From Bugula neritina (lineage: Eukaryota > Animalia > Bryozoa): 64,000 nt of DNA. Location: the NCBI GenBank assembly GCA_964035545.1, contig OZ037768.1, positions 10,200,741 to 10,264,740 of the forward strand, in the 5' to 3' direction. The notes below the pieces were generated by a model that saw only the letters and a program-made list of their open reading frames with translations, did not search any database and was not told the origin of the DNA. How positions within the stretch are numbered: the stretch's first letter is position 1; every line of letters begins with the position of its first letter. Below, one piece after another: positions 1 through 64,000 of this stretch. The position numbers and the translations under genes were made by a program.

Positions 1-103
1 TGACTATCACTATGACTATGAGATTGAGTATCAGTATGACTATGAGTATGACTATGAGTATTGGACATGTCACAGATTTACTCTTAGAGCAGTAGCAGCT
101 TAC

Positions 104-148
104 CGTTTCCTTTTTGCTGATTCTGCACGAACTTTGATTAACTTCCAT
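104..148 (-). CDS. Possible first coding exon (MEVNQSSCRISKKET) of an unidentified gene running off the window start
   Basis: On the minus strand, ATG at 148 is followed by 15 open codons and a consensus donor ACG|GTAAGC at 103. Next comes the same hexamer-periodic tract (1-60) seen in first introns of other genes here. No recognisable domain. Confidence 0.3.
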
Positions 149-1850
149 ATTATAGCAGCTGTCCCTACAACAGCAACTACTCCTTGAGGGCTTATTTTAC
201 CGGCGATTGAAGAGGATAGCTGATCCTTAAATTTACTAAGAGCCGCCATATTAGTTTCCGGTATAACTTTTTCTGCAATAAGCTACAAAATGGACTTTGA
301 TTGTTTACACCTAAAGGTGAGAATATAGGACAAATATTCTTTTGGGAGTTGCTCTCTTTACACAAGCAGCTGTTGTAAACTATTGTCACGTATATCTAGC
401 TTGACAGTGATCAACTAATGCGATGCCTATTAATGATTTATTATTTGCTTGTGTGCTGTCTATGTGCTATATACTCCGTACTATGTGATTATGGTGCATG
501 GGTGATGTATACACTGTGAGAAATAAACAGGTAGTTATTCCAATGCCCCACTCATAGCCATTTTGAGGCCCATGAAGTGTTTTATAATAAGTTGGAAGTT
601 CTTTAGGCTATATCATATAATTTACATTTTGTCATAATATTTATTGCCAGTGCAGTGAGAATTACAGAAATACATATTAGAATGTGCTTATAGCTCAGGA
701 TTGGTGTTAAATGATTTAAATTAAACAATGCAAAGATGAACTCTTGCTCCTGCATATTATTGTTATTGTTAATGTACACGTCTTAATTAAATTAATTGGG
801 AGTGAACTTGTTTTTGCATAACTATATAATTATGATGTGCTATTGTAATTTTTGTAATAATCATTTAACTTCTGTCATACAGATCGGACTTACCCAGAGT
901 TGTACAACTTTCATATGCATACATGATTTTATTCTATAAATATTTTAATAGGTGAACAAGAGAATAATAGTAGTTAGGTCGATGGTTTATAAGAGTTCAG
1001 AGCATCAAGAATATAACTGTTTTAGATAATTTTATGCAATTTTCTTTCACTTTCTCATAAACTAGACTAAATAATGGAATATAATTGCAATAATATAGAT
1101 TATATCCTTGCTTAATATACCTGCCATGCATATTGCGGCATCTGCTATTGATAGGAAATTTATAATCTTAAATTTAGAACAGCAACACTGTTTATATTTT
1201 AATATTTATAAGCATGTAATATGCTTATAAAGAGAATTCAGCAGATGCAAAAGTATTGAAGTAAGCTGACAATAGAATAAGAAATTTTTATTATGATGAA
1301 ATCAAATATAAAAATATGAAAAAAATACAATCTGACAAAAAGTTAAATAATTTCACTGCAACATGAACAAAAGCATTACTTTTACAATTAAGAATAAATG
1401 AAACTAGCTGATTTTAAATTCTATAATAGAAAATAAAAGTTGTTTCCAGCACGGTTAAAATGTGGTAAAAATGTAACACTTTATGTAGAAAATTATCCAT
1501 CTTATCAGCCCATATTACAATAAAAATAATCATGTAACTAAATAAATTCATGTACTTCATTTTAAAACGATTCACATAATATTTAATTTATTATATGAGC
1601 ACTGAATGAGTTACAGTTACAATGCTAAATTTTTTTTGTTGCGTCTATCAAATTTTAGAACTACAATAATTATCAAGCTGCTTGTAAAGCTCTGCAGTGA
1701 TAGAAATTAAAAAAAAAATTCCAACTATATATAAAAAATATCTAATATTTATCTATTGCAGATGCTGAGCAAACACCATATAATATCTTGCATAAAAAAC
1801 TTTTTCACATCTTATGAAATATAAATTAAACTTATCTGTCTTGCTGCATA

Positions 1851-4800
1851 TCACTCGAAATCAATCTCTTCATCATCAGCAATGGGTTGAAACTGGTATC
1901 CCCCCACCCCATCAAGTCGCAAATAGTACTGCAAGGAAAAAACTCAATATAGGTTTGAGCAAATATAATTTAGAATAAAATGTTATAAAAATATTTGAAA
2001 ATATTTTATATATACTTCAGTCAGCCAAAATGTGATGTTATTTATGTAATTATGTTACACTTTAAATAAGCTGGTTGAGAAGTCCCAGTGAATCATTTAA
2101 TGTACATAATATATCCTTCTAGAGTTTATCAAAGCAGTTTCATTTTTTCTATTAAAAATAACTGTAATCAGAACTTCATTATTTAGTGAGAAAATTATTA
2201 GAAAATACAAAAACCAGAAAACTTGTGTCTAGCTGCTAAATGAGAAAATTCCCCTTTATATGTACAAAAAGACTCGAGTATAAACTATTGTAAGCATTAG
2301 TGGTGATGCATCGCCAGTTTGAAATATGTTATATATTGTAAAACATAACAAAATAATTGATTAGTCAGCAATACACTGACTTCTATTCTGATATAGCTGT
2401 TGCATCAAAGCACTTATAAACATAACTCCACACACAATTATGCAGTTTTCTTCAATTGGCAAACGACTGGAACCATAAAACAAGACTTAAAAGGTATTAA
2501 TTGATGTCAATAAGTCTGTTTAATTACTAGCTGTTAATATGAGCTGGTGATTTGGTCTTGTACATAAGTGCCATGATTAGGATTTCAATAAAACAGCTTG
2601 AACAAAATACACTGGCGTGGGCATATAAGTTATTTCCAGGTTTGCCTACCTTTTTTACCTACTAAATTGATATAATCATAACAATGAAATAATAATGATA
2701 TTTTTACAATTCTAATATCCTTCTTTGCAAATAGGTACTTTTTTTAATAAAAGATATAAAATTACACAAATTATTTGATAACTCCTACAAAATATTTGAA
2801 AACAAGTTTAGAAATTATTAACTGAACAAAAAACCAAAGTTATAGATAAAACAGTTAGAGTATGTACCTCATGGTGTGTGAGTAAAGATTTCCTATGTGA
2901 GGCTGTGAACAATGTGATACCCGTTTCCTTACAGTACTGGTACATGGCACCCTCTACGTCCACACTAACAGCACTGGTACACTCATCTAGTATAGCAAAC
3001 TGTGGCTTGTGGTAAAACAATCTTGCCATCTACAATTTACAAAGCTAAGTCAAATAGAAGCAAGGATAAATAATTTATTTAACATTCACCATTACTAAAA
3101 ATTATGTAAGTTAGCTGAACTTACAGCAATCCTCTGCTTCTCTCCCCCACTGAGTACATCCATCCAGTCCTGTACACTCTCCCATCCTCCTTCTCTTTCT
3201 AGTATATAGGATAACTGTACTTTATCAAGATATGTTATAAGGTGAGAGTCTAGAATTCTTTTCCTTCTCATATCATCCTTAGTGTCAGGATAAATTATCT
3301 GGTCTCTTAGAGTACCAAGGGTCATGTATGGTCTCTGCAGATATATATTTAAACAATAAAACACTTCTGATTATATGCTTGCAATAGTCACACTGTAACT
3401 TAGTTAATCTGAAACATTGTACTAACTCGTAAGGAACAGGCTCTCAAATGATTATAATGAATGGCAAGTTTTCACCACTATTACAAATACAAAGCCTAGA
3501 TACAAAGTCTTAAAGCTAAAACACTCGATTAATTATTACCTGCGGAATATAGAATATTTGGCCTTGTGTTGGTTTAGTTATTGACCCTCCAAATGATGGC
3601 CACAGCTGCAAAATACATACAGCAAAAATATTGTGCAATGTATTTTAGTAGCGACTGCAATGCATAAATGTCGAATTTTCAGCTCTGTTCGAGGGAGGAC
3701 TTTTAAATTTAGCCGTTTAAAATAAATCAAGATATATGAATGTAAATCAGCACACAATTTACATGACTTGAATAACGCTAAGCTTTAAATATACTATTAT
3801 ACTACTATACTAATGAACTGTGAATAGCAAAACTATTGAGTCACATTAGTCACCTTTAATAGAAATATATTTTTAATAATACAGTTTAAAACTTGTATTT
3901 ATATATATATATATATATATAATTTTTAAAATGTCTGATAACTTCAGCAAAATAGAAGCTTCAAATGCAATAATCTACCCCAGCCAATGTTCTGAACAAT
4001 GAAGATTTCCCACAACCATTTGGACCACAGACAAGGACATTGACCCCTGATTTGACCTCGAATGACATGTCTTCTATCAGTACATCACCATTAGGTGTAA
4101 CCAGTGGAACATTCTCAAACCTGCAAATGTTACGAATATAGAAATACTGGACATAAAGTTACAATTACAGCTTTGGATACAAATATAGTAAACTTACTTT
4201 ATAACATGATCTTGTTGTTGGATTTTACCAGAGCCAGGCGTTAAATGAGAAAACCTCGTGCTGGTGGTAGACAGCATAGCTCTTTGATATTTTCCTTTGC
4301 TTAAGTCTTCTAATACTTCTATTAGAGCACTTATCCTTTCAGTAAACCTGCATGATATGCAGTTTAAATATACTAATAGGTGAAATGCCACTCATAACGA
4401 GTCTTTTAGAAACACTTAGTTAACAGCTTTGGAATATAGACAACATGCAGAATAATGATGACACTAAAAAACCTCAACATACATCAGAAAAAACTGCAAC
4501 ATACACTAACAATGATGTACAGTTGAGATATACCTCGATATGAGTTTGGTGACAATAATTTATAGGAATTATTCAGTACTGTGCTTTACTGACCCTGCAA
4601 GTGTTATCAGATCTTTACTGGCAGATGCTACCATTCCAATGGACTCGGTTACTCTGAATAGCAGTCTGCCACTTTGATAATAATCCTACAAGTATTCAAT
4701 TTACAAGGGTCTTGTGCCACACAAGTAGGTATAGCAGAAACATTTGCAAATAACTATTCACCTACATATGCAAAATATTAATATATGATTTTCTTCAATA

Positions 4801-7800
4801 CTACATGATTCAAGTGTTGAAACAAAATTTCTCACATTGAAGAGCTTATAATGTGTAATATAACTAGCAATGTATATGTCAGATATAGTATAAATCAACA
4901 TAATATTATAGTGCAATAAAGCATAATACAGTGTGATATAGTATAATATAGTGTGAAACAGTGTAATAAAGTATAATGCAGTGTGATACAGTATACAATC
5001 GAGGCTTTCAACAAGTCCCGTTGTATTTTGAAGTTGTCTCCTCCCAGACGGGCCAAGTGTAGTCTCTATATAAAAACAAGCACATAAAATCAGTAGAAAT
5101 TTAAGGTTTGTGTGAAGACTATTGCTAGTAAGAGTTTCATTTTTTCTGAGATTAATATTTTAGCATAAGCACACAGATTAGCAGATCCAGAAAAATTTAA
5201 AAAAATTTCTTTTTCGAAAACCTTGAGAAAAATTAACTTCAAAGCATGTTTGTGGTTTTGGTTACTGCATGAGCAAGCTGAATTGGCAACTGTGATATAA
5301 GACCCATCAATCATTTGTTATGCTGGCTGTCATGTTCAATTTATAGCTGTTGACCTTTCAACTTTTTGGCCAGAATCTGCTGTTATTACAGTATTAGAAC
5401 ACTGTTATGGAATGAGACAGCAGAGTAGCTGTGTTAGAATTTTCAATTAACTATCCTTACACACTTATGCTGAGAATAGCTAGACTATAACCTCAACATC
5501 CATCATTTTCACAAAAAGCATTCTCACAAAACTATAGATATATATTAAAAAGACATATTAAATTTGTAGTATCAAACCAATATGAAATGTGCTTTGATAC
5601 ATGCCAATTAATTTTCTAATACAGGTTAAATGCATCTATTGCAATTGCAATTATGCTCAAATAAATTATCTAGATAATTTAATTAAAAACCCAGATAGCT
5701 TTTTAGCTTCTATTTACTATTAGAAATTGCAAAATGAATTTGCTCACCTACCACAACAGCTTATTGGTTTTTGAAAGTTTATGCTATGTTCGTGTACTTT
5801 GACATTATTCCCTGGTTTTAGTTGTGCCAGTCTTGTGCAAACACTATAAAATGCTGCACTGGAGAAGATTTACAGCTTAGCTCACTGCATGCATATGTTT
5901 ATTATTTTTAATAATACCTATTAGTCAGGGACAACTTCAAACTTTTACATGAACGAATTATGAACATCATATAATTAAACCTAGCAGGAGTATAGAGTTT
6001 GTAATGTATTTAGTTTATACTACTGCAAATGTTCATACTTGAATAGAGCATAGCAATTAACATAGTTATAGCTTTGATGATCACTGTAACTGGAGTTTTT
6101 TGTTGGGAATTGCTTATTCTACCAGCAGAGATAGCAATTGACTTTTTTTAAAGGAAATTGTTAATTGAAGGTTTTCCTAGTAGAATTGATCATATACCTG
6201 TAAAATAAATTTGCCCCACTGGGAATTGATCGAAGCCAAGACCTCCGGCTTGCAAGCAAGTGTGCTAACCATTACACCATCGGGACCACTGGGTAAACTC
6301 AACACTACATCCCACCCAGTTCTCTGAACTCCACTGGCCTATCTACTACTCCTTCAGTCTTTATACTCCCTTAGCCACTCAACTCCCTTGGAGTACTACT
6401 ACACTACACAAAGGCCAAAATAGCTTGTAAAATAATTTTGTTCCCACTGGGAATCGAACCCGAGACCTCCGACTTGCAAGCAAGTGTGCTAATCATTACA
6501 CCACGGGGACCACTGGGTAAACTAAACACTACAATACCTAATCACTATGCACATTCATCCTTGTAGAGATGCCAATCGCAATCTCTCCTAGCAGGACCTG
6601 TAATTCTCCTAGTAACTATGCCATTTCATCCTAGGAGAGATGACAATTGCAGTCTCTCCTAGCAGAGATGTCAATTGCAATCTCCTCTAGTTGGATTAGC
6701 AATGCTCCTAGCAACTATGCCAAATCTGCCTAGGAGAGATGCCAATTGCAATTCCTCCTAGTAGGGATGTCAATTGCAATCTCCCCTAGTTGGATTAGCA
6801 ATGCTCCTAGCAACTATGCCAAATCTGCCTAGGAGAGATGCCAATTGCAATTCCTCCTAGTAGGGATGTCAATTGCAATCTCCCCTAGTTGGATTAGCAA
6901 TGCTCCTAGCAACTATGCCAAATCTGCCTAGGAGAGATGCCAATTGCAGTTCCTCCTAGAAGAGATGCCAATTGCAGTTCTTCCTAGTAGGGATGCCAAT
7001 TGCAATTTCTCCTAGTTGGATTGGCAATTATTTTAGTAACTATGCCAATAGAGGCTTTTCACAAGTACCTCTGGGGGCAATTATATTTTGAAGTTGTCTT
7101 CTCCCAGACTGGCCAGGTGTAGGCTCCATGATAATTATATAGAACAAGCACATAGAATCATTAGAAATTTAAGGTTTGTGTGAAGACTATTGCTAGTACG
7201 AGTTTTATTTTTTCTCATAGCTTAAATGTGCAAGTATAGTTAATTGAAAATTTTAACACAGCTAATATGCTGTCTCATTCCCTAGCAGTGCTCTAAGACT
7301 GTGTTAACAGCAGATTCTGACCAAAAAGTTGAAAGGTCAACAGCTATAAATTGAACATGACAGCCAGCATAACAAATGATTGATGGGACTTATATCATAG
7401 TTGCCAATTCAGCTTGCTCATGCAGTAACCAAAACTACAAACATGCTTTGAAGTTAATTTTTCTCAAGATTATTGAAAATAATTTTTTAAATTATTCTGG
7501 ATCTGCTAATTTGTGTGCATATGCCAAAACAATAATCTCAAAAAAATGAAACTCGTACTAGCAATAGTCTTCACACAAACCTTAAATTTCCAATGATTTT
7601 ATGTTCTTGCTCTATATTATATCATGGAGACTACACCTGGCCCGTCTATGAGGAGAGAATTTCAAAATACAAATGCCCCTAGAGGGACTTGTGAAAAGCC
7701 TCTATTGTGTGATATAGTATCATGTTATAGGTACAATTATTGTAAAATGTATAAACATTAAGCAATGCAACATTCAATATTTTACCATGAAAAAATGACT

Positions 7801-10800
7801 TTACCTCCAGTCTTCGATCTTGCGATGAATTCAGATGGAGTTTGGAATTTGATTTAAAAAACCTCCTGCTAACTACAAGGTGTCCCACAAGCGTAGCCAG
7901 ATCTGTCAACACACATTAAACAGAAGTACTCTACTGGTAAATTGTGTGTTATAAACTTCAATCAAATTAAACTAGACCTGATATGAAGCAGAACCATCAA
8001 ACTTAGAATTATTCTATACAGCAAACTAATACACACATGAAGCTAATTCCTAGACATGTATATTAACACGCTGATCACAAAATATAGAACTTATAATAAT
8101 TCTGCCTACACTTAGCTATAATGTTGTCAATAATCCCTTCAAAGAACTTGAACTGAATAAATCTCCGAATATGATTGGCTAATTTCTGGTATGTGTTGAG
8201 AAGTATAGACTTTTCGTTATGGTTACCATTGTAAAAAGCCACCTCTTGGCTGTAAACATCAAAAGATTGAAGGCGTATTTAAAACATGATATGCAAACTT
8301 AAAAATAGTTATGACTTACTGGGAAACTTTTACCACACAATAATCCCTGCACAGGCATCTTTACATCTTGCTTATGAAATGAAAAAATAATAAATGCAAT
8401 TAATGCTTAAACAATATTAATTATATCTTAAAAGGTAATTTACATTTACCTGTTGGTCACCAGACGGCTATTTACATATCTAAACTCCCCCTCCAACTTT
8501 TGCTCATCTGCAGTAAACTTTCCAAGAGGTTCCCTCAGCTTTGTTAACAACATACCGGACACTAGAAGATAAGTGATGAGAGAAGCAGGGGCTTGGGCGC
8601 CAATTCTCTGAGAAACTTGGACCACAAATAGAGCAATGGCTAGAAGAGGCTACAAGTAATAGAGTTATAAAGGAACGTTATGCACATGTCTTGAGGAATT
8701 TTTTACTAAAGATGACAATGCTCGAAGTACTACAGTAAATTAGGAACAAACATTAAACTAGATTCACACAAATTCTCAAGTAAAGCTGACTCAAAAGTTC
8801 TCAATATACTTGCTGACTTTATTACAAAAAATTTCTTGATTGAAAAATGTCTGGTTTGACTAAAACCCTTGACTTGAGTTATCTTTATTTACTCAACTAA
8901 TTGACTTGATTCATTGGGATGACTAAAAACTTTGATTGAATTGCTGCAATTTGAAGTACCAACTGGCTTAATTTTGTTTTTAGCACCTATAGACCTATGG
9001 CAGAAAGCCAAGAAGAATTGTAAATGCTCTAGTGTCAATTCCACCTATGAACTATAATTTTAATGCTGTTAGAAACATTTTCTGGTTACCACTTACCGTG
9101 ATTGAATCATAAATGGCAATAACTAAAATTGAATAGTGTGGTGGCTCGTGGAGCTACCAGCAACACAATACGCAAGGTTGCGTATTGACCCGGAACAATG
9201 TATTAGCCAATTAGCTAGGCTGTTTTATGAGAGTAGTAGCAGCTTCGCGCTACTAGCTCAGTTGAGGATAGTGCTGTAAATTAAATAGACGTGCGTATCA
9301 TTGCTGTTGTACATTAGATTTTATTATGTATTCTTGTATTAAAATATAACGATATCTACTCGACTTATCTCGGTGAAGTTTCTCTAGTGATAAATAGACT
9401 CTCTTGGTGGCACATCAACCCTAAATCTGAAAATCTTAACAGTGGTGGCAGCGGTGGGATTGTGTACATCAAAGATGGAGACTGAAAATGCTAGAATGCA
9501 ACCACCCCCAGTAGAAGGTGAGCGTAGAAATGCTGTTAATCCTGTAAATCGTGAGGCAGAAGAAGCTTATAGACATTGCTTGAAAGCTCCCACCTTTACT
9601 GGGTCGGAAGATGTCGAACAATTTATACAAGAATTTAGAGAGGTAATGGAGGTTGCTCAATGGCCGCATAGAGTGGCCCTTATCCAATTGCGGAGAGCGG
9701 TGACGGAACAAGCCAAGCCGTACGGAGTGGGAACGGACGTAAACGGAATACTGGCTGCGCTGCGGGCCCGTTTTGGCATCTCCGCAATAGACGCCAGGAC
9801 CAAGCTGGAGAGATTGTGCCGCAACCCGCGGACCTCGCTGCAAGAACATGCCGCGACGGTGAAGAAGTTGGCGCAGATTGCATACAGCGATCTGCCAGCG
9901 CAACACCAAGAGCGTTACACCTACGACGCCTTTGTCCAGTCACTAAACGACCTGGGCTTACACCATCAACTACGAGCTAAAGGGATAACCAGAATAGAGG
10001 ATGCCCTGAAGGCTGGAGAAGCTTACCTGTTGGCTACTCAAATGCATCAAGCACGACGGAACCCACCAGTAGTTGGAGTCAGCGCTGCCAGGGCTACAAC
10101 AAGCCCCGAAGCCCCCCCGCTAGAAGCCGAAGTGGACCGCATGGTAGAGATGCTGGGACAGCTGGTAACAATTCTGGCTGGCGCCGGCCCCGGTCAGGCC
10201 CTGCGGTTGCCCTCAACACCTGCGGGGCCAAACTGGAGCAGTGCTGGTCGAGACCATGGACAGCAAGGACGACCCCAATACCAAGGGGCGTTAAACTGTC
10301 ACGGCCCGCGGACGCTCTCCCTCCCCGCGGGCCGCAACTAAAGGAGTATGGTGGGAAACGCCGTCGTCTGTCCGTACGGACACGACGGAACACTCCACCC
10401 GAGTGGCAGGTACCACGCAGGACTAGTAGGCCCGCACAACGGCCAAGTACCTTCTCCCTGCCACTCGCTAACCGGTTTCACCGGTTACCTCGGGAAGAGG
10501 AGCCCGCCACTGAAATGGAGCCAGAAGGCCCAGTGGAGAGGCCCGAACCCCGCCGGCACCAACCTCGCCGCCGGAAGCCCCGTAAACCACGGGTGAAACC
10601 CCCGCCGTCCTGTCAACCCAGGACAACACATGCGGGGGGGGGGGGTGAAAGTACAACCACATGGAGAGAGCTATTTCCTACCCGGAAAGGTGGCCGGCAA
10701 CGCCGTCACTTTCCTGCTCGACTCCGGTTGTACTACCAACCTTCTCAGTCGTAGAGTATTTGAGGCACTGCCCCGCCGGGACAGGGATAGAGTACGACCG

Positions 10801-13800
10801 TATACTGGAGAACATGGCACCCTGGCAGACGGGTCATGTATTCCCTTTTATGGTATTATCGAGCTCCCTGGGCGTGTCCGAGATCAGGCTGTACAGGAGA
10901 CCTTTATCATAGGTCAACTGGAGGAAGATGCTATCCTCGGCATGCCCTTCTTGAAGCAACACCAGTGCCGAATCGACTTTAGTAAGTCGGTGGTGCTGAT
11001 GGGCGGGCGAGAACTCGCCTGTGTGGATAAGTTTGGGCGTCCTCTGGTGGGCGGTGTTCAGGTAGTTCGAAACTGCACCGTACCCGGACGCTCCAGAGCT
11101 ACTATCCACTGCCGAGTGAACAGCAACCGGATAGCCAGGCTCGGGGTCGTTGAAGGCGCGCACGAAAGGATCCAACTCGCCAGTAGTTTAAACCGACTAA
11201 CTGAGCGAGGAGAGGTTTTAGTGCAGTGTGTCAACCCCTTTACCGAGCCCATTGAGCTCCCAGCTGGGTCAATGCTGGGCCGGTTCCACTCCGTCCAGGA
11301 AGAGGACGTGGGCCCGTCGCTGGGTGACGCGACGGAGGCACCCCCTCGACACCCTATTCAGGGACGAGGGGCAGTCCCAACACATCTCCGGGAGTTATAC
11401 GAAACAGCCAGTGGCGGCTGCGCGAGTAACAGAGAACGCCAAGCTATGGCTAAGTTACTACGCGACTACGGTGATGTGTTCAGCAGCGGAGAGCATGACG
11501 TGGGGCTGACTGGAATTGTCAGACACGAAATACCGCTGACTGCAGGGACAGTTCCTGTCCGGCAGCCCACACGCAGGCTGGGGCCGGAGAAAGAGAAGGA
11601 GGTTAGCCGACAAGTACGGGATCTTCTGGACCGGGGACTGATAGAGCCCGCCCATAGTGCGTGGAGCTCGCCAGTCGTACTGGTCCGGAAGAAAGACGGC
11701 AGTTGGCGGTTCTGTGTGGATTACCGCAAACTCAATAGCGTAACCATACAGGACGCCTACCCTCTACCTCGTATTGACGAGTCATTGGACGCCCTAGCCG
11801 GCAGCAAGTACTTCAATACGTTAGACTTGCTAAGCGGCTATTGGCAGGTTCCTCTGAGTCCCGACGCCCAAGAGAAAGCGGCGTTTATCACACGGGACGG
11901 TTTGTGGAAGTGGAAGGTGCTGCCCTTCGGGTTAACCTCCGCCCCAGCCACCTTCCAGAGGCTGATGGAACAAGTCCTTAGCGGACTCCATTGGAAGACA
12001 CTGCTGGTCTACCTCGATGATGTCATCGTAATCTCTCCAGACTTCAAGACACATGTCAGTCGTCTACAGGAGGTTTTCGAGAGACTCCGAGGTGCCGGTC
12101 TTAAGCTCAAACCTTCCAAGTGCGCTCTATTGCAGCCGGAGGTCAAGTACCTGGGGCACGTTGTCGGTCGAAACGGCGTGGCAACGGATCCCGAAAAGGT
12201 ACGGGCAGTAGAAGACTGGGTCACCCCCCAAGACTTGACCGGACTCCGGGCTTTCTTGGGGCTGGTAGGGTATTACAGGCAATACATACCAGACTTTGCG
12301 GGCATAGCCCAGCCGTTAAACCGGCTCACCGCAAAGGGAGTGACGTGGCAGTGGACCCCAGTCGAACAAGGAGCGTTCGACCGCCTCAAGGGCTGCCTAC
12401 TAACGGCGCCCATCTTGGCCTACCCAGACCCCACTCTGGAGTACATCCTTGACACGGACGCCAGTGACCAGAATGTTGGCGCTGTGCTGTCACAAGTGCA
12501 GGAAGGCCGAGAGGTAGTAGTAGCCTACTACAGCAAGTCTCTCTCACCCGCTGAACGAAATTACTGCACTACCCGCAAGGAGCTGCTGGCAGTAATCAAG
12601 TCAGTGAAGCACTTCAGACCATACCTATATGGCAGGAAGTTCCGGCTGCGTACGGATCATGCCTCGCTGATCTGGTTGTGCAGGAGAGCAGAGCCCTCTA
12701 GTCAGGTCGCCCGGTGGCTCGAAATCCTAGCTGAATTCTCGTACCGGATCGAACACCGACCGGGCAAGAGACACAGCAATGCGGATGGGTTGAGTCGCCG
12801 ACCTGACGGAGGTTGCAAACAGTGTCTCAACATCGAGAGGAGGGATGGAGGTCCCCCACGATGCGAGTTGGAGACGCTGGCTCATCACGGAGCACCGTTT
12901 GATTGGGATCAAGGTCAACTCAGGCAAAGAGTTGATGAGTCCCCGGAGGATGTAAAAAACCTCCGCGCCAACCCCGTACTGGCCGGTAATGTTCGAGAGC
13001 TGAAGAAGCTCCAAGAAGAGCTGCCTGGAGTCGTGGCAGACATATACCGGGCCAAAAGGGAAGGGCGACGACCCAGCGAGGAACGCATACGACAGGGATG
13101 CGCCGAGTTCCGGCTATACTGTCAGCGTTGGGACTCGCTGCGGATCGGGCAGGATGGGTTGCTAACCATCTCTCTAGCTGCCAGCGGCAGACACCCGGAA
13201 AGGAAGAGGGTAGTCTGCCCCACGGCCATCCGCCGTGAGTTGATTTGGGATACTCACAAACAGGCCCACGCAGGGGTCAAGAGAGTGATATCCAAATTAC
13301 GACTCCGGTGGTATTGGCCGCAGATGGAGCGTGACGTCCGGCTCAGAGTCAAACAGTGTGAGATCTGCCAGGCCAGTAAGCATAGCCGCCCCCCTGGTGA
13401 AGCAGGACGGCGGAGGCTATACGCTGGTAGGCCCTGGCAAGTAGTCGCTGTAGACCTGGTCGGACCCATGCCCCTGACCCCCAGAGGCAATAATTGGATC
13501 CTAGTACTAACCGACCACTTTACTAGGTGGGCGGATGCTCTGGCTATCCCAGATGCATCAGCCCCAACAGTGGCCAGGGCGCTAGACCAACATGTATTCT
13601 GTTATTTTGGGCTTCCCGAACAGATACACTCTGATCAAGGCGCTCAATTCCAGTCTCAACTGATGAGCGACCTTTGCCGCCTCTGGGGAGTAAATCAGAG
13701 CAGGACCACCCCCTACCACCCTCAAGGTAACGGGGTGGTGGAGCGCAACAACCGGATGCTAGGTGATGCGCTCCGGAGTCTCCTCCTTGGACGAGGTCAA

Positions 13801-16800
13801 GAGGAATGGGATACGGTGTTGCCGCAAGTCATGCGTGCATATCGTAGCACCCCACACACCAGTACTGGTGAGACCCCAAACCTCTTGATGCTCGGGAGAG
13901 AGACTCGTGTCCCTGACCATCTCACCTATCACGTTCCAGAGCAAGACAACTCGGTTCACGAGTATGCCAGTGAACTAGTGGAACGGATGAAGGCCGCACA
14001 CGACAAACTGCGTCAACAGCAGTGGAAGGTGCGGCACGAAGATTCCGATGAACCACCTCTCTATCAAACGGGAGATAAGGTGTGGATGGTCAATTACCGT
14101 AGGCGTCGCGGACAGGCTGATAAACTGAAGCCTAAGTTCGTAGGCCCCTACGTGGTCGTCGAGGCTATGCCCAATCATACGTACAAGATTGAGCGCTCAG
14201 GACAGGTGTCTATCCAGAATGAGTCTCGCTTGAAACCGTATTGGGCTAGCCCCGACGGAGTGGGAGAAGCCCCCCCGTTGTTAGAGCCCAGGAGGCAGAC
14301 AACGACGCGCGGGCGACGGCGGCATGGACCTGAATACGAAGTGGTCATATCGCGGGAGGAAAACTTGGTGAGAGAGGAGCGGCAGCTTTTGTCAACGGAA
14401 GCGTGTCCGCCACCGCCGAGTCTAATTCCATCACTTCCGGAAACCGAGCTGGTTCCGGAAGTGCAAACCCCCACGGAGGGAGGGGCTCCATCCGGAGAAC
14501 AAGAAGAGGTGACCGCTAACGGTGAAGTAGAGACGCCATTAGAGGCCCCTACTAACGAACCGGCAAGCGTGTCACCCCCCCTAAAAAGGGGACAGCGTAC
14601 GAGGAAACCCCCGCCATATTTAAAAGACTTCGTATGTGACTGCATTAGAAGCGGCGCACATGAAAGTCTAGGGGAAAACCGTACGATAAAATGTTGGAGT
14701 TGTGAACCCCACGCAAATATCAACTTTTGCGAGGGCGGAATAGTGGGAGGAATTAATGCGCGTAAAGCAAATAGTTCCGACCTCGTGCCTCAGAAACGAT
14801 GCTCAGCCTTTTCTTATGCTGACATCGCCAAAGGCAGACGTATCTCACAACCAGCTCCAACCTTACCAAGAACGTTGAGTATGGACATTAATACCGAGTT
14901 TCCAGGTAAGCCAGTATAAGTCTTGTATTCCTATTCATGGAAACGGGCTCGATGCCAGTAAATTCTGAACTAATTCAGCAGATTGAATCAGAATTACTGG
15001 GAACCACGTTTCATGTGAATGACGATGAAGACACTGTAATGGCCGACGGTCTGTTAGACCTGGAGCTAGACACTGTTCTTGGTCAGTCCACACATGATTC
15101 ATCAGTTCCTCGAGTGCATTCCAAAAGCTGTGACTCTCAGGCTAGCAACGGTCGACAGTCACTAGAATTATGTTGTAAAGATCCACCGCGATCTAACAAT
15201 AATTCTACTTTTGTAGACACACTCGCGCCCGTCTCTACGGGCATGCCTTCTCTAGAGATGGCGTGGGACCCAGAGCCGGCCCCAACAACTCCTACAACCA
15301 GGCAACTGCCACCCCAGTTGGAAGCAACCTCCAACTGGATTACCCCTGCCACAGAGAGAGAAATCAGGACCCATCAAGGAGGTGAGAGTAATCGTGAATG
15401 CAACCTCTGCCAGCAGCGATTCACAACCCACCGCAGACTAAAAGTACACTTGCCGCAGCACTACATCACCACTTTCTGCCCTTGCGGAGAATATAGCTAC
15501 AATCGTGATTACCTACTGCGGCACCAACGTACTATGCAGTGTTATCAAGGGCATGTCTATGAAGTAGACGAATCATCCTATCCTGCCTTTCTCAACGCCA
15601 TCAAACCACTCATCACTGACTCAGCTCGGCTATCTCGCCTGGAGCAAGGCTTCCCTTCCCCGCGACCCATCATCTCTGGAGCCGCAGATAAACCTACACA
15701 GTCTACTAACTCTCCACCTCACAGTCCTCTACGCATGCCGCATACCTTTCCTCGTGTCGTACTACAGAGGGTAGACACAAATGCGTATACACTCCCTCCT
15801 CCCCTTCCATCCTCAGAGCGGAAAAGACACAGACAGCCGACTTCCTCTCGCTCGTCCCCCTGGGCCCGCAACCTACGTGAAGTAGAAGCTAGGGCACACG
15901 ACTTGGAGCAAGAAGTGTACAGACTGGCCCCACGGGTGCAGGCTGCATCCAGTGAACTCAAATATTTACAGGAGTCTATTAAACGCATGAAGCGTGCGGC
16001 CCGCAGTTAACTTGAGTCTACCTACAACTCCATACTACTCATTCCCCTACCTCTCTGTGGCATTCCCTACCGTAATGGTGGCACGTACTCTACATGTAGA
16101 TAGGACCTTCTCTTGCTTATTACTTAGTGTGCACGTTATATATACCTGTATATTTTTATCAGTTGTTGTTTTTTTTTTGTATATACTTTTATACTGTTCT
16201 CTTACCCCCCCACAACGAAGTATACGTTTTTTATGTGAATTTTATTTTATCAGAAAGTGGGCTTTCTGCTGGAGGGGGCAGTGTGGTGGCTCGTGGAGCT
16301 ACCAGCAACACAATACGCAAGGTTGCGTATTGACCCGGAACAATGTATTAGCCAATTAGCTAGGCTGTTTTATGAGAGTAGTAGCAGCTTCGCGCTACTA
16401 GCTCAGTTGAGGATAGTGCTGTAAATTAAATAGACGTGCGTATCATTGCTGTTGTACATTAGATTTTATTATGTATTCTTGTATTAAAATATAACGATAT
16501 CTACTCGACTTATCTCGGTGAAGTTTCTCTAGTGATAAATAGACTCTCTTGGTGGCACATCAACCCTAAATCTGAAAATCTTAACAATAGTTAAACCTCA
16601 AGCTACAAATTTACTCTATTTATTTAGCTGCTAAATGCTGCACAAATTGCTAGTAGTTATCTGTAATGTTTTAAATACACATTATGTTTGTTGGCATTTC
16701 ATCAAGTATTTGCAAGTCAATTAAAATTTACTCAAGCCATTGTAGGACTTGGCTTGAACTTGAGCTGAATTATTTTGAGCCGCGACTTAACATGACTGGA

Positions 16801-19208
16801 TTAGCAATTGACTTGATTAAATTTGCCGTAAATTTGACCCAGCCCAAGCGTTGCTAAAATTACTATCAACAAACTTGCTCCAAATTTTGAATACATTATT
16901 ATATATCAAGTTGAAGATTGTATAGCTGATAAAACTTTATACATCTTTAAACACCAAAACATGTCATTCCTGAAAATTCTTATAAAACAATATATCTAAA
17001 CCAGTACATTGTTCTAGAAACTACTTTACCTTAGCCATATTTGAATACAGCTCAGTTACACCGTTACAGAACAGTTCCGCATCTTGAGTCAAAACCTGAT
17101 CAGGATTTGAAATTCTAGTATCTAGATTGTTTATTCGATAATAAGTACTCCCTCTGTGTAAGTAAAAACAAATACATCTACACATCACGATTTTAACATG
17201 TTTCTTACAAAATAAGATACTTGAAATATGAAAAACTATTCAAAAATGTTTAAAAATCAACATGAATGTATTTATCTCCATTATTTGCATTTTATCTTAC
17301 ACATGCTCACATGTACTGTATCAACATTTTTTCCTATTTTTACCAAATTCCAAAAACCAATATTAAAAATTAAAAAGAAAAATGGTCACGTAATTAAGAA
17401 GTTTGTTTGGTAAAATATAGCATAAATATATTTCTTGTACTTACGATGGATACTTAGCAACAATAGAGCTGAAAACTTACTGGAGATATTTACTATACAA
17501 GAAGTGAGACAGGTTCATACGAAACTTTAGCTTTAACTCGTCTAGGGCTATTTTGAGCAACTTATCTGAAACAGCCAACTAAAAATGCAAAATAAATGTT
17601 ATTAATCTTAAGATAATAAGACGCTATAAATTTTTATAACTAAAGGGCAGAGAGAAAATACACCCAAGGCCAAAAGTCAGTACGAATCAATACAAAAATT
17701 TAACATGCAGTACTCTACACAATTTTGTCATTAATGTAATACATATCTCTGCATACTTTTGTCTTTTAGGAGTAAAAACTGGTAAACTCTTAGCTACAAA
17801 TATAAGGAACTAACACTACTATAACCTTCAAGGACTGAGGGTAAAATAAAACACATGGTCAGAAGATACTTACTGCAGGCATTGCATATACATATGTCAT
17901 AAGGTATTTCGTATAGTTTACAGTATCACGAGCCACGATAGCAGCTTGGACATGAGTAGTGTTCTGTATAACCCATAAGTCACAGTATGTTGTTGCAATA
18001 ATAGAAGCGGCAGCTAACAGCATATACCCAACCTGTAAATGTATTGTCATATTGATGTCAAAAATGTTCCTTTGCTAGTTACAGGATAGTATATAATAAA
18101 AAAAGAAACCAGCATCAAAGACACCACAATAATTTAATATAAGCACTCATAACTTTTAACAGAGAACAATGCACTTCTTGTTGTTGACCAATAAAAATTA
18201 AATGTGATTATATGTAGTATACAAAATTACTTCTGATGAAAATACTCCTGGTACCAATATCTTCAACAGATATATTAAACGCCCAAAAAATACTTTGTCC
18301 ACAGTAGCTTTCTTCTTCTTTGATTTCTAGAAAATGCAAGTACTACTATTGCTTTAACAAAACTCACTAAATACAGCTGTAAAATGATCAAGACATGTTA
18401 GTTTCATATTTCGTAACTCAACCATCTAAACAAATACAAAACAATAATTATAAATTTTTGAATTTTACTCTTTACTTACCACATGAACATCAGCTTGTTT
18501 AATTGCATGGCTAAAGTCATCAGATTGGTTAGGTCTGTAAAACATATTTAACTCTCTTATATGAGCATAGATAAATGTTATGCTTAAAATAATAATTAAT
18601 GCTCAACAAAGTGTGAAAATGTACTCATATTGATAAGCTATTGACCTATTAATTGAATAACATATTAGTTGTCCTATTGCTAACATAAAGCACATCTCAC
18701 ACTAAAAGTAAATGAATCTGTCTTGATTTAAAATGCAAACAGGTCGTCAATGGCTATATATATTTATATTAATATTTGCATAATCATTGAACTTGAAATA
18801 TAACACCTTCATCCAGAAATTATATTTCACTTTCAGAGTGTAGAACAATAATACTATACTTATATAATTTCTCACTTTTTATTGAAACAAAATTACCTAT
18901 AAAAAAATCCAACTAACATTTGCTTGTGTATATTTGATTTAAAAATCTTCATGCTGGAAAGGTCTGCTAAGTTTGAAGAAAAAACAATTGGTCTAAGTTG
19001 ACCACGCCCCTCTCTGGCAAAATCAATCTTTAAAAGCTTAACCTGTTTCCAATACTTTAATTAAGTACCTTTTATTGAGTTTTACTAAGTTAATGCTTCG
19101 TTTTCTCCAAATAGCAATGCCAGCAGCTGCCAAAGCAAACACTGCAACTGCTGTTGAGCTGCTAAAATAATATTTGTGACCGAGTCGGAGTTTGCTGAAG
19201 GAGACCAT
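1851..19208 (-). CDS. ABCD3: Peroxisomal ABC half-transporter, ABCD3/PMP70-like (about 16 coding exons)
   Basis: Exons can be joined at GT-AG junctions: start MVSFSKL at 19208; [11 protein letters not shown] (~18231-18327); [17 protein letters not shown] (17030-17154); [11 protein letters not shown] (8450-8649); EAA-like SQEVAFYNG; Walker [13 protein letters not shown] (~3979-4120); [16 protein letters not shown] and signature [10 protein letters not shown]; Walker [15 protein letters not shown]; last exon [13 protein letters not shown]..., TGA at 1851-1853. Confidence 0.92.
4996..5477. mobile_element. Partial MITE copy (one TIR plus internal region), inverted relative to the copy at 7046-7707
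   Basis: Starts caatcgaggctttcaacaagtccc and aligns by eye over about 480 bp with the reverse complement of ~7220-7707. Confidence 0.75.
6212..6286 (-). pseudogene. tRNA-like sequence inside a terminal repeat; B box disrupted by a 4-nt insertion
   Basis: The minus strand has A box TGGTGTAATGG, a GTGT/GCAC D-stem and an interrupted TTCGA T-loop. Confidence 0.6.
6439..6510 (-). pseudogene. tRNA-like sequence (72 nt) inside a terminal repeat; not a convincing functional tRNA
   Basis: The minus strand reads GTCCCCGTGGTGTAATGATTAGCACACTTGCTTGCAAGTCGGAGGTCTCGGGTTCGATTCCCAGTGGGAACA. The acceptor stem pairs 6/7, and the D-stem and B box GGTTCGATTCC are present, but the anticodon stem does not pair. 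Confidence 0.65.
6560..7045. repeat. Minisatellite with a 99-bp higher-order unit built from 20-30-bp subunits
   Basis: aatgctcc recurs at 6701, 6800 and 6899. Subunits resemble ctaggagagatgccaattgcaattcctc and are rich in CTAG and CAATTG palindromes. Confidence 0.9.
7046..7707. mobile_element. Non-autonomous DNA transposon (MITE) with TIRs of about 170 bp
   Basis: Ends are caatagaggcttttcacaagt... and ...acttgtgaaaagcctctattg; 7046-7218 is the inverted copy of ~7540-7707. A 2-bp AT duplication is possible (7048-7049, 7704-7705). No coding capacity. Confidence 0.85.
9137..9441 (+). repeat. 5' LTR (305 bp)
   Basis: tgtggtggctcg...aaaatcttaaca; no difference from 16282-16586 found by eye. Confidence 0.97.
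9443..9461 (+). promoter_or_regulatory. Primer-binding site complementary to the 3' end of tRNA-Leu
   Basis: TGGTGGCAGCGGTGGGATT lies 1 nt after the LTR and is the reverse complement of ...AATCCCACCGCTGCCA-CCA, the 3' end of metazoan tRNA-Leu(AAG/TAG). Confidence 0.92.
9475..10341 (+). CDS. gag: Gag (288 aa from the first ATG)
   Basis: First ORF after the PBS, with capsid-like motifs [27 protein letters not shown] and FVQSL. The C-terminal knuckle is degenerate. Confidence 0.9.
   Translation: METENARMQPPPVEGERRNAVNPVNREAEEAYRHCLKAPTFTGSEDVEQFIQEFREVMEVAQWPHRVALIQLRRAVTEQAKPYGVGTDVNGILAALRARFGISAIDARTKLERLCRNPRTSLQEHAATVKKLAQIAYSDLPAQHQERYTYDAFVQSLNDLGLHHQLRAKGITRIEDALKAGEAYLLATQMHQARRNPPVVGVSAARATTSPEAPPLEAEVDRMVEMLGQLVTILAGAGPGQALRLPSTPAGPNWSSAGRDHGQQGRPQYQGALNCHGPRTLSLPAGRN
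10290..10346 (+). promoter_or_regulatory. Predicted -1 ribosomal frameshift signal (gag to pol)
   Basis: Slippery G TTA AAC (10290-10296) in the gag frame, a 5-nt spacer, then a perfect 10-bp GC stem CGGCCCGCGG (10302-10311) / CCGCGGGCCG (10325-10334). Loop CTCC can pair with GGAG (10343-10346). The -1 frame is open from here to the G-run at 10634. Confidence 0.75.
10630..14919 (+). CDS. pol: Pol polyprotein (protease, RT, RNase H, integrase); the true N-terminus probably begins at the 10290 frameshift
   Basis: Protease FLLDSG; [22 protein letters not shown]; RNase H LDTDAS, KELLA, TDH, NADGLSR; integrase HKQAH..CEIC, AVDL..SDQG..ERNN and GPY. No chromodomain seen. Confidence 0.96.
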   Translation: MRGGGVKVQPHGESYFLPGKVAGNAVTFLLDSGCTTNLLSRRVFEALPRRDRDRVRPYTGEHGTLADGSCIPFYGIIELPGRVRDQAVQETFIIGQLEEDAILGMPFLKQHQCRIDFSKSVVLMGGRELACVDKFGRPLVGGVQVVRNCTVPGRSRATIHCRVNSNRIARLGVVEGAHERIQLASSLNRLTERGEVLVQCVNPFTEPIELPAGSMLGRFHSVQEEDVGPSLGDATEAPPRHPIQGRGAVPTHLRELYETASGGCASNRERQAMAKLLRDYGDVFSSGEHDVGLTGIVRHEIPLTAGTVPVRQPTRRLGPEKEKEVSRQVRDLLDRGLIEPAHSAWSSPVVLVRKKDGSWRFCVDYRKLNSVTIQDAYPLPRIDESLDALAGSKYFNTLDLLSGYWQVPLSPDAQEKAAFITRDGLWKWKVLPFGLTSAPATFQRLMEQVLSGLHWKTLLVYLDDVIVISPDFKTHVSRLQEVFERLRGAGLKLKPSKCALLQPEVKYLGHVVGRNGVATDPEKVRAVEDWVTPQDLTGLRAFLGLVGYYRQYIPDFAGIAQPLNRLTAKGVTWQWTPVEQGAFDRLKGCLLTAPILAYPDPTLEYILDTDASDQNVGAVLSQVQEGREVVVAYYSKSLSPAERNYCTTRKELLAVIKSVKHFRPYLYGRKFRLRTDHASLIWLCRRAEPSSQVARWLEILAEFSYRIEHRPGKRHSNADGLSRRPDGGCKQCLNIERRDGGPPRCELETLAHHGAPFDWDQGQLRQRVDESPEDVKNLRANPVLAGNVRELKKLQEELPGVVADIYRAKREGRRPSEERIRQGCAEFRLYCQRWDSLRIGQDGLLTISLAASGRHPERKRVVCPTAIRRELIWDTHKQAHAGVKRVISKLRLRWYWPQMERDVRLRVKQCEICQASKHSRPPGEAGRRRLYAGRPWQVVAVDLVGPMPLTPRGNNWILVLTDHFTRWADALAIPDASAPTVARALDQHVFCYFGLPEQIHSDQGAQFQSQLMSDLCRLWGVNQSRTTPYHPQGNGVVERNNRMLGDALRSLLLGRGQEEWDTVLPQVMRAYRSTPHTSTGETPNLLMLGRETRVPDHLTYHVPEQDNSVHEYASELVERMKAAHDKLRQQQWKVRHEDSDEPPLYQTGDKVWMVNYRRRRGQADKLKPKFVGPYVVVEAMPNHTYKIERSGQVSIQNESRLKPYWASPDGVGEAPPLLEPRRQTTTRGRRRHGPEYEVVISREENLVREERQLLSTEACPPPPSLIPSLPETELVPEVQTPTEGGAPSGEQEEVTANGEVETPLEAPTNEPASVSPPLKRGQRTRKPPPYLKDFVCDCIRSGAHESLGENRTIKCWSCEPHANINFCEGGIVGGINARKANSSDLVPQKRCSAFSYADIAKGRRISQPAPTLPRTLSMDINTEFPGKPV
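14937..16010 (+). CDS. Retrotransposon ORF3: acidic N-terminus, two zinc fingers, Pro/Ser-rich linker, C-terminal coiled coil (357 aa)
   Basis: Intact ORF between pol and the PPT. It contains [21 protein letters not shown] (C-x2-C-x3-F-x5-L-x2-H-x3-H), [22 protein letters not shown] and heptad-like [18 protein letters not shown]...[11 protein letters not shown]. No signal peptide or TM segment. Confidence 0.85.
   Translation: METGSMPVNSELIQQIESELLGTTFHVNDDEDTVMADGLLDLELDTVLGQSTHDSSVPRVHSKSCDSQASNGRQSLELCCKDPPRSNNNSTFVDTLAPVSTGMPSLEMAWDPEPAPTTPTTRQLPPQLEATSNWITPATEREIRTHQGGESNRECNLCQQRFTTHRRLKVHLPQHYITTFCPCGEYSYNRDYLLRHQRTMQCYQGHVYEVDESSYPAFLNAIKPLITDSARLSRLEQGFPSPRPIISGAADKPTQSTNSPPHSPLRMPHTFPRVVLQRVDTNAYTLPPPLPSSERKRHRQPTSSRSSPWARNLREVEARAHDLEQEVYRLAPRVQAASSELKYLQESIKRMKRAARS
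16271..16281 (+). promoter_or_regulatory. Polypurine tract
   Basis: GGAGGGGGCAG immediately 5' of the 3' LTR. Confidence 0.88.
16282..16586 (+). repeat. 3' LTR (305 bp)
   Basis: Direct repeat of 9137-9441, followed by ATAG. Confidence 0.97.
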
Positions 19209-20082
19209 CTTGCAATTAGCCTTGTGGCCGAGAATAACTGATAATGAACTAGCGTTTATGACAGAATCAACCCAATATAAATCTTTAGCGCTGCATAAGT
19301 TGAAGGTCATATCAACAGCGACTGCGACGCTATCATTAGTATTTTTACATAATCATAATGATAATAAATGGAATATTACTAATCATAATGATAACCATAA
19401 TAAACTACTATTAGTGTTCCCATACACTAATTCAACCAGCCTTTTTAAACATTTCTTTTAAATTTTAACCTCTATGCATACAGCTATTTGATTTTATGTG
19501 CATGGTTATTAAATGGCTCTTAAATTAAAATTTGAAATTTCAGTAAATTGGAGTTTGGGCTTAATCTAAATCTTATACAGTTTATAGTTGTAGTTATACT
19601 TATTGACTTATTGTTAATGTTGTTCTTAATTCTTGAATTTGAAACTTAGAAGTTCAAGTTGACTGAGAAGTTTGAAAGTTGTTACATTAAATTTAATCAA
19701 ATAATTTTAACTTTCATAGTATAACTATAACTTTAAGTTAATCTTATTCATATTTCATATAGTAATGGTTATTGAATCATTTAGTTTTACTCGTTGTTAT
19801 AGGCGAAATATCAATAACATTTATATGAATATGGGATTGGTTCACAATAACACTTTCACTATGACTGTGATTTTCATTACTATGACTATCAGTAAAGTAT
19901 AGAGTGTAGTTAATTCTATAGTAATAGAGTATCAGTATGGAGGTGGGTGCAGTAGTTGAGTTCTTTTGTGCAATGTTAATGTACAGGTACTGCACCTAAA
20001 TGTTCCAGGTTTTATATGATAATTAATTTTTTTAGAGTGGTTAGAAGCACAAACCAAAGTTTTGTGGTTTCAATATCACAAT

Positions 20083-20990
20083 ATGGCATCGAATTACATT
20101 GCTTGCACCCGAAGAGGAGTAAAAACACTACTTTCATCATTTCAAAGAGGTATAATTTTATTCTGAAGCTCTTTGGACTGAACACTGTATCAGTATACTA
20201 TAAATCACAAGGTGCTATATATGATGTTCAAGTGTGTCAGTCAAACTATTTTGTTGATACTAGCTTTAATAGATAGCATGTAATAGAACAGCTTAATTTG
20301 CATTGCAACGTTGTGTTAATTTTACAGTGACCCCAATTTGTGACATTTGCTTACAATACACTTAATGACATAAATTTTGCAGCTTCAATTGAAATTTTTT
20401 TATATTTTATATCAAGTACATAAAAAAAGTATAGCTTTTTGTTTGCAAATGAAATAAGATGTTTTCTATTGACTCACTGTTACGAGCTGTCTTCATGATT
20501 GAGACCCTGATGACATGACCCCACATTTCTTGATACTATGCGATATATTTTAATCACTAAATAATTTAAATTAGTTAGAAAATACTAGAATATAAATGAA
20601 AATAGTTAGCTATTTGTAAAGGATGACAGGTAGATAGATGTGCAACTAAATTGACATGACAAATAAGCAGTTGGTATTGAATAATGGCCAATAAGGCTAG
20701 CTACCGGCTTCATTTGAATTGTAGTCTCAAGTTATTCACAGTCAAGAGATAGCAGTAATAATAGTGATCGCCCCAAGGCTCCCATAAAGACTCCTGTCAC
20801 ACCACGAGGAAAATTGGATAGTTTTAGTGAACTTCCAGAACATGTAACTCACCCTGATCAGGAAAAAGAGCCCTTAGAACGATTTCCAAATGACATAAAC
20901 CCAAAAACTGGAGAACAAAATGGTCCTAGAGGCCCCGAGCCAACTAGGTATGGAGATTGGGAAAGAAAAGGCAGGGTGACAGACTTTTAG
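20083..20990 (+). CDS. SDHAF4: Succinate dehydrogenase assembly factor 4 (110 aa; exons 20083-20149 and 20725-20990)
   Basis: Exon 2 ends in the family signature [40 protein letters not shown]. Exon 1 [22 protein letters not shown] resembles a mitochondrial presequence and joins in phase 1 (67+266=333 nt). Confidence 0.92.
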
Positions 20991-21354
20991 CAAATTTACA
21001 GAACACATGATCACATTTTTATTTATTAATTTTGAGAATACTGATATACAGATGATACATAAAAGTAATAATATATACACTTTACATACAATACCATTAG
21101 CATATTGGTTTCCTGTCCATTTTGTTATTTACCATTTCAATTGGTGCATCTAAGTAATAGTTTCAAATGATTACCAAGGATTGCACACACAAAAAATGAA
21201 ATTTCACAAGTATGTATTTAGACCAAAATCTTTTAATCCAATAAAAAAGCTAACAGTTGGGTAAAAGAGTTTTAGAGAAAGTAAAATATTAATTGTCCAT
21301 AATTTTTAAGGCCCTTTTAAACATATAGCATTTGTGAAATCTGCCTGTTAATCT

Positions 21355-24300
21355 TTAGCCTCGCAAGGCTTGGAACTCATTGAATACTGTGAGTATGTGA
21401 AAGTCAATGTCGCTGGTAAACAGGAGGGTTTCCAGAGTGTTGTTGTACTGCCTCACAACACTGTGATGCTACAAGAGAATCAACACACTCATCATTTTCA
21501 ATGTGTAATCAATTTCCACATGACAACTATTTATGACAACAAATAAGGTTTTGAGAGAACCTCAACTATTGTCCTGTGTAAACCAGATATTCATAGTATG
21601 AAAGGTGCGGTATTAATACCTGTAAGAAAACTTGTCTGAGTCTATCCAGAGCCCATTTGAACCAAAGTGTGTTGACTTCTTGGCCATGGGTTTCGCTATT
21701 GGCAATGTGATTTGAAAGCATCATGATGAACCGCTACAACAAAAGTTGGTGACTAACTGTATGGAATAGCGGTCATCAAGAGGGTTATTGAGTAGCATAA
21801 ATATAACTTGAAATGCATATGCAAAATAATTACAGTATACAATTACCTGAAAGATAATAAGAAACAGGTTTTTCTGGTCACTTTGGGCAATGTCAAGCTT
21901 TTCTTCTAAGTCCTCGATATCTTCTTCTGTAGGCACGTTTTCATCAACATCCAGGCCATCACTGACCTTGTTAGCGGCCTCTTCCTTTTTATCCTTTATT
22001 TCCTCTACTTCTAACTGCAACTGATTGACCTGCTTGTTCATCTTCCTAATGCTAGCATGCAGCGTGTCCCACACATAGAACCTGCACACGTTAACTCAAT
22101 GATTAACTCAGAAATAAACATCTGTGTGAATTCAGAATCCAAAAAGCAAAAAGAATACAACCACTGCATATATCGCAGAGCTTGAGAATTATTGTGTTGA
22201 CAATAAGTATCAGGTACTCATAATCAGCACACATACAGGTTAAGACGATTTAGACCAAACATCTTGTTGATCAATCAGAGCAACTGTTGCTCAGGTTTCA
22301 CCTTGTAAAGTCTCTCATCATTTCTTCACTGAATATCCAGTTGGCCACTGCTGAAACACTCAGCAGGTTGGTCTTCATCATCTTGTTCACAAGCACTAGC
22401 ATCATCTGCTGGTGGTCAGACCACAGGTCATACATGGACTTCAAGATACATTGCTGTCCTTCTTCTGTACTGCCCAACTCTTTAAACACTTTGCTGAATC
22501 TACAGTGAAAGTGCTACCCGTCAACAGGCTGCACATCTTGCTAAACTAAACTAAACATTTTGCTAAACTGATGAAGTTTGAAATTTTGATTTTCAACAAA
22601 AATTAACAAAAAGTAGCACAAGTTTATTTAAGACTACACAATATAGGAAGTTTAAAAGTGAAAAGCACTGTGTTAAACAGTGAGATCAAAAAATCAACTT
22701 TTCTGTAGCTAATTATTTCAGCTAGCAGGTTATTCTACCTAATTTTGACCATTAAATTTATAGTACATATATTTCAAAGCTATTGAGTATGAAAAAAATT
22801 GAAATTATTATTAATGGTGGAAGCATAACTCTGGCAATGACATAAGTGTTAGGGGACCAAATTGTGTGGTACAACACTTAGACTAATCATTATTAAAACT
22901 AATCATTATTGATAAACTTGAAATTGAGTATATATTTGAATTTTGAGTCACATATAAAAAGAGACACACAAGAAGATGTACGGTGGTAGAGTTTAAAGTT
23001 GACATCAACTGCAAGATAACTTACTTCGCTATGGCAGCAAAAGAGTGGCTGAATGACTTGGCACCGAGATTAAGCAAGGTCTGAACAAAAACATCTATAG
23101 CCAAGGGGTTGTGGGTATGTTCCACGCTGTCACCAAGAGGATTAGGTATCTCCTTAAGGAAATCCAGAACATCTTCTGGTGTACACTTGGCCTTAATAGA
23201 CTTGGTCAGTCTGAGTGAATACATAACTTCTGGCATGGGTTCTGTTTCTATCTCTGAAAGAAAAGCATTTAGATGCAGATACTCAAAACACATTTCATGT
23301 AATTTATTGTAGAAAGTAATATGATATGAAGCAAACTATTTAATTTATATTCCAATAAATTCAGAAACCCAATTGTAATCACATCACATCAGCATTTTTG
23401 AATATTCCCATACTAAATGCAAAAATATGTTAGCATTATCCAAAAGAAAAAAGCAATCATCTAACATTATAATCATTGATTACCCTAGTTGCGCCAGAAA
23501 ATAAATAAGAAATAGTCATAGTGATCAGGCAGACAGATAAAATGCTTACCATCATCCGGGGCATGGTATCGAAACTTGGGTCTCGGCTCTGCTGGTAATA
23601 TTGATGCAAACTCATCAGGGCACATTTCAACAATCCTCTTATGGTAGGACAACCTGCGAAAAATAGCAAAGCCTTGTACTATGTGTATGGTAAGCCTGTG
23701 AAATTATACAAATATATTTACCAAATATATCAAATAGCAATATTTCACATCATAATCAGAGTTAAGCAACACCAGCTCCAATTAATCCAAGGAAGAGTTG
23801 TACTTCACACTACCAAGTAATACTTCTGTAATAAAATTCCCCATTAACCTGTATCCTTTACAATAACTGTATTTACCACAAGCATTTGGTAAGGAGCTCT
23901 CTAACAAACATGGCCTTGGGAGCCATTGGATCCATTTTGAGTACCTCACTCCAGTCTTCCCATGTCCATTTAAATTGAAAGTTACTCAGATGATAAGAAA
24001 GCCAATTGACAAATCTACAACAAAAAAGGGTAAAGCATAATCCCAGTATCATATATAATATATGATAATATAATATTACAATATAACAATAATATACAAT
24101 AATGCTTTTTGTAGACAACAACAAAATACTAACCTCTCAATGCACACAGTGTTCATTGAATCAAGACGAGAGAATAACATTTCAGTGGCTTGAACCAACA
24201 CTATAGGCATAGTACTGGGCTGCAGTTTACACAGCTCTAGGATGAGCGAGTGGTAGAAAATTTCAACTGTTGGTGGGTTTGGCAGATGAAACATTTGTGC

Positions 24301-27300
24301 AAACACAGTCTCTATGATCATATAATTGAGAGGGATTTTCTCTTCTTTGAACATCAGCAACGAGGCAGCACTACAGTATAATATAAAGTGAAATAACAGC
24401 GTGATAATAATATAATGATCTACAAACAGAATGTAAAATGTTGTTACAAAGAGCTAGAATATACTATAATGTGGAAAGTAGCTCACGAATCAATACTATC
24501 ATGCACAAAGCAGCAACCATATAAACATCTATAAGCTTTATATTGCAAACGACAACACAAACCAATGTTGATTATAATAATTTGTTCGAAATGATGAAAA
24601 CATGAACAATTCTACAATGTTGCCTAGTTTTAGAAGCTAAAAAATCAATATATCTTACAGAACAAAGTCCTAACAGCATGTACAAGTAAGAGTTGAGACA
24701 ACTTATTAATAGCAAATACTACATAGCTGGATACAGATGACTAGAATTAATGGCAGCTCACCAATCTTTTCTTTCATACTGATTTAGAAGGAGAGTTAAG
24801 TGTAGCTGTTCATCAATAATGAACCTCTCAATAGAGTGTGATCCAGGAAGTACAGTGGTTTCCTGCAAATACATTGTTTCAAGCAATTGAACCGAAAATC
24901 TCACAATTGTGAGAAATTTTTGATACAATTATAATATATACAGTTTGAAAGTAATAAACAGGTGACAAATTTGAAAATTAATTTCTGAACCTCCTAGTCC
25001 TAAAATGAATGTTGACATCACAACTTACATCAGGTACGTCAGTGTAGTCAAACATTCTGAAAACAACAACAGGGAGTGGATAGAGAGCATCTTCGTGGTG
25101 AGAGGGGGGTATGATATTCGGCAAAGTGTGCTGAAGTGCATCTTGAAGTACACCTTCGAAAGCTAAATAAGGTCTTCGTATCAGCCGCTCTGTCCAAGCG
25201 TTGCTTTGAAGATGTTTAATCTGAGCCCACATGCAATCCAGTCTCTATTTGTATAACAAAATCATCAATGAATATAAAATATAGAACAAAAAGGTAGTTA
25301 TGCTACAACCAAAGCCTCTGCAGATACTATGCTAATTGATGCCACAATGACAAACACAACATGTATACTATTGAATAGGACTACAAACATACGCTGGACT
25401 TTTGATAATACTTGATCAGGAGGGTTACTAAATGGGCCTCAAACAGCATTAATCTTATTCACAGCCAATCAAAGAGCAAAATAGCAGCTTTTCTATAGTA
25501 AGCCATATACCTGATTCTCATGTGCACATGACTCTACGCCAAACAAATAAGCAGATCTTAAACATTTCATTAACCATAAGAAATATACCAAATTCCCTCA
25601 TATAAAACTTTTATTATTAGTTACTAACTCTTACAGTTTACAAAACTGGTTCGATCAACCTTCATGTCAAGCCAAGAGCCATAACTCCAACCCAGAAAAT
25701 AAAGGAATATCACATCTACTAAAGTCTTGTATAACGAATTAGTTACTACAAGCTCAAGAATTGTTATCACGATTACAACTTTCACACTAGACTGGCGAGA
25801 TAAGAACTCACATCTTCCTGCACATGAGGGCTGTCACTTGACCACACTTTGAGAGCGTGGAGGTGAGTCTTGGATCTCTTGCCAAGATAGCTTTGTATGG
25901 AAACCAACAGCTTGTTAAATTCATTCTCTGTCTTGAGAAACAGTTCCTTACCAACCCAGGGCAGAGTGTAGAGTACAGTGTGGACGTACCAGTCAGATCT
26001 AGTCTACACAAAGAAGATAACTTTCGCAATGAGTTTGAAATAAACTTCAATTCGACTGTTTATGACTGTTTATCTAATTTATTTATGATTAAATTTTCAG
26101 GTTTTATTAAAATATTCCTGACACATAACTGATGTGGCTTGAAAGTTAAAACTTTGAACTTTCAAGCCATATCAGTGATTAAACTGGACGTTGCAGCAGC
26201 TAAAAATAGCATGCGATGAAAGTTAGCTTAATTTATAGTAGCAGTAAAGTCAAAGCCGACGGAAAAGTTATTCGCAAGAGATCATAAATCCCATATCATT
26301 TCAGCACATACTTGCACAAAATTCATTATGAAACAAAATTGATTAGGCATACAACCTTAAAACAATATAAAGATGAAAACTAATTCAAATATAAGAATCT
26401 TTTAATACTGCATAAGTAAAGTGTGTCAGGGATTCTCTAAGTATGAGTTCCAACGTAATTAAAATATTTTTCTGCTTTGTTTCTGAGAAAAAAGACAACT
26501 CCTAATAATTTACTGAACATAGAAGTTAATGAAAATTGTTTATTGGCTAGTAAAAACCTCAATGGAAAATTGATATGAAAATCATTACACAAGAAAACTT
26601 ACCTGTGGAATGTTATCTTCCAAACAAACCTCTATGAAATTATCATACAGAGAGAGTAGTGATGAAGCACTCACTACATGACAGTTTACAAGGTCGGCCA
26701 GGAACAAAATCTAGAAACATACATGAACCAAAGTTCTTTTCGATATATATGTTACAAGTATAGAAAATAACTTTGAACTTACGCCTTGATAAGAAATTTG
26801 TCATGAGAGCAGGTCTTCATATTAAAAAACTCACCATGTATCTAGCTTTTTCAAATTCACAAGCCTTCAGCACATCTTTCAAGTCCCTCACCAGAATTTC
26901 TATAAACTAGAGTCCAAAATAACTGTGTTAGTAAATTCTTCAACATTTTTTTAAGAAAGGATGTATATTTTCTGCCTTTAAGCAGTTTATTATTGTAAAC
27001 ATATATTAAAGACTAGGTTGACCAAAACAGAGAAGAATTTTAGAGTCAGTTACTTTTAGTAAAAACGAAATTTTGAAGAGTGGATTATACAAGAAACACA
27101 TGTTCTGCACATGGCATCAGTTGATATTAAGTTCCTTTGATAAGGTAATCATTACTAACCTCGGCACCACATGCATAGTTTTTAGCATTAAGCAGGCCCA
27201 CGAGAGTTGTGTACACTGTCATTTTATCAGGATATCCAATAACCCTTGAACATACATAAACATCAAATATCTTACTTTAGCGTTTTAGTTGTTCTTTAAA

Positions 27301-28784
27301 TGAAACAAAGAAGTAATAGTATGACTATCTATTTAAATGCTACGACATGTTTTATCTGCAAATTTTCAATTAATAACACGTTGAAAAAACATACACATCG
27401 CACAAAATTCTGATAATTTTGGTTTTATAGTTGGCAATATCATGCTCCAAGACAGCAGCAAGACCTTCCAGGTTGGATTCCAAAGAAGCAGAACTCTAAA
27501 AATACATAAATAAATAAATTTTTAAAAAAATCTTATTTTAATACATAATTTCAACTTGTAGACTGAAAATTCCATTGTTGACCAACAGGTAAGACACCTT
27601 ATGAAAATCAGACTTTAACAATCTGGAAAAGGAAGCAATCTACGAGTATATAACCAATACTGACAAAAATTCCAACAAAGCTTAGTAAAATTGTTTTCGA
27701 GAGATTACAACAGCTATCTCCTCTATGATAGACAATGTTACTAAGCCTAGCAAAAATATTGTTCAAAACTGATTTATAGATATTGATATATTTGGTAAAG
27801 TCAGTCTTCAGTAAGCTAACTGAGTGCTTTCTGAGCACCCATCTTCAACTGAATAGTAATTTGATCAGTATTTACTACTTGATTGACTTTTTAAAGATGG
27901 TTTCCTAAAGCTCAAGGTTAACACAGGCCAGTTTTAGTTTGAAATTTCCTTATATTAATGTAGAAATGATCTAACTTAACACCGTAATTCAAAATGTATA
28001 GCTTCATTAAATTACGTCTTCTCTATTATTTGCATTATTGTGTTATATGCTGAAAATGAGGGTATGGGTGTGCTCTAAAACCTGCATGTATGTTCAAATG
28101 TACGAATCCTTTTGAAAGCTACTCTATCAATCGCTTACATATTTCCATTATTTCATACTTGAAAATACATAGCTATGTATTGTTGAACATATTTTTTATC
28201 TGGCTACAACGACATATTTGTTAATAATTTCAGGGTGAGGTGGGAAGGGGGGGGGGGCAATAATTATCGTTGCCTACACTTTAAAAAATGGTAAAACTAC
28301 AATAATTAGTTATACTATGCAGTATGAACATGCATGCATACCTTGTCACCAACTTTCAAAATAAGTTTTTCTAGACGTTCTTCAATATCGATGTTTTCTG
28401 TTCTATGACGTTTAGATCGCGATCGACCTGATAATGAGAAAAAACTATTGAAAACTGAATAAAAAATTGATTAAATAAAAATAGTATTGAAGTAAGTTAT
28501 AAGCCATGAGTGTTATTTCAGGCAAAAAGAAAAGTTAGTGTGAGAACATCACCAATGTTGAATTATCACATCTAGACCCATTTAAAGATACATGGCTAAC
28601 GAATTCGAAATTAAATTAAAATCTGTTACGTAAAAATTAATCTCTAAGAAACACAACTAAAATCAAGCTCTGCAAATGTAACACCAATTCGAAGTTTGAC
28701 AAGAATTAGTTGGCTATAATAATAATTCTACTTACCATCATCTGAATCACTATCATCGTCTTCATGAGCTCTTCTACGTGACAT
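21355..28784 (-). CDS. NCBP1: Nuclear cap-binding protein subunit 1 (CBP80), multi-exon
   Basis: Start [13 protein letters not shown]; internal motifs [75 protein letters not shown]; end [26 protein letters not shown]. Confidence 0.96.
26128..26176. repeat. Near-perfect 49-nt hairpin in an NCBP1 intron
   Basis: actgatgtggcttgaaagtt / aactttcaagccatatcagt forms a 20-bp stem with one non-Watson-Crick pair. Confidence 0.8.
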
Positions 28785-30732
28785 TCTGTTACTTATACCC
28801 TAAAATAAAATCGGAAATTCAACATTTTCAGCAGATTGTGATTTAACATGAAAACAGAGAATATCATTTAGATAGCTGATAAATTAAGTTAAAAACATGT
28901 AAAAACCAAATTCAACACACAAATTTTAGCAATATGACAATGTACAACATCTTATTAAAATATGTTTCTAAAGTTTTGGTGACTACTTTCTAAAATTATC
29001 AGTCTATTATCACTGATTTTTATTGCTTTATCTTTCAAAAGCACTTTGTACCCAATTGCGGATAAAACTCAAAAAACTTATTTGACCTAGTAAATTTTTT
29101 TTAAAATAAAAACGACCAACAAGATCCTAACTAAAAACTATTGTGCTAAAAACAGAATACTCACTTAAGCGTCCTTGTAAAATTAAAATATCATGATAAA
29201 GTGAGAAAAAATAATTGCGCAATGATAATCTTAATCATGAATCACAATTAACTGAACAAATAGCTGTAATCGTAATGATTATCATAATGGTTAAACAATA
29301 ATGAATGAACTACTTATAATCATAGCCTATTATAAAATTAAATATATTACTTATCATTATCAGTATCCATGACTTATTCTTGACTATTCAGAAAAATTTC
29401 TATTTGCAATTGAGTTACCTGACAGCTAATATATTCACACAGATGATGATAAAGAGTATTAGTGTGAAGCTGAACATCATCAATATCTAAATCGATTGAG
29501 CAATCAGTGTGAATGTGCCGTTGTGATTGTTCATCATTATAAGTGTGAATATCATGGTTACCTATTGCTATAACCTTATGAGTTGTGACTAACTCTGAAC
29601 ATAGACAGTTATCTCTAAATAAGTATAAGCATTAGTATAAGTATCACTATCAATTATCAACACCAAAATTATTAGAATAATTATATAAAAATAACTATAT
29701 ATTTGTAACTATAAAAAAAGATTCAGATTGTCCTCTTGAGTAGGCTATAGATAATACTAATAGTCTATAGATAATGATAATGAATATGACAATTACAATC
29801 CTACAGCCATAGGCAATAATTCTACCAGTACCCCAAGTTAAGTGAAATCATTAATCTACCAGTACGATACCCTTACTTAACTTATGTAATTATATTCATA
29901 ATAATTATAATAACAATAACAATTACAGTACTACTCAAGTTCCACCTAAGAATAAGGCTAATGGCTTAAACTTATAGTTGTACTTAATCTTATACTAATA
30001 CTTATAGTTATACTTATTAATTATTATATTAATATAATTATATATATAATTATAACTAGTACTTTAAGTTTGATACTAAGTTATTACACATTCACATTAA
30101 AAATTAAAATATTTCTTTTTAGTTTAAATGCTTTTAGTTTTTGAATTGAAAATGTTTCGCAAAGTGTCAAAGACAAACTGAAACATAAACTTAAACTAAA
30201 CATTTTGATTTTGATTTTTTACAGCTTGATTAATTTTAAAATTTAGGTGATACTGATAGATATACTATTACTATTAGTGCACGGTGATAATTGTAAGACT
30301 AAGAATTAATATGTATAAATATTACTATTACAGTAACATATTTACTTTTAGTATTATTATCTCTAATCATTTATAGTTTAAATTCTAATAATAACACGAT
30401 AGAAATTGAAATGCCAATGACGAGCAGCTACTTGGTTTACCGACGGATATGGAGGAAAAGTATAGCATGCCTCTATAGCTTACATGTTTGAACATTTGAA
30501 AAAATGAGCACAATATGTTATAATTTAAAATTTGTTTTTTTTGTATAATAAAAAATATTTTCAAATTTCTTTTACTCGTTACTCGTCATATGTGATTGCA
30601 AAGTACTAACACATCTTTTCCGGTCAAGTGGTGACATGAATAAAAGGTAGTAATCCTTGCGTACGGATTACTTTTCAGTTTCTTTAAAGGGACTGCTTCT
30701 TGTGACTGCCACTTCCCAGCCGTTGTGTCAAC

Positions 30733-33182
30733 ATGAGAATAGAAAAGTGCTTTTTCTGTTCATCAAATGTTTATCCAGGTCATGGTGTAGAATTTGTCCG
30801 CAATGACTGCAAGGTACATAATACTGACTGAGTACTGACACTCAGTCTCACACTGACACTGACAGTGACACTGACAGTAACACTAACAGTAACACTACTC
30901 ATAATCATACTGATACTGTCACTTGGCATTAAGTCTAATAAATCAGTTAGACTAATACTATTGGTACTTCTATTACCATTACTGATAGTGATAGTGACCG
31001 CTAAGACTAAAAGTACCATTAGATTTAGTAAATTAAAATATATTTATACTTATTTATAGTTATATCTAAACTTATACTTATTTATAGTTGTGGAGTATAA
31101 CTATAACCTATGGCTATACTTATAACTGTAGCAATAATCATAATGATAATAGTATTTAAATTATTAAAAGTAAATATCTGATAGTCGGTGATAAATGTGA
31201 AATTCATATTGAGCAAAATTATAAGTTTTCGGAGTAAGTAAAATATAACGCTAATAGTAATGTCATAATGTGAATGACTGAAGTCTAAAAACCAGTGTTT
31301 ATTGCTGAATTTTAACTATTACTATTCAACTAAAACCAGTATCTAATGGCAGGCAATGGCAATGCAAATAGTATACTCTGTTTTTAGCAATCACAATGTG
31401 CTTCTAGTTATGCTTCGGCTGGCTAAACGTAAATGTTATGACTAAATTTATAAAGACAGTAATACTTAATGATATTAAACCTCCAAAAAATATGACAGCA
31501 TAAGTATTAGTTATTATTTTTAGGTTTACTTTGCTTTTATTAATTGTAACTTTAACTTAAATAAAGATGCTATCCAAATAAAGTATAACTGTGCTTCTAA
31601 AAAGTTTGCTTGTATTACAGATATTCAGATTTTGCCGTGGTAAATGTCACAAGGCATTCAAGCGAAAGAAGAATCCAAGAAAAACTAGATGGACAAAGGC
31701 ATACAGAAAGACAAATGGAAAGGAGTTGACAGTAGATCCAGCGTTTGAGTTTGAAAAACGCAGACATGTTCCTGTAAAATATGATCGAGCCATGTGGCAA
31801 AATACTGGTTAGTAAAATTCTTATGATCAAGTTTAAATATATTAGATAATTGATTTTTTTTCAAAATTTGTAATTATATTTGTGATTATGTAACATTTTA
31901 GTTATTGAGGTTATTGATTTACTTCAATGGAATTTTAGTACAGTTTTATTATTTTCAAAGTTGTGTACACTTTATGCTATTTTTTGTAGTTGAAGCAATG
32001 AAACGAGTTGAAGAAATTCGAGTGAAACGACAAAATCAATATATTTTGAACAGGTAAGTTAGTAAGATACCTTCTACAGTAGGATGAGTGTACATATTAT
32101 GGTTTTAATCATATAGAATAATTTATTGAGTGTAATTTTTTATGGCTTCTCTCTTTTCCATCATGAGTGACGCAAATACACTGAAAGTTTTTTTAGGGAC
32201 TAAATTATCTTGATTGTTACAACTGTAATATATCAGTCCTTCTTACAGTTTTGCTCATCTTTAGTCTAGCTGCAAATAGTATTTTGGAGTTCTACTCTGT
32301 ACTGTAATAAGATTTACTCAAGGATTTGTTACAGCTAGAGTATGCGATATATATATTAACAGAAACTAAGAATCATTAAAGTATGTTGGGCATAATGTAA
32401 TAACAAAGTTTGTAGTTGCAACTTAGCTTTATTTTTACAGTCCACCTTTGTTGATGGTTAGCTCGGTTTAAAAGTGTATTAATTATTGCACCAACATATT
32501 TGTGTATTTAGACTAAAAGTTGGTAAGAAGTTGAGGAAAGCAGATGATGTTAAAGTATATAACACTCAGATTCATCTCATTCAATCACCTGCTGGTAAGT
32601 CTCATTCTTACCAAGTTTATCACATTATGCATAAGTTAAAAATCTTTTCATGCATAGCAACTTGTTGTGTCATTGGATTTCTTTATTTTATTTTAAATCC
32701 AAATAAAATAAATGATGTATTTTTATTTTATATCACTTGTGTGATGCATTCATCAGGAATTTTTGCCTTACTAGAATTTATCAAAATTATTCATACAATC
32801 AATATATTTATTAAGTTTTTTTTTCCGAAGTTTGCATATCTCATATTATATAGATTCAGCAAACCTCAAGTTTTCTAGTACTATGAATGAAGAGTTGTTT
32901 GCAAATGATTAATTTTAGTTGCATTTTCTCAATTTTAAAAACTGCTCATTTCATACTCTTATATTTTGCTTGTTGCAGCCTTTTTACCAGCATGTAGGAT
33001 ATCCTACCATAAATTCGGTTCACCTATGACTAGTATGTCTTTTACACAGTTATATTCGTAAGCCTTGCAAATTATTATTGTCTTTTATAGCTACTAAAAA
33101 AGGAAAAGCGTTTGTTGAGATTGAGCAAGATCTTTCTGATGAAGATATGGACGCTGAGGAGGCTGAAGAGATTGTTCTCTGA
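30733..33182 (+). CDS. RSL24D1: Ribosome biogenesis protein RLP24 (5 exons)
   Basis: [27 protein letters not shown]|[30 protein letters not shown]...[14 protein letters not shown]...[14 protein letters not shown], with an acidic tail ending TGA at 33180-33182. Confidence 0.96.
30820..31160. repeat. Hexamer-periodic low-complexity tract in RSL24D1 intron 1
   Basis: actgac actgac agtgac actgac agtaac actaac ... actgat agtgat agtgac. Confidence 0.75.
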
Positions 33183-36100
33183 ACTCAATTCTCACCAACA
33201 TCCCTATAAAACTACACGTTACATTTTATCACGTAGTTTACTTTGGGAAAAACAATTTTTCTTTTCATGGAACTTTGGCATTATTTATTTGCTATGCATC
33301 AAGTTTGCCATTTCAGCGTATGCTTTAATTTCTGAAATAGTTGGGATTTGCTTAGAATATACTTGGAAGATACTTGTGTATTTTCGGGCTTGATATGAAA
33401 ATAATAAAAGTATAGTTAACCTTTAAAATTGAAATTTTTTTGCCAGCTTTTCTTAATTCAATCCTAAGTCAATCTTCGAAATCAAACTCAAAACTCAACT
33501 CAAACTTATCTTCAAATGGCATGCACATTGTGATTCACACTTAATCAAATATGACTCCAAGTAAAAGTCATTGGCTAATGGCAGAGGCTCAACATCTCAT
33601 TGTTTTTTTTTCAAATTTTATGATTACTTTAGTGATTCTAAACTTCATTTTTTCATGTATACACTCTTTTTTACTTCAATAGGGTATGGCTATCTTCCTT
33701 GCTTTAGTAGTCAATTATATAATATATAATCTTATGATTCTGAGCAATGGAAGTTTTTTCTACACTTGCCACCGTTGATTTACAATTTACTTCCTAATTT
33801 CTAAGTTGCGGGCAAATTTAGTTTGAGAAATATGGGGATTTTTCAAAATTAGGTTTAATAACCTAGTAGTCTTGTTACTGTTGCACTTGAAGCTTAATTT
33901 TTCCAACTTTTCCGTTCGAGAAATTGAACATCTTGTGTATAAATCGGAAATGCATTTTGCCATCAGCTTTCTTAAACTACGAGCATAGTTTAATTGTAGT
34001 TATCCTCCCTTAAGTTGTCCATGTAGTTGAAAGAAAAAGTTGCCCACGATAATTTGTCGTTGTTTTAGAATTGCAGGTAAAGATTTTGATTAAATTTATT
34101 CAATGATACAAAACCTACAGATGCCAATTTCAAGCAACAGCTGTATTTGGCCTAGAATATAATGTTTTTTACAAGAAATCCCGACCGAAATGACTAATCA
34201 CAAGGAAAGTTGCTTGTATCTTGTGTTATAGTTGTTCATATAATCATATTTTTCTAGGATTGAATAATTACAATATTATTTTCCTAATATTGTAGTTTCC
34301 CATCGTTTTGTAACAATGATTATACTTATGGTTTTTAATTTTCAGTCCGAAGACGGAAGGGAAAGGAAATAATAATACTTTAATAGTAATACTAATACTA
34401 ATAGTAATAGTAAAACTAAAAGTAAAAGCAAATATTAAAATAGACGTGGTGGTAGTAGATTTAATATATTAAATCATTATTATAATTATAGTTGAACAAT
34501 AAAAATATTTTTATTTTAACGTTAAACAGTAAACTTGAATCCTGATGCTTACTTGAACTTGAAGTTAATACTTAAACTTAAACTTAAAGTTAGAGTTAAT
34601 ACATACACTTATAAAGTTATTGTAATTGTTATACTTATACTAACCTACAACTTGAACTATCAATTTTTATAATAATACTTATAGTAACACTAATACTTAT
34701 AGTATTAGTATAAGTATGAGTATAAGTTAATATATAACTATAACTATAAGTAATATATTTAGTATCACATTCTGATTCACTATGACTATCACTATTACTA
34801 TTAGTATTATACTTATAGTTATAGTAATAGTATACTTAGACTCTTAGACTAATACTAAACATAATTTTTCTACTAAATGTAGGCAACTACCATGCTACAA
34901 TTACACACTGTTACTTATATTGATAGTCATACTAGTAGAAAAATTGAATAATACGTTTAATGCTAGATTTATAATTTAATTTTTTAGCCGTGCTCAATCT
35001 TATAAGTCAGTTTTACTTATATTATTCTCTATCTATAAGTATAGTTATTTTTGTTTTTAGTGCTGCTTTTATTTTTTATTAAATATAATATAATAATGAT
35101 TTATTGAAACACTTGAATGATTTTTGTTCTTGCTTTCATTAGGAATATCACCATGGATATGGTAATCATTTTTATTGTTAAGGATTTCACCAGGCAATAT
35201 TTGTACAGTGTAGGTTGTTTTTTTGTAATGATAACTCAACACAACAAATTTGCATCAGTCGTGTTTTTAGAAATCCACTGATATTTTTGGTGTTTTAAAT
35301 TTCTGTATAATATTAATTTGCAAAATCCATCTATTCTGATTGAACGATATAGGCTTTAGAGTGTTCACATTCAAAACACGTGAAAAAAGGTTAACCATCT
35401 ATTACGAAAAATGAAAGAAATTTCTTGTGTTTCAATAGTCTGTCTGTTTTCGGATGGTTTCATGCTTTTCACTGAATGTAGACAGACGACCCTTATGCAA
35501 GAGAAGCTCATTACTTGTTGGTGCAGGCTTGTTTATTACTACTGTTCCAACTAATGCACAAAATATTTTTGGCAATAAATAAAAATAAGTAGTTTTAGTC
35601 AACGCTCTTATTAAAACATCATCGAAGTCAGTAAAAGTTTTTTCAGCAGCAAGGCGCTCTCAGTTGTCAAAATTTTGTATGAGAAAAACAATAGTAGTTT
35701 ACAGCCTATGACTTTATTACTCCTACTGATTATAAATTTTTTAGTTGATATATAATATGAATCATGCTGTTATATTCGCTATATATTCATATTGGTAAAA
35801 AAGTTATTTTGGTTTTGGTTTAAAAGTTTTATCTATGCTTCGCCTTTAGCATTGCCTAGTAGCTGTTTGTTGTTTTAAGAAATATACAATTTATATAAGT
35901 TTGATGCAAGATTCTTAACTTGGCAATATGTGAAGAATAAAATGCATATTTTACTAATATTTTTGATTCCTAATAATGTTTAGGTTATGAGTAGCTGTAA
36001 GTCCAACTTGGCATACCTGATGGCTGTTCACACTACTACTGAGATATGCATTTTACTACCTTAATTCTTATTGAACCAAGCAGCTTACATCCAACATCAT

Positions 36101-36489
36101 ATATTTTGTTACTATAGTAACTTACTACTAAATAGTACATACATCTGTGTGTTTTAAGATGGCCATCCAAAATCCCATAAGCCTTTTGGCTGCAATACGA
36201 GTAAAATCCAATTATAAGGGTAATGCTTAGTATTTGCTAAATATAAATTTTTAAGTACAAATTTGAACCGTGGATGCTAAAATTCTATTACCCCAGTTCA
36301 ACTATAAATTTAAATTATTGTAGCTCATAAATTATAATCTTAGTTTTGCACTCAGTAAGTTTGTCACGGGTTTGAATATCATGTTTAAGCAGTTAAGCAC
36401 TAGTCGTTTCTTTTCTAATACAATAATGTTATTTGTAGGAAAGGTTTGGGGTTACTGATCATGTGCTACAGCCTTTGAACCGACTCATC

Positions 36490-39400
36490 ATGACCTTTTG
36501 TTGCAAATCCTATGTTAAGGATACTGGTGATTCAGTTTCAAGTTGTGTGAAGTCGCGGAGCCCTCTTGGTATAATAGCGCTGGTACTTGTCGTGGTATCT
36601 GCAGCGTTTATTTTCACAGCATATTATATAAACAATGCAAGTGCTCACTCTCCCACTTTGAAGCCTATTTCTCTAGTAAGTTCTTTTCTATCTTTTAGTT
36701 TTTAAAAACATTAAAATAGTAATTTTTGCATATATTTGTTGATGGTAGGTGATCAAGTATGCTGTTGTAACCCTTGAAGAATGATTTACAACATGAGACT
36801 GTAAAATGATTATTTCTTGCAATTAACGAAACTGCACACTAATAATTGTCATTCTTATAAGTAATTTAATTCTGGTCTTAAAAATAACTCATACTTCATC
36901 TGTTGAAACTTTGTGTCTTGGTTTTCTAGGATTTGAGTGAATTTATAACTCAGTTTAGCAGACTACACTGGTGCCTAAATGACACAAAGCAGGATGCCGA
37001 TCTTCTTCCCTCAGTACAAATGAAGAATACATCTAAAGGTGCTGATGTTTCAGCTAAAGATTTAGCTCTCAAAAGGTACCTCATGTAGATTGTCCTAGTA
37101 GTCAGTAATTAAGATGGCTTTTTCTACCAAAAGTTATGAAATGAAAGTATGAGGTATATTGTTGCAGTTTATATATTATCTAACACCCAATATTTCTGTA
37201 ACTTGATTCTATGGCGTCTTTAGTAAAGCTTGTTTGATGGCTATTCTCTTTGGTCTACTAGACTGCCTGCATTTTTACCGACCTAAACTGTTTACTTCAT
37301 ATACTGTATGCTGTATAAAATGGTTGCAGTGCATGCCTACAGATGGTGGTAGTTATACCTGGTGATTATTATCCCATATTCAAGAACAAGTCTGTCTTTG
37401 TGACCTCTATATCTAGCTCTGAGCTTTTTGCTACAGGTATTAGAATATTTTAATACGCTATTATTATATCTATAGAGCTTATTTTCGGATTGAATTTTGT
37501 GCGTGATAACTTTGCTGCAATTTTCTTGAATAAAAATTTTCTTGAAGTGGTCATTCTGGGCAAGCACTAAAGTTTTTTTTTATTCAATAAAAGAATTCCT
37601 GTTTTTAGATTCAGTATCCGTGGAAGAGGTCAGCAGAGTTCGTTTAACTTATTTAATTCAGCATAATTTATCTACTTCTACAAAACATTCTAGAGATGTT
37701 CTAGTCCCAGCATACATAAACATTTCTAGTGCTGCACCGCTACCATCTTATATCAGGTATAGAGTTGTACAACCTTGATATTTTATTCCGTGATAAAAGT
37801 AACATGCAGATAGTAGGGTTTGAACCCCTAACCAAGGTATTTGTACAAAAATTGGAACAATACGTAGCAGTGTATAGTGAGCTAAGGATGGTTGAATAAT
37901 GAACTTCCTCAGGGCTCTTTACACACTCCACAAGGTGTTCTTGAAGCTTATACAATATAAGCAATAAAACTAATAAGGTTTGTGTTCAAACCCCAGTATG
38001 AACATGTTAGTTTCTTCATCACTGAATAGCATGTAGCTGAAATATGGTATTAAATTTACCAAGTGTTTTCAAACAGGGTCATATTGTCTTATTCATATCT
38101 TACCATTAAATGATGTTGCTTGTCAAAATCTCAGTTTACTCTCTTCATTGAAGTATGTGGTGTTTTTCAATTAGCTTCTAAGGTTTATGTTGAATATATT
38201 TCAAATAGTTATCAATTTTGCATATATTATGCTTCTGCACAAGGTAGCTCTTAATTCTGTATATAATATGCTTTGTAGTTATATAATCATGTTGTGTCCA
38301 TGTTAGCAATTTTTTACAACTATGTAAATTTTGCTTTTCATTGTTGAAATTACTATGTATGATTAAAAGTTTTGATGTTTTACAATTTTGATTCCAAATG
38401 TTCTGGTTTCTAATTGATACACTAAAATGAAATAGATCAAAATTTCGATTTCACTTCAAGTATTGGTGCAATATATTGTGCTGAAAAAGTGTAACCTGGT
38501 CAATAATGTCTATTTCAGAGATATATCTACATGTCACTATTCTCCTGATGACAACAGCCCACTTACAACTGTGACTTCTTGTACCAACAAAGCTCCTAAC
38601 TTTTATGTGGATCAGAAATGGGAACATGATCTTGATGTCTATATCTCTATTGTAAGTGGCTGTGCTGTGTTGTTTTGTATATGTTTTGCAGCTAACTGTT
38701 CATGTAACAAACACTGGCTGTAAAAATTCATTTAAATGTATACTTCAACATTTTAGCACGTTAGTCTTATAGTTTTTTTTAGATAGAAAAATAGTGATTA
38801 GCTATCCAAATCCATTGAACACATGGCATAAGTTATCGTTAACCTAATGTGCCATAGACTAATTTTAGTTCATCTAAATGTGTTGTACAACAAATTTGTG
38901 AACATTTTTTATAACCTGGAACCTAAAAAAATTCAAGCCAATAATGATGATCTCCTTTCGTAGTCAGACACAAACTTGTGTCATGGTGTCAATCATAAAA
39001 CTCATATACATTATTAAAACTCTTGCAGTTGTTTGTCTTCAAGCTCTTTACTAATATACTTTCAAAGGTTTACTTAAATTTAAAAATTAAGACAACTCCC
39101 ATGAATCAGTGTTGAAATGGTGCAATTATAATTCTATTATAAGGATTATTGCTGGTAAAACTCCAATTGATTTTCTATAATTTGCTGCAAGATTTTTCTA
39201 AGCAACGTTATACACTGCATTTACTATGTGTTTCACTAATAAACTCTTCTATGTTGCAGGATGAGAGAAGAATTAACCTACATTTAATGTATACCAGTTA
39301 CTTCATTATAATATCAGCCATTACTGTCATTGGATTTAGTTTGATTAGAAGAGGGAATTTGTACAAAAGTTCCCATAAAACGAGCAAAGTAAGTTGTTTT

Positions 39401-39505
39401 CTATGCCTCAAAATTGGAAATCATTGGCAAGTGATGCAACTGTATTCTGTATAGCTCTTTTCATCATTGTAGTTGCCTCCTAAAGCCAGTATTGTAATCT
39501 ATTGA
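36490..39505 (+). CDS. TMEM248: TMEM248-like two-TM membrane protein (start codon, middle exons and last exon uncertain)
   Basis: N-terminal SRSPLGIIALVLVVVSAAFIFTAYY (TM), then DLSEFITQFSRLHWC, and C-terminal DERRINLHLMYTSYFIIISAITVIGFSLIR (TM). These resemble remembered TMEM248 motifs SRPPLVVF, DWNTFL..LDLC and INLHLMHTSYFL. Confidence 0.75.
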
Positions 39506-40396
39506 TGATCTGTTACAATATGAAGACACACCAATGAGAGGGAATTTGTTGCAGTTGAACAAAGCTATATTGTTGTCGGAAGATGATAAAATTGACTGGT
39601 GAGCACAAGTATAGATGCACATTTTTGGAATTGTAAATTTTAACTGTGTCCCTTCTTATTTCTATGTTAAACATTTATCCAACTTATTTTCTTTTGAAAT
39701 TATTGTATTGTGATGGTTTTATATTTATGGTATGCCTTTATGGCATTTGTACAAATCCTATAAAACTATTGAAATAAAGCATATATTAACTACATACCAA
39801 TAAATATTGTATTTGTTGCCACACACAGCCAAGTATACTAGTGCTATAAACATGGCAAAACTGGTTTGTGAACTTGATTGTACTATAAAAGTTGTCATAA
39901 AGACACATTTGCAAGGTTTCAAGACAAGAACACACTTTATTAGACATGATCTATAAGACATATTAAGTAATCTGTATGAAAGTGACTTGAGAAAACTGAA
40001 ATATGAAGACAAACATAGTTAACCAAGTAGGTGATGATGCTATGTGGGAAAGGCCTATTAGAAAACATATTTATCCTACAAAGGGTTGGTCAACCCAATG
40101 TCTGCATACAGCTTATAACCATCATCATGGCAATTGGCCAGTTCAGCCACCTACAAATACATAAATAACAATTACCCAACATTCAGTATAGTAATGGAGC
40201 AATTATTGAATCCACTAATTATTATCCAATATCAACCATCACTGCATTTCCATTACTTCGAATGGATGCTTGTACAGATGAATTTGTGGTTGCAGTTTAT
40301 GGTTGTGGTTCATTCAATACAGCTGTTTCCAAATTTTAGAATGAAAAATCCATTTACAGAATACAAGCTTGGAAATGCAGCGTATAACACATTTAA

Positions 40397-43300
40397 CTAT
40401 GATGCATTAAATAAAAGACAAATTACCTGAGTAATTGTCAATGTGTTTTTCCCAACTGGATTTTCGCAGACAGTGGCTAACACATCCTCCCCTTTAGCAG
40501 CATATACAACTCTGCATGCCGGCTCGCTACACGTTGCAACTACACTCCCTGAGCCAATAGTCAATATGATTCCATGTAAGTCAGCAACATCATCTGATGA
40601 TGTCACCCGATTCGATCCCTTGTACAGTTTGGGACTCTCTTTTAAATTGAATATTTTTTTCACCTAAAAATGAAAAAACTTTCATAATTCAACTTATCAA
40701 AGTTATACTTTTATACAAAACCAATTGGTGACATGTGAGTCTCCTATCCACTACTCTATTAGGCCAACCCTAGGCTGAATAGTGAGAGGACTTACTAAGA
40801 GCACACTGCTAATAATATGTTATTTTCATAACCACAATGTTTAGCTAGTAAGTAACAACATAATACTTTTATTACAATTGCTTACTGTACAACACATGCG
40901 AGATAGCCTGTCTATACAGAATGGAGACCAATTCTTACCAGATGACAGAGGGATCCATAGGTAATAAAGTTACCAGACCCTACTTGTGGCTCCAGTGCTA
41001 CAGTAGCAACTTCACCATCTTTAGATATGTTGCAGAATTTAAGCTGGTGGCCGGTTGACTGTGTCTTGAATGACATCCCTACTGTGTTCCCCCGAGCAGT
41101 TAAAGTCACCTTTAAATTGTAGTCTTTCACCTAAAGCAGTTTTGATAAAATTATAAAATGTGGCTAAGATGCAATAGAGATGGATATTACGAGCAAAAGT
41201 TGCCAATTAAACTTACTTTGCCCTCCTTAGAAATGATAACTTGATCACTTGCTGCAGGTGGTTTGTTGAGTAGAGGTTGTTTGACTGCACTGTTTATCAG
41301 CTCCTGATTCTGAGCCACAACTTCTACTAGTACCTTGTCTGCCTCATAGTATATGCTAATATCATCATTAGGTTGCAGGCCTGCCTAAAATACATATAAA
41401 TAAGTTGAAACATTGAATTTTAAAAGTAATGAACACATTTCATAAATCATACTGTGGATTATATTATACTTTTCACTATGTTTGGTTCAACTTGAAATTT
41501 ATCAGCTAAAAATAAGGTGAAGAATTCAAATAGCTGCAACCCACAAAAACCTAGCAACGTGTAGTTTTATTTGCAATAGTATATTTAAACCGGTTTCAAA
41601 TTTGTAATACCCCAGCACAGAATCAAATCAAGCATAAGCATACACTATGCTATTGCATTAATTTTACGTAGGTTCGTTTTAATTCAAATCTACCAAGTAA
41701 GACATTTAACACACAACAGCATTACAATGTTTTTATGAGCCAAGTACAGCTGTTGGAAGTTCGAACTTGGTTTAATTTCAGCTTTACAAGCAATATATGT
41801 TGAAATATTTGTTCACAAATCAAATACCTCTTTTCTGAGTTTTTGAATGCGGTTAGTGACCTCCCTAGCAAGGCCCTCACTCTTGGCACTTTCATCAACT
41901 CTGCAATCCAGCAGAACTAGGGCTTGCCAGTCAGAGTTGGGCTCATAATGTGAGTTCTGTGAGCCCTCCACCACCAGTTTGGTACGAACCTCCGAGACAT
42001 CAACTCTCTCACCCAACACTTCTATGTAGCCTGCACAGTTATATAGTTATGTAGTCTGTACAGTTATACAGTTATGTAGTCTGTACAGTTATACAGTTAT
42101 GTAGTCTGCACAGTTATATAGTTATGTAGTCTGTACAGTTATAATATAGTTATGTAGCCTGTACAGTTATATAGTTATGTAGCCTGTACAGTTATATAGT
42201 TATGTAGTCTGCAAAGTTATATAGTTATGTAGTCTGTATAGTTATATAGTTATGTAGTCTGTATAGTTATATAGTTATGTAGTCTGTACAGTTATATAGT
42301 TATGTAGTCTGCACAGTTATATAGTTATGTAGTCTGCACAGTTATACAGTTATGTAGTCTGCAAAGTTATATAGTTATGTAGTCTGTACAGTTATGTAGT
42401 CTGTACAGTTATATAGTTATGTAGTCTGTACAGTTATATAGTTATGTAGTCTGTACAGTTATATAGTTATGTTCAAGCAGGTGCATGTTTCTCCAATATG
42501 TAACCAAAATATTCTACATAGAATAAAAAACTGCAAAATAACTGTGAACACTGGCTTTGTTTTTCAAGAACAGACAATTCCAATGTCACAGATACCAACA
42601 GTTGAGTGGACACACTTAATTTACACATATACTACAATTACCAACCCACCTTGGTCTTGCAGCTTGCAGATTTCCTCATGACTCATGCCAGCTATGTGCT
42701 TACAGACATCTTTACTAGCTTTCTTCAGCCTAATGCCAAGGGCCTTGGAGTCACCTTGAGCCTCCATCTTCACATTGAATGCTGCTCGGTCAGTTGTCGT
42801 AGTCAATGATTTAACATTCAACTCCTGAGAGAAAGAAGACACTTAGTTACAGACCCAAGAACAAAAACATCTAGTGTACACACACGCGCACGCACACACA
42901 CACACTATAGAAAAGACTCACGCAAGTTCATAATCACCATCACCGTGAGAGCCCCTGACGGAAAGGGTTTTTTAAATCGAGGTAAAGACTTATTCAAATC
43001 GAGGTAAAGACTTATTCAGATGGGGTACAGGAGCAACTATGACTGGATGCTCTTCCTTTGTTGGGGTTCGAACCCATGACTTCGTGTTTACTAAGCCAAC
43101 GCTCGAACCCCTACCTACGCCCACCATATATGATACAAAATGCAGAACACAGGTACCCAATACAATACAATGCACAGGATATTATCGCATGAGCTATACA
43201 CACCTCAATAATGTAAGTTCTAAGAGACTCAACATCCTTGAGGAAACCTTCATCCTCATTGACAACCACCACCTCCTTCAGTGGATACTTGATAGGAAGT

Positions 43301-46300
43301 GTCCTTCTGTCTCTACTAACTCTCCCCAATTCTATAACCGACTGCATCCTGCTGACTGCTGCCTCTATGTTGGTGTCTATAAGCTCCTCCCTAGGCTCTG
43401 GCACCATCAGAAAGTGAACACTCTCTTCCTTCACTTCTCCCACAATGACATTTCGCAGATTTCTGTAAAACGTTTCTGCCAGAAAAGGGGTGAACGGTGC
43501 CTGCAAATGATAATAAGTACAGAAATAAAGCAGCCTGCAACAGATGTAATGGACCAATACTGTAACAAATTCAGGCCAATAACCATGCAGCATTCTAGTA
43601 TAAACTTGCATTATGGGTAATGACGGTTGGCTGGGTAAAACCTTAGAAACTTAACAAAATCCTATGAGTTAAAACACTTATAACTGTGACACACCATCAC
43701 TTTGGCCATGGAGTAGATGACAACGAAGAGAGTTTCAACGGCAGCTTGACAATCTGCTGCCCCCGAGTCTCCTTTCAGCCTGCGACGATTCATCCTGACA
43801 TACCAGTTGGTGAGATTCTCCACAAACTTGATGAGCCTCGGCACTACTGTGTACAGTCTGTAGGCTGTCAGAACAAGAAAGGATTATAATCAAGAAATTG
43901 TAGGATAATTGTTAATCAAGTGAAAATCTTCAGAAAACAATCATATAGAGTAGTAAAATGATGTTACCAAAACAATGTGTATAGTTATATTTGGTAGACT
44001 ATATGAATAAATATGGTCAATGTCAACTTACTGGGCTCCGTACCTATGACTGTATCTGTTTAATTTATGATAAACTCACCAGCCATTTCAGCTCTCACAA
44101 ACTTGATTAGACTCTGTGTGAAGCTGAGGATCCATCTATCCATGTAGTTGTAGTCGTCAGTCAACTTCCAGTTAGTCTCGTCATGTCGAAATTCAATTCC
44201 TTCTTCCTGAAATACAAATCCAATGAATTTTAAGAAAACCAATTTTTAATTCACCTTTGTATAAGCGTTTCTGAGGAACCATGGCTGGAAAAGTCTTTAG
44301 AGATGCCCACAATTCTTTTGACTTGATATAGCAAATGATTACAACTTTCCTCCATCAAATTTTCCATAAAAACTAAATGAATCCTCTTGCAGGTAATCAT
44401 CAAAGTAGAATATAATGATTTAGAATATTAATAGTATGTCACAGCGAGCATTACTAGTAGTACAATAAGGAAGCCTATATCTAGGGTAGACTAACATACC
44501 CTCTGGAGACGCTCTATGTTTTGAACAAGATATCTGTAAGCATTGAACCATGGCAGGAATACATCCTTGAGTATGTCCCTGACCCCATCTTCCTTGAACT
44601 TCAAACCGTCACCTCTTACGGCCGGAGAGTTAATGAGGTATAACCTACACAATATTGTATCTTTTTACTTACTGCAATGTTTCATTGAAAGCATCACTTG
44701 AACTTCATTGAATTAACATTATCCACAATATATTCAGCATTGCATTCATAAAATAAACGTGTTTTTGCTCTGCATATTAGAAAGTATGTCATTTTCAGAT
44801 TAGGCAAAGTTAATGCCAGAAATTCACATATCTACCTCACAGCGTCAGCTCCGTACTTGTCAACTATCAGTGAGGGTTCCGGATAGTTCTTTTTTCTTTT
44901 GCTCATCTTTGATCCATCACTACATTGTTATCAGAAAAATTAACGCAACTTGAATGAAAACAAAAAGTGCATTATTTTAAAGTGCGCCGGATGAGATATT
45001 CACTATAGCAAATTAGCTCTAAAAAGTTGTCAAAAGTCAGTGTAATTATACTGATTTCGATTTGGAGAGTTATGTACCCTTTTGGCAGTTTGAGAAAGTG
45101 CATTATTCTAACACTCACTTGTGGTTTTCGTGCTGGATATAAATTATTCATTATATAAAATATAGCAAATTAAAAACTGTCAACCTAGAACACAGTAAAC
45201 TGTTGAATATACCCGTGGTTTGCTCAGGTTGGTGAGAAAGATGCAGAGAAGGTCTTCTGCCACCTAACACTTTTTAGGCTGCTTAATGCTTACTGATTTT
45301 AGAAAAAATTTTGAACATCAAAAAATATAACAGATGAAGGAAAAGGAAAAAACAAACTTGCACGATGCTTACATATACACTTTTGGCATACTATAGTTGA
45401 AATCTGTTTGCTAATGCATGTTAACCAGACTCAGCATAGCTTAAGCCTCCTAATAATATAACAATCCCAAGTGACATGGGATTTTTAAGATATGTTGGGC
45501 AGCCTAGCTGCAAGGTAATAGGCTGCACATTAATATAACTTGTTGATACTCTGTGCAGCTGGAGATATAGAATATGTTAGCCTCACCTGGCTAGAACAAG
45601 GCCATTGCAGATGAGATTTTTAAAGGCAGGCTTTCCAAAAAGTGCTGTGGAGAGTACAAGGAGCGTATAAAACCACCCCCTGGTCTGATCAATGCCTTCA
45701 GCAATGAAGTCAGCTGGAAAACTGTAACAGAACACAAATACATCTTCAACAACTTACAAATCAGGTAAATTGCCAAGTAATATTTCAAACCAGCCAGCAA
45801 ATATAAACAAAAATTGGGATTACCTTTCTTCAAACTCCTGTTTCCTTTGAAATGGATAGTGTTGCTGTGCATAAGGCATGCTTCCAGACTCAAACCAACA
45901 GTCAAAAACCTCCGTCACTCGACGGAGAACGCCTTTTCCTTGAGTAGAGGGTATCGTTATGTGATCAACTCTACATAAGAAAAATTGTAAGTATGCCATA
46001 GAAACAAAATGAAAACACCAACATTTAAAAATTGGTTGAAATTGCATAGAATGCTTCATTTTGATAAAATGCAGAAAATAATACGTTATCAACTTTGATA
46101 GCACCCAACTCTGTCAGGTTAGGAAAATCATGAGTGTGTTTAGGAATACCAATAATGCACACACGCAACTCCTACTTCCAAGATTACTACCTGTGTGGAG
46201 AGAAACCGGGAGTTGTCTGCACCAGAAGCAGTTAGTACTCACAAGCTATTAGATAACACTTCAACACAACTTATCCGCAGTACTTACTACATTGATGGAA

Positions 46301-49300
46301 ATATATAATGGGCAATATTGGATGTTAACTGGTTGATAGTGTTTGGAAATTTAAAATCAGCTTTTCAGTCTGATTCTAAACGTGCAATATGATGAGTTAT
46401 GTGAGTGGGGGGGAAGGGGTGAAGTGCCGAGGTGTGGTGTAGCTGAGTGCATTGTCTAAATGAAAAGAAAATCCATAGTTTTACCTACGTGCCGAGCAGA
46501 TGTTTTATTGAATTCTGGCATCATTGAAGATAGCATAACACATTTCATTATTGAAATCATAATTTACTCTTTCTTGTAGTGAGTGTGAGATTCTAATGGT
46601 TCTCAAAAGCATCCTTATAATATGCATACTTCTTATAACTGAAGATAAAATAACTGCATAGACAAGTGCTTTAATCATTTAAACTGAACCCTGAATGACA
46701 CTCACATAGTTTGACAGATAAAAGCAGACAACTTACGATTCTCTGTGTATGTCTTCGACAGACTCTCCTGAGAGCTTCTTCAGCTCTGCAATGGATCCCA
46801 CACACACAATCTCCTCGCCATCTTCACTGATCCAGAGAGGAAGTGGAGTGCCCCAGTAGCGGTTTCTACTTACTGCCCAGTCTCTGGCCCCCTTCAGCCA
46901 ATTAGCAAATCTTTTCTCTTTCACAAAATCTGGCACCCTTGAAAGTATGCAATATATTCACACCATCAGGTATACTACCAGACCAACCTAGTCCTTGGTA
47001 TTCATATTAGACGTCTGGGGATGTATTACAGTCTACAGATGGCAAACTATTGTATGAAAGACTGAAACTTTTTTTTAGGATGACTGCTTCCTTTAATACT
47101 GCCAAACAAATAAATACTGTGACACAAAGTCATAAGCTGATCTTTCTACCATAACATGGGTTAAAATCTACTAAACTACTTATTCTTAATACCTGCCATT
47201 TATAAGCACCCGCAATACAGGTTCTGGCGTAACCTACCAGTAAGACTTTGAGTTGTTTTCTAGAAGCTGGTCCACTATAGTTTCTACTGTGACGAACCAG
47301 CTGGGCACTGCTTTGTATATCAGTGGAGTGTCAGACCTGGAAAATATGTCATACACTAATGAATACCATGCTACTTTCACCATACCGTGCGTGCGTGTGT
47401 ACATATGAGTGTGTGCGGTTTGTGCCTGTGTGAGTATGTGCGTGCATTTGATATACTTTAGTATGTTACACTATGTTCAGTATATTATATACACTATTTA
47501 ATGTAACATAAATATACTTAAGGTAGCAGCTGTATTGGCAAACACATTTTATAGTGAAGTAGAAGTGGCATGAGTTTAGCAATAAAAGGTGAGAAAGTTA
47601 GAACTGAGACACCGTCTTTCGGGAAGTTGTAGCATTCCACATTTATTCTTCTCTGTTAAGTTAATAACTGGTTGTTGACAAAACAATTTTGCTTGAAATA
47701 TTTTTTGTTACAAATTCGCTCTACGCTCTACAGCAACTTATTTATGAGAAGAAGCCCTTCAAAGTATTATATTTCTATTGGAGTGGTGACTAAAGGCATT
47801 ATTAAGCTAAGTTCAATTGTATTAAAATCAATATTTCAGCCTTACTTTATTGACATTTCTTGCCTGAACAATCTTGAGACTTGATTTGGCTGTGTGCTTA
47901 TATTGTTTGCTATGTTAGTATTAATAACAAGGAAGTACAGTATTATTCAGTTTAGTATAATTGATATTCAATGAGATGCAGAATAGGCAGCCATACTCCA
48001 GTAATGAAATAACATTGTATTCCAGTAGCTCAAAAGACTGCATGCCAGTCACTGTTCATAAACATACTGCAATATGTTATTACTATTTAATGGTTTAGTG
48101 GCTGAAAGATTAATGTTTTAATGTAAGTAGACCCAAGTTTACTTCACTTTGAGAATTTCTTTCACTTTTATTTCTGATGAATTAAATAAATGCTCATGAT
48201 AGTTACCTATACGCATGCCCAGCTGCACATCATATCACACTGCGATTTTCAATATAAAAACACGCTCTAAGAGATGGAACGTAACATTTTGCTGAAGTGG
48301 GATTTGCAAAACTACTGATTCCATTTTAAAAATTTAAACAAACTTATAGAAGTTTCCTACGCCCCGCCAATAGCTAATCTGAAACCGCTAATTTTTAAGT
48401 CACAACATTGCATACTACACGTAACATAACAGCACATAAATGATAAAAACAACAGGCATTCTAAGAAATAGCTATAAATTACAACAAAGAACACAAGAGC
48501 ATATAGCATTATACAAAATAAACGTAGAACCATGCGAACACAGAGCATTCATTATAATGACAACTAACCTCCAGCAGAAAGGGTAGCTGTGCTTGATAGT
48601 CTGATGATCAATCAGTCGATTCCTTGTCTTCAACATCCTGATGATCTCTTTGTCGGCATCTTTGACATACTGACCGCAGAAATCTTCCACTGGCTGGGTG
48701 AAGCGCCCACATTCGTCAACTGGGCATACCAGTTCTCCATCCTTGGCAATTATGCCATTAGCTAGGCACACTCGATAATCATCCTACAGTAGTAAATATT
48801 ATTAGAGTACTATATTATTCAGGGGGTTTTGCTTAGTGGATCAGCAAAACCCTCTAGAGAGCCAAGTTGCGAGAAGAAATTTAGTCACATTAATATACAA
48901 TGGTAAAACGTAATGTACCTCTCCGAAATAGGGAGCTTGATGTACAATACCAGTACCACTAGCATCAGTGACGTATTTATCTGTTAAGACTGTGAAGGCA
49001 CCAGTGTCACCTCTATGTTTGAAGTAGTTAAACAGAGGCTCATATTTCAAGCCTGCGAGATCAGTCCCTTGATATCTGCAATACAAAATAATCTGTATCA
49101 AACAAGACATGCTATAAGGTGTCTGGTTAAGAAAATCTTGACGTTATATGTAAGTTCTCCACAGTAGCAGCATTATGACACCCAACATAGTATTTACTTG
49201 GTGCCAACAGCTCTCAAGCTGTGTTTACAGTTGGACCTTCCTGTATACACATGAATAGGATAAGCCTAAAAGTTTAGAGCCAACAAACCTTTTGCTGACT

Positions 49301-52009
49301 GTGTATTCAGAGTCATTTTTATAGAGAGAACAGAGTCTTTTTTCCATAAGAATAAACTCTTTATTACGTTTCTCATCTGCAATAGAATAGAATAAAATGT
49401 ATGATAAAAATTACTGAGCGTATATACTGGGTTTAAAGTATCTCAGTTTAAACATTGATGTGTACACTTAGCCTTGGGCCACACGGTGCGTATTTTCGCA
49501 TGCGAAAATTGAAACCACAAGTAGCAAAGGCGTCCACTGTAGCGTCAGTGATGCGTGATAAATAAAGCTTTCATTTTTAAATCGCAATCGCTTTCAATAA
49601 AACGCAATTTAGTGGAATTTAGCACTAAAATAAAGAAATGGGCTCGCTTAATAACTATCAGCCAATTAGGTGACGACGACAGAGACGATTCGCACTTGCG
49701 TTGAAAATGCAGAGCGACAAGTGCGAATGTTTTCTCAACGCGCACAGTGGACACCTTTGCTACTTGTGATTTCAATTTTTGCATGCGAAAATACGCACAG
49801 TGTGGCCCTAGGCTTATAGAAAGAAGAAGTTTGATGCAAGAACAAACCATTTCTAAAATATAGTTGATTAGATAACACAGATAAATAGAAATACACTAGC
49901 AGTAACTGCAATAATCTTCAGAATAGGTGAAAGGGTGGCCATACCTCTAACTTTGACATAAGTCTCATTAGGATTCACACATAGGGCCAGATTGCTAGGA
50001 AGGGTCCAAGGGGTAGTAGTCCAAGCCAGGAAGCTAACACCAGCTTCATCTGTGTTGTTTATTATAGGAAATGAAACTATAACTGCGGGATCAACAACAT
50101 CTTTGTAGTTTTGACCAGCTTCAAAGTTAGATAAAGGAGTGTTGCATCCTGTAGAGTATGGCATGACCTAAAATCAAACGTTGAATTTTTGACTCCAGAT
50201 CCATTATACATATATGTGTGATTGATCAAATAAGCCAGTAATAGTGAATGTGCAAATCCTATTAAGAGACCATTAGAATTGTCAATAAAATAATATTTCA
50301 TAAAGATTAATAGAATATTCCTTAATTAATAAAAACGCAACTCATGCAGTTTGGAAAACTATAAGATCTGAAGATTATTCTCTTTATTTTACAACTAACT
50401 GAAGCTTTCAATGCAGAAATATAAAAGTAGTGTAATGAAATTAGGTCGCCTTTAAAACTACACTAGTATAGCATACTTTAAACAAAAACTCGAAGTGTTA
50501 AACTAAAACCAAAGCGTTATTTTACTCGACTTTTTTCTGGTGTATAAGTGCAGAATAATTAATATTAGACCGTTGGAAGTTTATAATGACATGATACACA
50601 CGATATGGTGTGAACCAACCTTGAAACCTTTGTAAACCATGCCTGTGTCAAACAGCTGTTTGAACACCCACCACACAGACTCCATAAACCAGGGGTACAT
50701 TGTCTTGTAGTCATTCTTGAAGTCAATCCACCTGCCCATTCTTGTCACAATGTTCTACAGCAAGCAATACTAGCAATTTTGCAAATCTGTTGTTTACTTA
50801 TAACTATCTATGGCTTTATTAATAACAATAACAAGATCAAATAGCCGTTTGAACTTCATATTTTACTTGAAACACCATTGGTTCATTGCTGGAAACCAAA
50901 AATGTCATTAGAGAAACTCCATTTAATAATAAAGAGTTGATATATGTAGGGTAATTACATGAAATTTCTTGAAATACTAACTGTAAACTGTAATACTGTA
51001 AACTTACTTGTTTATGAGATACTATAAATAACAGCAGCTAGACTAAACATTCAAAAATTAACTTAATTGAGCATATTATTTAGGAAAAAACTTTACCTCC
51101 CAATCTTTAGAGTACCTCATCACAATATTTCTACATTCTTGATTGTACTTTTCTATTCCAATTTCCAACACATCTGCAGGTTTCGTAATGCCCAATAACT
51201 TGTCAATTTCATATTCCTGAGAACATACAGCTTATGAGTACTTTATAAAACTACTTCAAAAATTGCAGTGAGTCATGATTCAATAAGTGTAGGAGATTAA
51301 ACTTAAGTGTAGTTGAAATTAGTACTACAAATAATAGTAATTTATCATAAAAAAATTGTAAATTTTTGTGTAAATCATAGACAGATCAAAAATATGAACA
51401 AAATTTATGAAACAGAAAAAGCAGCACTTACAACAGGAAGACCATGGCAATCCCAGCCAAAGCGTCTCTCAACATAACACCCATTCATAGCCGCCCATCT
51501 GGTGATGGTGTCTTTGATAGTGCCAGCTAGGATGTGGCCATAATGGGGCAGACCAGTAGCAAATGGTGGACCATCATAAAACGAGTATCTAAACATCAGA
51601 TAACAACAATCTATAACATCCATTCATCCAACAAAGTTTGACAAACTTGAAATATTTAATAAGTTATTAAATGCACAAACATACTGCTTCTAAAAAGTTA
51701 TTGCATACAATGAATAATCAAAATTAGCAGCAAGGCAGACCTCTAATCGTGAACATGAAATAAAGAAACGCAAAATAATATTAGGAAAAATTGTTTGAAG
51801 CATGCATGGGTATTACAAAACAAAACATGGTCACAAAATTGCTATTGTTGCAAAAAAGCTCTATTGTTATTTAACAATAACACTCCCTACCTGGGCCGAC
51901 CCTCAGCCTTTTTGAGACTGTTTTCAAAAGCATTTATTGATTTCCAATAGTCTAAAATTTCTTCCTCTGCCTTAGGAAAGTCCATTCGGTCAGCAACTGG
52001 TGCCACCAT
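40397..52009 (-). CDS. IARS1: Cytoplasmic isoleucyl-tRNA synthetase, multi-exon (exact 3' end uncertain)
   Basis: Start [19 protein letters not shown]; [18 protein letters not shown] (HIGH motif), [68 protein letters not shown] (KMSKS motif), [10 protein letters not shown]. Confidence 0.97.
42023..42471. repeat. 25-bp minisatellite, about 18 copies, spanning an IARS1 intron/exon junction
   Basis: Unit tatgtagtctgtacagttatatagt at 42023, 42048, 42073 and onward. The first copy contains the real acceptor (minus strand ctgtgcag|GCTACATA at 42031/42030). Confidence 0.95.
42877..43126 (-). mobile_element. tRNA-derived SINE-like element with a (TG)n-type tail
   Basis: Minus-strand head GGTGGGCGTAGGTAGG...GAAGTCATGGGTTCGAACCCC (B box), a body with a tandem duplication of about 22 bp (aaatcgaggtaaagacttattc), and tail gtgtgtgtgtgtgcgtgcgcgtgtgtgt. 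Confidence 0.6.
49471..49813. mobile_element. PIF/Harbinger (Tourist-like) MITE, 343 bp
   Basis: TIRs of about 75 bp (gccttgggccacacggtgcgtattttcgcatgc... / ...gcatgcgaaaatacgcacagtgtggccctaggc), with TTA on both sides (49468-49470, 49814-49816). Confidence 0.9.
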
Positions 52010-52229
52010 GCTCACAATGATTTATCTTTTAAAATAAAACAGTATTATAGTAACTTTGGCTACTGTTCTATATCTTTAGTCATTGTCAGTATTGTAATAA
52101 CTTTGGCTATTGACAATGACCAAACGCCAAAGATATAGAACATCTTTAAGTTGCTTTGGCAAACAAATTTAGCAAAAATATGAGTAGTTGAACAAATAAA
52201 ATGAAGTGCAACATAATTATAAAACCTCA

Positions 52230-52500
52230 AATTACTAATACTAATAGTAATACTGATAGTCATAGTGAGTAATACTAAGTCTAATAACTAATAAGTAATA
52301 ATACTTATACTATAGCCATAGGCATAGCAGTAACACTAACTCTAAGTCTAAGCCTAAGGTAAGGGTAAGACTAAGCATTAGACTTAGTATAACTATAACT
52401 ACAAGTATGAGTATGACTATGAGTATGAGTATAACTATAACTACAAGTATGAGTATGACTATGAGTATAACTATAACTATAAGTATACGTATAATATTAG
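52230..52500. repeat. Hexamer-periodic low-complexity tract upstream of the first IARS1 coding exon
   Basis: agtatg agtatg actatg agtatg agtata actata actaca, repeated. Confidence 0.8.
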
Positions 52501-52824
52501 TTGTCATTAACGACTTAGCAATGATCGTGATTGTAATATAAAAACTAAAATACAAATTTTTAATTTAATACTATAATTCATTATCAATATAAAATAAATG
52601 AGTGAAAGAAGTTGAACACGATCGTGATGCAATGCAAAGAAACGAGAAAAAGTTGACGAGAAAAAGGTTGTGAAGGAAACGCTGTATTGTAGTTGCGTTT
52701 TTAGGATTTCGTGTCATTTCATTACGTTACCATGTTTTAACTGGGCACATGTGGCAAGGTCAGAAAGAATCAAAATGCAATGACAAGATATTATGGTTAT
52801 CAATAAATGAGAAGCGATTAAAAG

Positions 52825-52983
52825 AATGGCTTTATAAGCAGCTCCAGTTTGGGGGTGACTGAGTGCATTAATTTGCAGTTCTCGAGGTTGGAGCTTGGGG
52901 GCTCTTAAACCCGAACAATAAACTCGAGACCCACAAATTACTGCATTTAGTCACCTCTAACTTGGAGCTGCTTATAAACCATT
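52825..52983. mobile_element. Short palindromic MITE (TIRs of about 65 bp) between IARS1 and the Morgue-like gene
   Basis: aatggctttataagcagctcca...ctcgag is the imperfect inverted copy of ctcgag...tggagctgcttataaaccatt. Confidence 0.8.
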
Positions 52984-53796
52984 AAAGAAAAAGAAAAAGC
53001 AGACAGGAATAAAATAGCTTGGTTAAATGTAAAATAATTTTTTTTTTAATTATATAAATAAAATATTTTTAAATCATAAAAAGTTTATAACTTTTTTTTC
53101 AGTATAGTAGAAAAAATCAAGTCAGTGTAAGATAACTCTGAAGGCTCAACACTCGATTAACTAGTTCTAAAACCATCAAGTTGTAGGAAAGAACCAGAAC
53201 ACGAAAATTAAAGTATAGCATTTAAACCACACTTGGCAAAGATTGCATAGAAATAATAGTAATGACATATATTTCAGAGCAAAGGTATAACTGTAATGTC
53301 ATTAAAAATTTTCTAGAAAATAAGTTTTTAAAAGAGTTGTCCCCTATACGTCTTTTTATTATTGAGGTTGTCTAAAATATATTTTTTACCGTCATACTAA
53401 ACACTTTTGTGGGTGTTTCACAAAATTATTTATTCTCTTTGTTAACAAAATACTTTCTTAGTATACATCGCTGAAACTTTTTTGTCCAGTTTGTTGACAA
53501 ATGGGTATAAGTGCTGAACTAGAAATAATATCTTTTCCAATTCATTAGGCATAAGCTAAAAATATTGACAACTCCATGACTCAACCCAAGTTCCTGACTA
53601 AATTGCCATTGGTCTTTTATCTTGCCCTTGGCCCTTGGTATCGAATCAAGCTAGTACAAATTAAAAATGGCCCACCGACAATAACTACTGGGCTACTCGA
53701 AGTATCTTTATATTACATTTGATAAGACAAACTTAAAGGATATACAGAATTATATCAGTGCATCACTGCTCGCTTGTTCTAAATTTTGTGGCTATA

Positions 53797-56700
53797 ATGG
53801 CAAGAGCCACAAATGATGATTCCTTTTCGGAAATGCAAATTGAAAACGATAACCATAATCACCATGATGATGATGATAATATTATTATTAATGATAATGT
53901 TAATAATAATTGGAGTGATTCTAGTAGTGGTTCTCGCAACCAAGATGAAAATGACAATCACAATGAATATGATGCAGTTTTATCAAGTTTCATCCCACCA
54001 GGCTCAGCGTCTGAGCAAATTCAAAATACTTATACTCACAGTCACAGTTGTACTACTACTACTACTACTACTAGTACTACTACTACTAGTAAAACTGAAA
54101 CTCAATATTCTAATTCGTTACCATCCCAAATTCAAGTGAAGGATATAGAGAAATCTTTAATGGAAGATGTCCCATGGAAAAGGAGTCTTCGAAGAATATT
54201 GCTTTGTGATGTAAGACCAACTATGAATAAAAGTGAAAGTCAACTTTATTTATGAATATAGCATTCTCTTTTAAACATCAATTTGAAATTAATTGTTGAC
54301 GCAAATGGAACAATCCAAGACAATTTTTAAAATTAAGTAAAGTCAAAGTGAAACTTCAACTTTCAATACAAGTTTCTTGTCAATTTCAATCGACTAGCAA
54401 GTCAAATTTTTGTGTCTAGTTGGGAAATGCCTCATTTGAAACTGTGACCTATTCTTACAGCTATAGTTAACTTAAACTAGATTTTATGAAATTTTAATCT
54501 GATGAAACGTGAATTAAATACTAGATAAGTGGAGCTAGATGCAAGCATACATTACATGCATTTAATGTTATGATTCAACTTCTTAACCAAAACTAATTGG
54601 AATAAGCAAGTAAATCTAGATCTAGCTAATAAACTTTAGCTTTTGTATTTAGTTTTAATTTTTTTTGCACACATCATACACTCATTACCGCACTGCTTCC
54701 TAGTAAGTAATACTAATAATGCTAGCATAATTTGAAATTAAATAACATATATTAAAATTGGTTCATCAAGAGGCAATAAAAACATGTCGAAGAATTCTTA
54801 ACACTTCACTTATGCGGTATTAAAACAGTCTTACATTTATTAACTTATTAACTCTATCTACATACTGTTTTGCCATTGTATGCTTAAACAATTTTATTTT
54901 ATAAAAAAAATTTGTGCTTGCATCTGGTGAGTTAATTTGGGATTTCTGATCCTTGCAGATGGTGTTTTAGGCTGGCTTTGGTTTTATTGCTACTATAAAA
55001 CTTATACTAATTATAGATAACTTTCATATCGTGCTATTTTTAGCTGTAACCCACAGCTTATTAACTGAGCTTACTTGAATTTTTAAACCTTAAACTGTTA
55101 GCCAGCCCAATGATTGGGCGGTAAATCTGAACTAGGGTTTGTAATGGTTCCATGTTTTACTTCCTACAACTAAGTTCTTCCACCAATGAATATATCTTAA
55201 TGCAATGACTGTATTTAAACTATTTGTAAGTTTAAACATTAAGCTGACAATGAAAAGTTAACTACAGATAGGCCTACATTCATGCATAATGGGGTTATTT
55301 GCTAGCAATGTTCAAATTTCAGTTTTACAAACAGTTTTATTACTGATTTCTGTGTACTGACAACTCATGTAATATAAACAAGTCAACTGAAAACAAAGAG
55401 TGTTCAGATGACTGCATAATACAGTTATTAGCCGGATTCTAACAATGCAAAACTTGCTGTAAAAAGATTTACAATGACCAAGAAAACAATAACCCTAAAA
55501 CTAGTCAAACCTCTAAATGGAACTTTTTGGCTAATCTGCCTAGTTTTTGTGTGAGTGTGTCACTTAATATTTATTTGGCCACAATTTTTTTCAGTCTCCA
55601 ATTTTATTTTTTCTAATTATGAAGAAGTGTTGTAATTAAGTAATTCTAGTAACTGTGTCATACAAATCTGTGCCATAACCCTGAAACATTCAACTTTGAT
55701 GTCCATGTATCATAACTTTCTCCCAGCTGCTTACTTTTGCGTTTCAGTATCCAATATGTTATATGTGTGGAGGATTTTATGGTTCTAATCACTCACAGAC
55801 TGTCTGCACTACATGTCACATATTCCTCTTTTCTTCTCCTGATTTAGAGGAGGAAGAACATTATTTTAATCGACCTTCACGGCTTGGCGTGAGTGATTAC
55901 CATTTTCTTATAACATGTAGACTGCTCATCATGCGAAATCATTTTAGGCAATGGCAATGGTGATTAATCATAGTTGAGACCTACTAGTTGACTAAAGGAA
56001 CCTAATTATACATTGATAGAAAAATATTATATTTTTGTTGGTAGCTTCTTTCATTTTTCTGCTCCACTTTGGAAAGCGTTAACTTTTATTGGCATGTAAT
56101 TTGTATTAATTTACCTTTTTTTACCATTTTAAGTTTGAAAATTGAAAACTTGGTTTTTAGATTGCAATGGTGTTATGCTATATTTTTTTCCTAAACAGAG
56201 TCACAAACCAGAATTTGATGACTCTGGCACAGAAGAGCCAGATTCTCCCTTTGAGGTGGTGGAAGAGGATGCAAATGAGCCCTTAGAAGATTTATTGAAC
56301 CGATCCTCTCCTGAGCCATTCATACGACGACAAACTTCTGTTGATCCTTTAGATGAAATACGTACGTACTGTGCTAATATGTAGATAACCCCTCTTCTTC
56401 CATGTGTGCTATAAGCTTATATAGAAAGTTTACTTCTATGACAATTTATCGGCTCATTCCAAAGAGGCGTGTAGTGGTACTACTGCAAAAATTGCATTAG
56501 CATTTTGGTGTATGTAAATGCTATTACCTGTAAATAAAAATGTGCATCCTAGTTTTATCTATTGTTTAATAGTTGAAAGTGGTATAGATGGTAGATCTTA
56601 CCCTTCTACTGTGGCTTACCTGGTTCGTCTTAAGTCTGAAGAATTGAGAATGAGGGTTCAAAACCTCACGGATTACACTCCTGCAAATGATCCTCTTCGA

Positions 56701-59438
56701 ATGGGCGGGCTGGTGGAAAACCTTCCACCTGAGGGTAAGATTTGGTAGCACTAACCTCAACAGAACTGGTGTTTATTTTTTGCAATTCTTGAGAATCTAT
56801 ATTTACATATTTTAAATGCCAATTTTATTGAAGTCACTTTTTTATAGTAAAAGGATTATAGGCGATTTGATGCTTAATCATGGTTTATGTCATAAGAGAG
56901 CTAAAAATTTTATTAATTTGTCTGATGTAGTCATTTGTAAGATTAACCAGTAAATTCTATTATCTATATGTAAGTATCATGTTTTATTATTTATTATAAT
57001 AAGTCTGGTATTACGTTTCCATAATGTTTTTGTTCTTTTTTATTGGGCTACATATTTTAAGTGGTGCACATAATTTTATGTTGAGTAGGTTAAGTAAATA
57101 ACAAAGAATTCACTCGTAAAAGGTTTTAGGTGTCAAAATTATTTTTAAGATGAACGTTTTTATCTCATTGTTTATGAATTGTAATTTATTTTGTTTCAGT
57201 TTTGTTGCAAATCTTCAAGCACTTGGATGACCTGTCAATGCATTCTGCTGCCAATGTTTGCTCCAAATGGGCAACATTAATAGAATCTGAATTTCCAGAT
57301 CAAAGATGGGAAGCCGGCATAAAGCGGCGATGGCCATTATTCACACCTCGATTCAAAGTACATTCATGGAGAGAAACCCATAATTTATTGTATGTTTTTT
57401 TTTATATTCATTCAATTCTGTTATGTTTAATTGACTGACTGCATGACAGAAGTAAAATTACTGATGCAATTATACTTAGGTACCATCTTCTCAACAGTCT
57501 ACCTTGTGTTTTCTAGAGTGAACAGCTCTTGTTGCTTCTATTGCCTCAACAACATGCAGCTGCTGGTAAGTTCATAAGATATATTATTGGTTCCCAAGTA
57601 GATTGCAAGTGCCAAAGTATAAATTATGAGCAAGTTTGTTTCAGGTGGGTCCCAGTGGTTTGGGACTGTCATGTTTTTACGGATACATGTTTTATATTTG
57701 AATAATTGATTTGGCAGGTTAATAACTTTTTTTATTTGGCTTAGCTAATTGGAACCTATTTGTATTTTATAATCTTTTTCATATTGCATGCAGCGTATGA
57801 GTAATAGAATAAATAAATTTCACTAAATTCATTATTTGTAAACATTTCTATTTTTTAAGATGGTTGATTACTAGTTAATGTAACTTGCATCATTTATGTT
57901 GTTGTACTCGGGTTGTTAGAGTTATTTAGAAGCTGTTATTTCTTTCTGATTGCAGAGTACACCGCCTATTCTAGAGAAGGCTTGGAAACACAGACGGTTG
58001 CAGAGTGAATTGAAAAGCTTACAGAAAGAGCCACCTGAGGGGGTTTGGGCTACGCCTCTTGACAAAAAGGCACATTTTTTCCAAGCTGTGATTATTGGCC
58101 CTAAAGGCACGCCATATGAAGGTGGAAGATTCTTCCTTTATCTACAGGTTCCACAAAGGTGATAAGATTTTCTTGTTCTACAGTTTATTGTAATGCTACT
58201 ATCAACCCTGCATTTCAGCTGCACATTACCTAATTTATTAACCGGTCATTGCTTTCCTATTTTTCTTAGGCATAGCTAAGACATTCTTAATATAAACTTC
58301 CACACTTTATTCCTTGTGCATTTTATTGTCTTTTTCAAAATATGGGCTGCCATGTGTTGTATTACATTCTTTGTCTTCCAATAGTTATCCATTGAGACCA
58401 CCACATATACAGTTTATTACAAAGATTCTACATCCCAATGTTAGCCGTCATGGTGACATCGGATTGGACTCTATCCACCACAACTGGAGTTTAGCTCTTA
58501 CTCTCTCTAAAATATTACTCAGCATACAATCCTTGCTAACAGATCCGTATCTGAAGGTATCTATGGAGCCAGATATTGCTAAGTAAGTAACATATTTTAA
58601 GATACAAGGAGTCAAATTATTTAATAGGCTAATAGCCTTAATTATCTTGTAATGTTTTGTTCAAACTAAAACAGCTTTTCTCTAAAATTACTGTTTTTAT
58701 TGGGACAAGGTTGGGTAGTATTGTGCAATTATCAGTTCTATTTTTCTCAAACCCTCATCTTTCCAAAAGCCTTTTATCTTTGAATGTATGCATAGCTGTT
58801 TCCTCGACAGCAGGGGTGTCTAACCTTTTCAGAGTGAAGGCCACTGAAGGGGAATGTTCAGGTGGGGAGGGCCACATTGTAAACTTCAGTTTGTGCTAGG
58901 GCCATGGCATTAGTATTTTTCAAACTACTTAATTCCAAATTATTAATCATTACACAATTAAGCCCAATAGTTCTGCAGGCTGCATGTTTTGTATCATGTA
59001 TATAAATGAGACATTTTACAGGTGACTTTTCACTCTAATTCATATGTGTGAAAAATAAAGTTATAGATTATGCCTTTGGGGGCCACATATATGTTGGCTG
59101 AGGGCCTCATCTGGCCCTGGGGCCGCCTTTTGGACAACCCTGCTCTACAGCATTAGTAATTTCACCTTTTCCAAGTTTTGTCAACGTTTATGCCCGTTTA
59201 ATTTTTAAGCTTTCAGATTCATTTATCTGTTTAATTTTTTGAATATTATCACCATTTTTTTGTAAACTTGTTATTTGGCTCATGTTATTTTAGGTTGTAT
59301 TCTGAAGATCGAAACCTGTTCAATCAAATGGCTAGAGAATGGACGTGGAAGTATGCCATGACAGAAATTCCACAAGTTTACTTTGGACATGTCGACTTAG
59401 AAAGAGGCTTCTCACCCCTTACAGTTCGCAGTGCATAA
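53797..59438 (+). CDS. morgue: Morgue-like protein: C4 zinc finger, F-box and catalytically inactive E2 (UEV, Cys to Gly)
   Basis: Joined exons give CYMCGGFYGSNHSQTVCTTCH; F-box VENLPPE|VLLQIFKHLDDLSMHSAANVCSKW; UBC fold RRLQSELKSL..IIGPKGTPYEGGRF..YPLRPP..FITKILHPNVSRHGDIGLDSI, with GGA (58461-58463) at the catalytic Cys position; AREWTWKYAM; TAA at 59436-59438. The start ATG (53797 or 54159) is uncertain. Confidence 0.88.
58811..59142. mobile_element. hAT (Charlie-like) non-autonomous element, 332 bp
   Basis: Ends CAGGGGTGTCTAA... and ...TTGGACAACCCTG; 8-bp flanks ctcgacag and ctctacag match at 7/8. Confidence 0.85.
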
Positions 59439-60618
59439 TGTTTCATGACTTGGAGCATTGCTGTTATATTTTATACTCAACTTTCTAGACTCTCTTGCCT
59501 TATGGATGTGCTAAATTTTTCCTCAGCTTAAAATCTTGCTTTACTAAAAACAGCCTAAGCTAACCAATCTTTATCTTCCACAGCAATTCATACTCTATAT
59601 ATCATAATTACCGGTAATTGTTTTTTAAATTCTTATATTTTTCTTACTTTCTAGCGCAATACTGTTATGCTAAGGAATATTTATTTTATTATGTTAACTT
59701 GATGATCATTGGATACGGAGCATAGCAAAGTATTTGATACAAATATATGATGTACAATAGTGTGTAATTGACCACATGTGGACATTATCAAAGTTCCTCA
59801 ATTTTTACCAAGATTTGTTCACTAAAGATGCTGCCTTGCTTGCAAAATATGTAAAGATCATGCATGCGGGCTGCAACCATTATTTATATATTTTATGACC
59901 CAAAATACTACAGACTTGTGATGTTTAATGAATTGAATTTATTTTTAATCTTTTTAAATTGATGGCAATGTTTGTCATATAATGATATATTATAAAGTAT
60001 ATTATTTCTAAAGTTGAAACCATTGTACTTGTAAAAATAATAAAGCCATGTATAACCAAGAATGTACACCTGAAATATTTCATCACCAAGACATAGCACC
60101 ATGGAGAACAACAGTCTTTAGAGGTAACACTGTGTTATGATAAATATAATTTTAGTAAAACATTAACCTAGCTGACAACGCAGCTCTCTATGACTTTAGT
60201 ACAGTGAAACTATGCGGAGGCTTAGATTAGCAGTCTCGCCTGTGAAAATATAGTAAGAGTGGTTAAAGCAAAAGTGTTCAAACACTGTTCTAAGAGGCAA
60301 CCAGACTTGGAAAAACATCCAACAAGTTCCAGTGGCTAACGATGACTAAAATTTCTCATCAGAGCAGACCAACTTATAGAAAGAGAACACTATACAATTC
60401 AGTAACTTTAATGTTGAATTACACTGCAATTTAATCAATCACACTAAAACTTCAGATTTGCAGGGACAATAATATGCATCATAGCAGTTATCTGCAGCTC
60501 AAATACACATTCGAACAACTTAAGCACCATTTAGAAAATCAGCAATTATATGGATATTCACCATTTTCAAAGACCATAATCATTCATATTATACTCATCT
60601 TACAAACCAGATATACCC

Positions 60619-63600
60619 CTAAAGAAAGTTAGGCTTCCTCTTCAGCTGTTTTGGTTGTTTTGAATTTTTCATGTCATACTCTGTAATACATTACAATAAT
60701 ATTTAAACTAGATAAACATAAAAAATAGTTTGTTTCTATTAAATTTTAGCAACAAGGGTTTAAAATATTTTATTGAGATGAAATTTCACTACAATTTGCA
60801 CCCATACCTGTATTAGATACACTGGAAAGAGAGATATATGATGGAAGAGCTTCTGTTATTTCTTCTCTCAATATCTCCAGGGAGTCTGAACTTTCTTTTC
60901 TACTAAAAAAATCTTCAACATAAAATTGACAATTTACTAATAAAAAATATCAAGCAACTTGCCCTATGCTTGTTGGCAACTTTTTGCCACTATTTTAAAC
61001 ACCAACCATTACAACCTACCCAACAGCAGATACTTTATCCCTATGCTTATATTCAAGTTGCACAGTCTGTTTAGATGGTTTCTTTGGGTGTCTCAGTTTA
61101 CACCTGGTACCTTTAGGGCAACCTCCATTATCATCTCGATTAGGGCATATATCTGTATGCAGTTTTTTGCACTACATAAAAATCTAAGAATTAGTGTTGC
61201 AAAATTATACCACGGTTTTCATACAAAACTAAGACAACATTTGAACAAGCATTAAAGGTCTTCTGTCACACAGTACATTTTTACAATAGTAAATTTGAGT
61301 TTGATTGATTCTGATAAACATAATACTTTTAAAAAGAAGAACTATATTCCACAACATTAGAAAACAAAAATGCCAGGAAGGGAGGGAGTATAATTTAACC
61401 TTACTATCACCTTCAAATGTCAGGTACTTATATCTCATAAAACCAGTAAATCTGAAGCTTAATAATCATAAACAAGTCTAAAAGATAGTTTAAGTTTTTA
61501 GATTTAGAACATAGTTGAATAAACTACCACACGATACCCGTGGTTTTAACCCTTATTAAATATGAAGACATACAAAATGGATCCTTACAGCAACAGTAAC
61601 TACCCACCTCTATAGGCTGACCTACCTTCTCCCCTAGATGACAGTATTTAAACACAGCAAAGCTTTTACATATCGGAGCATTCTTGCCAACGTTTACATG
61701 CAGATACGGGCAATTATCCCGAAGACAACAACCACGGAGAAAGTGCTGGCAAACTGGCACTTTTTCTTTCCTTGCTTCATGAGAAAATGAGCAGTTTTCA
61801 ATTGTGCATGTTCCTCTCAGATATCTACCAATATTGCATAAATAGAGTGATGCGACTTAGATAACCAAACTGAGTATAACACAGCAACACCTAGCCGGTA
61901 CACAGTATAACTTACTAATGCCACAATGTGTGTTTGACACATTGTTCAAGTAAACAGCAATAATATAACATAATATGTGCACAGTAGCGCGCATGCACAC
62001 AAACAGACACTCTCGCACTAACACACACGAACCAATGCACGCACACTCGCACACACATATTATAATAAATGTATATTATTTTCGAGAGGCGGCGATAAAT
62101 AAACATCTCACTACGCAATATTATTCTCATGTAAAAGCAGAGCACACAATACCTACCTGGTACAGACAGCCACCCGTTCGGGATTATGGATAAAATAGCA
62201 TTTATCTCCCCTCTTACATTTTCCATAGCGCATATAATACAAACATTGTTTTTCATTTGTGTTATTTTTCTTATACTTTGCACGAATACTCAGGGTTGCA
62301 CTCTTTTGCAGATAATGACTACAAAAAAGCAATAATGTTTGAAAAACTAGAATTTCACAAGATGTGGATGCTATGTGTTTCTTTCCACATAAAAGCCCCA
62401 AGAATATAAAAAGTTTGAAATTTCTAATGTAAATTTAGTCAACCTATTCAAATACTTTAATGCATTGCTAAAATTACTGCACACATCAACATTACTGCAT
62501 ATCCACTTACAGCAAAGATTGCGCACATTATTAATTCTACACATGATAAAAGTTCCGTTGTAGCTGAAACGAAATTATTAATTACACAAAGTTGACTTGA
62601 AAAGTTTTACACACGAAGTGAAAATAAAATACCACAGACCTAAATTTGTGACACTGTTTGTAGGTCAACACATGTAAAAAAGCAAGGGTATAAGTCAAAT
62701 TAATGCTGATGAGCTCAACAAGTAGCAGATCAGAAACCCACCTTGCTAATTTCCTTAGCACCACTGTTTTGTCACCAGTCCTCCTAGCACTAGATAATGT
62801 AGGTGCACCTGCAATATATACATTTAATAAAGATCAAAGTCCAACAGCACACCACCAATTTTTTCACACATCCATTTTACAATTTGATACGGAGAACTTA
62901 CCGCCTGTAATAGTTGTAGTAGTACGGCTAACAAGCTTGTGAGGAGACATAAAGGTATATGAAGACCTTAGGTCACTTCTAACCCACTTCAGGCTGCGTC
63001 TATGCGGCTTCTTCTTTAAGGATAACACCTTAATTGGCTTTCTTGTTGCACTAAGTCTATCGATTTTGTACCGATTATGGGTTGTCATGGCAGGTTTACG
63101 ATGGTCAACTTTGAATGGAGATGAGTACTTTCGCTTTTTTAAAAGAGGAGAAGAGCCTTGAGAAGAAAACTTAGCGTGACTTTTCTTCAGCTCAGCAGAT
63201 CTTCTACGTATTTTATACTTAGAAATGATTCGTTTACCTGATTTGGAAAGATGTGGTGAAAATCGGGTTTTGTTTGCCGGCTTAGACCGATTACTCCAAG
63301 AAAGTCGTTTTTTTACAAGTTTATATTTGCCTACTGGCTGTAGTAGTTTCTCTGTTTTATGAGCAGTGACAGTTTGCTTTGGACTGATAAATGGTGACTT
63401 CTGATTTGATATACTAGTGCTTGCAACCACAGCATCTGTAGGTATTGTACAAGACTTTGAATTATTTTGAGAGAGCAAGTTTTTATTCACCCAAACATAT
63501 TTGTTGCTTCTTTGTTTTGTTAGCAGAGATTCTGTAGAAGCAGCTTTGTCATTTGACGATTTTGGCAAATAGCAACACTCATTAGCAGTCACCACCATCG

Positions 63601-63714
63601 GTGTCTTAACAAACCTGTGACTTTTAGAACTGAGTGAATGAGAACTTTTGGAACCTGAAGAAATCGGTGACTTGGAAGGCTTTACCACTCTGCGTTGTTG
63701 GATTTGCTGATCAG
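60619..63714 (-). CDS. ZC3H3: CCCH zinc-finger protein ZC3H3-like (3' exons only; the 5' part lies beyond the window)
   Basis: Five tandem CCCH fingers: CLYYMRYGKCKRGDKCYFIHNPERVAVCTR|YLRGTC..CSFSH..EKVPVCQHFLRGCCLRDNCPYLHVNVGKNAPIC...CHLGEK|CKKLH..., preceded by a long Lys/Ser-rich exon. Ends KRKPNFL* at 60619. Confidence 0.88.
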
Positions 63715-64000
63715 CTATAAAAATTGTAACTAAAAGGTAAAATGATGTAGACATACAATTAAAGTTACACATAATTATAAGATAAAGGTAATAAAATCTT
63801 GCAAGTCAACCTAGAAATTTTACAGCATTGGCTTCAGTTTGCAATATGAATGGAACCATTAGATTTTATATAAATATATAACTAGTTTCAAATTACATGT
63901 AACCTAAATGTAAAATAATTCTAAATAAAACTTAGTTACTACAAACTACAACAGATTTGATGACTTGTGAACTGTATGCAGAGCCCAAAGTACTTATCTG

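Follow-up and report, generated by a model that had tools for sequence, protein, structure and literature searches.

The third open reading frame (ORF3) of a Ty3/Gypsy retrotransposon in the analysed window, the whole 64,000-nucleotide stretch of Bugula neritina DNA, is a real, conserved accessory gene for a non-membrane protein, and it very probably represents the former C-terminal tail of the lineage's Pol/integrase, freed by gene fission. As the sequence-only reading had described, ORF3 is intact, follows pol inside the LTRs (14937-16010, forward strand, 357 aa) and starts with an ATG 17 nt past the pol stop at 14919. Its frame differs from that of pol. A pol-to-ORF3 frameshift was ruled out, with a frame overlap of just a few bases and no slippery site. 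The same reading had placed the gene "in place of env". This turned out to be wrong: ORF3 is most likely a detached C-terminal part of Pol, a part that is fused to the integrase in many relatives.

The element is a Ty3/Gypsy LTR retrotransposon by its domain order, TG..CA LTRs, target duplication, primer-binding site and polypurine tract. Its 305-nt LTRs (9137-9441 and 16282-16586; forward strand, as for all coding and cis features of the element given here except the strandless palindrome) are identical across their length and are framed by a 4-bp target duplication, ATAG, directly before the 5' LTR (9133-9136) and directly after the 3' LTR (16587-16590); the element is young. A primer-binding site, TGGTGGCAGCGGTGGGAT (9443-9460), which we take to be complementary to tRNA-Leu, and a polypurine tract (16271-16281) border the internal region. 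A gag-like ORF of 288 aa (9475-10341) is devoid of a CCHC knuckle and resembles the N-terminus of one related Pol (P0137). An open frame across the gag end (9981-10754) probably encodes what is naturally the N-terminal part of Pol; its motif is present in frame in some relatives. In the window copy, this frame is discontinuous with the protease frame. The break falls at a run of 12 G (10634-10645), and either an assembly error or a genuine lesion of the window copy may account for it. A canonical slippery heptamer was looked for in the gag overlap and none was found. The pol ORF (10630-14919) encodes protease, RT, RNase H and an integrase with a GPY/F-SH3 module followed by a 258-aa tail, and the order of its Pfam domains (PR-RT-RNaseH-IN) matches Ty3/Gypsy. 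No chromo domain was matched at a Pfam E-value of 1 or below, in agreement with the earlier view of a Pol without chromodomain. The GC content of the element is 52-59% versus 27-39% in the surrounding DNA, and Rfam gave no match anywhere in the element. Elsewhere in the window, we noted a two-copy tRNA-like repeat (6229-6533; Rfam tRNA at 6439-6510, minus strand), which is probably SINE-like, MITE-like nested inverted repeats (5021-7707), tandem arrays of 99-bp (6553-7047) and 25-bp units (41966-42510), and a host exon on the reverse strand (43111-43611) coding for the anticodon-binding domain of a tRNA ligase (Pfam Anticodon_1).

From N- to C-terminus, the 357 residues of ORF3 comprise an acidic region (net charge of -12 over residues 1-60), a conserved two-zinc-finger domain (residues 120-245; 15294-15671), the basic patch RKRHR and a terminal coiled coil, all elements recognized in the sequence-only reading apart from the extent of the domain. 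Both finger patterns and their coordinates agreed with that reading: C-x2-C-x12-H-x3-H for finger 1 (15399-15461) and C-x-C-x12-H-x5-C for finger 2 (15477-15542). The latter may resemble the third finger of Swi5/Ace2. The Pfam zf-C2H2 match is weak (E-value of 0.022, below the cut-off). Across 115 modules, seven zinc ligands are near-invariant, while the eighth is a cysteine in 38 of 40 members of the ORF3 group and variable in other modules. Basic residues are kept on both finger helices of the same modules (K/R-R on helix 1, R-D on helix 2). The finger linker counts five residues and is not of the TGEKP type, and position +6 of finger 1 is a conserved hydrophobe, which is atypical of base-reading fingers. 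RKRR-type patches recur in 13 long homologues, and the basic patch is predicted to act as a nuclear signal. No signal peptide or transmembrane helix was detected in ORF3, the maximum hydropathy over 19 residues being 0.63. The terminal heptad helix (15858-16007; a/d positions L313, V316, A320, L323, V327, L330, V334, A337, L341, L344, I348 and M351) scores above all 200 shuffles (p=0.005), and this heptad pattern is the basis on which dimerisation of ORF3 is predicted.

In the AF2 model of ORF3, residues 121-240 are ordered, residues 308-356 form a single helix and the remainder is disordered. Modelled alone, the two-finger domain reached a pLDDT of 94.9 and a pTM of 0.86, with the order short strand and helix, finger 1, five-residue strand linker, finger 2, strand and two helices. 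Both fingers thus belong to one predicted compact domain and not to a loose Kruppel-type array. Among 48,161 chains, none reaches a Z-score of 5 against this domain; the top-ranked but weak fold match is the RNA adaptor ARS2 (Z of 3.7, rmsd of 8.0 Å). The finger pair alone superposes on the DNA-bound pairs of Kaiso, ZBTB38, SALL4 and ZBTB20 over 50-57 residues at 2.3-2.8 Å (Z of 3.3-3.5), and is predicted by this modelling to keep a DNA-binding geometry. Foldseek returned nothing at E<=0.001 in BFVD or PDB, and hence no F- or gB-type fusogen fold among the families listed there. Coiled coils were the sole matches of full-length ORF3 in a VIA search, the matching clusters of the ESM Atlas are unnamed or generic C2H2, and no Pfam family spans the two-finger domain. 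A complex prediction run without alignment on two copies of residues 120-357 scored 0.19 versus a mark of 0.32.

ORF3 is not a chance ORF because its homologues are numerous. Word searches yielded 60 and 63 homologues with 35-77% identity, and a full HMMER scan gave 278 matches at E<=0.001 among 50% representatives, 150 of which were listed. Among 61 proteins that include the ORF3 N-terminus, 47 start at the same methionine, 10 start inside and 4 upstream. Sequence variants were surveyed as copies in the contigs of two public runs, the DNA run of which may be the window's own source, and the best-supported 40 of 105 variants were considered. Among the listed substitutions in ORF3, 23 of 28 are synonymous compared with a neutral share of 0.24-0.35, corresponding to a dN/dS of about 0.07-0.11; by region, synonymous changes account for 7/8 in the finger domain, 8/8 in the coiled coil and 8/12 in the rest of ORF3. 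For indels, the 12 of 24 that were listed all fall in the 3' UTR and none in ORF3. ORF3 is therefore under purifying selection, and since it is also unbroken by the listed indels, the split form is a trait of the family rather than a lesion peculiar to one copy. A dN/dS near 1 and broken copies had been named beforehand as findings that would speak against a functional gene; the values obtained point the other way. One contig of the DNA run (X2) has a joint between 14668 and 16247 and represents a copy without any ORF3. Locus scans of viral and metagenome contigs with ORF3 gave no match, nor did the integrase in viral contigs, and the integrase scan of prokaryote genomes gave one irrelevant match. 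In metagenomes, the integrase scan retrieved 80 mostly distant loci, two of which carry the module after the integrase, both decayed throughout; the locus L001, with 49% integrase identity, has no module. Behind this integrase in L001 (2092-3102) comes a gag that does have a CCHC knuckle, in a tandem or nested copy.

Fission is the simplest and most likely reading of the origin of ORF3 because of four lines of evidence: the existence of Pol fusions, the nested position of the window Pol, the agreement between trees and the presence of relatives that read into ORF3 from upstream. Concerning the first, the module is found in frame after the integrase in 23 of the 120 closest Pol proteins with the ORF3 profile (E<=1e-5), and in 31 after profile iteration; 16 of these 31 also have a significant terminal heptad. 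In one cluster, five of the six integrase-bearing members carry the fusion. The in-frame module is missing in 89/120 Pols, a count based on protein sequences alone, in which decay, fission and absence look alike. The conserved two-finger domain of ORF3 is homologous to this C-terminal extension. Measured across the pol-ORF3 junction of the window, about 383 residues separate GPY/F from the module, compared with 182-747 (median of 355) in the fused Pols. One Pol (P0080) shows a terminal helix similar to that of its fused relatives but no zinc module, a possible internal loss.

In an RT-RH-IN tree of 105 of the 120 Pols (15 without coverage were left out), the window Pol lies within a clade of 38 leaves with 14 fused members (support of 0.963). 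In an 18-taxon subset, its sister P0079 (UFBoot of 100) has no in-frame module, and the next branches, P0081 and P0092, are fused (UFBoot of 78). The module tree was built on 115 of 167 modules, leaving out 52 redundant ORF3 copies, and puts ORF3 in a group of 36 without known Pol fusion (0.976); many of these 36 are fragments, so that a free state is not implied. Distances between modules and between Pols are strongly correlated (Mantel rho of 0.82, 0 of 5000 permutations, n=29). The nearest fused modules by path length (P0107, P0091, P0085 and P0081) do not quite match the nearest Pols (P0092, P0083 and P0081). Finally, in four relatives the reading frame enters the ORF3 start from the upstream side. 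Two of these extensions match the end of the window Pol (p=0.0005), while the remaining two are not significant alone (p of 0.07 and 0.16). All four branch outside the window's 44-member group (0.69).

A bryozoan gene bears on the alternative that ORF3 is a host zinc-finger gene captured recently, or a Pol leftover that is decaying and functionless. In Watersipora subatra, a RefSeq gene (P0200/P0338; XP_067940964.1 and XP_067940963.1) encodes two isoforms with two tandem modules and a terminal heptad, and is possibly a case of domestication. Another protein, P0228, has two modules and a heptad as well. In the module tree, the ORF3 group adjoins the Watersipora gene inside a larger group with P0081, P0092 and P0083 (0.78). 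Taken by itself, this sister position of a host-annotated gene would suit a capture, as the contig without ORF3 would suit decay. However, the host gene falls within the diversity of the Pol-fused modules, the module has long co-diverged with Pol, and the low dN/dS and the lack of ORF3 indels in the rows listed are at odds with a leftover. The host-exon capture foreseen in the sequence-only reading as a refuter is consequently not borne out by the co-divergence, and we regard capture or decay as largely refuted and very improbable.

What the freed protein does is less firmly settled than where it comes from. An acidic N-terminus, DNA-compatible fingers, a basic patch and a heptad repeat are what a dimeric activator would be expected to consist of. 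With somewhat less than even confidence and partly on the basis of modelling, we propose that ORF3 may be a nuclear, dimeric two-finger protein that would act in trans, bind the DNA of the element and activate or protect LTR transcription. ORF3 can act in trans because it is selected after losing its link to the integrase, has kept its own start and has a domain that stands alone in a bryozoan gene. A perfect palindrome in U3 with 10-bp arms and a 2-nt spacer (9166-9187) could be the operator of such a dimeric protein. Arms of 10 bp were reached in 1 of 1000 shuffles, and the arms of 8 bp in a common variant of the palindrome in 50 of 1000. The palindrome is located about 75-95 nt upstream of a putative start composed of an Initiator-like TCAGTT and a DPE-like AGACG at +28 to +32 (9258-9291; 21 of 5000 shuffles), matched to the Initiator and DPE consensus, and transcription likely starts at 9260 on these motifs. 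In the proposed mechanism, ORF3 would be translated either from a subgenomic RNA or through re-initiation and would enter the nucleus to act in trans on the element's own LTR; its dimer would recognise the U3 palindrome, and its acidic N-terminus would recruit the transcription machinery. The weak fold scores, the atypical linker, the +6 residue of finger 1 and the shorter arms of the common palindrome variant count against this proposal.

The ancestral fusion to integrase suits a role in integration more than a role in transcription. An integration tether would read host DNA or chromatin and steer the integrase like a chromodomain; after fission, it would do so through coiled-coil binding to the integrase or the particle, or as a spliced Pol-ORF3 fusion. 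The ancestral place of the module is indeed at the end of the integrase, where chromoviruses have their chromodomain; this Pol lacks a chromodomain. Besides, a strong donor-like CAG|GTAAG is present at 14905, just before the pol stop. The forward strand of the element has three such sites in all, and this one can equally be taken for an acceptor, 31 nt ahead of the ORF3 start; another strong donor-like site at 9517 lies early in gag. However, no splice joint was found in the contigs of one RNA run (X1), a small share of the run, taken as contigs only and not as evidence of expression; ORF3 is partly covered by RNA contigs, such cover being no proof of transcription. Moreover, the free protein is deprived of the covalent link on which such tethers depend, and the conserved start (47/61) together with the stand-alone bryozoan gene points to action in trans. 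A tether is considered a less likely but serious rival.

A still less probable, though likewise serious, rival role is that of an RNA factor, which would bind the genomic RNA for export or packaging and offset the knuckle-less Gag. The lack of a CCHC knuckle in the window gag region, the predicted nuclear signal and basic Arg-rich surface, and the top rank of ARS2, though weak, are consistent with it, as is the precedent of CERV in Cer1 (PMC10309623, in its available text). Yet, knuckles are missing in all 21 Pols with a long N-terminus, in the 6 that have the module as in the 15 that do not, giving no sign of complementarity, although the NC region may lie outside these proteins, and the finger geometry matches DNA-bound pairs.

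The statement that a third ORF of Gypsy elements is typically env appears too strong in the light of several non-env types in bdelloid and nematode elements (PMC5408684, PMC10309623) and of sORFs (PMC11952523), as far as the available texts describe them. Add-ons of the integrase such as the chromodomain (PMC2774666, PMC6338049) and element-encoded anti-silencers such as VANC (PMC6719617) are also known from the accessible parts of these sources. Like ORF3, the chromoviral extension is an extra reader-type domain past the integrase GPY/F that is inherited with pol (PMC2774666, available text); here, it is a double zinc finger with a coiled coil, 182-747 residues past GPY/F and in a separate ORF in the window element. 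CERV of C. elegans Cer1 is likewise a non-env nuclear accessory protein with a Cys finger, a basic nuclear signal and predicted multimerisation, but differs, by its available description, in its spliced mRNA sharing gag exons, its C4-type loop, its role in RNA export and the lack of a tie to Pol (PMC10309623). The bdelloid ORF3s also follow pol and encode no envelope, but stem from the capture of GDSL, DEDDy, TM or coiled-coil genes, and "zinc" is nowhere in the available text (PMC5408684). Errantiviral env occupies the same slot between pol and the 3' LTR, whereas the window ORF3 has no signal peptide or TM helix and is very probably derived from Pol, not from a virus (PMC13524379, available text). 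VANC of VANDAL offers the model of an element-encoded protein acting on motifs of its own element, but belongs to plant DNA transposons and is a functional analogy alone (PMC6719617, available text). The tandem C2H2 factors Kaiso, ZBTB20 and SALL4 share the superposable finger pair, PDB profile matches and the canonical finger 1 pattern; ORF3 differs from them by its short strand-like linker, its C-x-C second finger, its variable fourth ligand and the flanking helices and strands in one domain. As the sequence-only reading had suspected, ORF3 matches no named family in the libraries and literature searched. The main texts of a survey of env-bearing Gypsy elements (PMC13524379, as available) and of a survey of annelid elements (PMC8556966) contain neither "zinc finger" nor "zinc". 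The literature search found no account of the two-finger domain; Repbase, Dfam, GyDB, most subscription papers and supplements were outside its scope and may list it.

To conclude, ORF3 very probably illustrates how an LTR element can gain a third gene without capture, by splitting the tail of its own Pol, and examples of the fused, intermediate and free states are all documented. The two-finger domain is common in this lineage despite having no Pfam family or clear fold match. Comparing its fused and free forms would be a natural way to learn if add-ons of the integrase direct integration or control the element itself, while the LTR palindrome provides a candidate site that makes the transactivator idea directly testable. 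In its broadest and rather doubtful form, our proposal is that of an undescribed, large Gypsy lineage of marine invertebrates whose integrase bears a new double finger and a coiled coil. One branch would have freed this part as a sequence-specific transactivator or anti-silencer acting on the LTR palindrome, and a bryozoan would have domesticated it as a two-domain gene. The bryozoan two-module gene may add a new case of domestication, and the whole scenario, if true, would lead from an add-on of the Pol integrase, by way of a regulator of the retroelement, to a transcription factor of the host.
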